Origin: Candidatus Onthousia excrementipullorum
GTDB lineage: Bacteria; Bacillota_I; Bacilli_A; RF39; UBA660
NCBI GenBank assembly: GCA_018712385.1
Contig: DVHC01000062.1
Span: 5,624 to 69,623, forward strand
Direction: 5' to 3'
Length of the DNA stretch: 64,000 bases
Part shown: piece after piece, positions 1-64,000 of the stretch
Position numbering within the stretch: position 1 is the first letter of the stretch
Layout: each line of letters opens with the position of its first letter
Notes under the pieces: generated by a model
What the model was told of the DNA's origin: nothing
The model's database searches: none
Seen by the model: only the letters and a program-made list of their open reading frames with translations
Program-made: the position numbers and the translations under genes

Positions 1-175
1 TATATAGTGGTAATTGTCCACCTTCGAATACTGGTGAAACTCCGCCACCACTACGAGCGTTTTGTCCTTTTTGTCCACGTCCAGATGTTTTACCAAGTCC
101 TGAACCTCTTCCACGTCCTACTATCTTTTTACGGAAAGTAGCACCTTCATTTTTCTTTAATTCATGTAACTTCAT
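1..175 (-). CDS. rplO: 50S ribosomal protein L15, N-terminal part; gene continues beyond the window edge
   Basis: Reverse-complement translation from the ATG at 175-173 gives [45 protein letters not shown]..., a typical L15 N-terminus. It sits directly downstream of rpsE. Confidence 0.8.
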
Positions 176-684
176 TATCCTAAAATCTCCTCTACACTTT
201 TACCACGAAGTTTTGCAACTTCTTCAGCAGTTTTAATACTCTTTAGACCATTTATAGCAGCATTTGCCATATTTAGTTTAGTTCTAGCTCCAAGAGATTT
301 TGATACAACATCACGAACTCCAGCTAGTTCAAGGACAGCTCTAACACTACCTCCAGCAATGATACCAGTACCTTCTTTAGCTGGTTTTAACATTACTCTA
401 GCAGCTCCTGCTACTCCTATTACTTCATGAGCAATAGTTCTTCCATTTATTAAATCTATAGTAATCATATTCTTATTAGCATCTTGAATTGCTTTCTTAA
501 TAGCATCTGGTACTTCAAAAGCTTTACCTGTACCGATACCAACATGTCCTTTACGATCTCCAACAACAACAACTGCTGAAAAACGACGTTGACGTCCACC
601 TTTAGTAACTTTAACTACACTTTTAAGTTGAACGACTAGTTCTTCGAATTGTTTTTCTTTGGCATCGTTTTTTTGTCTTTGCAT
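175..684 (-). CDS. rpsE: 30S ribosomal protein S5
   Basis: 169-aa ORF with the S5 core [21 protein letters not shown]...GIIAGG, in spc-operon order. Confidence 0.95.
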
Positions 685-695
685 ATTTACCCTCC

Positions 696-1058
696 TTAGA
701 ACTCTAGTCCATTTTCACGTGCAGCATCTGCTAATGCTTTAACACGTCCATGATAAAGATATCCACCTCTATCAAATACTACTTTTTTAATGCCAGCTTC
801 ACTACATTTTTTAGCGATACTAGCACCTACAGCAGTAGCTGCTTCAATGTTTGATTTATTCTTTAAATTTAAATCTTTATCTCTAGAAGAAGCAGATACT
901 AAAGTAGTAGAACTCTCATCATCAATAACTTGTGCATAGATTGCAGTGTTTGATCTAAATACATTTAATCTTGGAACTGCACTTGTTCCACTTAAATGAG
1001 TTCTAATTCTAGCATGACGAACTTCTCTCATGCTATTTCTTGACTTTTTACTAATCAT
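696..1058 (-). CDS. rplR: 50S ribosomal protein L18
   Basis: 120 aa; L18-like N-terminus [12 protein letters not shown]; lies between rplF and rpsE. Confidence 0.95.
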
Positions 1059-1081
1059 ATATTTCTCTCCTTCCTACTAGC

Positions 1082-1612
1082 TTAAGCAGCTTTCTTTCCT
1101 TCTTTACGTCTAATATGTTCATCTTTATAGCGAATACCTTTACCTTTATATGGTTCAGGACGACGTACTTTTCTTATATTAGCAGCAAATTCACCAACTA
1201 AGGCTTTATCAATACCTTTAACAGTTATTTCTGTATTAGATTGTGCTTCTACAGTAAGCCCTTCAGGTATAGTCATTTCTACAGGATGAGAATAACCTGC
1301 ATTAATAGTTAATTTTTTACCACTTACATTGAAACGATATCCAACACCTACTATTTCTAGTCCCTTCTCATATCCTTTAGTTACACCTGTAATCATATTT
1401 TGAAGAAGTGCATTCATTGTTCCATGCATTGCTTTTACTGCATCGCTTACTCTTGTTAATGTTATTTCATTATCTTTTTGTTCCATGCTAATTCCTTTTA
1501 GCATTTTTTGGCTCAAGCTTCCCTTTGGGCCAGTAACTGTTACGATTCCGTTTTCTTCTTTAACTGTTACTCCTGCGGGAACTTCAATTTTACGATTTCC
1601 AATACGGCTCAT
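1082..1612 (-). CDS. rplF: 50S ribosomal protein L6
   Basis: 176 aa; MSRIGNRKIEVPAGV... is a typical L6 N-terminus. Confidence 0.95.
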   Translation of the reverse strand: MSRIGNRKIEVPAGVTVKEENGIVTVTGPKGSLSQKMLKGISMEQKDNEITLTRVSDAVKAMHGTMNALLQNMITGVTKGYEKGLEIVGVGYRFNVSGKKLTINAGYSHPVEMTIPEGLTVEAQSNTEITVKGIDKALVGEFAANIRKVRRPEPYKGKGIRYKDEHIRRKEGKKAA

Positions 1613-1627
1613 TCAAAACACCTCCTT

Positions 1628-2029
1628 TTACCATACATAAGCTAAGACTTCGCCACCAAGTTTTTGTTTTCTAGCTTCTTTATCTGTCATAATTCCCTTA
1701 GATGTAGAAATGATTGCAATTCCTAGTCCATTTAATACTCTTGGAACTTCATCATTTTTAGCATATACTCTAAGTCCTGGTTTAGAAATTCTCTTTAAGC
1801 CTGTTATTACTCTTTCTTTGTTTTCACCATATTTTAATGTTAGAACAATTGTACCTTGTACATCGTTTTTCTCTAACTTGTAATCTTTAATAAATCCTTC
1901 TTCTTTTAAAATTCTTGCTATTTCTAATTTTAATTTTGATGAAGGAACTTTTACTTCTTCATAACGCATAGCATTAGCATTACGAATACGAGTTAACATA
2001 TCTGCAATTGTATCTGTAACTACAGCCAT
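1628..2029 (-). CDS. rpsH: 30S ribosomal protein S8
   Basis: 133 aa; [13 protein letters not shown] is the S8 signature N-terminus. Confidence 0.95.
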
Positions 2030-2057
2030 CTTTTTTCCTCCTTTTCTTTACCAGTCT

Positions 2058-2243
2058 TTACCAACTTGATTTTTTAACGCCTGGTATTTGTCCTTTATAA
2101 GCCAATTCACGGAAGCAAATACGGCAGATTCCAAATTTACTCATAACTGCATGTGGTCTGCCACAACGTGAACAACGAGTATATTCACGTACTTTGTATT
2201 TTGGCTTTCTACTTTGTTTTACAACCATACTTTTTCTTGCCAT
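2058..2243 (-). CDS. rpsN: 30S ribosomal protein S14 type Z (zinc-ribbon form)
   Basis: 61 aa with CSRCGR...CRICFR, the short zinc-binding S14 form usual in Firmicute spc operons. Confidence 0.9.
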
Positions 2244-2256
2244 CTTTTTCCCTCCA

Positions 2257-2793
2257 TTACTTTCTAAAAGGAAGTCCTAAACCTTTTAATAGGTCATATG
2301 CTTCTTCATTAGTTTTAGCAGTTGTTACGAATATAATATCCATACCACGTACTTTAACTATTTCATCATAGTTTATTTCACTGAAGATTAATTGTTCTTT
2401 TATACCTAGGGTATAATTACCACGACCATCGAAAGATTTTGGATTAATTCCTCTAAAATCACGAACTTGTGGAAGTGAGATAGATATTAGTTTATCAACA
2501 AAGTTATACATGTTATCACTTCTAAGTGTTACTTTACAACCAATCTTTTGTCCTTCTCTTATCTTGAAACCAGCGATAGATTTTTTAGCTTTTGTAACTA
2601 CTGGCTTTTGTCCTGAGATTTTTTCAAGGTCTGATACTGCTGCATCTAATAATTTAGAGTTTGTAGTAGCATCTCCAACACCCATATTGATAACAACTTT
2701 TTCTAGTTTTGGTACTTCCATTATTGATTTATAACCATATTTACTCATAAGAGCTGGAACTACTTCTTTAGTATATTTTTCTTTTAATGTCAT
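2257..2793 (-). CDS. rplE: 50S ribosomal protein L5
   Basis: L5 homology ([38 protein letters not shown]). Start refined to the ATG at 2793, which has GGAGG 7 nt upstream; the track start at 2811 is GTG. Confidence 0.93.
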
Positions 2794-2810
2794 TTTGTTA
2801 CCTCCTTCCA

Positions 2811-3119
2811 CTAATCTAGTACTTCTTTAGATTTAGTACTTATTCTTACTTTTTTTCCATTTTTATCTGTTGTATGAGCAATTCTTGTACCTTTTTTAGT
2901 CTTAGGATCAATTATCATAACATTAGATGCGTCAATTGGTGCTTCTATTTCTAGAATTCCACCTGCGTTATTTCCTGTAGGTTTTTGATGTTTCTTAACG
3001 ATATGTACTCCTTCTACAATAACTTTATTTTCGCTTCTAAGTGTTCTGATGATTTTTCCTTCTTTACCTTTATCAGCACCGCTTATAACAACGACTTTAT
3101 CTCCAACTTTTAACTTCAT
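2811..3119 (-). CDS. rplX: 50S ribosomal protein L24
   Basis: 102 aa; [21 protein letters not shown] matches the KOW-domain L24 N-terminus. Confidence 0.93.
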
Positions 3120-3130
3120 AACTTTCCTCC

Positions 3131-3499
3131 TTATAGTACTTCTTTCGCAAGACTTACTATCTTCATATAGTCTTTATCACGAAGTTCACGTGCTACTGGA
3201 CCAAAGACACGAGTTCCGACTGGACTTTTATCATCTCTAATGATTACGCATGCATTATCATCAAATTTGATATAACTACCATCTTCACGTCTTACTCCTC
3301 TTTTACTTCTAACGATTACAGCTTTTACAACTTTACCTTTAGGAAGTGGTGAATTTGGTATAGCATTTTTAACGGTTCCAACAACTACATCTCCGATATT
3401 TCCAGTTTTAACATGACTTCCTCCTAGCACTCTGATTACTAATAATTCACGTGCTCCTGAGTTGTCTGCAACTTTTAATCTACTTTCTTGTTGTAACAT
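3131..3499 (-). CDS. rplN: 50S ribosomal protein L14
   Basis: 122 aa; [18 protein letters not shown] is the L14 N-terminus. Confidence 0.95.
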
Positions 3500-3524
3500 A
3501 GATTATCCTCCTTTACCTTAAGAG

Positions 3525-3785
3525 TTATAGAATAACTGCTTCTTTTACGATTTCTTTTAAGTAGAAATGTTTAGTCTTAGAAATAGGTTTAGTTTCAACT
3601 ATTCTAACTACATCTCCTACTTTTGCTTTATTTGTTTCATCGTGTACACTGTATTTTTTAGATGATTTAACTCTTTTGTGATATTTTGGGTGCATTTTAT
3701 GTGTTTCAACTAAAACTGTAATAGTTTTATTGTTTTTTGTACTAACAACTTTACCAACTAATTCATGTGTCATTTTCTTTTCCAT
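3525..3785 (-). CDS. rpsQ: 30S ribosomal protein S17
   Basis: 86 aa; the block [18 protein letters not shown]...KKYSVHDE is S17-like. Confidence 0.93.
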
Positions 3786-3795
3786 AACTTACCTC

Positions 3796-4008
3796 CTAAT
3801 CAACCTTTTCTTCTTTCTCACGTTCTTTTAAAACGGTTTTTAGTCTTGCTACTTGGTGTCTTAATTCTCTTAGTCTAGAAGGTTTTTCTAGGTTACCCAT
3901 TGCGCCACTAAATCTTAAGTTGAATAGTTCTTCTTTAGATTCTTTTAGTTTAGCATTGATTTCTTCATTTGATAATTCTCTAATTTCTTTAACCTTCATT
4001 TTCGACAC
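3796..4008 (-). CDS. rpmC: 50S ribosomal protein L29
   Basis: 70 aa; [27 protein letters not shown] is L29-like. The true start may be the internal MKVKEIREL. Confidence 0.9.
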
Positions 4009-4420
4009 CTCTACTTTCTTTCTTTACAAATTTGCAAGTTATTGGTAATTTATGGCTTGCTAGTCTTAATGCTTCACGAGCAACTTCTTCAGAAACACCT
4101 GCTACTTCAAACATGATTTTTCCTTCTTTAACTACTGCTACCCATTCTTCAACATTACCTTTACCTTTACCTTGACGAGTACCGATAGGCTTTTTAGTTA
4201 GTGGCATATGTGGGAATATGTTTATCCATACCTTTCCACCACGTTTCATATAACGAGTCATGGCAACACGAGCTGCTTCAATTTGATTTGCTGTAATCCA
4301 TGCTCCTTCTTTAGCTTGTAATCCATACTCACCAAAGTGTAATTCACGATTACCTCTTGATTTGCCTTCGTAAGGTAATCTGTGAACACGACGATATTTA
4401 GTTCTTGATGGTATTAACAC
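3989..4420 (-). CDS. rplP: 50S ribosomal protein L16
   Basis: 143 aa; [14 protein letters not shown]... is the L16 signature. Confidence 0.95.
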
Positions 4421-4421
4421 T

Positions 4422-5123
4422 CTAATTACCTCCTTTAGCTTTTCTTTCTTTTCTTTCTTTTACTTCTTTAGTATCTTTACTTACTTTATTCTTTGATGGT
4501 AGGATTTCACCTTTGTAAATCCATACTTTTACACCAATTTTACCATATGTTGTATCTGCTTCACTTGTAGCATAATCAACATCTGCTCTTAATGTATGTA
4601 GTGGGATAGTTCCTTCTGTATATCCTTCGCTACGAGCCATATCAGCACCACCTAAACGTCCTGATACTTTTGTTTTGATACCTTTAGCTCCTGCTTTCAT
4701 TGCATTTCTAATTGCACGTTTTTGAGCCATTCTAAATGATGCTCTATTTGTAATTTGACTTGCAATTGAATCTGCAACTAGTTGTGCATTTAGGTCAGCT
4801 TTTTTGATATCAACTATTGATATTTGAATATTTTCACCAACGACTTTTGATAGTTTATCCTTAAGTTTTGTAATTTCTTCTCCACCACGACCGATGATAA
4901 CACCTGGACGTGATGTATGAATAGAAACTTCACATTTCTTTGGAGTTCTTTCTATTTCGACTTTGGCAATTCCTGCATTTTTAAGATTTTTTTCAAGGTA
5001 TTCTCTAATTTTAATATCATTTACTAAGACGCTAGATACTTCACCTTTAGGAGCATACCATTTAGCTTCCCAATCTTTGTTGATGCCAAGTCTTAGTCCG
5101 TTTGGATTAACTTTTTGTCCCAT
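4422..5123 (-). CDS. rpsC: 30S ribosomal protein S3
   Basis: 233 aa; [24 protein letters not shown] is the S3 N-terminus (KH domain). Confidence 0.95.
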
Positions 5124-5138
5124 TATAGTTCCTCCTTA

Positions 5139-5477
5139 TTATTTTGTAGCTTCAGCCACTGTTATTACGATGTGACTTGTTCTTTTATCTTTATGTCCGA
5201 TGCGGCCACGTGAGTCAAATAAAACTCTTTTCATTACGGGACCAGCATCTACACGTGCTTCCTTTACATATAAATTGTTAGCATCCATACCATTATTGTT
5301 AACGGCATTGGCAACTGCTGAATTTAAAACTTTCTTAGTAAGGATAGCAGCTTTTTTATTTGTATTTTCTAATATTGCTAGAGCATCACTTACTTTTTTG
5401 CCACGGATAGTATCGATTACTAAACGAGCTTTAATAGGTGATATTCTTTGCATTTTAGCGATTGCTTTTGCTTCCAT
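5139..5477 (-). CDS. rplV: 50S ribosomal protein L22
   Basis: 112 aa; AKAIAKMQRISPIKARLVIDTIRGKKV is L22-like. Confidence 0.93.
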   Translation of the reverse strand: MEAKAIAKMQRISPIKARLVIDTIRGKKVSDALAILENTNKKAAILTKKVLNSAVANAVNNNGMDANNLYVKEARVDAGPVMKRVLFDSRGRIGHKDKRTSHIVITVAEATK

Positions 5478-5499
5478 TTTCTAACTCCTCCTAGTTTTA

Positions 5500-5766
5500 T
5501 TATTTTTTGTCAGAGCCATGTCCACCATTTTTACGAGTTAAAGCAAATTCTCCTAATTTGTGTCCAACCATGTCTTCAGTAACATAAACGGGGATAAATT
5601 CTTTACCGTTATGAACTGCAAAGGTGTGGCCGATAAATTCAGGAAAGATAGTAGAACGGCGTGACCAAGTTTTAATTACTTCTTTTTTTCCAGTTTCATT
5701 TAATTTTTGAACCTTTTTTAATAGTCTTGGAAATACATAAGGTCCTTTTTTTAAACTTCTAGCCAT
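5500..5766 (-). CDS. rpsS: 30S ribosomal protein S19
   Basis: 88 aa; [11 protein letters not shown]...[29 protein letters not shown] is S19. Confidence 0.95.
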
Positions 5767-5777
5767 ATTTTATCCTC

Positions 5778-6608
5778 CTATTTACTATTACGACGACGTA
5801 CAATAAATTTGTCTGTCTTTTTATTATTTCTTGTTTTATATCCAAGAGCAGGTTTACCCCATGGAGTAAGAGGTGCCTTACGTCCAACTGGAGCACGTCC
5901 TTCACCACCACCATGTGGATGGTCATTAGGGTTCATAACAGAACCACGAACTGTTGGGCGAATTCCCATATGACGTTTACGTCCTGCTTTACCAAGTTTA
6001 ACTAGGCTGGCATCTTCGTTACCAACAACACCAACTGTAGCCATACAAGTACCAAGTACTTTTCTTTGTTCTCCACTTGATAATCTAATCATTACATATT
6101 TTCCTTCACGTCCAAGGATTTGAGCAGAACTACCAGCACTTCTTGCTAAAGCTGCTCCTTTACCTGGGCGAAGTTCAATGTTATGAATAACAGTACCTAC
6201 TGGAATATTCATAATAGGAAGAGCATTTCCTACTTTGATATCTACGTTTTCACCACTTATTACTTTATCTCCTACTTTTAAGTTCTTAGGAGCGATGATA
6301 TATCTTTTCTCACCATCCATATAGTTAATTAATGCAATATTTGCAGTTCTATTTGGATCGTATTCTATGCTTGCTACAACACCAGCGATATCTTTCTTAT
6401 CTCTTTTAAAGTCGATAATACGATATTTTCTCTTAACTCCGCCACCTTGATGACGAACAGTTATTTTTCCTTGATTATTACGTCCAGAGTTTTTCTTAAG
6501 TGTTACGGTTAAGCTTTTCTCTGGAGTAGATTTAGTAATCTCTTCATTTGTTAGAGTACTCATTCCTCTACGTCCTGGTGTAGTAGGTTTATAATTTCTT
6601 ATTGCCAT
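5778..6608 (-). CDS. rplB: 50S ribosomal protein L2
   Basis: 276 aa; [17 protein letters not shown] plus a C-terminal GGGEGR motif typify L2. Confidence 0.95.
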
Positions 6609-6624
6609 ATTTTAGTTCCTCCTT

Positions 6625-6906
6625 CTAACCAAGATCAATTTGTTCACCATCAGCTAGAGTTACAATAGCTTTTTTATATCTATTTGTAAGTCCAGTATAG
6701 CGACCAACTCTTCTTTTTTTAGGTTTAACATTTAATGTTCTTATTTCTTTTACATGTACTTTAAAGATTTTTTCAATAGCTTGTTTAATTTCAATTTTAT
6801 TAGCTTTAGAAGAAACCTTAAATACATATTGATTTTTCTCTCCTAGAGCTCCACTTTTTTCTGTGATAACAGGAGCTTTAATTATTTCTAAGTATTTAGT
6901 ATCCAT
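6625..6906 (-). CDS. rplW: 50S ribosomal protein L23
   Basis: 93 aa; IIKAPVITEKS...KYVFKV is L23-like; position between rplD and rplB. Confidence 0.93.
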   Translation of the reverse strand: MDTKYLEIIKAPVITEKSGALGEKNQYVFKVSSKANKIEIKQAIEKIFKVHVKEIRTLNVKPKKRRVGRYTGLTNRYKKAIVTLADGEQIDLG

Positions 6907-7532
6907 TATTTAAGAGCCTCCTCTATCTTTTTAATAGCTTCACTTGTAAAGACTACTACATCAGAGTTAACTAAGTCTAAAACATTTAATTCATTAGCTG
7001 CTATTAAGGCAACATTTGGAATGTTTCTAGATGCTAATATTACATTTTCTGTAAAGTCATCTACTACAAATAGTACTTTTTTATCAGCTACTTTTAATGT
7101 ATTTAATAAAGTCATCATTTCTTTTGTCTTTGGAGCCCTAAATGTTAACTCTTCCATAACGATTACTTCATTATCATTAAATTTATGACTTAAAGCACTC
7201 TTTAATGCTAATCTTCTTTCTTTACGGTTTTGTTTTTTACTGTAATCTCTTGGTACTGGAGTTCCGTAACGTCCTCCACCTACCCATTGTACAGCTCTTA
7301 TTGAACCTTGACGTGCATGTCCAGTTCCTTTTTGTCTCCAAGGTTTACGTCCTCCACCGCTAACTTCTGAACGGTTTTTAGTAGAGTGTGTTCCTTGTCT
7401 TAATGATGCTCTTGCTAAAATAATTGCATCATATAATACTTTATCATTTGGGGTAATAGAAAATATTTCTTCATTTAATTTTAATTCATTTACTTTTTCA
7501 CCTTTAAGATTTAAAAGATCTATCTTTTTCAT
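6906..7532 (-). CDS. rplD: 50S ribosomal protein L4
   Basis: 208 aa; its sequence and place between rplC and rplW fit L4. Confidence 0.93.
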   Translation of the reverse strand: MKKIDLLNLKGEKVNELKLNEEIFSITPNDKVLYDAIILARASLRQGTHSTKNRSEVSGGGRKPWRQKGTGHARQGSIRAVQWVGGGRYGTPVPRDYSKKQNRKERRLALKSALSHKFNDNEVIVMEELTFRAPKTKEMMTLLNTLKVADKKVLFVVDDFTENVILASRNIPNVALIAANELNVLDLVNSDVVVFTSEAIKKIEEALK

Positions 7533-7587
7533 ACTTTTTTTCCTCCTTTCACTACGCTTTAATAAATTTAATTATAGGTAGTGATGA

Positions 7588-8358
7588 TTATTCGTTTGTT
7601 GCTTCGCCAGACTCAGTAGTTGTAGCTTCTTCTACTACTTCTTCAGTATTAGTATTTTCTTCTACTTCTGTAGTAGTTTCTGCTTCTTTCATCTCTTCAT
7701 AAGTGATTAAGTCTTTAGCAGTGTTTTTCTTACCTGGTTTCTTTACAGCTGTTTTAATTACAACTAGTCCTTCTTTTGGTCCAGGAACATTACCTTTAAT
7801 TAAAATTACATTATTTTCTAAGTCTACTGCTACGATTTCAAGATTTTGAACAGTAGAGTTTACGTTACCCATTTGTCCTGGTAATTTCTTACCTTTTAAT
7901 ACGTGCATTGGTCTCATTGTTCCTAAAGAACCAACTCCACGATGATATTGTGAACCATGTCCCATAGGTCCACGGCTTTGATTGTGACGTTTGATTACAC
8001 CTTGGAAACCTTTTCCTTTGCTTACTCCACTAACGTCTACAATTTCACCAGCTTCAAATATGCTAGCATCTAATACTTGTCCTAAAGTGTAATCAGCTAC
8101 ATTTACGCCTTTTATTTCTCTTAAGAAGCGCTTAGGTTCAGTATTAGCTTTAGTGGTATGACCCATTTTTGGTTTATTACTTAGTTTTTCTCTAACTGTC
8201 TTATAACCTAATTGAATTGCTTCGTAACCATCTGTTTCATTAGTTTTGATTTGAGTAACAACATTAGGTTCAACTTCTACAACAGTTACAGGAATAAGTT
8301 TACCATCAGTAGTGAATACTTGAGTCATTCCTTTTTTTGTACCTAAGATTCCTTTCAT
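7588..8358 (-). CDS. rplC: 50S ribosomal protein L3 with an unusual acidic, Thr/Glu-rich C-terminal tail of about 45 aa
   Basis: 256 aa; [16 protein letters not shown]...[12 protein letters not shown] is the L3 core. The tail [29 protein letters not shown] is not found in typical L3. Confidence 0.93.
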
Positions 8359-8375
8359 TTTTAACTCCTCCTATT

Positions 8376-8687
8376 TTAGATTGTTTTGATTTTGATATCG
8401 ACACCACTTGGTAAATCAAGATGTGCTAATGCATCAATCGTTTCTTTACTTGGGCTTTTAATGTCAATTAATCTCTTGTGTGTTCTTCTTTCGAATTGTT
8501 CACGGCTATCTTTATCTTTGTGAACAGCTCTTAAAATTGTGAATTTTTCAATTTCTGTTGGTAGAGGTACAGGTCCAACTATATCTCCTCCAGTTCTTTT
8601 AATTGTTTCAACAATTTTAGTTACAGCATTGTCAAGTATCTTATGATCATATGCTTTTAACTTAATACGAATCTTTTGTGTTGACAC
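8376..8687 (-). CDS. rpsJ: 30S ribosomal protein S10 (GTG start)
   Basis: 103 aa; [16 protein letters not shown] is the S10 signature. GGGAGGA lies 8 nt upstream of the GTG at 8687. Confidence 0.95.
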
Positions 8688-8860
8688 TATTTACGTCCTC
8701 CCTTCGCCTATATCTAGTATAGACTTGCTCCGTGTGAATAACCCGATAACCAGTTAACAACTCTTCCTGGTGTATCGACAACCTCCCACATCTAAGCAGT
8801 CACACGTAATTAATAATAGCATAGAAAACGCAATAATACAAGCATTTTTTGAAAGTTTTT
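8688..8860 (-). promoter_or_regulatory. 5' leader of the S10 operon (possible structured autoregulatory leader) plus promoter region
   Basis: A roughly 240-nt non-coding gap precedes rpsJ. Its reverse complement holds GC-richer self-complementary stretches (ggaggttgtcgatacaccaggaag...). No canonical -35/-10 could be fixed. Confidence 0.3.
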
Positions 8861-8932
8861 GCAAAAAAAATTGACAATCTTACTTGATAAAGCAGATAAT
8901 GAGATAAAGAAACTGTGTAAAGGAGTCTAGAT

Positions 8933-9511
8933 ATGTTTACAGAAAAAGAAATAGATAATAAAAATCCGAATAATTTAGATGTGTTTTTTGGTTATGCGGC
9001 TTTTACTCCTCTTTATAAGAGTAATTTAATTAATAATGATTTATATGGCTTTTATGAAGATTTTACTATGGGTAGTATTAAAGATATAGATATTCCTATA
9101 AATATTGATAAAGATAAAACAGTTAGAATTTGGAGCAGTAAAAGTAATACTCAAGAGTATTTAAATTTTCTTTACTTTTGTTATAAACTTCCTAATGAGA
9201 TATCTGTTATATTTGTAAATGAATATGATGAATATGTTTATAGTGCAGGTGCATTAAATTACAAAGAAGTTAAAGAATTATTAAAGTATGAACATAAAAT
9301 TACTACGGAAGAAAAAGATAGATATAAAAATGAATGGATAAAACTAGCAAATGAAAATAGTAAGATAAGGCTTTTTAAAAATGATAAAATTATTAGTACT
9401 AACTATGATTATTTAGATGAGTATATTGATAAATATTATGATAAAAATAATATAAGGAAAACGGTTGCTGCTCTTATGGGTAATGATACTGAAAATAATT
9501 TTAAGTTCTGA
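8933..9511 (+). CDS. hypothetical protein (192 aa, Asn/Lys/Tyr-rich, no recognisable motif)
   Basis: ORF with AAAGGAG 8 nt upstream of the ATG. A TTGACA-N18-GATAAT promoter-like element lies at about 8869-8898. Confidence 0.5.
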   Translation: MFTEKEIDNKNPNNLDVFFGYAAFTPLYKSNLINNDLYGFYEDFTMGSIKDIDIPINIDKDKTVRIWSSKSNTQEYLNFLYFCYKLPNEISVIFVNEYDEYVYSAGALNYKEVKELLKYEHKITTEEKDRYKNEWIKLANENSKIRLFKNDKIISTNYDYLDEYIDKYYDKNNIRKTVAALMGNDTENNFKF

Positions 9512-9599
9512 TATTTATAACTTTTTAATTGAAAGAATAAGAACATTTAAATAGTTTTCTATATATTTTTTCAGAAAAGTTTTCAATTCTCTGTTAATC

Positions 9600-9628
9600 T
9601 TGCCTTTTTTAGTAAAATAGTGTATAAT
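9600..9628 (+). promoter_or_regulatory. sigma-A type promoter for the Fic-like/PHP operon (extended -10)
   Basis: TTGCCT (9600-9605), a 17-nt spacer, then TGtTATAAT (TG at 9621-9622, TATAAT at 9623-9628). AGAGGGGGAAG and the ATG at 9657 follow. Confidence 0.6.
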
Positions 9629-9656
9629 ATGATAAATTTTAAGAGGGGGAAGATTT

Positions 9657-10544
9657 ATGTTAACAAGAGAAGAAGTAGAGAAAATGAGAAAGTCAGGAGA
9701 GATACCAACTGTTAATTTAAAAATATTTGATAATATTTATTCATTGCCATTTAGTCAATTTGTAATAGACCATGAAAATGATACAGAAGAGCTTTATACA
9801 CATTATATAGATGATGTATTAGACCTAAAAGATGATAATCTTGGTTCATATCTTAATGCTATTAAATCTGTAGAAATAGTAGATAATCAATCTTTAGAAA
9901 AAGAAGATAGCTTTTTAATGAGTTTATATATGCAAACTGGGAAGACCAATGCAATTGATTTTCTAATTAATAACGGTGTAACTCTTAATAGAGATGCTTT
10001 TATTAATGCCCATAAACTAATTTTAAAAGGAACAAGTAGTCAGAAATTTTCTGATAAAGATCATAGAACAGACAATGAAGCATTTGTTGTTAGAGTAGAA
10101 AACGGTAATCCTAAGATTCGTTATTTTGCTTTACCTTATACTGATATTGAAGAGGCAATTAAGAAAATTATGGAATTTTATAATTCTGATATTTATGATG
10201 ATAGAATATTTCTAAAATCACAAATAATTCATGGACTAGTAGCAGCATTACAATTATTTGATGATGGTAACACTAGATATGCGCGTATTTTACAAAATAT
10301 TAAATTAGGTGAACTTACCAATAAAAAGTATAACTATAATCTTCAACTACCTGCTTTATATGGTACTAGAGCTTATTTTCCACATAGAAATAAATATCGT
10401 GAATTAGTTGGTAACTTAGCTATTAATCCTGGTTATGAAAGTTGGGATGCATGGTTTAATTTTAATTTGAATAGAACTGAAGATGCTATTTTCTTTATAG
10501 ATAATAAATTATCATCTTATAAAAAAATGATTTATAAAAAGTAG
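9657..10544 (+). CDS. Fic/DOC-fold-like protein with a degenerate catalytic motif (QLFDDGNTRYAR in place of HPFxDGNGRxxR)
   Basis: The segment IIHGLVAALQLFDDGNTRYARILQNI aligns to the Fic core helix, but the catalytic His is Gln and the second Gly is Thr. No (S/T)xxxE(G/N) inhibitory motif was found. Confidence 0.45.
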   Translation: MLTREEVEKMRKSGEIPTVNLKIFDNIYSLPFSQFVIDHENDTEELYTHYIDDVLDLKDDNLGSYLNAIKSVEIVDNQSLEKEDSFLMSLYMQTGKTNAIDFLINNGVTLNRDAFINAHKLILKGTSSQKFSDKDHRTDNEAFVVRVENGNPKIRYFALPYTDIEEAIKKIMEFYNSDIYDDRIFLKSQIIHGLVAALQLFDDGNTRYARILQNIKLGELTNKKYNYNLQLPALYGTRAYFPHRNKYRELVGNLAINPGYESWDAWFNFNLNRTEDAIFFIDNKLSSYKKMIYKK

Positions 10545-10555
10545 AGGTTTGGCAA

Positions 10556-19688: not shown

Positions 19689-20928
19689 TTTTCTTTCCAT
19701 CCTTCCATTTGTTTTTAAGTTTTTCCACAAGTCTTGTTGATAAAGATTGTTTTTTATTATGTTTAGTAATCGCTACTTTATAAACTTCTAAGACGCTATC
19801 TGCAAAAGATGATAAAGAATATTTCTTAACTGAACCTTCCGCTTTATCTGTTAAATTTTCTAGTTCTAATTTATTAGTAGATAACTCTTCTACTATTTCT
19901 AAGCACTCTTTTTCATCTTTAAAGATACGTCCATTAAAGTTATCTACAACTACACTTTTAAAGGCATCATCATCAATACAGATTACAGGAAGTGAAGCTG
20001 CTAGGGCTTCTATTACTGTTAAGCCTTGTGTTTCGGTAGTAGAAGCAGTTATAAAGGCATTGCTTACATGATAGTAGTTTGGCATATCAACCCATGCTAC
20101 TTTACCTGTAAATTTTATTCTATCTTCAAGACCTCTTTCTTTAACTTCTTTTTTATATTTTTCTTCATCAGGACCATAACCTACGATTAGAAGTTTAACA
20201 TTTTTGTTCTTAGTCTTTTCAATGATATCAAAAAGAAAGGGAACATTTTTCTCCTGGGCAAGTCTTCCTACAAAGAGCATAACAAAGTCTTTTCTCTTAT
20301 AACCTAGTTCATGTTTTAGTTTTAATACCTTTAACTTATCACTATTTTCTTTATAAAATCTAGAGGCATCTAGTCCTGTAGGAACGATATATATATCTTT
20401 ATCATAGTGATATTCATCTCTAAATAAGTGATATGTCTTTACGGTTGGAACAATAAAAGCATCTGCTGTATTATCACAATAAAACTTGCTTAAATATTCA
20501 ACTGCTTTTTTACATCCCATATCAAAATATTTAATATTTCTTGAAACATACCAAGTATAGTCTTTATACATAGTATGATAGGTATGTACTAAAGGAATAT
20601 TATATTGTTTTGCGAATAGTCTTGCAAATATTCCCATACTAAGTTCTGTATGAGAATGAATTATTTCTAAGTTCCATGATTTTATTTTATTTATTACTTT
20701 TAAAGGATAGATACTAGACATTCTATAATCATATATTCCTAAAGGGATACCAGGAATTTTAAGTATTTTCTCTTTTTCATCATAATCATAGGTCTTACTA
20801 TCTTGTCCTACGGTAACTATATAAACAGTATGACCTTTTTGTTCAAGAGCTTTTTTTAAGGTTTCAACACTTGTTATTACTCCGTTAACAGATGGTACAT
20901 AAGAATCTGTAAATAGACCTATTCTCAT
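19660..20928 (-). CDS. glycosyltransferase family 4 (GT-B; diacylglycerol glucosyltransferase-like)
   Basis: 422 aa; MRIGLFTDSYVPSVNGV... and the C-terminal FITASTTETQGLTVIEALA (the E-x7-E region) are GT4 hallmarks. Confidence 0.8.
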   Translation of the reverse strand: MRIGLFTDSYVPSVNGVITSVETLKKALEQKGHTVYIVTVGQDSKTYDYDEKEKILKIPGIPLGIYDYRMSSIYPLKVINKIKSWNLEIIHSHTELSMGIFARLFAKQYNIPLVHTYHTMYKDYTWYVSRNIKYFDMGCKKAVEYLSKFYCDNTADAFIVPTVKTYHLFRDEYHYDKDIYIVPTGLDASRFYKENSDKLKVLKLKHELGYKRKDFVMLFVGRLAQEKNVPFLFDIIEKTKNKNVKLLIVGYGPDEEKYKKEVKERGLEDRIKFTGKVAWVDMPNYYHVSNAFITASTTETQGLTVIEALAASLPVICIDDDAFKSVVVDNFNGRIFKDEKECLEIVEELSTNKLELENLTDKAEGSVKKYSLSSFADSVLEVYKVAITKHNKKQSLSTRLVEKLKNKWKDGKKNDSSLKSQE

Positions 20929-20952
20929 AAAGTTTCCTCCTTTAGTAATATT

Positions 20953-22131
20953 TTATTTTTCAGGAATATTTTTTAGTCCTGGTAGTTCTTTTCCTTCAAG
21001 ATATTCTAGAGTTGCTCCTCCACCTGTTGAGATATGATATAGTTTATCTGTTACGTTACAAGCGGTAGCGGCAGCGACAATATCTCCTCCACCAAGAACG
21101 GTTTTAGCATTTATTTCTGTTAAGTAAGTTAGAACATAATCTGTGCCTTTAACATAATTTTTAAATTCATAAACTCCTAGTGGTCCATTCCACATAACTG
21201 TTTTGGCATTACTTAAATTATTCTTAAAGATATTAACAGTATTAGGACCAATATCTAAGCCCATTTCATTATCAGTTATTTCTGTTATATCTTTAACAGA
21301 ACCTTTGGTATCCTCATATTTATCATTACAAACAACATCTACTGGTAATATTATTTTATCTTCATTTTCTTTTAATATTTTTTTACAGAAGTCAAGGGCT
21401 TCTTCATCTAATAGAGAGTTACCAATATTATAGCCTTCTGCTTTTAAGAAGGTAAAAGCCATGCCTCCACCAATTAGAATTTTATCACATTTAGGTAATA
21501 AGTTTTCAATAAGTCCTATCTTATCACTTACTTTAGCACCTCCTAATATTATCATAAATGGTCTATCAGGATTAAAAAGATAAGATAAAGCATTTAACTC
21601 TTTTTCAACAAGTAGTCCCACACAGCTAGGTAGATATGTACTTATACCAACATTTGAAGCATGAGCACGATGAAGAGTACCAAAAGCATCATTAATAAAG
21701 ATATCTCCTAAACTTGCCCAATATTTTGCAAGTTCCATATCACAACCACTTTCTTTTTTACCATCTAAATCTTCATAACGTGTATTTTGCATTAGAATAA
21801 TATCTCCATCATTCATATTAGAGACAGCTTGTTCTAACTCTTCTCCTCTTGTAGCATTTACAAAAGTTACTTTTTTATCTAGTAATTCACTAAGTCTAGT
21901 GGCAACAACACTAAGGTCATTTTTAGTCTTATCTTCTTCTGTTTTTACACGACCTAAATGAGACATTAAAATTATCTTTGCATTATGTTCTAAACAGTAT
22001 TTAATAGTAGGTAAGCTTTTTACTATTCTTGTATCATCAGTAATCTTACCATCTTTTATTGGAACATTAAAATCACATCTAATTATTACTTTTTTATTAT
22101 CAATATTTAAATCTTTAACAGTTTTTTTCAT
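20953..22131 (-). CDS. pgk: phosphoglycerate kinase
   Basis: VIIRCDFNVP...GGGDIVAAA are PGK signatures. Start refined to the ATG at 22131, which has AGGAGG 9 nt upstream. Confidence 0.93.
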   Translation of the reverse strand: MKKTVKDLNIDNKKVIIRCDFNVPIKDGKITDDTRIVKSLPTIKYCLEHNAKIILMSHLGRVKTEEDKTKNDLSVVATRLSELLDKKVTFVNATRGEELEQAVSNMNDGDIILMQNTRYEDLDGKKESGCDMELAKYWASLGDIFINDAFGTLHRAHASNVGISTYLPSCVGLLVEKELNALSYLFNPDRPFMIILGGAKVSDKIGLIENLLPKCDKILIGGGMAFTFLKAEGYNIGNSLLDEEALDFCKKILKENEDKIILPVDVVCNDKYEDTKGSVKDITEITDNEMGLDIGPNTVNIFKNNLSNAKTVMWNGPLGVYEFKNYVKGTDYVLTYLTEINAKTVLGGGDIVAAATACNVTDKLYHISTGGGATLEYLEGKELPGLKNIPEK

Positions 22132-22252
22132 ATACATAATCCTCCTAGTAATATTGTAGTATTTTTCTTATGTTTTTTCAATATTGTTGCTATAACATTT
22201 TTGTAATATAAAAAGACGGTTCCTATCAAAAGTCAAACCAGTCTTTTAATTA

Positions 22253-22432
22253 ATTACTTAATAAAAACTCAAGTACACTTATAAATGGAGTTATTCTTTC
22301 ACCGTTTATATATATTTTGTAATTATCTTTATCTATTTTTTTAGTAATTATTGCAAGATAAAAATGACTTTCGCCTTCTGCATTAACTTTTTTAAATTTT
22401 GAAGCTAGTAAATCTTCTATTGTTAATTCTTC
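22253..22432 (-). pseudogene. 60-codon open frame without a start codon (possible 3' gene remnant)
   Basis: The stop-to-stop frame EELTIEDLLASKFKKVNAEGESHFYLAIITKKIDKDNYKIYINGERITPFISVLEFLLSN has no ATG/GTG/TTG. An imperfect hairpin plus T-run (about 22211-22247) follows it. Confidence 0.2.
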
Positions 22433-22482
22433 TTAGTTTAGTCTTCCAAAATATAAAAGCATATTTTTTCCAAAATTCCATT

Positions 22483-22926
22483 TTATAAACGTTTTTCTTT
22501 TATAGTTGAATATAATGTTTTATTCTTTAAATCTGTTGCCTTTATATTGTTTTCTTTAGCAAAATCGTATAACCAATACATCCAGCCATAATCATTTTCT
22601 TCTACTGCTTTACCTATCGCTTGTTCAAAGTTTTCTATTAATACATCACGAGGTAAAGTTGATAGCATTTTCCAGATTTCTTCAGCACCTGGCCAATTCA
22701 TATCTTGTAGCCATATAAAGAGCTTAGGTATTATATCGGCAATTTTAGGATATCCTCTTTTGGTTAAGATTAAGGCTTCATAGTACCAATTACCCTTATC
22801 ACCAACTTGAACAAACTTCTCATTATCAAGACTTTCGTCTTCACTTAAAATATCTACGTATTTTTTCATTTCATCAACAGATAAAGTCTCATTAATAAAT
22901 TTATTATAAGTTTCATTACTATTCAT
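22483..22926 (-). CDS. hypothetical protein (147 aa) inserted between gap and pgk
   Basis: Intact ORF on the same strand. No known motif recognised. Confidence 0.45.
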   Translation of the reverse strand: MNSNETYNKFINETLSVDEMKKYVDILSEDESLDNEKFVQVGDKGNWYYEALILTKRGYPKIADIIPKLFIWLQDMNWPGAEEIWKMLSTLPRDVLIENFEQAIGKAVEENDYGWMYWLYDFAKENNIKATDLKNKTLYSTIKEKRL

Positions 22927-22970
22927 CTAAAATTACTCCCATTATTAAAACTAAAAAGAGCCTAAAGCTC

Positions 22971-23975
22971 TTATAGGTTAGCAACGTATTTCGCTACTCT
23001 TACATATTGGGCAGTATAACTCATTTCATTATCATACCATGCTACTACTTTAACTAGTTGTTCTCCATCTACTTCACTAATTGAAGTTAATAGACTATCA
23101 ACTAAACTACCATAGTGCATACCTATTGTATCACTTGAAACAATAGGGTCAGTTGTATATCCTAAAGTTTCATTAGTATTATTTTTAAGGGTTTCATTTA
23201 TTTCTTCTACAGTTGTATTTTTATTAAGCTTTAATACTAAGTCAACAACTGAACCTGTAGTTACAGGAACTCTCATAGCAGTACCTTCCATTCTTCCTTC
23301 AAGGTTAGGTAGTACTTTACCAATAGCTGAGGCTGCTCCAGTTGATGCTGGAACAATATTAGCAGCACTTGCTCTACCACGACGAGCATAGATTCCTTTT
23401 TTATGAGCAACGTCTAGTGTAGCTTGGTCATTTGTATAAGCATGTACTGTTGTCATATAGCCTTGTTTAATACCAAAGTTATCATCTAATACTTTTAGAA
23501 CTGGGGCTAGACAGTTAGTAGTACAACTAGCAGCAGAGATAATCTTTTCAGTTCCATCTAATATGTCCTGGTTAACATTATAGACGATAGTTTTAACATC
23601 TCCTTTAGCAGGTGCAGAAATAATAACTTTTTTAGCACCGGCATTGATATGAGCCATCGCTTTCTCTTCACTTGTAAACTTACCAGTACATTCTAAAACG
23701 ATATCAATATCTAAATCTTTCCATGGTAAGAGATTAGGGTCTGTTTCAGCATAGACTTTAATCTTCTTATCTCCTACTACGATATTATCTCCTTCAAAGG
23801 ATATTTCATCAGCTCTATATCTTCTATGTGAAGTATCATATTTAAGTAAATAAGCAAGTTGTTCTGCATCTGTTAAATCATTAATAGCCACTACTTCCAT
23901 TTCTGGATCATTATCTAATAATCTAAATGCTAATCTTCCTATTCTTCCAAACCCATTAATTGCAACTTTTTTCAT
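22971..23975 (-). CDS. gap: glyceraldehyde-3-phosphate dehydrogenase
   Basis: 334 aa; INGFGRIGR NAD-binding motif and active-site ASCTTNCLAP. Confidence 0.95.
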   Translation of the reverse strand: MKKVAINGFGRIGRLAFRLLDNDPEMEVVAINDLTDAEQLAYLLKYDTSHRRYRADEISFEGDNIVVGDKKIKVYAETDPNLLPWKDLDIDIVLECTGKFTSEEKAMAHINAGAKKVIISAPAKGDVKTIVYNVNQDILDGTEKIISAASCTTNCLAPVLKVLDDNFGIKQGYMTTVHAYTNDQATLDVAHKKGIYARRGRASAANIVPASTGAASAIGKVLPNLEGRMEGTAMRVPVTTGSVVDLVLKLNKNTTVEEINETLKNNTNETLGYTTDPIVSSDTIGMHYGSLVDSLLTSISEVDGEQLVKVVAWYDNEMSYTAQYVRVAKYVANL

Positions 23976-24163
23976 TATTCTTCCTCCTCTTCATCTCTTG
24001 GTACAAACATACCATCTTCTTTCTCCACTGTTTTTACAGGAGAATCTTTTTCTATTCCATTATTATAGGCTAAAACCATAACAGCGATAAGGACAACGAC
24101 AAATATTCCTATAAATATTAGCATTGTACTCATACCAAAACCTCTATTATTTAGTTTACCCAT
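23975..24163 (-). CDS. small membrane protein (62 aa, single TM, acidic C-terminus)
   Basis: Hydrophobic stretch MLIFIGIFVVVLIAVMVLAY and a C-terminal EEEEE run. Confidence 0.4.
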   Translation of the reverse strand: MGKLNNRGFGMSTMLIFIGIFVVVLIAVMVLAYNNGIEKDSPVKTVEKEDGMFVPRDEEEEE

Positions 24164-24177
24164 TTTATCACCTCTTA

Positions 24178-24789
24178 TTAAATTATTTCTACAGCAGCGA
24201 ATTTATTGATAATTTCTTGATATATTTGATACCAAGAGTATACTCTGATAACATTTTTACCTGTACATCCCTGGTTATATGGAGCATCAAATACCATAAC
24301 AGGAATAATCTTAGAGATATCATCAACATTACTAGCTTTATCTTCTATCATTAAATCAAGTCCTATACTTAAACATTTTTCTCTTTTATTACTTGTATTA
24401 ATTACTAGTTCATCATATTCAATATTATATTTATCAAGCCAAGCTTTAACATAGTAATCTATCATGCCACTATACTGATGAGTCAAGTACTGATTATCTC
24501 GTGCTGATAATATTATGATTTTATGTCCATCTTTTCGTAGTTTATGAATAACTTCACTGGCATAGGGTCTTACAGGAATAGCGATTAATAAATCAAAGAT
24601 GTATTGTCGCCAGAACTCTATGTTCTCTTCACTTGTTAAGTGAAACTGTTCTTCCATATAATAACCTTTAGGATTAAAGCCTCTATTGATATTTTGTTCT
24701 AAACAAAACTTAGAGCCACAGGCAAAATGCCACTCTGCTACATCATTTAATACGCCATCTAAATCAACACCTATACGCATTTTAACCAA
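24178..24789 (-). CDS. HAD-superfamily 5'(3')-deoxyribonucleotidase-like protein
   Basis: N-terminal IGVDLDGVLND places the DxDxV HAD motif I at the N-terminus, as in NT5C-type nucleotidases. GAAGGGA precedes the start. Confidence 0.55.
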   Translation of the reverse strand: MVKMRIGVDLDGVLNDVAEWHFACGSKFCLEQNINRGFNPKGYYMEEQFHLTSEENIEFWRQYIFDLLIAIPVRPYASEVIHKLRKDGHKIIILSARDNQYLTHQYSGMIDYYVKAWLDKYNIEYDELVINTSNKREKCLSIGLDLMIEDKASNVDDISKIIPVMVFDAPYNQGCTGKNVIRVYSWYQIYQEIINKFAAVEII

Positions 24790-24820
24790 TCCCTTCTTTT
24801 ATTATTGTAACAAATGTAAC

Positions 24821-24860
24821 AAAAAAAAGGAATAGTGTTTATAAAATTTGACACTATTCC
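24821..24860 (-). terminator. strong intrinsic terminator after rpoC
   Basis: A 10-bp stem (ggaatagtgt / acactattcc), a 12-nt loop, then an 8-U run on the minus strand. The upstream arm includes the rpoC stop codon. Confidence 0.75.
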
Positions 24861-27800
24861 ATAAATTCATCTTCAAGTTTTTCTAAAGGTTCTTCATCAG
24901 CGAACTCATCTTCTAGGGTATATTCTACATCACGGTATTTTTTAAGACCAGTTCCAGCTGGTATTAATTTACCAATTAGAACGTTTTCTTTTAATCCTTC
25001 AAGATGGTCTACTTTACCATGAATTGCGGCATCTGTTAAGATTCTTGTTGTTTCTTGGAATGATGCTGCTGATAGGAATGAATCTGTTTCAAGTGAAGCT
25101 TTAGTAATACCAAGTAATACTGGACGACCTGTAGCAGGGCGTTTACCACTGATGATTACTTCTTTATTACCTTCAGTAAATTCTCTAAAGTTTACAAGAG
25201 AACCAGGTAAGAACTTAGTATCTCCACCTTCAACGATTCTAATCTTAGATATCATACGACGAGCGATAATTTCAATATGTTTATCGGCGATATCAACACC
25301 TTGAGAACGATAAGTATTTTGTACTTCTTTTAAGATGTATTCTTGAGTTGTAATTGGGTCTGTTACATCAAGTAATTCTTTAGGTGAGATAGCTCCTTCT
25401 GTTAATTTATCACCGCAAGATACTGTATCACCTTTTTCTACACAAAGTTTTGCACCATAGTTAGTTGTATGTTCTTTAGTTTCAACTTTGTTAGTAATAC
25501 TAATCTTGTATTTACCATGGTCTTCAGCAATTTTAGTAACTTTACCATCAATTTCAGCGATAGTTGCTTTACCTTTAGGGTTACGTGCTTCGAATAACTC
25601 TTGAACACGTGGAAGACCTTGAGTAATATCTTCACCACCGGCAACTCCTCCTGTATGGAAGGTACGCATTGTTAACTGAGTACCAGGTTCACCGATTGAT
25701 TGAGCAGCCATAACTCCAACTGCTTCACCAATTTCAACAATGTTTCCTGTAGCAAGGTTTTTACCATAACATTTACGACAAACACCTTTTTCAGTATTAC
25801 ATGTTAGAATTGACCTAATTTCAACTTCTTCTATTCCTGCTGATACTATCTTATCAGCGATAGATTCAGTAATATATTCATCTTTATCAACAATTACTTC
25901 TTTAGTTTCAGGATTAATTACTTTCTTACTAGCAAATCTTCCTACGATACGGTCATATAAGCTTTCAATAACAGCACCTGTTTTTTCATTAACAAAGTCA
26001 CGTACAACTAGTCCTTGTTCTGTACCACAATCTTCTTCTTTAACGATGATATCTTGAGATACATCAACTAAACGACGTGTTAAGTAACCAGAGTCTGCTG
26101 TTTTTAAAGCTGTATCGGCACTACCTTTTCTGGCAGAGTGTGTTGATAAGAAGAATTCTGATACGGATAGTCCTTCTTTAAAGTTTGATGTTACTGGTAT
26201 TTCAATTGGGTCTCCATTTGGTTTTTGCATTAGTCCACGCATACCTGCAACTTGAGTAAACTGAGAAATACTACCACGTGCTTTAGAGTGCATCATGATG
26301 AAGATTGGGTTATCTACTTGTTTTTCAGAGATTTCTTCAAGTTCAGCTTGAACTTTATCTTTAACTCCATACCAAGTTTCAATAACTTTCTCATGACGTT
26401 CTTCTTCAGTAATTAAACCACGAGTATATTGTTTATTGATTTTATTAACTAAAGCTTGTCCTTCATCAATATATTCTTGTTTATGTTCACTTGTTGCAAC
26501 ATCACTCATTGAGATTGTAATACCTGCAATTGTTGAGTAATAGAAACCTAAGTCTTTCATCTTATCAAGCATTTCTGATGTTTCTGTTGTTTTATAACGT
26601 TTAAATACTTGGTCTATTACTTTTTCTAGGGTTCCTTTAGCGAAAGGTTTAACTAGAGGCATTTTACTAATCTCTTCTTTAATATTAGCACCTTTAGGTA
26701 AGAAATACTTATTAGGAGTAATATTTTGAATATTATCATCTGTTGGTTCATTAATATATGGGAATGAATCTGGTAAGATTTCATTGAATTTAATTTTACC
26801 AACTGTTGTAATTAAGTATTTACCTTTTTGAGATGAAGTAAATAGTTTATATTTAAATGAATCTACAGGAACGGCAATTCTTGTATGAAGAGTTATCTCA
26901 CGTCTTTCATAAGCCATTAGGGCTTCATTAGAGTCTTTAAATACTCTTCCTTCACCATCTTCTCCTGCTTTTTCCATAGTTATATAGTAATTACCTAAAA
27001 CCATGTCTTGCGCTGGAGTAACGATTGGTTTACCATCAGATGGTTTCAAGATGTTTCCTGAACCTAACATTAGCATTCTGGCTTCGGCTTGGGCTTCTTC
27101 TGATAGTGGTACATGGACAGCCATTTGGTCACCATCGAAGTCAGCATTGAAAGCAGGACAAACTAATGGATGTAGTCTTATCGCTTTACCACCAACAAGA
27201 ATTGGTTCAAATGCTTGGATACCTAATCTATGTAGTGTTGGGGCACGGTTTAATAGGACAGGATGTTCTTTAATTACATCTTCTACAATATCCCAAACTA
27301 CTGGGTCTCTATTTTCAATAAGACGTTTAGCAGCTTTGATATTATGGGCAATATCTCGTTCTACTAGCCCATGAATAACATGAGGTTTAAATAATTCTAG
27401 AGCCATCTCTTTTGGAATACCACATTGGTACATCTTAAGTGATGGTCCAACAACGATAACTGAACGTCCTGAATAGTCAACACGTTTACCTAATAGGTTT
27501 TGACGGAAACGTCCTTGTTTACCTTTTAACATGCTTGAAAGTGATTTCAAAGCACGATTTCCGGCACCTGTTACACTTCTACCACGACGTCCATTATCGA
27601 ATAGAGCATCAACTGCTTCTTGTAACATACGTTTTTCATTTTGAATAATGATACCAGGAGCACCTAAATCTATTAGTTTCTTTAAACGATTATTACGGTT
27701 AATAACACGACGATATAAATCATTTAAATCACTAGTTGCAAAACGTCCACCATCAAGTTGAATCATTGGACGAAGTTCAGGTGGTATTACAGGAATACAA

Positions 27801-28486
27801 TCTAAAATCATCCATTCTGGTTTTTGATTTGAACGATAGAAAGCATCTAGGACATCAAGTCTTTTTAATAGTCTAGTTCTCTTTTGTCCTTGAGCAGTTT
27901 CTAGTTCTTTATTAATTACATCAATATCATGTTTTAAGTCTACTTTCTTAAGTAGTTCTTTAATCGCTTCAGCACCCATACCTACTTTGAAACCGTTACC
28001 ATATTTTTCATAATAGGCACGATATTCTTTTTCAGATAGAGTTTGTTTATTTTCAAGTGGAGCATTTCCTTTATCAATTACAACATAACTAACAAAGTAT
28101 AATACTTCTTCAAGGTCTCTTGGACTCATATCAAGAACAAGTCCCATTCTTGAAGGTACTCCTTTAAAGAACCAGATATGAGAGACAGGACTAGCAAGTT
28201 CAATATGTCCCATTCTCTCACGTCTTACTTTAGATTTTGTTACTTCAACACCACAACGGTCACATACGATATTTTTGTAACGAACTCTTTTATATTTTCC
28301 ACAGGCACATTCATAATCTTTAGTTGGTCCAAAGATTTTCTCACAGAATAAGCCATCACGTTCTGGACGAAGAGTACGATAGTTAATTGTTTCTGGTTTT
28401 TTTACTTCACCATAACTCCATTCACGAATTTTTTCAGGAGAAGCGATACCAATTCTAATAGCATCAAATTTATTTACTTCTATCAT
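24854..28486 (-). CDS. rpoC: DNA-directed RNA polymerase subunit beta'
   Basis: 1210 aa; matches the RpoC N-terminus ([40 protein letters not shown]) and contains the NADFDGD active site. Confidence 0.97.
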
Positions 28487-31400
28487 TATTCCTCATCTCC
28501 TTTACTTAATTCGTCTTCTACATTTATTAATTCTTCATCAGGCTGTTCTTCATCTTCTAAAGAAGCATCATCTGTTTCTTCTGTTTCAGAATTTTCTTCT
28601 TTAGCCTCTTCTGTATTTATTTTAGTGATGTTTACTTCTTCATTTAAAGGTTCTTCTACCTCATCATCACTTTCTTCTATTTGTTTTAAGCCAAGGCTTT
28701 CTCCTTCTTCATTAATAATTGAGATATCAAGTCCTAAAGCTTGGAACTCTTTCATTAATACTCTAAATGATTCTGGAACTCCTGCTCTATTAACTTCTTC
28801 TCCTTTAACGATGGCTTCATAGACTTTGACACGTCCAACGACATCATCTGATTTAACAGTCATCATCTCTTGAAGTGTATAGGCAGCACCATAAGCATAT
28901 AGAGCCCAAACTTCCATTTCTCCGAATCTTTGACCACCAAATTGAGCTTTACCTCCAAGTGGTTGTTGTGTTACTAAGGAGTAAGGTCCTGTACTTCTAG
29001 CATGTAGTTTATCATCTACCATGTGGTGTAGTTTAATCATGTACATTACACCAACAGAGATACGGTTGTCGAATGGTTCACCAGTACGTCCATCATATAG
29101 AACAGTTTTACCATCAGGGTCCATTCCAGCTTCGGCCATGATTTCTTCAATATCATCAATATGAGCACCATCGAAGACTGGTGTTGCGATATGTACACCT
29201 AACTTCTTAGCAGCCATACCCATATGTAATTCTAGGATTTGTCCTAAGTTCATACGAGATGGAACGCCTTGTGGGTTAAGCATAATATCTACGGGTCGTC
29301 CATCTGGTAAGTAAGGCATATCTTCTTGAGGTAAGATTAGGGAAATAACACCTTTGTTACCATGACGACCTGACATTTTATCTCCTACTTGAATTTTACG
29401 TTTTTGAATGATATAAACTCTTATTACTTTAGATACACCTGCTGGTAGTTCATCGTTATCTTTACGAGAGTAAATCTTAATATCATGAACAATACCATCT
29501 CCTCCATGTGGTACACGAAGGGAAGTATCTCTAACTTCACGAGTCTTTTCACCAAATATAGCATGTAATAGTTTCTCTTCACTAGATAACTCAGCCATTC
29601 CTTTAGGAGTTACTTTACCAACTAAGATATCTCCTTCTTTAACTTCAGTACCAATTGTAACGATACCATTTTCATCAAGGTTCTTCTTAGCTTCTTCACT
29701 AACATTTGGAATGTCACGAGTAATTTCTTCTGGTCCTAGTTTAGTTTCACGACATTGCATCTCATAATCTTCTAGGTGAAGTGATGTATATTTATCATCT
29801 TTAACTAGGTTTTCATTAAGGATTACGGCATCCTCATAGTTATATCCATTGAAAGTCATGAAAGCGACTACAACGTTTTTACCTAAAGCAAGTTCTCCTT
29901 GATCACAGCTATTACCATCAGCGATAATATCACCCATCTTAACTTTATCACCAACTCTAACAATTGGTCTTTGATGTGAACAGATACTAGAGTTTGCAAG
30001 TTCAAAGTTAGCAAGGTAATATGTATCTTTACCTTTGGCATTAGCGATAATGATTTTCTTAGCATCTACATAGTCAACGATACCATCAGCTTTAGCGATA
30101 ACACATACTCCTGAGTCTTTAGCAGCGATATGTTCAACACCTGTTCCAATGAATGGAGCTTCTGTTTTTAATAATGGCATAGCTTGACGTTGCATGTTAG
30201 CACCCATCAAAGCACGAGTTGCATCATCATGCTCTAGGAATGGAATACAACTTGTTGTTACTGATACAACTTGTTGAGGTGATACATCGATGTAATCTAC
30301 TTGTTCAGGTTTAGCAAGAATGTTTTCATCACGGAATCTTGCAGCGACTGTTTTATCAATAATAACATTGTCTTCATTAGTATTAACTGTTGATTGAGAG
30401 ATGATATAGTCTTGTTCTTCATCTGCTGTTAAATAAACTACTTCATCTGTAATCTTACAGTTTTCTACTTTACGATATGGAGTCATAATAAATCCATATT
30501 CATCTATTTTAGCGTAACTTGCTAATGATGTTATAAGTCCAATGTTTTGTCCTTCTGGTGACTCGATAGGACAGATTCTACCATAGTGAGAAGCATTAAC
30601 GTCACGTACTTCTACACCTGCTCTATCACGAGATAATCCACCTGGTCCTAAAGCTGACAAACGACGTTTATTAGTAAGTTCAGCGATAGGGTTAGTTTGG
30701 TCCATGAATTGTGATAATTGAGATGAACCAAAGAACTCTTTCATAGCAGCGGTAACTGGTCTAATATTGATTAATGTCTTAGGAGTTACTTCTTCCATTT
30801 CTTGAGTAGTCATTCTCTCACGAATAACTCTTTCCATACGAGAGATACCAATTCTAAATTGATTTTGTAATAATTCTCCTACTTGTCTAATACGACGGTT
30901 ACCTAAATGGTCAATTTCATCATAATTACCTACACCATGTAGAAGGTTTAAGTAATATGATACGGCTGCATAAACATCTGATATTGTTAGACGTTTAGAA
31001 TCAATAGTCCCGTCATTACCAATAACAATTAATTTTTTCTTTTTATCATTTGGGTCAAGAATTGTAATCTTTTGAATTTTGTTATATGTATCAAGTTCAT
31101 CATTAATCTTTACTTCTTCTACACCATAACCATTTTTAAAGATTTCTCTTAACTCTTCTAAAACATCTTTAGTTACAACTGTTCCTTTAGGATATTTAGT
31201 TTCGCCATCAATTACTATATCTTCAGCAAGGGTTTGATTTAACAAACGGTCTACAATATTTAATTTACGATTAAATTTATAACGTCCTACTTTTGCTAAA
31301 TCATATCTAAACTCATCAAAGAATCTTGTTATGATATGGTTTTTAGATGAATCTAGTGTTGCAGGTTCACCTGGTCTTAATTTTTCATAGATTTCAATTA

Positions 31401-32097
31401 AGGCTTCATCTAAGTTCTTAGTTGCATCTTTTGCAATAGTATTTTTAAGGAAGTCATCTTCACCAAATAGTTTTAAGATATCATCATCACTAGAAAGACC
31501 AAAAGCACGTAATAATGTTGTTAAGGTTACTTTTCTAGTTCTATCTATTCTTACATATAATACATCTCTAGCATCTGCTTCAAATTCTAGCCATGTACCA
31601 CGTGTAGGAATAATTTGTGATGTGATTAACTCACGTCCATTTTTGTCTATTTCTCTATTATAGTATACACTTGGAGAACGAACTAATTGTGAAACAACAA
31701 CACGTTCTGCTCCATTTATTATAAATGTACCACTATCAGTCATAATAGGCATATCACCTAAGAAGATTTCTTGTTCTTTTACTTCACCTGTCTCACGATT
31801 AAAAAGACGCACTTCTACCTTTAGTGGTGCTGCATAAGTGGTTTCTCTATCTTTACTAGCTTTAATTGAATATCTTGGTTCTTCAAAATGATAATCACCA
31901 AACTCTAAAGATAGTGTACCTGAAAAGTTTTCAACTGGGAATAAGTCTTCAAAAACTTCTTTTATTCCTGTTGTAATAAACCAATCATATGATTTTTTCT
32001 GGATTTCCAACAAATCCTTTAGCTCATAAGTATTTCTTATTCTTGAATAATTTCTTCTTTCACGTTTTTTTCCATATTTTACAATTTTATATGACAC
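28486..32097 (-). CDS. rpoB: DNA-directed RNA polymerase subunit beta (GTG start)
   Basis: 1203 aa; full-length RpoB homology with an acidic C-terminal tail. The stop overlaps the rpoC start. Confidence 0.97.
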
Positions 32098-32166
32098 TAA
32101 AATTCACCCCATTACCATAGTTTTTTACATTTATTATTCCAAAAAATAATACATTGCCAATTTATA

Positions 32167-32195
32167 TTATTAACACAAACTCATCAACAAGTCAA
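32167..32195 (-). promoter_or_regulatory. candidate sigma-A promoter for rpoBC
   Basis: Minus strand TTGACT-N17-TAATAA. The -35 overlaps the stop codon of the methyltransferase gene. Confidence 0.35.
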
Positions 32196-32782
32196 CACAT
32201 TTTTGCAACTATTATATAAAAACCTTTACTTTTATTAACAATACTTACATCATAGTATTTTTTTAAGTCGGAAATTGTCGACTTAGCACCTTGTTCTTTT
32301 CTTATTACTAAATACATTACACCATCAGGCTCCAAATGACTTCTAGCATTGAGCAAGATATCATAAACTATTTTTTTACCTGCTCTAATCGGTGGATTTG
32401 TAATAATAGTTTTATATTTTCTAGTGACGTTTTGATAACAGTCGCTAAGAAATGCATTTATATTAGTACATTTATTTTCTTTAATATTTCTTTTTGATAG
32501 ATGTAATGCTCTTTTATTAACATCTATCATATCAACTTCTAAGTTAGTTTTTTTATTAACAATAATTCCTAGTACCCCATAACCACAACCAACATCAAGT
32601 ACTGGTCCTTTTAATTCGTCATATGGCAAAGACTCTAAGAGCAATCTGCTACCATAGTCAAGACCATGTTTGGCAAAGACACCATTATCCGTATAAAAAA
32701 TAAAGTTTTGATTAAAAATGGTTGTTGTAGTTTTCTTTAAATTACTAGGGAAATTCTGGTCATTTTCAAAATAATGACTCAT
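32192..32782 (-). CDS. ybxB: class I SAM-dependent methyltransferase, YbxB/RsmC-like (conserved between rplL and rpoB in Firmicutes)
   Basis: VLDVGCGYGVLG (motif I) and ITNPPIRAGK (NPPI/Y motif). Start refined to MSHYFEND at 32782, with GAGGTGA 5 nt upstream. Confidence 0.75.
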   Translation of the reverse strand: MSHYFENDQNFPSNLKKTTTTIFNQNFIFYTDNGVFAKHGLDYGSRLLLESLPYDELKGPVLDVGCGYGVLGIIVNKKTNLEVDMIDVNKRALHLSKRNIKENKCTNINAFLSDCYQNVTRKYKTIITNPPIRAGKKIVYDILLNARSHLEPDGVMYLVIRKEQGAKSTISDLKKYYDVSIVNKSKGFYIIVAKMC

Positions 32783-32874
32783 TAACATCACCTCTAAACA
32801 AAGAAAGAGACAAGCCATTATACTAAAAGTATATAGTTTGTCTCCTTTCGTAGTGTTATAATACACTATTTTTC

Positions 32875-33783
32875 CTATTTCGTCAACACTTTTTTTCGAA
32901 GTTCTTCTCTAAAATTGCTATTTGACAGTTTTGAAGTTATATCAAGGTAGTCAGAACTTCTTAAATATTCTTTCTTTAACTCCTTATCATTAAAAGCATA
33001 TTTAACAAATTTATCTTTAAATTTTGATAGTTCATTATTAACATCAGCATTATCTATAATTCCAAGTGAATAGTTTTCGGCGAGAAAGTTTAGATAAACA
33101 TTAACTAAATAGTTAGATAAAATATTCATTAAGTTTATTGCTTCTTTGCTTTCATAGTCATAGTTATCTAGTTTATCCATCATTGTAATAAAACCAATAG
33201 CTTCTTGTTTTGATGAATGTTTAGATAAAAATTCAATGAGTCCAATAAGGTCATTAGAAGTATACATATTTCGCATCTTTTCTTTTCCTAACATTAACTC
33301 AACTTTACTTACAATATTAGCTTCTATCATATATAAAATCTCATCATCAAAATAGCGATTCGTTAATAAATCTGTATATCCTTCATCAAATGAATTAGCA
33401 ATATCATAAAGTAGACCATATTGATTGAATCCAGAAAAAATGTGATTACTATCCATTTTATAAAGTGTAAATACATGAAACAATTCATGATATATATCTT
33501 TTTTCTTCTTTAATCTTATTTTATTTTTTCTAATTAAATAATCAGAATTTGAATGTTTCTTTATTTTTAATGTTTCTAACTTTTCATTTGGATATCTAAA
33601 ATTAAAATCAATACTAGTCTTATTTATAAATCTTTTTATATATGGTTTATATTCTTCTCCTATGTTAAGTTCATCAATATCCGTTGTTATCTTTTGTTTA
33701 TTTAAAATTGGCGGTGAAATGGTTATTTCTTTTAGTAGAAAGATACACTTTAATTTATTAATTTTTAAATTTTTAATTGCCAT
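32875..33783 (-). CDS. hypothetical protein with an HExxH motif (possible zinc metallopeptidase)
   Basis: 302 aa; HELFH at about residue 100 with an acidic residue about 35 aa later. Confidence 0.4.
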   Translation of the reverse strand: MAIKNLKINKLKCIFLLKEITISPPILNKQKITTDIDELNIGEEYKPYIKRFINKTSIDFNFRYPNEKLETLKIKKHSNSDYLIRKNKIRLKKKKDIYHELFHVFTLYKMDSNHIFSGFNQYGLLYDIANSFDEGYTDLLTNRYFDDEILYMIEANIVSKVELMLGKEKMRNMYTSNDLIGLIEFLSKHSSKQEAIGFITMMDKLDNYDYESKEAINLMNILSNYLVNVYLNFLAENYSLGIIDNADVNNELSKFKDKFVKYAFNDKELKKEYLRSSDYLDITSKLSNSNFREELRKKVLTK

Positions 33784-33844
33784 AGTTAACCCTCTTTTCT
33801 AAGCGGGTATTATATTAACACACTTGAAAAGAAAATAAAAGCTT

Positions 33845-34492
33845 TTAATAACATGTTACTCTTATAATAATAGTTATCATTGTAACTAGAAGGTATAATG
33901 TGGATATCATAAATACAAGATAACTTATAGCATGATGATTTAATAATTTCTTTTTAATAATAGTTCTTACAAACTTGAACATGGTAAAGACTATAAGTAT
34001 TACTAGGGGTATTAATAATAAAGATAGATAAATTGTATGGCTATTGTTTGATAATGCTACTGGTAGGAAAAATGGGAATAAAATACTAACTCCTACAAAG
34101 ATACTAAAGTATAAGTTTAGTATTATAGATAGTAAAGAGAAGTTCTTATAATATAGGAATAATGCTAGAGGTATAAATATTATTAACCAGATAGGATAGG
34201 CAGTTATAAGTTTGAAAAGGAAAGGATAATCTTCAATATAAGTAAAGTAATAGTAACTTAAAAAGTATGCTAGTAATATTATGATGATACTTATAATTAA
34301 AAGAGGTATTTCTTTATTAAAACTAAACTTCTTATTTCTTACATCATCTTTAAAACTTTCATATGAACTTTTCTTTAAATCGACTTCTTTTATATCTTTA
34401 TATATTTCTTTATTTATCGCTCCACAGTTAGGGCAACTAAACAAATTATCTTGGTATTCACTTTTACAATTAGGACATTTCATATCTCTCAC
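33845..34492 (-). CDS. membrane protein with N-terminal double zinc ribbon and 4-5 TM helices
   Basis: 215 aa; CPNCKSEYQDNLFSCPNCGA followed by multiple hydrophobic helices. Confidence 0.5.
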   Translation of the reverse strand: MRDMKCPNCKSEYQDNLFSCPNCGAINKEIYKDIKEVDLKKSSYESFKDDVRNKKFSFNKEIPLLIISIIIILLAYFLSYYYFTYIEDYPFLFKLITAYPIWLIIFIPLALFLYYKNFSLLSIILNLYFSIFVGVSILFPFFLPVALSNNSHTIYLSLLLIPLVILIVFTMFKFVRTIIKKKLLNHHAISYLVFMISTLYLLVTMITIIIRVTCY

Positions 34493-34547
34493 CTTTATTT
34501 TAGTATAGCAAGCTTTGCTAAAAAGAAAAAGAGGTTTGCTTCCTCTT

Positions 34548-35258
34548 CTACTCGTTATTACTTGTATTATTTATCATAGGTGCTAAATCATAAAGGGTTC
34601 CATCTTTAGTTTGAGCTAATACTGTGACACCACTACTTGTTCCAGATGTAACACTTGCTGTATAGAATTTAACAACATCTTTAACGTTTGATATAGTTTG
34701 ATATGTGGCAAGTCCTTCTGCTCCATTAGTAGATAAGGTTTGATATACAGGAATATAGGCAATTGTTCCATCTTCCATTAGAAATAATATAATATCTCCT
34801 GTTCTATCTTGGCCAATACCACTAAATAAAACATCATTTACTTTGTTATTAAAAGTTATTGTCTGACTTTCTAAAACACCTTCTTCTACACCAGTTAGGT
34901 CCCAATTTAGTAGATATGTATTAGAAAGTGTAGCTCTATTATAACTTAAAGTAGCAACTTTACCTGTTTCATCAATGCTGATATTAATAGTTCCACTATA
35001 ATTTGCTAAAGTATATGAACTTTCTCCACCATTCTTTATATTACTAGTGTCAAATTCTAAAGAACTAGCACTTGTATCTTCTTCTGTTTGGTCATTATTA
35101 GTGGCATTATCATTTTCAGTATCAACTTTTTCTTCTTTGCCATTAAATGTTAAATAGCCTAATTCATATGTTGCAAAGACTACACCACCACATATTATTA
35201 TTCCTAATAGTATCCCTACAAAAACATGTAACCCAGTTTTACTCTTCTTATTTTCCAT
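34548..35258 (-). CDS. membrane-anchored extracytoplasmic protein (N-terminal TM, Thr/Ser-rich ectodomain)
   Basis: 236 aa; the LHVFVGILLGIIICGGVVFAT TM anchor, then a hydrophilic domain. Unknown family. Confidence 0.45.
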   Translation of the reverse strand: MENKKSKTGLHVFVGILLGIIICGGVVFATYELGYLTFNGKEEKVDTENDNATNNDQTEEDTSASSLEFDTSNIKNGGESSYTLANYSGTINISIDETGKVATLSYNRATLSNTYLLNWDLTGVEEGVLESQTITFNNKVNDVLFSGIGQDRTGDIILFLMEDGTIAYIPVYQTLSTNGAEGLATYQTISNVKDVVKFYTASVTSGTSSGVTVLAQTKDGTLYDLAPMINNTSNNE

Positions 35259-35301
35259 TTTTTCACCTTCCTTATGATAATTTTAACATAAAAAATTACA
35301 T

Positions 35302-35334
35302 AAAAAAAGAAGTTGATGCTAACTACTTAACTTC
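35302..35334 (-). terminator. intrinsic terminator/attenuator after rplL
   Basis: GAAGUU...AACUUC stem overlapping the last rplL codons, followed by U7 on the minus strand (plus 35302-35308 A-run). Confidence 0.55.
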
Positions 35335-35694
35335 AACAGTAGCACCAGCTTCTTCTAATTTAGCTTTGATTTCATTAGCTTCTTCAACAGAAATGTTTTC
35401 TTTAATTGGTGAACCAGCATTGTCAACTAAATCTTTAGATTCTTTTAATCCTAGTCCTGTAATTTCACGAACTACTTTGATAACTGCAACTTTAGCAGCT
35501 CCAGCATCAGTAATTGATACTGTAACTGTAGATGGTCCAGCATCTTCAGTAGTAGCAGCTCCTGGAGCAGCAACTGCAACAGCTGATGGATCTACACCAA
35601 ACTCTTCTTTCATTGCGTCTACTAATTCTTTAATTTCTAAAAGATTCATTTCTTTTAATGAGCTAATAAATTCTTCTTTTGTTAATTTTGCCAT
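35323..35694 (-). CDS. rplL: 50S ribosomal protein L7/L12
   Basis: [34 protein letters not shown]... Start refined to 35694 (AAGGAGG upstream); this removes the track overlap with rplJ. Confidence 0.93.
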
Positions 35695-35713
35695 TCTATT
35701 TTCCTCCTTATAA

Positions 35714-36214
35714 TTAATTTTCTTCTTTTTCTTTTTGTTCACTGTATAAATTTAAGCAGATAGATAGGTCGCGAACAAGTCCTATCATACCACCTGCAAG
35801 CATAGTAAGTAAGCCATCTCTTGATGGAATCTTTGCATATTCAGCAAGTTTTGCTTCGTCTGCAACTTCACCATCAACATAACCAATCTTTAAAGTTAAT
35901 GCTTCATGGTCTTTAGCAAAATCAGATAATACTTTGATTGGAGCTATTTGGTCTGTACTATAAGCAAATGCACTTGGTCCTTCTAAAGCAGAAGTTACAT
36001 CGATATCTAAATCTTTAAAAGCTCTAGCCATTAAAGTATTTTTATATACTTTATAACTTGCTCCGGCATCTCTTAAGGCACGTCTTAGCTCTTTAATCTC
36101 AGCATCTGTTAGACCACGATAATCAAATAATACAAAAGTAGCATTATTATTAACATTATCTTTAATTTCATCAATAACTTCTTGCTTCTTTGCTAAGATT
36201 TTTTGATTAGCCAT
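35714..36214 (-). CDS. rplJ: 50S ribosomal protein L10
   Basis: 166 aa; L10 homology, located between rplA and rplL. Confidence 0.93.
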
Positions 36215-36389
36215 ATTTTCCCTCCTATTTTTTAGTCAGTTTATAGCACCGTTTAATAATTTAAAAGTTCTTGAGACTACCCCCAAGAACTTTTATTTAT
36301 AAAAATTAGTCCTCGGTAGGATTTACGTTTTTACCTACTGTCTTGGGTACTTGTTAACTGATTTCTTTCTTATTATATTCTATAATCTT
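36215..36389 (-). promoter_or_regulatory. rplJ leader (L10-L12 autoregulatory leader with hairpins)
   Basis: A 175-nt non-coding gap between rplA and rplJ containing two stem-loops (aagttcttg...caagaactt, then ggtagg...cctact). Confidence 0.45.
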
Positions 36390-37088
36390 CTATTTGTCAA
36401 AAGAATTAATTTGAATCTTAATTCCAGGACCCATAGTAGATGAAATAGATATATTTTTAATATAGTCTCCTTTTACTGTAGCAGGTTTAATTTTAATAAT
36501 TTGATTTACTACAGCGTTAAGGTTTGCTAATAGGTCTTCTTCAGAAAATGATACTTTACCAATGATAGTATGGATATTACCAAAACTATCTGTACGGTAT
36601 TCAACACGTCCTGCTTTAGCATCTGATACAGCTTTAGCAACATCTGTTGTTACTGTTCCTGTTTTAGGGTTAGGCATTAATCCTTTTGGTCCAAGGATAC
36701 GTCCTAATTTACCAAGTAAAGGCATCATATCTGGAGTTGCAATCATAGTATCAAATTCAAACCAATTTTCATTAGCAATTTTATCTAAGTAATCTTGGTC
36801 TCCAACATAATCAGCACCAGCATCTTTAGCAGCTTTAGCATTATCACCTTTAGCAATAACTAAAACACGGTTTGTTTTACCTGTTCCTTTAGGTAGAACA
36901 ATAGCACCACGTAATTGTTGGTCTGCTTTTTTAGTATCAAGATTTAAGTTCATTGCAACTTCTACTGAAGAATCAAACTTAGTAATACTAGTTTCTTTAA
37001 CTAATTTTACGGCTTCTTCTTTAGTATATAGTTTATTCTTTTCTACTTTAGTAGCAGCTTCACTATATTTTCTACTTCTCTTTTTCAT
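36390..37088 (-). CDS. rplA: 50S ribosomal protein L1
   Basis: 232 aa with L1 homology. Confidence 0.95.
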
Positions 37089-37170
37089 TATTTTTCCTCC
37101 TTATGTGGTTATTCGGGTAAGCAATTAGTGTTACATCCTCCCACATAGGTATAACCTATATGTTTAGTTT

Positions 37171-37611
37171 TTAATCTTCTTTCTTTTCTTCTACGGCAAC
37201 ACCCATGTTTTTAGCTGTTCCAATTACTGTCTTCTTAGCAGCTTCTAAATCATAGCAGTTTAAGTCTGGTAATTTGATTTCAGCTATTTCTGTAACTTGA
37301 GCGTCTGTAAGTGTTGCAACTGTTTCATTCTTTCCTTTAGTTGAGCCTTTACTAATCTTTGTAAATTTCTTTATCAAAGATGGTGTAGGTGGAGTCTTAA
37401 TTACAAAATCAAAACTTCTATCATCATATATAGATATCTCAACTGGAATAATATCTCCAATCTTATCTTTAGTTGCATCGTTATATTTTGTACAAAATTC
37501 CTGTAAATTGATTCCAGCAGGTCCTAAAACTGTTCCAACTGGTGGAGCAGGTGTTGCTTTTCCTGCAGGAATTTCCAACTTGATTTTCTTTACAACTTCT
37601 TTCTTTGCCAC
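37171..37611 (-). CDS. rplK: 50S ribosomal protein L11 (GTG start)
   Basis: VAKKEVVKKIKLEIPAGKATPAPPVGTVLGP is the L11 N-terminus. AAGGATG lies 7 nt upstream of the GTG at 37611. Confidence 0.93.
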   Translation of the reverse strand: MAKKEVVKKIKLEIPAGKATPAPPVGTVLGPAGINLQEFCTKYNDATKDKIGDIIPVEISIYDDRSFDFVIKTPPTPSLIKKFTKISKGSTKGKNETVATLTDAQVTEIAEIKLPDLNCYDLEAAKKTVIGTAKNMGVAVEEKKED

Positions 37612-37756
37612 GAAAAACACATCCTTTCTTACTCGTTTTCGCGAGTGGTTATAGTAGCTTTTCAATATCAAGAATGTTAAATCCTGATATTTTGCATTTA
37701 ATGCACTTTTTGCTTCCCACTAATATTAATCTATATCAAATTAATATAGCCCCTAA

Positions 37757-37785
37757 ATAATAGCATAATTTTTCTTGTTTGACAA
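37757..37785 (-). promoter_or_regulatory. sigma-A promoter of the rplK-rplA operon, followed by a 140-nt leader (probable L1 autoregulatory site)
   Basis: Minus strand TTGTCA (37785-37780), 17-nt spacer, TATTAT (37762-37757). Confidence 0.55.
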
Positions 37786-37790
37786 GACTT

Positions 37791-38324
37791 TTATGCTTTT
37801 TCTATTTGTGTTAATTCAACTTCAACTTGAGTTTCTTGTCCAAACAAGTCAACATTAAGAACAATTTTCTCATTAGCACTATCAACTTCTTCGATAACTC
37901 CATACATTCCTGTAAATGGTCCACCAATGATTTTAACTTTAGTTCCTGGTTGTAATTCTTTATCAATATCAATTCTGCTAATACCCATGTTCTTTAAGAT
38001 ATGGTCTACTTCACTAGGTTGTAATGGAGTAGGTTTTGCACCTTTACCACTTGAACCGATAAAGCCTGTAACTCCTGGAGTATTACGGACTATATACCAA
38101 GCTTCATCTGTCATAATCATTTCTACTAAGATATATCCTGGGAATAGTTTCTTTACTTTAGTCTTTTTTACTCCATCTTTAATCTCAGTTTCTTCTTGTT
38201 CTGGAACAATTACTCTAAATATATAATCTTGCATATTCATAGATTCAGCACGCATTAAAAGTTTTTCTTGAACTTTCTTTTCATGTCCTGAATAAGTATT
38301 AACGACATACCATTGTTTTTCCAT
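37791..38324 (-). CDS. nusG: transcription termination/antitermination factor NusG
   Basis: MEKQWYVVNTYSGHEKKV plus a C-terminal KOW domain. Start refined to 38324. Confidence 0.93.
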   Translation of the reverse strand: MEKQWYVVNTYSGHEKKVQEKLLMRAESMNMQDYIFRVIVPEQEETEIKDGVKKTKVKKLFPGYILVEMIMTDEAWYIVRNTPGVTGFIGSSGKGAKPTPLQPSEVDHILKNMGISRIDIDKELQPGTKVKIIGGPFTGMYGVIEEVDSANEKIVLNVDLFGQETQVEVELTQIEKA

Positions 38325-38339
38325 AATCATGTTTCCTTT

Positions 38340-38636
38340 CTATTTACCTAATGAGTGTAGTGCTGCTAATATTACATCTATTAAATAGAAGAATAATGAA
38401 CAACAGATAATAAATACTATTGTTGCAATAGAGTATTTAACCATTTCTTTTCTTGATGGCCATTTTACTCGCTTAAACTCTGTTTTAACTCCACTAAAAA
38501 AGTTAGCTATTCTTTCAAATATATTTCCCTTTTCTTTCTTTTTTCCTTTAGAAGAAGTCTTTTTAGTTTCTTTTTTAGATACTTCTTTTAAAGAGTCTTT
38601 TTTCATTTCTTTAGTTTCTTCTTTTTTCTTTGCCAT
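38340..38636 (-). CDS. secE: preprotein translocase subunit SecE with an unusually long Lys-rich N-terminal extension
   Basis: C-terminal TM plus FFSGVKTEFKRVKWPSRKE is the SecE signature. The N-terminal 45 aa are KKKEETKEMKK-rich. Start at the ATG at 38636, with AAAGGAAG 8 nt upstream. Confidence 0.85.
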   Translation of the reverse strand: MAKKKEETKEMKKDSLKEVSKKETKKTSSKGKKKEKGNIFERIANFFSGVKTEFKRVKWPSRKEMVKYSIATIVFIICCSLFFYLIDVILAALHSLGK

Positions 38637-38695
38637 ATACACATCTTCCTTTGTATTTTTTTCTAAAAGAAAAACACTTCTCAGTGCTTAAGCAT

Positions 38696-38724
38696 ACATT
38701 ACCACAAAGTGTTTTCTTAGTCAA
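38696..38724 (-). promoter_or_regulatory. sigma-A promoter of the secE-nusG operon
   Basis: Minus strand TTGACT (38724-38719), 17-nt spacer, TGgTAATGT (extended -10; TAATGT at 38701-38696). Confidence 0.5.
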
Positions 38725-38797
38725 TACTTTTTCCACAAATATTGTTAATAATCTTTTTATCTTCTATACTTTTTTTACAGTTTCTGTGGAAAATATA

Positions 38798-40750
38798 CTA
38801 TTCACTCTTCATTTCAAATAAAGCATTCCTTAATTCCATGGCACGTTCAAAGTCAAGGTTCTTAGCTGCTTCTTTCATTTCTGTTTCAATTCGCTCTATT
38901 TCTAGCATTTTTTCTTGTTTAGTTAGTTTCTTTTTAGGTTTAGTAGAGTCTTTAGTATCAACATTACTTATTACTTCTCTTATTTCTTTTTCAATTGTTT
39001 TAGGAACAATACCATGTTCTTTATTATATGCTTCTTGTATTTCCCGACGACGTTTTGTCTCTTTAATGGCTTTATCCATAGAGTCTGTTATATTATCAGC
39101 ATACATAATAACATGTCCATTTGCATTTCTAGCACAACGTCCTATTGTTTGGATAAGACTTCTCTCACTTCTTAAGAATCCTTCTTTATCAGCATCTAAT
39201 ATAGCGATTAAGGATACTTCGGGAATATCTATTCCTTCACGTAAAAGGTTAATTCCAACAACGACATCATAGATACCACATCTTAAGTCATGAATAATTT
39301 GCAAACGTTCTAGAGTTTTAATTTCTGTATGAAGGTATGCTACTTTAATATCTAAGTCTTTTAAGTAGTTAGTTAACTCTTCACTCATTCTAATAGTTAA
39401 AGTTGTAATTAAGACTCTTTCATTCTTCTTAATACGGTCATTTATCTCTCCTACTAAGTCATCTATTTGTCCTTCTGTCTTTCTAACTTCAATAGTTGGG
39501 TCAAGTAGTCCTGTAGGTCTAATGATTTGTTCAACATACTCACCATGTGTTTTTTCAAGTTCATAATCACCTGGGGTTGCAGATACATAGATGGCTTGTT
39601 TTATCTTCTTTTCAAACTCATCAAATTTTAAAGGTCTGTTATCAAGGGCACTAGGTAAGCGGAATCCATAATCAACTAGATTTTGTTTTCTTGCCCTATC
39701 ACCATTATACATTCCTCTTACTTGAGGTAAGGTTACGTGGGACTCATCTACTATTAAAAGATAATCATCACCGAAGAAGTCCATAAGAGTTGTAGGAGTT
39801 TCACCTGGTTTACGTCCTGCCATAGGTGCTGAATAGTTTTCAATACCATGACAGAATCCTGTTTCTTCTAGCATTTCTATATCATAGTTAGTTCTTTGTT
39901 CAAGACGTTCTGCTGCTAGTAACTTATTTTGACTCTTAAGTTCTTCTAAACGTTCTGCTAGTTCTTTTTTTATCCTTTTAATTGCCTCTTTTAATTTATC
40001 ATCACTAATTACAAAGTGACTAGCTGGAAAGATACTAATATTTTTCTTATTAGAGATTACTGTTCCTGTTAAGACATCTATTTCACTAATTCTATCTATT
40101 TCACTACCAAAGAACTCTATTCTATAACCTGTTTGATTTTGATTAGTAGGAATTATTTCTAAGACATCTCCTCTTACTCTAAAAGTACCACGATGAAAGT
40201 CTAAATCATTTCTTGCATATTGCATTTCCACAAGTTTTACTAAAACTTCATTTCTCTCTATTTCTTCTCCTACTCTTAGAGTTAACATTTTATTTTTATA
40301 CTCTTCTACTTCTCCAATACCATAGATACAAGAGACACTAGCAACAACGATGGTATCTTTTGATGATAATAGGGCAGAGGTTGCAGCATGTCTTAATTCA
40401 TCTATTTCATCATTTATAGATGAGTCTTTTTCAATATAAGTATCAGTGCTAGGAACATAAGCTTCCGGTTGGTAATAGTCGTAGTAAGAAACGAAATACT
40501 CCACATTATTTTCAGGGAATAACTCTTTCATTTCACTATAAAGTTGTCCTGCTAGAGTTTTATTATGGGCAAGGATTAAAGTTGGTTTGTTAACTTCTTT
40601 AATAACATTAGCCATAGTAAAAGTCTTACCTGTTCCTGTCGCTCCTAATAAAACTTGTTCTTTTTTACCATCTTTTATTCCTTCTACTAGTTCTTTTATC
40701 GCTTCAGGTTGGTCTCCACTCGGCTTAAATTTTGAGACTAATTTAAACAT
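38798..40750 (-). CDS. uvrB: excinuclease ABC subunit B
   Basis: 650 aa; the [10 protein letters not shown]-terminus and GATGTGKT Walker A box; helicase motifs are present. Confidence 0.95.
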
Positions 40751-40812
40751 GGAATCACTCCTTTAAAGAATATGTAATACTTAATAACATATTTTATCAT
40801 TTATTTTATTAT

Positions 40813-40840
40813 AAAACAAGAAGACTTGTCTTCTTGTTTT
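40813..40840 (-). terminator. intrinsic terminator (perfect palindrome) after the lipoprotein gene
   Basis: aaaacaagaagac-tt-gtcttcttgtttt with 13-bp arms, followed by U-rich sequence on the minus strand. It overlaps the stop codon at 40839-40841. Confidence 0.7.
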
Positions 40841-41471
40841 AATCTAAATAATATAGTTTTAAATCTATACTATGTACAGTGGAACCAATACATTTAATTT
40901 CTAGCGAATAATAGTCATTCCTTCTTTGGAAAAAATCTTCGTCATTGTAATCATAATCCGTTGTAATTGTTGGTAATAATGAAGGAATTTCGCTAGTGTT
41001 TGTTTTTAAATCAATGCCAAATATAGAAATATTATCACTGCCTTCGCTTTGATTATTTTTATTAATTTTTAGAGCACTCATTTTTGTATTTGATAACTTT
41101 TCTATTGCAGCGGTACTATTAATATTTCCTGTTGTAGCTTCTAAGTCTTTAGCTTCTTCAATAGAGCCTTCAGGAAATCTTATTTCTAATGTGTAATCAT
41201 ATTTATCATTTATCAAATCATATGTTTGTGAAATAGCGCCTTGTACTTTCCAACCATCAGCAAATAGAACTCTTGACATATCTTCTAGATTGTATTCAAC
41301 ATTATTATAAAATACATTTATACTTGTTATTGAATCATTATCTATAGAACCTTCGCTAGTAGGACTTTTGATTTCACTACTTTCATTATTTTCTTGTGCT
41401 TCTTTAGCACCACATCCTGCAACTCCTAATATTAATATTCCACAAAATAAACAAAATAAAACTTTTTTCAT
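40839..41471 (-). CDS. lipoprotein (lipobox VAGC), Asn/Ser-rich, unknown function
   Basis: 210 aa; signal peptide MKKVLFCLFCGILILGVAGC. AGGAGAAAAA precedes the start. Confidence 0.6.
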   Translation of the reverse strand: MKKVLFCLFCGILILGVAGCGAKEAQENNESSEIKSPTSEGSIDNDSITSINVFYNNVEYNLEDMSRVLFADGWKVQGAISQTYDLINDKYDYTLEIRFPEGSIEEAKDLEATTGNINSTAAIEKLSNTKMSALKINKNNQSEGSDNISIFGIDLKTNTSEIPSLLPTITTDYDYNDEDFFQRRNDYYSLEIKCIGSTVHSIDLKLYYLD

Positions 41472-41608
41472 TTTTTCTCCTCTCTATACTTAGATTATAA
41501 CTTATTTTTGTTTATTTTAAAAGATTATATTTATTTTTAATGAAAAAGTTGTTATTAAAACTATTTTTATGAATAAAGGTCTCTAGTTCAAACTAAAGTG
41601 CTTTAAAT

Positions 41609-41902
41609 TTACATACCTATTAAATCAAAATTTATAGGGTCTTCTTTAAGTAGTTCAAGGATATTAGTATTAGAATATTTCTCTATTCTTTCCTTTATAG
41701 AGTTAACATCATCATAAAATAAATTAGGCTTCATTATAATAATATCTTTTATATTAGTGATCCCTATTAAGAGGAAGTAGTCTATTATTGATGATACTCT
41801 TTCTTCATTTAAATCTAACTCTAGTTTATCATCTTCATCTATAGAGCTAGTAATATCTCTTATATCTTCAGTAGTTAAGTTATATTTAGTTAAATACTCC
41901 AT
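41609..41902 (-). CDS. hypothetical protein (97 aa), last gene of a five-gene unknown operon
   Basis: Overlaps the upstream 620-aa gene by 13 nt. Confidence 0.45.
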   Translation of the reverse strand: MEYLTKYNLTTEDIRDITSSIDEDDKLELDLNEERVSSIIDYFLLIGITNIKDIIIMKPNLFYDDVNSIKERIEKYSNTNILELLKEDPINFDLIGM

Positions 41903-43752
41903 CCATACTCACCTCTTCCTTTTACTGATGTTTTAAGCATATTAAATGTTTCTTCATCAAGATACATTCCCCTAGTAACAGAATAAAGTAAGGCATTATC
42001 ATCGGTAATTCCTTTTGCTTTTAAAGTGCTATAACATCTTAAAACTTTTAATCTAGATATTATTTCATTACCAATTTTATATTGATATGGATTATTATCT
42101 ACTCTATAATGTTCTTCTAAATTCTTTATCTTTTCATCTATTAATATGTCATCTTGATAATTAATAGGGTTTTCTCTTGTAATAATTTCTTCATATCTAC
42201 TAGCATTAGGAATGTATCTATCATCCATTTGGTCTATAAAATGCTCTTGTTTAAAAGTATTTATTTCTTCAGGTGTTCCTAGATTATAACCAAACTTTTT
42301 AGAGCACTTGGTTGTCAAACAACTATTTAGTGATTGTATATTTCTTTTATAATATTGTGAAAAAATAAGATTATAATAATTATCTATACTATTTTCTCTT
42401 TTTAATTTATAAAGAAGAGCAAAATTTTCTTCTCTCATCGCATTAATTATTGTAGGAAAAGTTATAGTATAATTATTATTAGCATTATGTAATAGGCCTA
42501 CTTCTATTAACTTATCACATTTATCTGCTACTTTAGTAAAAGAAAATATTGATGGTGGTAAGGTAGACTTAGCTCTAGCTTCAAAGAATCCATATAATTT
42601 ATAGGTGTTCAAGTTTTCATCTATTTTTTCTCTTGGTGTTTCTAATACTTTAATATTAGTTTTATTAGAAATAGAAACGTTAAGACCCATACTTGTTAAA
42701 TATTGTTCATTAGATAACATTTCCTCATAAGATATTTTACTAGCATAAACTCGCAATCTATTATTGTTATTACTTTCATTTTTCTTTTTTGATGATGATT
42801 TATGTCTAACTCTTACTTTTTTCGGCAAATTGTTTACCCATATACTAGGCATTTCAAAAAGTGGTGTAAATAAAGCTTTACGGGCTTTTAAATCCTCATA
42901 TCGTTTACTAATTGTACTTACATTACTATATAAAACAATTGCTAGTAAGGCTCCTTTAGAAAATTTATCTAATATTTTTTTACTTGATAAATAGGTTAAT
43001 ATCTCTCTTGTATTACTTAAATCTATATTTCTAGATATTTCTTCTTTATTCCTATCAATAAATTTTAACATATCTTCTTTAAAACCAAAATTTCTAAAAC
43101 ACTCTTTAACTTCTTCTATATCTGTAGTTGATAATATCTTTTTATTTTGTTTTTCTATATTTTCGTTATAGTCAATTACACTACTTAATAAATCTATTTT
43201 TACTTTAGAAGGTGTATCTTTATCTTCAATAATTATAGATAAAGTTTTAAAGTCTTCCAAATTTAGTAAAGAGTAATCATCAGGATTATTAACTTTTTCA
43301 TATAGATATTCTAAATTTAAAATATTTTCTTCAATAGATGAAGCCTTTTCTTTATTCTTATTAACTTGCTCTTCTTCTTTTGTTACTGTTTCTACTAATG
43401 ATTTTTTCTTTTCTACTAGCTCTTCTAGTATTTTTTTAATAATCTCAAGTTGAGTAGATGTTAAATCAACTGATAAGTTAAATTCATATTTAGCTTTTAA
43501 GACAAGATTTATATTTTTTAAGTCTTCTTCTTTAATTGAAATATATTTACTGATATCTTGATAACTTATATCTTTTAGATTTTTTATATCTTTACTTAAT
43601 GTTTCAATTAAAGTAGTAAGCTTATTTATATCTTCTTTTAATGTTTCAATTTTCTTTTTGTTATCTTCAACATTAAGATTATTATACATTTTATATAAGT
43701 CGTCAACTTTTGTTTTTATTATTTCTGCTAATGTCATAATAACACCTACCAT
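41890..43752 (-). CDS. large coiled-coil hypothetical protein (620 aa)
   Basis: The N-terminal third is heptad-like and K/E/N-rich. No known catalytic motif. Translationally coupled on both sides. Confidence 0.5.
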   Translation of the reverse strand: MVGVIMTLAEIIKTKVDDLYKMYNNLNVEDNKKKIETLKEDINKLTTLIETLSKDIKNLKDISYQDISKYISIKEEDLKNINLVLKAKYEFNLSVDLTSTQLEIIKKILEELVEKKKSLVETVTKEEEQVNKNKEKASSIEENILNLEYLYEKVNNPDDYSLLNLEDFKTLSIIIEDKDTPSKVKIDLLSSVIDYNENIEKQNKKILSTTDIEEVKECFRNFGFKEDMLKFIDRNKEEISRNIDLSNTREILTYLSSKKILDKFSKGALLAIVLYSNVSTISKRYEDLKARKALFTPLFEMPSIWVNNLPKKVRVRHKSSSKKKNESNNNNRLRVYASKISYEEMLSNEQYLTSMGLNVSISNKTNIKVLETPREKIDENLNTYKLYGFFEARAKSTLPPSIFSFTKVADKCDKLIEVGLLHNANNNYTITFPTIINAMREENFALLYKLKRENSIDNYYNLIFSQYYKRNIQSLNSCLTTKCSKKFGYNLGTPEEINTFKQEHFIDQMDDRYIPNASRYEEIITRENPINYQDDILIDEKIKNLEEHYRVDNNPYQYKIGNEIISRLKVLRCYSTLKAKGITDDNALLYSVTRGMYLDEETFNMLKTSVKGRGEYGWSI

Positions 43753-43946
43753 TCTATTAATATTCGATAAGTTTCTAAGTAAAAGGAAAAGTCTTTAATT
43801 CTAGCTTGAAAATTAGAGATAAATTCTCTAGAACTGATTCCTAGAGCGAAAGAAAGTTCTTCTAAACTAATATCTTTTTCTTTAATTAGGTTCATGCAAT
43901 CAGCTTTTATGTTATAAAATAGATTGTCTAATTTTTCATTTATCAT
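43746..43946 (-). CDS. small HTH (XRE-like) protein, 66 aa
   Basis: ISLEELSFALGISSREFISNF resembles a helix-turn-helix. It overlaps the stop of the upstream RelE-like-domain gene by 1 nt. Confidence 0.4.
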   Translation of the reverse strand: MINEKLDNLFYNIKADCMNLIKEKDISLEELSFALGISSREFISNFQARIKDFSFYLETYRILIEW

Positions 43947-45346
43947 TATTTATGATCATCTCCTTTTACGGCTATCATAGATTTGAATTGTTCAGTAAAT
44001 TCTTTTTGTTGTTTTAAATAATTAGGATTTTGATTGTTTATTTTAGTTAAATTTTCATCAATAACATAACTATAAGTTTGAGCGATAGTATTTGAGTTAT
44101 CATAAATATCACTATGCGGAGCGAATGTTAATACTAGTACTTTATTATCTTTAGTTCTGACATAAGAAACACACATATTAGAACTCTTATTTATGTAGAT
44201 GTTATATCGTTTATTATTAGATAATAATTTAGTATGTTTCTTACCTTTCTCGTAATCATGTAACCCTTTTTTAAATTTTTCGATAAGGGATAGACAATGT
44301 TTTTTCTCTTCTTTATTAAATTTATTTATTTGAAAGAAAGAATTATTATTTTCATCTAATAAGAAATAAATTTCATTAGTTGTTTTTTCTTCTTCTTTCT
44401 TTTCTTCTGTTAAAATTTTATCTAAGGATATAGCTTTGTTATAATCTTCTTTAAGCATATTAAAGTAATCCCTTATGTCTTCTAAAGTAGCGGTAGGATT
44501 GTTTAGTTGTGATTCTAATTCTGCTTTTACTTCAAACATATCTAATATTAAAACTGTCATTGAAATATCTTTATATTGAAATTCATCAATTCCTAATGTA
44601 GATAAATCTAAATTATCTTTACTTTCCTGCTCTTTTATGGCTCTTGACATCTCTTTATTGTAATTTATGTACTTTTCATCTTTACCATTAATTAAATAAT
44701 AATATTTGCTCATGATAGATTCTATATTGTTTTTTATTTTATAATATTCACCTTTTATATTATTTAGCTCTTCTTGATTTATATTTGGTGTTTCTTCTTC
44801 TGTGAATAACGATTCTATTTCTTCTTGAGGTGTTGGTATTTTATGAGATTTAAGTTTTTCTTCTTTTTTAGTGACACTTTTACAACTTTCATAAGCAATT
44901 TCTTTTAAAATGCTTATTTTTTCTTCATCTGTAATATTTGCCTTTAAGATAAATGAGGCTTTGGCAGTAAGACTTTTTTCATCTAATTCTTTTATTTGTG
45001 ACTCTAAACTTTTAACTTGTAATTGATATTTTTCTATATTACTAAGACAATCTTTTACTATTTCATCCGTTAATATGTTATTTATAGCGATTTGAACTTG
45101 TTCTATTTCTAAAGCATTGTTATCATAGAAGAACTTAAGAATTTGAAAGTTAGAAGTAAGTTGAGGAAATAAAAGTAGGAACGTCTTTTGATGCTCTAAC
45201 AAGTTTTTTATATATCTTTTTTTATCATTTATTGGCATTATTAAAATGTTAGCACTATCTATCATTGTTTTATATTTATTTAGTTCTCTTTTTAATTTTT
45301 GTGATTGTTCTTCTAATAATTGTTCATATTTTTCTTTTGGTTCCAT
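43946..45346 (-). CDS. coiled-coil protein with C-terminal RelE/ParE-like (HigB-like) domain
   Basis: C-terminal segment KGKKHTKLLSNNKRYNIYINKSSNMCVSYVRTKDNKVLVLTFAPHSDIY matches the RelE/ParE beta-sheet pattern (...yRl.v..YRviY.v.d..v.vl.ig.Hkd.Y). Start refined to MEPKEKY at 45346, with AAGGAGG 6 nt upstream. Confidence 0.5.
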   Translation of the reverse strand: MEPKEKYEQLLEEQSQKLKRELNKYKTMIDSANILIMPINDKKRYIKNLLEHQKTFLLLFPQLTSNFQILKFFYDNNALEIEQVQIAINNILTDEIVKDCLSNIEKYQLQVKSLESQIKELDEKSLTAKASFILKANITDEEKISILKEIAYESCKSVTKKEEKLKSHKIPTPQEEIESLFTEEETPNINQEELNNIKGEYYKIKNNIESIMSKYYYLINGKDEKYINYNKEMSRAIKEQESKDNLDLSTLGIDEFQYKDISMTVLILDMFEVKAELESQLNNPTATLEDIRDYFNMLKEDYNKAISLDKILTEEKKEEEKTTNEIYFLLDENNNSFFQINKFNKEEKKHCLSLIEKFKKGLHDYEKGKKHTKLLSNNKRYNIYINKSSNMCVSYVRTKDNKVLVLTFAPHSDIYDNSNTIAQTYSYVIDENLTKINNQNPNYLKQQKEFTEQFKSMIAVKGDDHK

Positions 45347-45376
45347 AATATCCTCCTTTATTTTTAACATGAAAAA

Positions 45377-45400
45377 GAACAGAATAAAGTTATTCTGTTC
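45377..45400 (-). terminator. terminator/attenuator hairpin immediately upstream of the RBS of the unknown operon
   Basis: Perfect inverted repeat gaacagaataa-ag-ttattctgttc with 11-bp arms. On the minus strand it is followed by UUUUUCAUGUUAAAAAUAAAGGAGG. Confidence 0.5.
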
Positions 45401-45448
45401 TTAAAGCATTATAAAAGAAAGTAATTGTATTATTACTTATAGTTTTAT

Positions 45449-45493
45449 TTAAAATGCCCCCCGGTAACACATTGTAAACATGAAGTTTGACAT
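45449..45493 (-). CDS. putative 14-aa leader peptide MSNFMFTMCYRGAF
   Basis: GAAGGAGAG 5 nt upstream of the ATG at 45493. The ORF contains a G6 tract. It lies between a TATAAT box (45537-45532) and the attenuator hairpin. Confidence 0.35.
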   Translation of the reverse strand: MSNFMFTMCYRGAF

Positions 45494-45597
45494 TCTTACT
45501 CTCCTTCTTTCTGTTTTTTTTATAGTAACATATTATACTACAACTTACAATAATTTATTCTTCTTTGATGACACAACTTTACTTTAGAATTTTATTT

Positions 45598-45924
45598 TTA
45601 AGATATCTTTAACCCATTTTCTACCTTGCTATCTAGATTTAATAAAACTACACCATTATTAGTTACAACTCCTAATACTAGGACTTCGCTTGTTACTTCT
45701 GAGATGTGAATTGGTTTAAAGTTAACAACTGCAATTATCTGTTTACCTATTAAATCTTCTTCTTTATATAAATCTGTAATCTGGGCAGATGACTTTTTTA
45801 TACCTAAGGGTCCAAAGTCTATTTTCAACTTATAGGCTTTTTTTCTTGCTCCTTTATTTATACTTGCATCTATTATAGTTCCTACTCTTATATCTATTTT
45901 CTTAAATTCTTCTAATGTTATCAT
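45598..45924 (-). CDS. csaA: tRNA-binding protein (CsaA-like)
   Basis: 108 aa; ITLEEFKKIDIRVGTII...KLKIDFGPLG...QIIAVVNFKP matches the tRNA-binding (EMAP) domain. Confidence 0.8.
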   Translation of the reverse strand: MITLEEFKKIDIRVGTIIDASINKGARKKAYKLKIDFGPLGIKKSSAQITDLYKEEDLIGKQIIAVVNFKPIHISEVTSEVLVLGVVTNNGVVLLNLDSKVENGLKIS

Positions 45925-45968
45925 ATTTCTCCTTTATATTAAAAGCATAGGTTTTGCCTATGCTATAA

Positions 45969-47180
45969 TTATCTACCATTCCACCAAACTCTTAGTCCTG
46001 ATGGCAATCCTATATACTGTCTTGGGTTAATGGTACTTCTTTGATAAGTTGACCAAGTACAACCTCCTCCAGCATGCCAATCACAAGTTGTAAGTTCAAG
46101 ATGTAGGTGGGCTCCAAATGAGTATCCTGTATTTCCCATTCTACCAATTACAGTATCTGGTGTTACAATATCACCAACATTAACATACCAAGCGGATAAG
46201 TGTGCATATGTTGAATAAATATAACTACCATTTACATAATGTCTTATTTTTAGAACTAGGGCTCCATAGTCATCATAGTATTTGGCAAAAACTACACCTG
46301 TAGCAATTGGGTATATTTCAATAGTTTTATTTGTATTTGATAAATCTATTCCTAAGTGACCGGCATTCATCCAGTTTTGAGTTACATAGCCACTAACCAT
46401 AGGTCTATAGAATCCCGAAGCTGATGGAGGCATAATGTTACCAGCTCCACCTATAGAAGAAGAACCACTACTTGTATGAGCTGCATCATATCTTTTTTGA
46501 CATGAATTTAGATTTTCATTTTCTCCACAACCAATGTTTTCATAATATTCAATTTGTTTCTGACCTTCTTTTTTCTGTTGTTCAACACTAGGCATAGCAT
46601 CTTTTATTTGTGCAGTCTCAGCATTTATTTTCGCTTGTTCTGCTTCTAGGTCATCTGTTAATTTTTCAAGTTCTTTATTTTTAGTTGCAAGTTCTTCTTT
46701 TCTTTGTTCATTTTCTTCAACTAATTGGGAAAGTTCGTTCATTATTTTGTCATTATATTCAGTTAACTGTTCTACTATAGCCATACGATAAACCATATCA
46801 GTAACATCTGTCGCTCCAAAGATATACTCTAGGTAAGCATTTTCTCCTTCACTAACTTGAAGATACTGAAATAAAGATTTACTTTGTTCACTCTTTTCAG
46901 CTATTTCGTTATTGGATTCTTCTATTTCTTGCTCTAAAACTCCTGTTTCACTTTCAATTTCACTTATTTGGCTTTCGATATCTGCTATTTTCTTTTTTAT
47001 CTCTGCTACTTCAGCATCATTTGCAGCGATTTGATTATTTTTGTTTTCCAAGTCAGCATTCGCTTCTTCTACTTCTTTTCTTAAATCACTTAAAGTTTTC
47101 GCTTCGGTATTAATTGGAATTAGAAATACGGCCAGTAATGCTATTAATATAACTGAACTTAATCTTTTCAAATAAAACAC
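45969..47180 (-). CDS. M23-family peptidase with N-terminal coiled coil (EnvC-like, FtsEX-associated)
   Basis: 403 aa; signal peptide, long coiled coil, and a C-terminal GHLGIDL...HLHLEL M23 zinc site. Lies immediately downstream of ftsX. Confidence 0.8.
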   Translation of the reverse strand: MFYLKRLSSVILIALLAVFLIPINTEAKTLSDLRKEVEEANADLENKNNQIAANDAEVAEIKKKIADIESQISEIESETGVLEQEIEESNNEIAEKSEQSKSLFQYLQVSEGENAYLEYIFGATDVTDMVYRMAIVEQLTEYNDKIMNELSQLVEENEQRKEELATKNKELEKLTDDLEAEQAKINAETAQIKDAMPSVEQQKKEGQKQIEYYENIGCGENENLNSCQKRYDAAHTSSGSSSIGGAGNIMPPSASGFYRPMVSGYVTQNWMNAGHLGIDLSNTNKTIEIYPIATGVVFAKYYDDYGALVLKIRHYVNGSYIYSTYAHLSAWYVNVGDIVTPDTVIGRMGNTGYSFGAHLHLELTTCDWHAGGGCTWSTYQRSTINPRQYIGLPSGLRVWWNGR

Positions 47181-47187
47181 CTCCTCA

Positions 47188-48087
47188 TTATATCTTTAAG
47201 TATTTTCTAACAGCAGAAGCTGAACCTATCATACCTACAATTATACCAATTACTAAGACTATTCCTGATACCATATAGATAAATGGTTCTGGTTCAATTA
47301 AAGTAATCATTCTGCTATATAGATAGCCATCAAAATGATTATATAAGGCAATATAACCAAAACATATTATTAATATTGGAATAATAGAACCAAATAGTCC
47401 TAGAACCATACCTTCTACTATAAATGGTGTCTTAATAGTAAAGTTAGAGGCTCCTACTAATCTCATTATAGATATTTCTCTTTTTCTTGAAAAAATTGTT
47501 AATTTGATTGTATTTATGATTAGAAATACTGTTACAAGTATTAAAGCAATAACCATACCATATGATATTTTTTGTGCAGCTTCAAAAGCAGATATTAGAT
47601 TATCTACCATGCCTTCTCCATAACGAACTGTACTTACTTTATCAATTCTTCCTATTTTTTTAGCAGTATCAGATATTTTTTCAACATCTTTTACTTTTAC
47701 TTGGAATGTATCTTTCAAAGGATTATCTTCATCATCCCAGGTACTCATTACTTCGTTAAAGACATCACTTTCTTTACTCATTTCTTCTTTAATAGCAGCC
47801 TTACTTTGATAAGTTAAAGACTCAACGTTAGTCATTTTTTCTAATCTTTCTCTTATATCATTTGTCTCATCTTCTGTTGTGTCTGCATCAAGAAAGACAA
47901 CGATAGTTAAATCTTTTTCCATTTCTCTTGTAAAGCTTTGTACATTAAAGGTAACTATTATTGATATTGCTACTATAATTAAGGTTATAGTAATACAAGA
48001 GATAGAAGCTAGAGAAAGACTGAAGTTTCTAAAGACGCTTTTAAAGGCATCACGGATGCTTCTTCTTAACATTCTAAAAAATTTCAT
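47188..48087 (-). CDS. ftsX: cell division permease FtsX
   Basis: 299 aa; 4 TM helices and a large extracellular loop. Overlaps ftsE by 4 nt. Confidence 0.85.
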   Translation of the reverse strand: MKFFRMLRRSIRDAFKSVFRNFSLSLASISCITITLIIVAISIIVTFNVQSFTREMEKDLTIVVFLDADTTEDETNDIRERLEKMTNVESLTYQSKAAIKEEMSKESDVFNEVMSTWDDEDNPLKDTFQVKVKDVEKISDTAKKIGRIDKVSTVRYGEGMVDNLISAFEAAQKISYGMVIALILVTVFLIINTIKLTIFSRKREISIMRLVGASNFTIKTPFIVEGMVLGLFGSIIPILIICFGYIALYNHFDGYLYSRMITLIEPEPFIYMVSGIVLVIGIIVGMIGSASAVRKYLKI

Positions 48088-48773
48088 TCTTCATAGCCTC
48101 CTTTCTCAAGATGTTTAATAAGTCTACCATCTTTTAGGAGTACAACTTCTTTTTGCATTTTATTAACTATTTCTTTATCATGTGTAGCCATGATAATTGT
48201 TGTACCACAAGTTTTATTGATTTCCTCTAAGACTTTAACTATTTCCATACTACGGTCTGGGTCAAGATTTCCTGTTGGCTCATCACATAGTAATATTCTT
48301 GGTTCATTGACTATCGCTCTTGCTATGGCTACACGTTGTTGTTCTCCTCCTGATAATTGGTCAGGGTAATTATGAATTTTAGCTTTAAGGCCTACTAATT
48401 CTAAGGCTTTTAAAACTTTCTTTCTTGTCTCTTGTTTAGTAGCACCAATTGACTCCATCGTGAAGGCAACATTTTCATAGACGGTTAGTTTGGGTAGCAA
48501 TCGATAGTCTTGGAAGACAATTCCCAGTTTTCTTCTTAATTTATATACTTTACTGTTTCTAAGTTTAGCAACGTTAATACCACCGACTATAATTTCTCCA
48601 CTAGTTGGTTTTTCTTCACGATAAAGCATCTTGATAAAAGTACTTTTACCAGAACCTGAACCGCCTATTACAAAGACAAAAGAGCCCTTCTTTATATTAA
48701 GGGTTAAGTCATAGATAGCGGTAACACCATTTTTATATTGTTTATTTACATTTTTAACTCTAATTAAATCCAT
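48084..48773 (-). CDS. ftsE: cell division ATP-binding protein FtsE
   Basis: GGSGSGKST Walker A, LSGGEQQRVAIARA signature, DEPTGNLD Walker B. Start refined to MDLIRVKNV at 48773; the ORF-track extension runs through the promoter. Confidence 0.9.
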   Translation of the reverse strand: MDLIRVKNVNKQYKNGVTAIYDLTLNIKKGSFVFVIGGSGSGKSTFIKMLYREEKPTSGEIIVGGINVAKLRNSKVYKLRRKLGIVFQDYRLLPKLTVYENVAFTMESIGATKQETRKKVLKALELVGLKAKIHNYPDQLSGGEQQRVAIARAIVNEPRILLCDEPTGNLDPDRSMEIVKVLEEINKTCGTTIIMATHDKEIVNKMQKEVVLLKDGRLIKHLEKGGYEE

Positions 48774-48822
48774 TAACATCATCCTATTCATAGTAGAGTA
48801 TAACATATTTCGACTCATTATG

Positions 48823-48851
48823 TATATAGTAAATTTCTGGTATTTTGACAA
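48823..48851 (-). promoter_or_regulatory. sigma-A promoter for ftsEX-M23
   Basis: Minus strand TTGTCA (48851-48846), 17-nt spacer, TATATA (48828-48823). Confidence 0.5.
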
Positions 48852-48859
48852 ATTAAAGT

Positions 48860-48884
48860 AAAAAAAAGAGGATTTATTTTCCTC
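48860..48884 (-). terminator. intrinsic terminator after the downstream YitT-family gene (48874..49740)
   Basis: Minus strand GAGGAaaauaaaUCCUC followed by U8. It overlaps the stop codon at 48874-48876. Confidence 0.45.
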
Positions 48885-49740
48885 CTTTTACTTCATAGGC
48901 ATCTGTTACGACAAAAAAGGCTTTAGGGTCTATTTCTTTAATACCTTCTTTTAATCTAAAGTAATCTCTTGTAGGGACCACTGCTAATAAAACTCTTCTT
49001 TTCTTTTCTAAAAAGCCACCTTTAACATCAAAGATAGTTACGGTATGATGAAGATTATTTATTAAATACTCCCTTACTTTTTCTTCTTTACTTGTTGTTA
49101 TATAAAAAGCTTTATTTTTAGATATGCCTAGTATTACTTTATCTATTACAACACCACTGATATAGATAATTATAAAAGCATATAACATCATATTAAATCC
49201 AAAGTAGAATCCGCCGATTAGAACAACGATAAAGTTTATAACCATTGTGGTTTTAGCAAGGGAAATATGAAAGTATTTATAGGCTATTTGACTTATTATA
49301 TTTAGTCCGCCATTACTAAAACCTACTTTATACATGAGACCATTAGTTATTCCTAGAAGTATTCCTATTAAAATACTCATTAGTATTAAGTCACTGGTAT
49401 CTATTACAATATATCTTGCTAGTGGTTCTGTTAAAGAGACAAATAAAGGATAAACTAAAGTCGCTACTAAAGAACCTCCTGTTTGGTCTAGACCTAGAAA
49501 TAGATAACTAATACCTAGTAAAAGGATGGAACCTATTAAGATGATTAGTGATGGTGAAAGATCAAAGATATGATTTATGATGATTGCAACTCCATTCATT
49601 CCTCCTGTTACTAAGTCAGTTGGGTATAACAAAAGATTAAATACTAAAGACGAGATAAAAAGACTGAATATTAAAACTCCATATCTATACCACAATTTAG
49701 TTTTGTCTATTTTGAATAATTTAGACACTTTAAGCACCAC
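48874..49740 (-). CDS. YitT-family membrane protein (DUF161 + C-terminal DUF2179-like domain)
   Basis: 288 aa; 5-6 TM helices and a C-terminal ...VVPTRDYFRLKEGIKEIDPKAFFVVTDAYEVKGG. Confidence 0.7.
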   Translation of the reverse strand: MVLKVSKLFKIDKTKLWYRYGVLIFSLFISSLVFNLLLYPTDLVTGGMNGVAIIINHIFDLSPSLIILIGSILLLGISYLFLGLDQTGGSLVATLVYPLFVSLTEPLARYIVIDTSDLILMSILIGILLGITNGLMYKVGFSNGGLNIISQIAYKYFHISLAKTTMVINFIVVLIGGFYFGFNMMLYAFIIIYISGVVIDKVILGISKNKAFYITTSKEEKVREYLINNLHHTVTIFDVKGGFLEKKRRVLLAVVPTRDYFRLKEGIKEIDPKAFFVVTDAYEVKGGK

Positions 49741-50578
49741 CTTTTACTTCATAGGAATCCATTGCAACAAAGAAAGCATCTTTATCAATATTATGAATTC
49801 CTTCTTTTAATTTATAATACTCTCTTGTTGGTACAACACTCATTAGAACTGTTTGATTTTCACTATTATATCCGCCTCTCGCTTTAAACTCAGTAACACC
49901 ATGTTTAAGTTCATTGATAACAAAGTCTTTAACTTCTTTTTCTTTACTAGTAATGATATAGAAAGCTTTAGAATCAGATATACCTAAGACAACTTTGTCT
50001 GTTATAGTAGAGATTAAATAAAGAATTATTAGGGAATACATTAGATGATTAAAGCCAAAGACAAAGGCTCCTATAACAATAATTGTGCCATCAGTAAAGA
50101 ACATACTATTACCTAGACTCATTTTAAATACTTTAGATATTATCATATTTAAGATATCAGTTCCCCCAGTTGAATATCCGGCTCTAAATATTAAACCTGC
50201 TCCTAATCCTTGTAAGGCTCCACCAAAGACAGCGATTAGTATCATTTCACTTTCTTTAAAACTTATATAAGTAGATAAGTGTTCTGTTAAACTTACAAAA
50301 ACGGGAAAAAGAATAGAGCCTAATATTGTCGCTTTAGTTTTTTCTTTTCCTAAGACTAGGAATGATAATATGATTAAGAAAACGTTAGCGATAGAGATAA
50401 TTGTTGAAGGATTAAGTCCAAAGAAATGTTTTAATATTAAAGAAAAGCCACTTACTCCTCCTGCTACTAAGTTATTAGGAGACATGAAAAGATTAAAGGC
50501 TAATGCTACTAGGAAGCATCCTATAATAAATTCTATTAACTCTTTAATTTTAATCTTATGCTTTATCGCTTCTTTCAT
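49730..50578 (-). CDS. YitT-family membrane protein (tandem paralog of the gene at 48874..49740)
   Basis: 282 aa; colinear similarity to the neighbour (...SVVPTREYYKLKEGIHNIDKDAFFVAMDSYEVKGG). Confidence 0.7.
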   Translation of the reverse strand: MKEAIKHKIKIKELIEFIIGCFLVALAFNLFMSPNNLVAGGVSGFSLILKHFFGLNPSTIISIANVFLIILSFLVLGKEKTKATILGSILFPVFVSLTEHLSTYISFKESEMILIAVFGGALQGLGAGLIFRAGYSTGGTDILNMIISKVFKMSLGNSMFFTDGTIIVIGAFVFGFNHLMYSLIILYLISTITDKVVLGISDSKAFYIITSKEKEVKDFVINELKHGVTEFKARGGYNSENQTVLMSVVPTREYYKLKEGIHNIDKDAFFVAMDSYEVKGGA

Positions 50579-51675
50579 TTAGTCCTCCTTTTAGACTACT
50601 TTCAATAAAATCATCTATCTCTCCATCTAAGACTCCTTTGGTATCACTAGTTTCATAACCTGTGCGATGGTCTTTAACTAGAGAATAGGGATGTAAAATG
50701 TAACTTCTTATTTGACTACCAAAGTCAATGTTTGATTGAATACCTTTTTCTTTAGCAAGTTCTTGTTCTTTTTTTTGTTCTTCTAATACATATAATTTAC
50801 TTTTTAAGACTTGTAAAGCAGTCTCTTTATTTTGAATTTGACTTCTTTCATTTTGACAAGTTACAACTATTTTAGTAGGTAGATGGGTAATACGAACAGC
50901 ACTATCGGTAGTGTTTACTCCTTGACCTCCAGCACCTGTTGAACGATAGACATCTATTTTTAAATCTTTTTCATTTATATCTATTTTAATATCTCTAGAT
51001 ATTTCTGGAGTTACATCAATACTTGCAAAGGAAGTATGACGACGATTAGATGAATCAAATGGTGATAATCTAACTAGACGATGAACACCTTTTTCATTTT
51101 TTAAATAGCCATAAGCATATTCTCCTTTTACTTTAAAAGAAACACTCTTTATTCCTGCTTCTTCTCCAGGTTGATAGTCAAGTAGTTCTATTTTAAAGTT
51201 CTTTTTTTCACAGTACCTTGTATACATTCTATAAAGCATATTAGCCCAGTCACATGACTCAGTTCCTCCTGCTCCTGGATGTATTTCAACGATACAGTTA
51301 TTTTTATCATATGGTTTATTAAAGAGTAGATAGATGCTTAAACTCTTTAAATCTTCTTTGATATTTTTATTATCAGCTTCTAGAGTTTCTAATAAATCTT
51401 TATCACTTTCTTCATCTAACATTTCTAGTAATTCTATAGAGTCAATTATCTTTTTCTTTAAATCGATTAACTTAGATGTACTTTCTTTTAGACTCTTTAG
51501 TTCATTAATTACTGTTTCGGCTTTACTCGTATCATTCCAAAAACCTTCTTTAGTTGTTTCTTTTTCTAACTCTTCTTGTTTTTTTAGTTTATTATCAGTG
51601 TCAAAGTGACCTCCATAAACTTAGTATTTCTTCTTTTTCGTTTGTTAATTCTTTTAATAGTTCATTCTTATTCAT
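50556..51675 (-). CDS. prfB: peptide chain release factor 2, two reading frames joined by a programmed +1 frameshift
   Basis: Frame 0 reads MNKNELLKELTNEKEEILSLWRSL then UGA. The +1 frame continues DTDNKLKKQEELEKE... into the track ORF, which carries the SPF motif and the GGQ-containing GAGGQGVN. Start at the ATG at 51675. Confidence 0.9.
51600..51606 (-). promoter_or_regulatory. RF2 programmed +1 frameshift site CUU UGA C with upstream internal SD-like GGAGG
   Basis: Minus strand UGGAGGUCA CUU UGA C. The in-frame UGA falls at codon 25, and the +1 shift restores the RF2 frame. Confidence 0.85.
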
Positions 51676-51754
51676 TCTTACCAACTCTCTTTATTAGTAT
51701 TATACAAGATATTTATTTTTATAACAATTATTAAAAGAAAAAAAGAAGTCTACA

Positions 51755-52498
51755 TTAGACAATAGACTTCATCTTATCAAGTATAATGCTACCAAAATCT
51801 TTATCTTTTAAATTTCCCCAAGAATTCTCATCTTCATCTTTATAAGGTCCACCTACTGTTGATGTTACATTACCATTAGATGCTATTATTAATTCGTTTT
51901 TAATTGTAAGTTTATCCCTATCCAATTTTATATCTATAGGAGATAGATAATTCTTATATGTTCTGTTACCACCTAATCCATTTTCTTTAGCTCTACCATC
52001 ATTTAATATTTTTTCTTTAGGTATTTCTCTTTGTTCAAAGAAACTTTTATCAATATATGATAACTTTCTATATTTATCTAATACTTCTTTACTTGGCCTT
52101 TTATGAAACTGGTCATTAGATATTTCAAAGACTAATCTTGTATCTTTACAATTTTCTTTCGTTTTTAAATATTTCATTAATCTATCTAGGGAATCTATTA
52201 TTTTGTCACTATAGATAAGACCATTTGTAATAAAATTAATATTGCTAGTGATAGATATATCTTCTTCGATGATAGTATCTATTAAATAGATAACTATATC
52301 AGGTACTAAAGTTGGTTCTCCTCCTGCTATTGCTAAATATTTCATTTCTTTAATTTTATAGTTAGGATTTTTTAAGACTTTATCAATTATTTCTTTAGTC
52401 ATATCAATAGACTCTGCTTTACCTTTACAACAATGAAGGCAACTCTCATTACATCTTCTAGTTACTTCAAAAGCAAGCATTCCTAAATTTATTTCCAT
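51755..52498 (-). CDS. radical SAM protein (CxxxCxxC), no SPASM-type extra Cys clusters
   Basis: The RRCNESCLHCC cluster sits 8 aa from the refined start MEINLGML at 52498 (AAGGAG 9 nt upstream). A glycine-rich AIAGGEPTL SAM-binding motif follows. Confidence 0.65.
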   Translation of the reverse strand: MEINLGMLAFEVTRRCNESCLHCCKGKAESIDMTKEIIDKVLKNPNYKIKEMKYLAIAGGEPTLVPDIVIYLIDTIIEEDISITSNINFITNGLIYSDKIIDSLDRLMKYLKTKENCKDTRLVFEISNDQFHKRPSKEVLDKYRKLSYIDKSFFEQREIPKEKILNDGRAKENGLGGNRTYKNYLSPIDIKLDRDKLTIKNELIIASNGNVTSTVGGPYKDEDENSWGNLKDKDFGSIILDKMKSIV

Positions 52499-52638
52499 AT
52501 ACTTCAACTCCTTGGTATATACACTAACATTTTTTTGAAATTTGGGCAATTATTTTGTATATTTTTACTAAATTTACATATAGTATTAATGAGGAGGGTT
52601 CACTGATAAGTGTGAAGATCCTCATATATATAGATTTA

Positions 52639-52666
52639 GGAGCCTATTTTGGCTCCTTATTTTTTT
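52639..52666. terminator. bidirectional intrinsic terminator
   Basis: ggagcc-tatttt-ggctcc hairpin, followed on the plus strand by a long T-run. It sits directly after the stop of the 210-aa gene on the minus strand. Confidence 0.6.
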
Positions 52667-53289
52667 ATTTTTTGTAATTTTTTATTATATAGGTATTCTT
52701 CTATATGAATTTGATGATAATTAGGGTCATATTCAATTAAACTATTATACATATTCATAAAAGCAAAGTTATAGGGATGATATCTACTCCCACTATTTCT
52801 AAAGCGAACACTATATGTAGGAAAATCATATTCTTCTTTACCTTGATAAAATGTTATAGTAAAGGCTTCTTCTAATCTATTTATCTCTACTCTACTAGCT
52901 TCTTCTAGTGATGCATCATCTGAATACCATTTAATAATGTCGTTTTGAAACAATTTTTCATAAGCATAATCTACCTTTTTAGACTCATTTGAATTTCTTA
53001 AGTTTAATTCTTCAAAAAGAAATGTATAATCATCTTTATCTGTTTTTGGATATGGACGATGTTCTTTAATATTTTTATAAAGTTCATCAATCTTTTGATA
53101 TAAAAAATAATTTTCTTTGGTAATAGTAAAAGTTTTCGATAAAGGCCAATCTTCGAAGTCCTCTTCTGGCCAATAAGACCAATACAAATCTAGATTTCCT
53201 CCAAACATTATATCAAAACTTCCATTTTCAGTTGTTATCTTAAATCTATCATAACCATCTGCATCTTTTGTTTTATTTATTTCAACCAT
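52657..53289 (-). CDS. hypothetical protein (210 aa, Tyr/Glu/Asp-rich)
   Basis: Intact ORF downstream of the LysR gene. No known motif. Confidence 0.45.
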   Translation of the reverse strand: MVEINKTKDADGYDRFKITTENGSFDIMFGGNLDLYWSYWPEEDFEDWPLSKTFTITKENYFLYQKIDELYKNIKEHRPYPKTDKDDYTFLFEELNLRNSNESKKVDYAYEKLFQNDIIKWYSDDASLEEASRVEINRLEEAFTITFYQGKEEYDFPTYSVRFRNSGSRYHPYNFAFMNMYNSLIEYDPNYHQIHIEEYLYNKKLQKIKK

Positions 53290-53325
53290 AATTTACCTCC
53301 TGCTTTTACATTAGTATAACATACT

Positions 53326-54213
53326 TTATTTTCTTTGTATTAATTCAATTAACTTTTTAGCGCTATAGTTAGGTATGCTTTTACTTAATGTAACAATACC
53401 AACTTCTCTTTTTGGAACTTTAGGAGTTACTTTAATTTCATATAATCTTTTTTCTTTTAAGTCATCTTCTATAAACTCTTTAGTGGCATAACCAATACCA
53501 AAACCTGCTTTAACAAAATCCATAATAAGACTATAACTAACTATCTCATTAGGGATGTTAGTAGAAACATTATTACTTTTTAAATATTTATTTAAGAAAG
53601 TTCTTGTATTACTAGGCTCTTTTTGGGTAATTAAGGGATAGTTAAATAACTCTTCTATTCTTATATTTCCTTTGGTCTTATTATAATAATCTTTATTGCC
53701 TACAAAAATATCATGTACTTCACAGATTGGAATAATTTTTAAATCTTTATTCTCTTCCATAGGTAGATTTACAACTAATAAGTCTAAATCACCATTTCTT
53801 AAAGATGTTACAAGATTAGAAGTTAAATCATTTGTTATTTTAATATCTACTTTAGGATATTTTTTATGAAACTTTTCAAGATATGGCATGAGTATATTTC
53901 TAGTTATAGTAGTACTTGCTCCTATTCTAATTGAACCACTATCTAGATTTAGATAGTTTAAGAAAGCATTTTCACCATTTTTAAATGATTCCACTCCTTT
54001 TTTAACATAATCGAATAATACTTTACCTTCTTCTGTTAAAACTATACCTTTCTTTGTCCTTATTAAAAGTTTGCCCCCAAGCTTTTCTTCTAAATTCTTA
54101 ATAGACTGAGTAACAGCAGGTTGAGATATATACATAGATTCACTTGCTTTAGAAATACTCCCATTTATAACTACTTCATAAAATACCTTATATAATTCAT
54201 AATTAATATTCAT
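53326..54213 (-). CDS. LysR-family transcriptional regulator
   Basis: N-terminal HTH (SISKASESMYISQPAVTQSIKNLEEKLG) plus a LysR substrate-binding domain. Confidence 0.85.
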   Translation of the reverse strand: MNINYELYKVFYEVVINGSISKASESMYISQPAVTQSIKNLEEKLGGKLLIRTKKGIVLTEEGKVLFDYVKKGVESFKNGENAFLNYLNLDSGSIRIGASTTITRNILMPYLEKFHKKYPKVDIKITNDLTSNLVTSLRNGDLDLLVVNLPMEENKDLKIIPICEVHDIFVGNKDYYNKTKGNIRIEELFNYPLITQKEPSNTRTFLNKYLKSNNVSTNIPNEIVSYSLIMDFVKAGFGIGYATKEFIEDDLKEKRLYEIKVTPKVPKREVGIVTLSKSIPNYSAKKLIELIQRK

Positions 54214-54299
54214 ATAATTTCTCCTTATATTTAATATAAATAATATATATTATACTTATATCATGTTTTTAAGTATAATGCAATTGAGGAGGAAGAGAT

Positions 54300-55070
54300 A
54301 TGAATAATAAAAAAAATATAATTATAACAAGCGGTCCTACTAATGAGAGGATAGATGCTGTGATGAAAATTACTAATATGTCTACAGGAGCTTTAGGAGC
54401 GATAGTAGCGGATGAATTATTGAAAGAAGACGAATTAGGTAAATTATACTATATATCACCTAAACTTGCTTATAAACCTAAAACTAAAAGTGAAAAACTT
54501 GAACTTGTCCAGATAGAATCTGCTTTAGATTTGCTCAAGGCTTTAAAAAATATTATTACTAATAATGATATTTATGGAGTAGTACATTCTGCCGCAGTTG
54601 GTGATTATTATGGAGAATACGCTATTACTGGAGAACAACTTGCTTCTTTGATTGCTAGCAAAATATATGATAAAGGATTAAATAGAGAAGAGTTAGAAAA
54701 TACTATTTTAGATGTTATAAAAAATCCTGATATGATAACTGATAATACCCATAAGATATCTTCTTATCAAGATAATTTAATGGTTAAGTTAGGACTTACT
54801 CCTAAAGTTATTAGTAGCATTAAAGAGTTTGATCCAAATATAAAATTAATTGGTTTTAAGTTACTAGATGGGGTTTCTAAAGAGGAACTAATTAATGTTG
54901 CCTCTGAATTAAGGAAAAAGAATAATGCAGACTATATTGTTGCTAATGACTTGTCTAGAATTGGCCATGGGAAACATTATGCGACTATAATTAATGAAGA
55001 TGGAATTTATTTGGAATGTGAAACTAAAGATGATATTTCTAAGTCACTTAGAAAAATATTGTTTAAATAG
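54300..55070 (+). CDS. coaB: phosphopantothenate--cysteine ligase (stand-alone CoaB)
   Basis: 256 aa; IIITSGPTNERIDAVMKITNMSTGALGAIVA... is the DFP/CoaB fold signature. Confidence 0.8.
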   Translation: MNNKKNIIITSGPTNERIDAVMKITNMSTGALGAIVADELLKEDELGKLYYISPKLAYKPKTKSEKLELVQIESALDLLKALKNIITNNDIYGVVHSAAVGDYYGEYAITGEQLASLIASKIYDKGLNREELENTILDVIKNPDMITDNTHKISSYQDNLMVKLGLTPKVISSIKEFDPNIKLIGFKLLDGVSKEELINVASELRKKNNADYIVANDLSRIGHGKHYATIINEDGIYLECETKDDISKSLRKILFK

Positions 55071-55094
55071 TAAAAGACTCAAATCACGAGTCTT

Positions 55095-56369
55095 TTATAA
55101 ATTCTTAAAGTAATCAACTATTTCAGATACCTTAACTGTATCAGTAGAATTATCTTTTATATCTTCAATAGAATAATTTTCTCCATCAAATTTATTTCCT
55201 AATATAATCATTTTAGGAGTACCTAGGACATATACATCATTAATTCTATTACCAATTGTTAGGTTTTCTCTATCATCAATAATAGCATTAATATTATTAT
55301 CTGTTAATTCTTTATAAAGTTTTTCTGCTTTATCTTTATTGTTTTCATTATAGATAATTTGAACTTTATAAGGAGCGATTTTATAAGGTAGAGCGAAACC
55401 TTTAACTTTATCATCTTTTCTAATAACATTATTTTCTATTATACAGGCGATTATTCTGCCTAGTCCTATTCCATAACATCCCATATAATAAGGTTTATTA
55501 TTACCATTTTCGTCAGTATAGAATAACTTCATACTTTCTGAATATTTTGTTCCTAACTGGAAGTTATTACCTAATTCCACTGCTTGATATTCTTTTAATT
55601 TACTAGTATCAGTAATATTTAATTGTTTTAAGTATTCATCTTTATTATCAAATTCTAATACTTCTTTATTAATACCTAGGTTTTGTTCTTCATCATAAAG
55701 GACAGTATCTTCACCAAGTTTAGTTGCCGCTTGAAACTCTTCAGCAACACTTCCCCCTATGACACCATTATCACTTACTGTAGGCATAATTTTAATACCT
55801 AGTCTTTTAAAGATATTTAGATAAGCTTCATGCATTAGGTCATATGTTTTTTTCATATCTTCTTCTGTTTTATCAAAAGAATAAGCATCCATCATGACAA
55901 ATGTTCTTGGTCTAAATAGATAACCTCTTGTTCTAATTTCTTTTCTAAACTTTTCGCCTATTTGATAATATATAGCAGGTAAGTTTTTATATGAAGGAAG
56001 TCTATTGGCACCAAACAAGGTTGCACACTCTTCTGCTGTTGGAGCAAGGCCATATTCTCCTAGATTATTATCTAAGGTGAACATAATATCTCCTTCTTTT
56101 GTGTACATATCCCATCTATTAGATTGTTCCCATATTTTCTTTGGTTGTAGTTTTGGAAACTCTACTTGAACACAACCTACTTTATCTAATTCTTCAATAA
56201 TAATATTTTCAACAATTCGCTCCAATTTAGTCCAAAGATTTCCATAGCCATAAATACCACTTTCATATTGGTATAGTTCTCCTAATTTCATTAAGATATC
56301 TTGGCCTGAATAGTTCTTATCAATATCATTTAAGTTAATCTTTTTAATATTTAATCTACTAAGTCTCAT
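55095..56369 (-). CDS. proS: proline--tRNA ligase, short bacterial-type form lacking the INS editing domain
   Basis: Class II motifs: LAPTAEE, FRKEIRTRGYLFRPRTFVMMDAYSF, GCYGIG. Only about 425 aa. Start refined to MRLSRL at 56369, with GAGGAA upstream. Confidence 0.65.
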   Translation of the reverse strand: MRLSRLNIKKINLNDIDKNYSGQDILMKLGELYQYESGIYGYGNLWTKLERIVENIIIEELDKVGCVQVEFPKLQPKKIWEQSNRWDMYTKEGDIMFTLDNNLGEYGLAPTAEECATLFGANRLPSYKNLPAIYYQIGEKFRKEIRTRGYLFRPRTFVMMDAYSFDKTEEDMKKTYDLMHEAYLNIFKRLGIKIMPTVSDNGVIGGSVAEEFQAATKLGEDTVLYDEEQNLGINKEVLEFDNKDEYLKQLNITDTSKLKEYQAVELGNNFQLGTKYSESMKLFYTDENGNNKPYYMGCYGIGLGRIIACIIENNVIRKDDKVKGFALPYKIAPYKVQIIYNENNKDKAEKLYKELTDNNINAIIDDRENLTIGNRINDVYVLGTPKMIILGNKFDGENYSIEDIKDNSTDTVKVSEIVDYFKNL

Positions 56370-56489
56370 AATAATTCCTCTTTTCTTTAATGATATTATA
56401 TGTGTATTTTCCTTGTACGTCAAATTAAAGTTTAAAAGATGCTAGCATAAACTAACATCTTTAGCTTTTTCCACAGAGCCTGTGGATTT

Positions 56490-57560
56490 CTAGTTATTAG
56501 ATTCTTTTATGTATTTTAACTCTCCCATACGAGATGTTGGGATAAAGCCAGCTTCACTGGCAATTACATCAGGAATTCTATTAACAATAGCAGAACAAGT
56601 TAATCTTACGGTATCTGGTTTTTCAATTACTAGAGTTGTATCTGGTTCACCATAAATTGTCCAAACATTCTTATCAAACTCATCTTTATTGTAAACTTTA
56701 CCAATACATTCTGTCTCTAAAGTAATTCCTTCTTTTGTTTCTGTTGTAACAACGGCACTCATTCCTGTAGCCATACCAGCTTTAACTGTCATGCCTAAAG
56801 TAGATGAGTCAATATCATAATCATTAAACTGAGGAACACATTTTTGTCTTTGACTTACTACGGTTAAACCTAATTTATCACAAAGCCAACCGTTAACGTT
56901 CCACATATATGATGGAGAGTAAGTTCCACTTTCTATTACTTTTCTTCTTTCTTCATCACTTATTTCATCGGCACTCGCTACTTGTTCCTCAAACTCTTCT
57001 TTTGTAAGTCCTGCTCCATGGGCTTTAGCAAGAGCGATACCATAGTCTTCTACATTATAAGAAGAGCTTCCTTTTATTTTAGTAATATTATGACTTGAAC
57101 CTATTAGAGTAGTAATTAAATTACCCCAGAAAGCATCTTGATAACCACTACCTGTAATTGTACAATTATTTTCTTTAGCAAGTTTATCAATTTTTTCTGT
57201 TAAAGTAGGGTTAGAGTTCATTGGATAAAATGCTTCTTCACAAGTAGTAATAGCATTAACTCCACATTTTGCACATAGCATTAAAGGTTCTTCTAAATCT
57301 GATAGTAAGCTCATAGTTGTAACAATAACACAATCTGGTTTTAATTCTGTTAATAACTTTTCTGCATTCTTAGCATCTTCTACAATAACACCAGTATTAG
57401 CTGTTCCCATAATTTCTCCGATATCTTTTCCTATAACACTTGGATTAATATCAACTGCACCTACTATAGTACCTCCATTATCTATGACATATTTCATAGT
57501 ATAAACACTCATTTTTCCACAACCATATTGGAATATTCTTAATCCTTTCATTTCTACCAT
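56490..57560 (-). CDS. NAD(P)-dependent DapB-like dehydrogenase (2,4-diaminopentanoate dehydrogenase family-like)
   Basis: N-terminal Rossmann motif IFQYGCGKMS...VGAVD; 356 aa. Family assignment is tentative. Confidence 0.4.
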   Translation of the reverse strand: MVEMKGLRIFQYGCGKMSVYTMKYVIDNGGTIVGAVDINPSVIGKDIGEIMGTANTGVIVEDAKNAEKLLTELKPDCVIVTTMSLLSDLEEPLMLCAKCGVNAITTCEEAFYPMNSNPTLTEKIDKLAKENNCTITGSGYQDAFWGNLITTLIGSSHNITKIKGSSSYNVEDYGIALAKAHGAGLTKEEFEEQVASADEISDEERRKVIESGTYSPSYMWNVNGWLCDKLGLTVVSQRQKCVPQFNDYDIDSSTLGMTVKAGMATGMSAVVTTETKEGITLETECIGKVYNKDEFDKNVWTIYGEPDTTLVIEKPDTVRLTCSAIVNRIPDVIASEAGFIPTSRMGELKYIKESNN

Positions 57561-57646
57561 CCTTTCAATATTTATTATAACATTTTAATTTTTATTAAAT
57601 ATGTAATTAACAAAAAAAGTTATACTTTTTAGCATAACTTTACATA

Positions 57647-58655
57647 TTATTCATTCTTTTCTTTATCTTCTATTTTATTACTTATCGATTTTAGAGTCTC
57701 TAAATATTCTTTTTCTACAGGGCTTAATGTTTTTACTTGATATTTTTTGTATTCATCTTTAGCCTTCTTTATTGCCTCATTATGACTAACTGTACCTTTA
57801 CCTTTCAACAACTTTTCTCCAGTGCTAGAAAGGATTACATCTAACTGTTTAATATAATCATCCATATGCATTGGATTATGTTTAATCGCTTGTATCTCAG
57901 CAAAATCAAAATATTCTGAGACTAAATTATTTAATATTTTTAATTCTTCTTCTGTTAAATAGTTTTTTGCAATGATAACGTCACTCATCATTGGTAAATC
58001 ACCTTTAAAAGTAGTTAATCCCATAAACGGCTTATCTGAGTCTGCTCTTTCATAAATTACTTCTGGTGCTTGTATGTCCATGTGTGGCATAATGAAGTTT
58101 ATTTTGGACAATTTTGAAAAATTCTATTGATTTACTATCTTTGGGGTCATAATCTATTGCAGTTGCATACAAATCAAGTACTTGTCTATATAATACCTTT
58201 TCAGATGACCTTATATCTTTAATTCTTGCAAGCAACTCTTTCCAATAATTTCCTCCTCCATTGCCTTTAAGTCTTTCATCATCCATGGTAAAGCCCTTAA
58301 TCATATACTCTTTTAACCTTTCAGTTGCCCACTTTCTAAAATTAGTAGCAACTTTAGATTTAATTCTATACCCTAGAGAAATAATCATATCTAAATTATA
58401 ATATTTAACTTTTCTTTCAACATTTCTATTTCCTTCTTTTTGAACTGTCAAGAATTCCTTGACAGTTGAATTCTCACTTAACTCTTCCTCATCAAAAATA
58501 TTTTTTATATGTGAACTAATATTTTGTTTAGTTGTATCATATAAATCAGCCATTTGTTGTTGAGATAGCCATACTGTTTCATCTTCTAGTTTTACATCTA
58601 TCTTTGTCTTACCATCATCTAATTGATATATTATAATGTTGTTTTTCTCTTCCAT
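57647..58655 (-). pseudogene. RhuM-family protein split by a frameshift into two overlapping ORFs
   Basis: The 58050..58655 ORF ends ...KLHYATHGHT (RhuM mid-region). The 57647..58111 ORF, in another frame, resumes with ...APEVIYERADSDKPFMGLTTFKG. Confidence 0.7.
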
Positions 58656-58822
58656 GAAAACCTCCTTTAATTTACATTTTTTATTTTAATAGCAGTTATA
58701 GTTGAAATGATTATGTGTATATATTAACATACACTTTTACAAATGTATAGTATCATTTTAATTTTATTTTTACAAAAAACACTTATGACTTAATGAGGTC
58801 ACAAGTGTTCTTAATATGTTTT

Positions 58823-59518
58823 TTATTTTCTAATTATTTTATATTTTAACCATATATAAGAGTCATCTAATTTATTACACTCAATTAATTGTAAAGCTTT
58901 CAACTTATTTAATTCGTTTACTGTGCTAATAGAATCTCCATCTATTAGTGTCGAAGTATCCCTACCTCCTACTAATAATGGAGCAATTACAACATTAACA
59001 TAGTCAATTAAATCTTCTCGTAAGAATTTTCCATTTAAATTCCCACCAGATTGGATTGTTATCTTTTCAGCATTATATTTCTGTTTCATATCAGCTAATA
59101 AAGTTTTTAAATCTAAAACTTCATAATAAAGAATATCTAAGTTTTCATACTTTTCTTTTAAGGAAAAAGCTATATGATTTTGATTTGTAGTTACTAATAT
59201 TAACTTTTCTACCCAATTACATAGATAATCAATTCCGTGCTCATTTAAATGAGGTTTGTTGTCAATAATTATAAAACTGACATCTACTTTCTCGTGATAT
59301 TCTTTTCTATCATTAACGCCAATTTTAGCCATTACTCTACCAGTATTTAAAGAATAATAATCTGTTGTTGCTTCTATTTCATAATATTGATGTAATCCTT
59401 CTTTTACACCTTCAATTTGACACCAATCTTTATCAGCATCTAAATTATCACTATTTCCACTATTTATTTTTCCATCTAATGATTCTAGCATAAATAGTGT
59501 AGTTACAGGTCTTTCCAT
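58823..59518 (-). CDS. dihydrofolate reductase-family protein (RibD C-terminal domain-like)
   Basis: 231 aa; TLFMLESLDGKI and the GG-rich C-terminal part fit the RibD_C/DHFR fold. Confidence 0.6.
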   Translation of the reverse strand: MERPVTTLFMLESLDGKINSGNSDNLDADKDWCQIEGVKEGLHQYYEIEATTDYYSLNTGRVMAKIGVNDRKEYHEKVDVSFIIIDNKPHLNEHGIDYLCNWVEKLILVTTNQNHIAFSLKEKYENLDILYYEVLDLKTLLADMKQKYNAEKITIQSGGNLNGKFLREDLIDYVNVVIAPLLVGGRDTSTLIDGDSISTVNELNKLKALQLIECNKLDDSYIWLKYKIIRK

Positions 59519-59565
59519 CTTTTCTCCTTTAATGTAATTTTACAAAATACTTATATAATAAAGCT

Positions 59566-62064
59566 TTATTTATTTTTTCCACAACATTGTTTATATTTCT
59601 TACCACTTCCACAAGGACAAGGGTCATTTCTACCTACTTTTTTAACTTTCTTAGGTGTTTTCTTTGTATCTTTAACATCATTAGTCTGCCCGTTTTTAGC
59701 AACTTGTTTTCTTTCAATATTTTGTCTAATTTCTGCTTTTAGTAAGAATACTGTTATATCTCTATCTATTTTTTGAAGCATATCATCAAATAATCCATAA
59801 CCTTCTGTAGTATAAGCTCTTAGAGGGTCATCTTGACCATATTGACGAAGGTAAATTCCTTCTCTTAAATGAGACATAACATTAATTTGTTCCATCCAGT
59901 AATTATCTATAACTTGTAGAGATAAAGCTTTTTCAAACTCATTACTAATTTCTACTGGTACTTCTTTAATCTTAGCTTCATATTCACCTTTAGCTTTTTC
60001 ATAAAGATACTCTATAATATCATCTGCATCTCTATTTTCAAGTTCTACTTTACTTATGTCATTTTTAAGCAAGTTCTCATTAGCAAAGTCAGTGATACTT
60101 TGTAATTCTTCATCTGTTATATGACTATCAGCATTTCTAGATTTAACTAAATCTGTAATATGATTATGAATAGAGTTTAATACTGTTTCATGAATAGATT
60201 CACTATCTAAGATTTCATTACGTTTACCATACATGATTTCTCTTTGAGTATTCATAACATCATCATATTGTAGCAAATGCTTTCTGGCATCAAAGTTATT
60301 TCCTTCTACACGTTTTTGAGCAGTACTTATAGCTTTTGTAAAGGTCTTACTTTGAATAGCTTGGTCTCCAAAGCCAAAGCTCTTCATCATTTCTCTAATA
60401 TGTTCACTACCAAATCTAATCATTAAGTCATCTTCCATAGAGACAAAGAATTGGGTATAACCTGGGTCTCCTTGACGTCCAGAACGACCTCTTAACTGAT
60501 TATCAATACGACGTGATTCATGACGTTCTGTACCTATTACACAAAGACCACCTAATTCTCTTATTTCATCTGATAGTTTGATATCAGTACCACGACCAGC
60601 CATGTTTGTTGCGATGGTAACAGAACGATGTTCACCAATCTTAGAGATAATTTCAGCTTCACGAGCATGGTTTTTAGCATTTAATATTTCATGAGGTATA
60701 TGAGCTTTCTTTAATAAGTCACTTATTAATTCACTTGTTTCAATAGCGATAGTACCAATTAAGACAGGTTGTCCTTTATCATAACGAGATTTTACCTCAT
60801 TTATAATTGCTTTATATTTAGCACTACGTGTTGCAAAAACTAAATCTGGAGCATCTACTCTTATAACAGGTTTATTAGTAGGTATTTCAATAACATACAT
60901 ATTATAAATATCTCTAAACTCTTCTTCTTCTGTTTTAGCAGTACCAGTCATACCTGCTAGTTTATTATACATTCTGAATAAGTTTTGGAAAGTGATAGTA
61001 GCAAGTGTTTTAGTTTCTTGATTAATATGAACTCCTTCTTTTGCTTCTATTGCTTGATGAAGTCCATCACTATAAGCTCTTCCTTTCATTAAACGTCCCG
61101 TAAATTGGTCTACTATTACGATTTCATCATCTTGAACAACGTAGTCTACATCTTTTTTCATAGCATAGTTAGCACGTAAAGCTTGATTAATATAATGTAG
61201 TAAAGTGGCATTTTCTATTTCATATAGATTTTTAATCTTAAACATTTTCTCTGCTTTTTCACTACCGGCATCTGTTAAGGAAACACTAATTGTACTTTTA
61301 CCTGTTTCATCACAGATATAATCTTCTTCCTCTTTTAAAGACTTTGCAAATTTATCGGCATCTATATATAGGTTGGCACTATGTTGAGCTCCTCCTGATA
61401 TGATTAATGGAGTTCTTGCTTCATCGATTAGAATAGAGTCAACCTCATCGACAATAGCAAAATTTAGAGGACGTTGTACTCTATTTTCTTTTCTAATTAC
61501 CATGTTATCTCTTAAGTAATCAAAACCAATTTCATTATTAGTAGAGTATAGAATATCACAGTTATAAGCTTCTTGTTTTTCTTTTGGAGACATATCTCTT
61601 GTATTAACACCTACAGTTAAACCAAGAAAACGATGTATTCCTCCCATCCATTCAGCGTCACGAGTTGCAAGATATTCATTAACTGTAATAATATGAACTC
61701 CTTTGCCTTCTAAGGCATTAAGATAAGCAGGTAATACACAAGTTAAGGTTTTACCTTCACCTGTTTTCATCTCGGCAATATTACCATAATGAATTGCTAA
61801 GGCACCTAATACTTGAACATAGAAAGGTTTCTCTCCTATTACACGATATGCTGCTTCTCTTGCAACAGCGAAAGCTTCAACTAAAATGTCTTCTAAAGTT
61901 TCTCCATTAGATAGTCTTTCTTTAAATTCTTCTGTTTTATGTTTTAATTCGTCATCAGATAGTTTAGTCATCTCTTCATCAAGAGCGACAATTTTATCTG
62001 CTTGTGCTGTAAACTTTTTTAATTCTTTATATTCATGATCAAATAGTTTTCTAAATAATCCCAT
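59566..62064 (-). CDS. secA: preprotein translocase ATPase SecA
   Basis: Full-length SecA including the C-terminal zinc finger CPCGSGKKYKQCCG. Start refined to MGLFRKLFD at 62064, with AAGGAG 9 nt upstream. Confidence 0.95.
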   Translation of the reverse strand: MGLFRKLFDHEYKELKKFTAQADKIVALDEEMTKLSDDELKHKTEEFKERLSNGETLEDILVEAFAVAREAAYRVIGEKPFYVQVLGALAIHYGNIAEMKTGEGKTLTCVLPAYLNALEGKGVHIITVNEYLATRDAEWMGGIHRFLGLTVGVNTRDMSPKEKQEAYNCDILYSTNNEIGFDYLRDNMVIRKENRVQRPLNFAIVDEVDSILIDEARTPLIISGGAQHSANLYIDADKFAKSLKEEEDYICDETGKSTISVSLTDAGSEKAEKMFKIKNLYEIENATLLHYINQALRANYAMKKDVDYVVQDDEIVIVDQFTGRLMKGRAYSDGLHQAIEAKEGVHINQETKTLATITFQNLFRMYNKLAGMTGTAKTEEEEFRDIYNMYVIEIPTNKPVIRVDAPDLVFATRSAKYKAIINEVKSRYDKGQPVLIGTIAIETSELISDLLKKAHIPHEILNAKNHAREAEIISKIGEHRSVTIATNMAGRGTDIKLSDEIRELGGLCVIGTERHESRRIDNQLRGRSGRQGDPGYTQFFVSMEDDLMIRFGSEHIREMMKSFGFGDQAIQSKTFTKAISTAQKRVEGNNFDARKHLLQYDDVMNTQREIMYGKRNEILDSESIHETVLNSIHNHITDLVKSRNADSHITDEELQSITDFANENLLKNDISKVELENRDADDIIEYLYEKAKGEYEAKIKEVPVEISNEFEKALSLQVIDNYWMEQINVMSHLREGIYLRQYGQDDPLRAYTTEGYGLFDDMLQKIDRDITVFLLKAEIRQNIERKQVAKNGQTNDVKDTKKTPKKVKKVGRNDPCPCGSGKKYKQCCGKNK

Positions 62065-62137
62065 TATAAACATCTCCTTGCATAATGTATTTTATCAGAA
62101 AATTAAGATAATAAAAAGGTTTTAGGGGTATTTTGTC

Positions 62138-62167
62138 AAAAAAAGAATGATATTTTTCATATCATCC
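62138..62167 (-). terminator. intrinsic terminator after hpf
   Basis: Minus strand GGAUGAUAUgaaaaAUAUCAUUC followed by U7. Its U-run overlaps a TTGACA that may be the secA -35. Confidence 0.65.
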
Positions 62168-62180
62168 TCATTTTTTATCT

Positions 62181-62708
62181 TTACTCGGCTTCTATTATAC
62201 CGTAGCCACCATTTTTTCTTTTATATACCACTGCTTCTTTATCAGTGTCAACGTTTTTAAATAAATAAAATTCATGACCTAGTAATTCTAATTGAAGAAT
62301 AGCTTCTTCTTCATCCATTGGTTTTACTTCTATTTTCTTGTGTTTAATAGTATTGTTTTCTTCATGCTCTTCTTCTTCAATATCTACAATACTAAAGTCA
62401 ATTCTAGTTTTAGCTTCTTTTGCTTTAATCTTAGTTTTGTTCTTTCTTATTTGACGCTCTATAACATCTATAGCTTTATCAACAGATGCATAGAAGTCAT
62501 CTTGAGTCTCTTCAGACCTAATAATAAAATTGTGAAGTGGAATAGTAATTTCGACAGTTTGCATGTGTCCTTTAACTTTTACTACTACGTTAGCACGTAC
62601 ACTATCACTATTTTCTAGATATTTCTCTAGTCTTTTCAATTTCTCATTAATGTAGTCTTTCATAGCAGCAGTTACTTCAATTTTGTCACCACGAATAATT
62701 ATTTCCAT
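62181..62708 (-). CDS. hpf: ribosome hibernation-promoting factor (long HPF/YvyD type)
   Basis: MEIIIRGDKIEVTAAMKDYINEKLKRLEKY. The C-terminal dimerisation domain is present. Start at 62708, with AAGGAAGG upstream. Confidence 0.88.
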   Translation of the reverse strand: MEIIIRGDKIEVTAAMKDYINEKLKRLEKYLENSDSVRANVVVKVKGHMQTVEITIPLHNFIIRSEETQDDFYASVDKAIDVIERQIRKNKTKIKAKEAKTRIDFSIVDIEEEEHEENNTIKHKKIEVKPMDEEEAILQLELLGHEFYLFKNVDTDKEAVVYKRKNGGYGIIEAE

Positions 62709-62758
62709 ATTATCACCTTCCTTAATATTAATATACCATAAAAGGAGCAAAAAACCAA

Positions 62759-62977
62759 CTATTTTGCTAAAGCTGGTTCTTTTATTGGTGTAACATCGAC
62801 TGCTTGATATCCCTTGCTAGTTTCAAGTAATGTAAATTCTACATATTGACCTTCAGACAAAGTTTTATAACCGTCACAATTAATAGTTGAATAATGAACG
62901 AAAATATCTTCGTTTTCTTTGTACTCGATAAATCCGTAGCCTTTTTCATTATTAAACCACTTTACTTTTCCAATCAC
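62759..62977 (-). CDS. csp: cold-shock protein (CspA family), GTG start
   Basis: IGKVKWFNNEKGYGFI...DIFVHYS shows the RNP1/RNP2 motifs. GGAGGTGA lies 5 nt upstream of the GTG at 62977. Confidence 0.88.
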   Translation of the reverse strand: MIGKVKWFNNEKGYGFIEYKENEDIFVHYSTINCDGYKTLSEGQYVEFTLLETSKGYQAVDVTPIKEPALAK

Positions 62978-63052
62978 TAGGCTCACCTCCACATCTTTCT
63001 ATTCCTTCTTAGATGGCTACTTCTTTTTCAAACGATGTGAGTCCATTATAGC

Positions 63053-63098
63053 AACTGTTATAAGAATATTTAGAAAATTGCCGTCAATTGTTATTATG
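63053..63098 (+). repeat. imperfect direct repeats AACTGTTATAAG / AATTGTTATTATG (33-nt start-to-start) upstream of agrB, possible LytTR-type regulator site
   Basis: Two copies of A(A/C)TTGTTAT(A/T)A, about 135 nt upstream of agrB. Their core resembles LytTR/AgrA half-sites (xGTTA). Confidence 0.25.
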
Positions 63099-63230
63099 AG
63101 GCCTTAAATTGTATTTTTAATGAAAAAGTATGTCGAAATATCTTTAAAAAGCTCATATTATGTATTTTATGGAAAATTTATATTTTAAAATATTATAGAG
63201 ATATAATGTTTATAGCATAGGAGGAATGGT

Positions 63231-63833
63231 ATGAAAGAAGCATTTTTAAATCATACTATGAACTTTATTGCTAGTAATCAAGAAAACTTAAACGAAGAAG
63301 AAAGAGAAAAATTACAATATGGTTTAGAAGGGTTATATATGACTATAACTAAGCTTGTAGTAATCTTTCTGATAGCTTTTCTTCTGGGATTTATTAAGGA
63401 GTTTATTATTGCATTAATACTTTTTAATATTCTAAGGTTTCCTGGTTTTGGATTCCATGCAAGTAAGTCTATAGTTTGTTTAATAACAAGTACAATTTTA
63501 ATTTTAGGATTACCTTATTTATTTACCAATATTGAGGTTGGTCTTACTATTAAAATAGTTCTATGTATAATTTCAGTTATAACATTTATAATTTGTGCTC
63601 CTGCTGACACCTGGAAGAGACCTTTAACTAATAAGAAAAAAAGAATAATTAGAAAGGTATCTGCTTGTAGTTTAGCAATTATATACAGCGTACTTATTAT
63701 AGTGTTTAATGGTATGGAAATTAGTAATTTATTAATGGCAGCTTTACTTATTGAAACAATATTAATATCTCCTATTATGTATTTAATATTTAAAGAACCA
63801 TATAGAAATTATAAGCGGTTTAAACATGTATAA
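63231..63833 (+). CDS. agrB: accessory gene regulator B (AgrB-type membrane peptidase that processes the AgrD propeptide)
   Basis: 200 aa, polytopic. LRFPGFGFHASKSIVC aligns to S. aureus AgrB IRRHAHGAHAPSSFWC, with the catalytic His and Cys 7 residues apart. The basic KKKRIIRK loop is also conserved. AGGAGGAA precedes the ATG. Confidence 0.85.
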   Translation: MKEAFLNHTMNFIASNQENLNEEEREKLQYGLEGLYMTITKLVVIFLIAFLLGFIKEFIIALILFNILRFPGFGFHASKSIVCLITSTILILGLPYLFTNIEVGLTIKIVLCIISVITFIICAPADTWKRPLTNKKKRIIRKVSACSLAIIYSVLIIVFNGMEISNLLMAALLIETILISPIMYLIFKEPYRNYKRFKHV

Positions 63834-63873
63834 TGTTTAAATAAATAGTAGTAAAGAAAGGAATGAAAAGGGA

Positions 63874-63993
63874 ATGAAAAAAAGAATGGCTAAAGTTCTA
63901 GCAGCTGTTGCTATGTTAGCTACTGCTACTGCAAGTGTTGGATGCGGATGGTGGATGATTGAAGAACCAAAAGCATTAAAAAATATGGATTAA
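63874..63993 (+). CDS. agrD: AgrD-like autoinducing peptide precursor (39 aa), not in the ORF track
   Basis: MKKRMAKVLAAVAMLATATASVGCGWWMIEEPKALKNMD. It has an N-terminal amphipathic helix, a single Cys 5 residues before the conserved acidic EEP(K) recognition motif, and lies 40 nt after agrB. The predicted thiolactone ring is C-G-W-W-M. Confidence 0.7.
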   Translation: MKKRMAKVLAAVAMLATATASVGCGWWMIEEPKALKNMD

Positions 63994-64000
63994 TAATCAT

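Follow-up and report, generated by a model that had tools for sequence, protein, structure and literature searches.

At the 3' end of the window, i.e., the 64,000-nucleotide stretch of Candidatus Onthousia excrementipullorum DNA that was analyzed, agrB is followed by a 39-codon ORF which, as judged from sequence comparison, very probably encodes a true AgrD belonging to an agr locus that is complete and functional. The window region would be the producer half of this agr-type peptide quorum-sensing locus. AgrB would use His76 and Cys83 to remove the C-terminal follower of AgrD and to link the C-terminus thus exposed to the Cys24 thiol, as suggested by homology; the released peptide would be sensed by a convergently encoded six-TM AgrC-type kinase, which would phosphorylate the LytTR regulator AgrA. 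The agr system encountered here is an ordinary, standard one, and nothing in it alters the accepted view of agr.

The features of the locus are listed below. L001 is a 124-kb Candidatus Onthousia excrementipullorum contig with which the window is 100% identical over 10,770 nt; L001 coordinates equal window coordinates minus 53230.

63080-63112, plus strand: direct repeats GCCGTCAATTGT (63080-63091) and GCCTTAAATTGT (63101-63112), 21 bp from start to start
63202-63207, plus strand: TATAAT -10 hexamer of agrB
63219-63224, plus strand: AGGAGG ribosome-binding site of agrB
63231-63833, plus strand: agrB, 200 aa, predicted polytopic membrane cysteine endopeptidase/cyclase
63874-63993, plus strand: agrD, predicted 39-aa autoinducing-peptide precursor, MKKRMAKVLAAVAMLATATASVGCGWWMIEEPKALKNMD
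63943-63960, plus strand: predicted core codons Cys24-Gly-Trp-Trp-Met-Ile29, a hypervariable block at the left edge of the pherotype cassette
L001 10808-12097, minus strand: agrC, 429-aa AgrC-type kinase, HIR59657
L001 12078-12809: agrA, 243-aa LytTR regulator, HIR59658

Composition and control region of the agr locus

In the Pfam profile search, AgrB reaches 115.2 bits against PF04647 (E 3e-33), well above the cut-off of 23, and it is named 'accessory gene regulator B family protein' (HIR59656.1) at NCBI. Because a PDB sequence search with AgrB returned no solved relative, a BLASTP alignment with S. aureus AgrB (27% identity, E 8e-17) served to examine the catalytic residues. The predicted catalytic residues His76 and Cys83, both located within GFHASKSIVC, are aligned with H77 and C84, which are the catalytic residues of the staphylococcal enzyme; the His/Cys pair that the first-pass annotation had recognized is thus retained. 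Both ORFs are also found exactly where that annotation had placed them, with a gap of 40 nt between agrB and agrD and with 7 nt between the agrD stop codon and the window end. That agrD had been described as unlisted applies equally to the NCBI record, in which HIR59656 (AgrB), HIR59657 (kinase), and HIR59658 (LytTR) are consecutive accessions without a peptide entry in between.

A 39-codon ORF by itself means little, since 25 ORFs of at least 25 aa are present in 4 kb of the AT-rich DNA of this region. The agrD ORF is, however, far beyond chance, because it is found directly after agrB in 29 of 30 related species-level genomes (the contig of the thirtieth ends too early), because of its pattern of substitution, and because its family matches known AgrDs. 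Synonymous change is frequent (pS 0.33-0.57) while the flanks are kept, with pN/pS values of 0.28, 0.71, and 0.04 for leader, core, and follower, respectively; leader and follower are under purifying selection. Throughout the family, M1, G23, C24, E31, and P32 are invariant. The family profile matches characterized AgrDs in hhalign (91.9%, E 7e-7), and TIGR04223 (AgrD) is the top model for 24 of 26 family members, with a best E of 2.4e-6. The profile-based check proposed in the first-pass annotation came out clearly for AgrB, while for AgrD neither the window peptide nor any family member matched PF05931 in the Pfam profile search, and the window peptide scores 11.8 bits on TIGR04223 against a cut-off of 19. 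The assignment of the ORF as an AgrD precursor is nevertheless borne out by its position in 29 of 30 genomes, the purifying selection, and the profile match to AgrDs.

The first-pass annotation had left open whether a complete operon or an orphan agrBD pair was present. The locus is complete rather than orphan, since a convergent agrA-agrC operon starts on L001 44 nt past agrD, outside the window. AgrC matches PF14501 at 37.7 bits and possesses about six TM segments and an invariant H-box, H240-E-x-K-N-x-L; its solved relatives are S. aureus AgrC only (4bxi and 6e52, the latter covering the DHp and CA domains; E 4e-13 and 2e-12, respectively). The LytTR domain of AgrA scores 57.9 bits (cut-off 22.6), and its best PDB match is the DNA-binding domain of S. 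aureus AgrA (E 8e-5). The REC domain stays below the Pfam cut-off (23.5 versus 30.2 bits) and matches solved receiver domains at E of about 2e-4. On one side, the locus borders on csp; on the other side lie a gene for a Glycos_transf_4 protein, mreB, and a gene for an M23 peptidase. Candidatus Onthousia excrementipullorum is an uncultured chicken-gut member of the Bacilli, known from metagenomes alone; a spo0A gene, which the first-pass annotation had ascribed to it, is present as an intact 263-aa ORF (17566-18357).

AgrB and AgrD would be translated from a common transcript, as suggested by the 40-nt spacing of their genes and a shared hairpin terminator just beyond the window. A terminator scan found no GC-rich terminator; upon folding, an AT-rich bidirectional hairpin was obtained between agrD and agrC (-13 kcal/mol, z -6.2 and -5.3). 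An Rfam scan of the agr locus gave nothing credible, including no RNAIII-like RNA. In a scan for consensus promoters, 26 matches were counted versus 27.4 in shuffled sequences, i.e., there is no excess, while the -10 hexamer and the ribosome-binding site of agrB are conserved columns in an alignment of 21 agrB upstream regions reaching down to 44% AgrB identity. In the same 21 regions, the first of the two 12-nt repeats (L001 9850-9882 in the repeat search) and CC(T) of the second one are conserved at a fixed offset of 21 bp, without indels, and 63080-63112 is the sole full match to the repeat box both in the window and in L001. These repeats represent a candidate binding site for AgrA (LytTR), which would probably bind there and bring about autoinduction of agrBD. 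The candidate box lies approximately 90-120 nt upstream of the conserved -10 hexamer, which is farther than in S. aureus P2/P3. Repeat and box searches found no LytTR-type repeats upstream of agrA. A second box-like match at window positions 1194-1224 was dismissed; it contains two mismatches, and about 0.2 such matches are expected by chance.

Processing of the AgrD precursor and size of the ring

AgrD consists of a leader (residues 1-23), a core starting with Cys24, and the follower E(30/31)-EPKALKNMD. The leader had been taken as amphipathic in the first-pass annotation; instead, it contains a KKR..K n-region followed by 16 consecutive uncharged residues and small-residue cleavage motifs, and by these sequence traits it is of a type that resembles a Sec signal peptide and the leader of C. 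perfringens AgrD. The leader would be cut off at either of two sites made up of small residues, A-T-A|S or S-V-G|C. Cleavage at the former site would yield a stable thiolactone with a Ser-Val-Gly tail, because the three-residue tail would block rearrangement to the lactam, while cleavage at the latter would produce a tail-free ring that would undergo a spontaneous S-to-N acyl shift to an all-amide cyclopeptide. Such rearrangement from thiolactone to lactam has been demonstrated for tail-free clostridial AIPs. The earlier designation of the product as a thiolactone would thus hold if the N-terminal tail is retained but not for a tail-free product.

At the C-terminal side of the core, AgrB most likely cuts after Ile29 to give the six-residue macrocycle CGWWMI, as judged from family variation and residue spacing. 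The first-pass annotation had predicted the five-residue ring CGWWM, which is probably one residue short. The entropy at positions C+1 to C+5 amounts to 2.4, 1.1, 1.5, 2.05, and 2.23 bits, respectively, and drops to about 0 at Cys24, Gly23, Glu31, and Pro32; the same pattern is seen in 119 further AgrD peptides. At 2.23-2.27 bits, position C+5 varies as strongly as the positions within the ring, and its residue is hydrophobic in every case. The invariant E-P of the family is located at C+7/C+8, and the same holds for C. acetobutylicum AgrD, CVLVTL|YEPKMP (PMC10301443 Table S2), the AIP of which is an experimentally confirmed six-membered ring without a tail, while in AgrDs with five-residue rings E/Q-P is found at C+6/C+7. 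This identity of spacing makes CGWWMI likelier than CGWWM. In line with the longer ring, the divergent relatives L038, L040, and L041 contain DEPxAP with prolines at C+8/C+11, which is the register of six-residue rings, compared with C+7/C+10 in the five-ring precursors S. aureus II, C. perfringens, and LamD, and hhalign sets the Cys of the family one column upstream of the five-ring Cys.

A cut of AgrB after Met28, with a CGWWM thiolactone as product and Ile29 as the first residue of the follower, is possible but distinctly less probable. The five-residue ring, which would end at position 63957, contests ring size alone and not the identification of agr. Five-membered rings are by far the commonest among characterized AIPs (Table 1, PMC12312760), and the leader is of the same type as that of C. 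perfringens AgrD, whose AIP is the five-membered ring CLWFT and whose EEPKSL follower differs hardly at all from EEPKAL. Furthermore, the follower contains a single proline, and P-K-A-L can also be aligned to the universal P-x-x-L of other AgrDs; with P32 in that column, spacing would not separate the ring sizes, so that the spacing argument is less than decisive. Several points speak against the shorter ring. Its P1' residue would be variable and always hydrophobic, unlike the conserved Asp at P1' of staphylococcal AgrDs, and the sole invariant Glu would fall at P3' instead of P2'. The relatives with P-x-x-P are in the six-ring register, and in 42% of the members Cys would be the last ring residue, which is unprecedented among the characterized AIPs listed in PMC12312760. 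For the favored CGWWMI, the computed [M+H]+ values of the predicted series are 777.3211 without a tail, 834.3426 with Gly, 933.4110 with Val-Gly, and 1020.4430 with Ser-Val-Gly as tail; the corresponding values of the predicted CGWWM series are 664.2370, 721.2585, 820.3269, and 907.3589.

Two further details of the first-pass annotation need correction. What had been described as an I-E-E-P-K tail should be read as (I)|E-E-P-K-A-L, which is a short form of the follower without the customary P-x-x-P. The Trp-Trp ring had been regarded as unusual; it is the norm of the family, in which W occupies C+2 in 71 and C+3 in 76 of 119 members, and the characterized AIP of R. cellulolyticum is CWFWSY.

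A probable pherotype cassette in the Onthousia clade

In comparison with near-identical relatives, the DNA is 97-100% identical as far as the agrD core, falls to 30-65% identity across agrC, and returns to 95-100% thereafter; the drop starts at about the agrD core codons (63943-63960). At the protein level, AgrC is about 30% identical where AgrB and AgrA are 96-99% identical but the cores differ, while it is 53-82% identical among the five genomes with x-WW-[ML] cores. Between divergent AgrC alleles, the identity amounts to 23% in the sensor, 24-29% in the DHp domain, and 36-41% in the CA domain. In a Mantel test of AgrC versus core, none of 2000 permutations reached the observed correlation, whereas no correlation exists between the core and AgrB identity (rho 0.07). 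Across the clade, the core codons of agrD and the complete agrC gene make up a sharply bounded hypervariable cassette between near-identical agrB and agrA, which very probably defines pherotypes, i.e., specificity groups like those of staphylococci; the pherotype of the window is x-W-W-[M/L]. The co-variation of core and agrC could in part reflect physical linkage within one recombining block and not functional co-evolution.

The same linkage might be invoked for a genuine agr system in which the kinase answers another cue, or for a decaying system with neutral drift of the core; the setting would be a reduced-genome lineage of about 1.5 Mb. Some clostridial agr loci are indeed split or incomplete, with sensors elsewhere. 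Such uncoupling or decay is very improbable, though, given that all 28 AgrC alleles have kept their H-, N-, and G-box residues, that purifying selection on AgrB, AgrA, and the AgrD flanks is strong, and that the divergent block begins exactly at the agrD core and stops at the agrC/agrA junction. These boundaries imply selection on a ligand-receptor pair and not decay.

It is highly improbable that the ORF specifies the precursor of a very small lipoprotein or of a secreted peptide, with a Sec/Lsp signal ending in S-V-G|C and an incidental proximity to agrB. The leader, with its K/R n-region and 16-residue uncharged h-region, would suit a signal peptide; [VMIL]-G-C resembles a lipobox, since positions -2, -1, and +1 fit [LVI]-[ASTVI]-[GAS]-C, and there are sub-threshold matches to the lipoprotein signals LptM (E 0.71) and MOLPALP. 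Position -3 is, however, an invariant Ser and not the Leu/Val/Ile of a strict lipobox, and the bona fide AgrD of C. perfringens looks alike (…T-S-A-C) and is itself mislabelled 'Putative lipoprotein'. The position directly 3' of agrB in 29/29, the invariant E-P follower, the kinase-linked hypervariable core, and the AgrD profile match would be unexpected for a lipoprotein. A spurious ORF was rejected on the 29/30 conservation after agrB, the pN/pS pattern, and the AgrD profile match.

In 119 cluster representatives of the AgrD family (320 clusters overall), 83 different cores of six residues were counted, and a second Cys (C-x-x-x-C) is present in 42% of the cores. It is proposed only tentatively, and as a rather doubtful combination, that the agr pherotypes of the Onthousia clade are among the most diversified known, that cassette exchange maintains them, and that the two-Cys cores could make a new AIP chemotype. 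Diversity would then be upheld by exchanging the agrD core and the entire kinase gene between near-identical agrB and agrA. If this were true, one AgrA would be served by kinases with DHp domains that are less than 30% identical, and C-x-x-x-C cores could give a bicyclic peptide closed by a disulfide, or else a different ring.

Relation to known agr systems

C. acetobutylicum (AIP, cyclo-CVLVTL) shares with Onthousia the organization of agrBD and agrCA as separate transcription units, the presence of Spo0A, and the spacing from the ring Cys, with E at C+7, P at C+8, and K at C+9 (C-GWWMI-E-E-P-K versus C-VLVTL-Y-E-P-K). In Onthousia, however, the units are convergent, with agrA preceding agrC in the second one; instead of a charged, amphipathic leader there is a hydrophobic one that resembles a signal peptide; and in Onthousia proper the follower has lost the second proline of P-x-x-P. 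A homologue of the LanM-like CA_C0082 is missing downstream, the next gene encoding the Glycos_transf_4 protein. Because the shared feature is the ring register only, the locus has not been placed in the six-ring subgroup (Humphreys et al. 2023).

C. perfringens (AIP, CLWFT) parallels Onthousia in leader and follower: its leader likewise comprises MKK…, a long uncharged run, and small residues just before Cys, its follower motif is almost the same (EEPKSL versus EEPKAL), and both cores are rich in aromatic residues. Its AgrD differs by three extra residues (HQP) between the five-residue ring and EEPK, and its agrBD is without adjacent agrCA, whereas the Onthousia locus is complete.

In S. aureus (agrBDCA, groups I-IV) the same four protein families are found, with conservation of the AgrB His/Cys pair; among proteins of solved structure, its AgrC and AgrA are nearest to the Onthousia kinase and regulator, and an agrD-centered hypervariable segment likewise creates pherotypes. 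The variable block of S. aureus comprises part of agrB, agrD, and part of agrC, namely its sensor half, whereas the Onthousia cassette excludes agrB and takes in the whole of agrC. Further differences are the lack of an RNAIII-like RNA in Onthousia, the convergent gene order, and the conserved instead of variable exocyclic residues. Rc-AIP1 of the spore-former Ruminiclostridium cellulolyticum, the homodetic cyclopeptide CWFWSY, resembles the Onthousia peptide in its six-residue, Trp-rich core starting from Cys and sets the precedent for conversion of a tail-free thiolactone into a lactam; the Onthousia peptide may differ, since cleavage at the alternative A-x-A|S site would retain a tail of three residues and prevent this conversion.

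Current annotation overlooks a family of at least 320 distinct AgrD precursors from uncultured small-genome gut Bacilli of chicken, rabbit, and mouse, none of which has a name or a Pfam domain. Since annotation misses the family, peptide quorum sensing is under-counted in gut metagenomes. From the locus, concrete peptide structures can be predicted and tested in work with synthetic peptides (syn-BNP type) on a not-yet-growable organism, and the family constitutes a natural ligand/receptor panel for studies on AgrC specificity.

Identity of the agrB and agrD genes

Two adjacent ORFs lie at the 3' end of the window, exactly where the first-pass annotation had placed them, and the window ends 7 nt beyond the stop codon of the second:

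63231-63833, plus strand: agrB, 200 aa
63874-63993, plus strand: agrD, a 39-codon ORF 40 nt 3' of agrB, product MKKRMAKVLAAVAMLATATASVGCGWWMIEEPKALKNMD

AgrB scores 115.2 bits against PF04647 (cut-off 23, E 3e-33), which upholds its family assignment, and is 27% identical to S. aureus AgrB (BLASTP, E 8e-17), the sequence of which was confirmed by an exact database match. His76 and Cys83, contained in GFHASKSIVC, align with the catalytic His77 and Cys84 of the latter, so that the catalytic pair is retained, as had been claimed. A PDB sequence search with AgrB found no AgrB structure. AgrB length variants of 200 aa and 197 aa are paired with an identical 39-aa AgrD and a 429-aa kinase (197-aa loci: L010 258-851, L011 274-867); in the AgrB cluster at the 90% level (206 members), the 197-aa form predominates among the members listed.

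Since this DNA is AT-rich, with 25 ORFs of 25 aa or more listed in 4 kb, a short ORF carries no significance by itself, and the case for agrD rests on comparative evidence. The window peptide taken singly is not matched by PF05931, the AgrD model named in the first-pass annotation, and on TIGR04223, which was added, it reaches 11.8 bits, below the cut-off of 19. In 30 related species-level genomes, with AgrB identities from 98% down to 44%, the ORF is found directly 3' of agrB in 29, the contig of the 30th stopping too early. M1, G23, C24, E31, and P32 are invariant throughout the family, and entropy peaks at the six positions following Cys24 (C+1 to C+6: 2.4, 1.1, 1.5, 2.05, 2.23, and 1.4 bits). 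The pN/pS values (Nei-Gojobori; pS 0.33-0.57) are 0.28 for the leader (residues 1-23), 0.71 for the core starting at Cys24, and 0.04 for the follower behind it. The family profile aligns over 36 columns (hhalign, 91.9% probability, E 7e-7) with a profile of characterized AgrDs, comprising S. aureus I and II, C. perfringens, L. plantarum, and the C. acetobutylicum group; of 26 family members, 24 match TIGR04223 better than any other model (best E 2.4e-6). On this strong comparative evidence, the 39-aa ORF is judged to be a genuine AgrD precursor, in agreement with the original proposal. Searched against 5.8 billion proteins, the family profile retrieved 320 AgrD-family clusters; the 120 listed are nearly all 39 aa long, and all of them lack both a name and a Pfam domain.

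A lipoprotein reading, suggested by the lipobox-like [VMIL]-G-C, was rejected, because position -3 is an invariant Ser and the genuine AgrD of C. perfringens, which has been mislabelled "Putative lipoprotein", looks alike.

The locus beyond the window and its proposed regulation

The exact AgrB and AgrD sequences are present on 13-18 metagenomic contigs. The metagenomic locus L001 (L001 coordinate = window coordinate minus 53230), from a 124.6-kb contig, is 100% identical to window positions 53231-64000 across all 10,770 shared bases and is, thus, readable as the continuation of the window. It adds two genes:

L001 10808-12097, strand opposite to agrBD: agrC-type kinase, 429 aa, starting 44 nt past agrD (PF14501, 37.7 bits)
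L001 12078-12809, strand opposite to agrBD, upstream of the kinase: agrA-type LytTR response regulator, 243 aa (LytTR, 57.9 bits)

The kinase has about six transmembrane segments and the H-box MHEYKNQL, and its only solved relatives in a PDB sequence search are S. aureus AgrC structures (4bxi, E 4e-13; 6e52, E 2e-12); for the regulator, the best match among solved structures is the DNA-binding domain of S. aureus AgrA. As these convergent genes adjoin agrD, the locus is read from its gene content as complete, with agrB-agrD facing agrA-agrC; of the two options initially considered, a complete operon or an orphan agrBD pair, the former holds, albeit in convergent arrangement. On both strands, the 44-nt gap between agrD and agrC folds into a hairpin of 14 bp (-13 kcal/mol, z -6.2 and -5.3), which could plausibly act as a bidirectional terminator.

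The NCBI entries HIR59656.1 (AgrB family), HIR59657.1 (GHKL domain protein), and HIR59658.1 (LytTR regulator) have consecutive accessions, from which it follows that the peptide gene, correctly described as unlisted, is unannotated there. Their source is Candidatus Onthousia excrementipullorum, a chicken-gut MAG of the Bacilli incertae sedis; a related circular MAG comprises 1.52 Mb. The five papers found to mention Onthousia are concerned with taxonomy or microbiome composition, the name being absent from their titles and abstracts. Spo0A is indeed encoded, by an intact 263-aa ORF (window 17566-18357, minus strand) with receiver domain and a 15-residue helix motif, in a lineage labelled "Tenericutes" in some MAG records and with genomes of about 1.5 Mb in its relatives.

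Upstream of agrB, the following elements were found:

63080-63091 and 63101-63112: two 12-nt direct repeats, 21 bp start to start
63202-63207: TATAAT, conserved together with the RBS in 21 aligned upstream regions

The repeat spacing matches LytTR/AgrA site geometry, making this a candidate AgrA site; the first repeat and CC(T) of the second are kept at a fixed offset in the 21 regions. Upstream of agrA no such repeats occur, a TTGACA-type element being found instead. In the likely circuit, agrA-agrC would be constitutive and agrB-agrD autoinduced. As about 90-120 nt separate the repeats from the conserved -10 element, there may be a further start site that depends on AgrA.

Most of the 21 regions also share an element ATGTCGAAA(t/a) (window 63129-63140; L001 9899-9910), some 20 nt 3' of the second repeat, with no obvious match to a -35 or -10 hexamer. 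In the interval separating agrB from a minus-strand cold-shock gene (62759-62992), a block TTTTCAAACGATGTG…CATTATAGCAA (window ~63024-63055) is strongly conserved; it probably represents, on the minus strand, the promoter and 5' leader of csp. The sole other match to the agrB-upstream box (window 1194-1224, minus strand; two mismatches, ~0.2 expected by chance) is probably noise.

The mature peptide

The first-pass annotation proposed a five-residue ring, CGWWM, which is probably one residue short; judged by the precursor alignments, a six-residue ring, CGWWMI, is favoured with fair confidence. C+5, at which a hydrophobic residue (V, A, I, L, C, F) is always found, varies as much as the positions of the ring, and at C+6 E or D predominates, resembling the conserved Asp-Glu behind staphylococcal rings. 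The invariant Glu-Pro at C+7/C+8 is spaced as in C. acetobutylicum AgrD (…GKCVLVTL/YEPKMPEEL, with the slash marking the ring end; PMC10301443 Table S2), whose AIP is an MS-confirmed six-membered macrocycle without N-terminal extension (PMC8251862; PMC12312760 Table 1), whereas five-ring precursors have their first Pro at C+7 (S. aureus II CSSLF/DEPKVP, C. perfringens CLWFT/HQPEEP). This spacing would be uninformative if the single proline of Onthousia proper, followed by K-A-L, were aligned with the universal P-x-x-L, which is equally feasible; the five-residue ring is the less likely alternative. Divergent relatives (L038, L040, L041) keep P-x-x-P (…CMIVFL/DEPVAPTSF) with prolines at C+8 and C+11, the six-ring register, and in an ungapped hhalign alignment the Onthousia-family Cys is one column ahead of the five-ring Cys.

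The Trp-Trp pair, thought to be unusual, is the family norm, Trp occupying C+2 in 71 and C+3 in 76 of 119 members. A second Cys at C+4, where the window allele has Met (codon 63955-63957), occurs in 50 of the 119; in such C-x-x-x-C cores a disulfide or an alternative ring could form.

The leader, described previously as amphipathic, consists of MKKRMAK and a 16-residue run without charge and is, instead, Sec signal peptide-like, as in C. perfringens AgrD and unlike the leaders of S. aureus and C. acetobutylicum. Two predicted cleavage sites, both conserved, fit the -3/-1 rule:

A18-x-A20/S21: would leave a Ser-Val-Gly tail
S21-x-G23/C24: would leave no tail; -3 and -1 invariant, -2 variable

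As shown by Molloy et al., the thiolactone form of tail-free clostridial AIPs is short-lived, an S-to-N acyl shift converting it into a homodetic cyclopeptide. The proposed thiolactone would, therefore, apply only if a tail is kept; by analogy, a tail-free Onthousia peptide may not stay in this form.

Signal-receptor coupling and precedents

In five loci of other genomes (L012-L016; cores CVLWLV, CVLFIV, CVWFCA, CLWWFA, and CMWFCI), AgrB and AgrA are 96-99% identical to those of the window, but AgrC only about 30%; in five genomes with the window core type x-W-W-M/L, AgrC is 53-82% identical, even with AgrB at only 60-87%. Core identity is correlated with that of AgrC (Spearman 0.36, a value reached by 0 of 2000 Mantel permutations) but not with that of AgrB (0.07, not significant). 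Part of this correlation may be linkage, since the agrD core and agrC are adjacent. More telling is the sharp divergence boundary at the first core codon: DNA identity to L013, L014, and L015 is ~97-100% in agrB and the leader part of agrD (L013 dropping to 88% and 82% in places), 30-65% from the core through the whole of agrC, and again 95-100% at the agrC/agrA junction. H-, N-, and G-boxes are kept in all kinase alleles examined, and identity between divergent AgrC lineages is 23% in the sensor, 24-29% in the DHp, and 36-41% in the CA domain. The two AgrC lineages thus differ along their full length, DHp domain included, while their partner AgrA is 96-99% identical (L001 10808-12809).

Staphylococcal agr has the same pherotype architecture, although in Onthousia the variable block excludes agrB and comprises the kinase in full. 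Every component of the locus is a recognized agr-family member, and none of the unusual features is without precedent: C. acetobutylicum and relatives likewise have agrBD apart from agrCA, and six-membered rings of the kind proposed here, and R. cellulolyticum has a Trp-rich six-residue core (CWFWSY). Large-scale mining and synthesis of gut AIPs have already been published (PMC11953309). The novelty is, thus, modest and concerns an unannotated AgrD family of great diversity (119 cluster representatives carry 83 distinct six-residue cores) in an uncultured small-genome lineage, the convergent gene order, the shortened follower, and a variable cassette including the entire kinase.

Elsewhere in the neighbourhood, two overlapping adjacent ORFs (window ~57647-58090 and 58050-58655, minus strand; L001 4417-4860 and 4820-5425) both match the RhuM family (PF13310), which suggests one gene interrupted by a frameshift.
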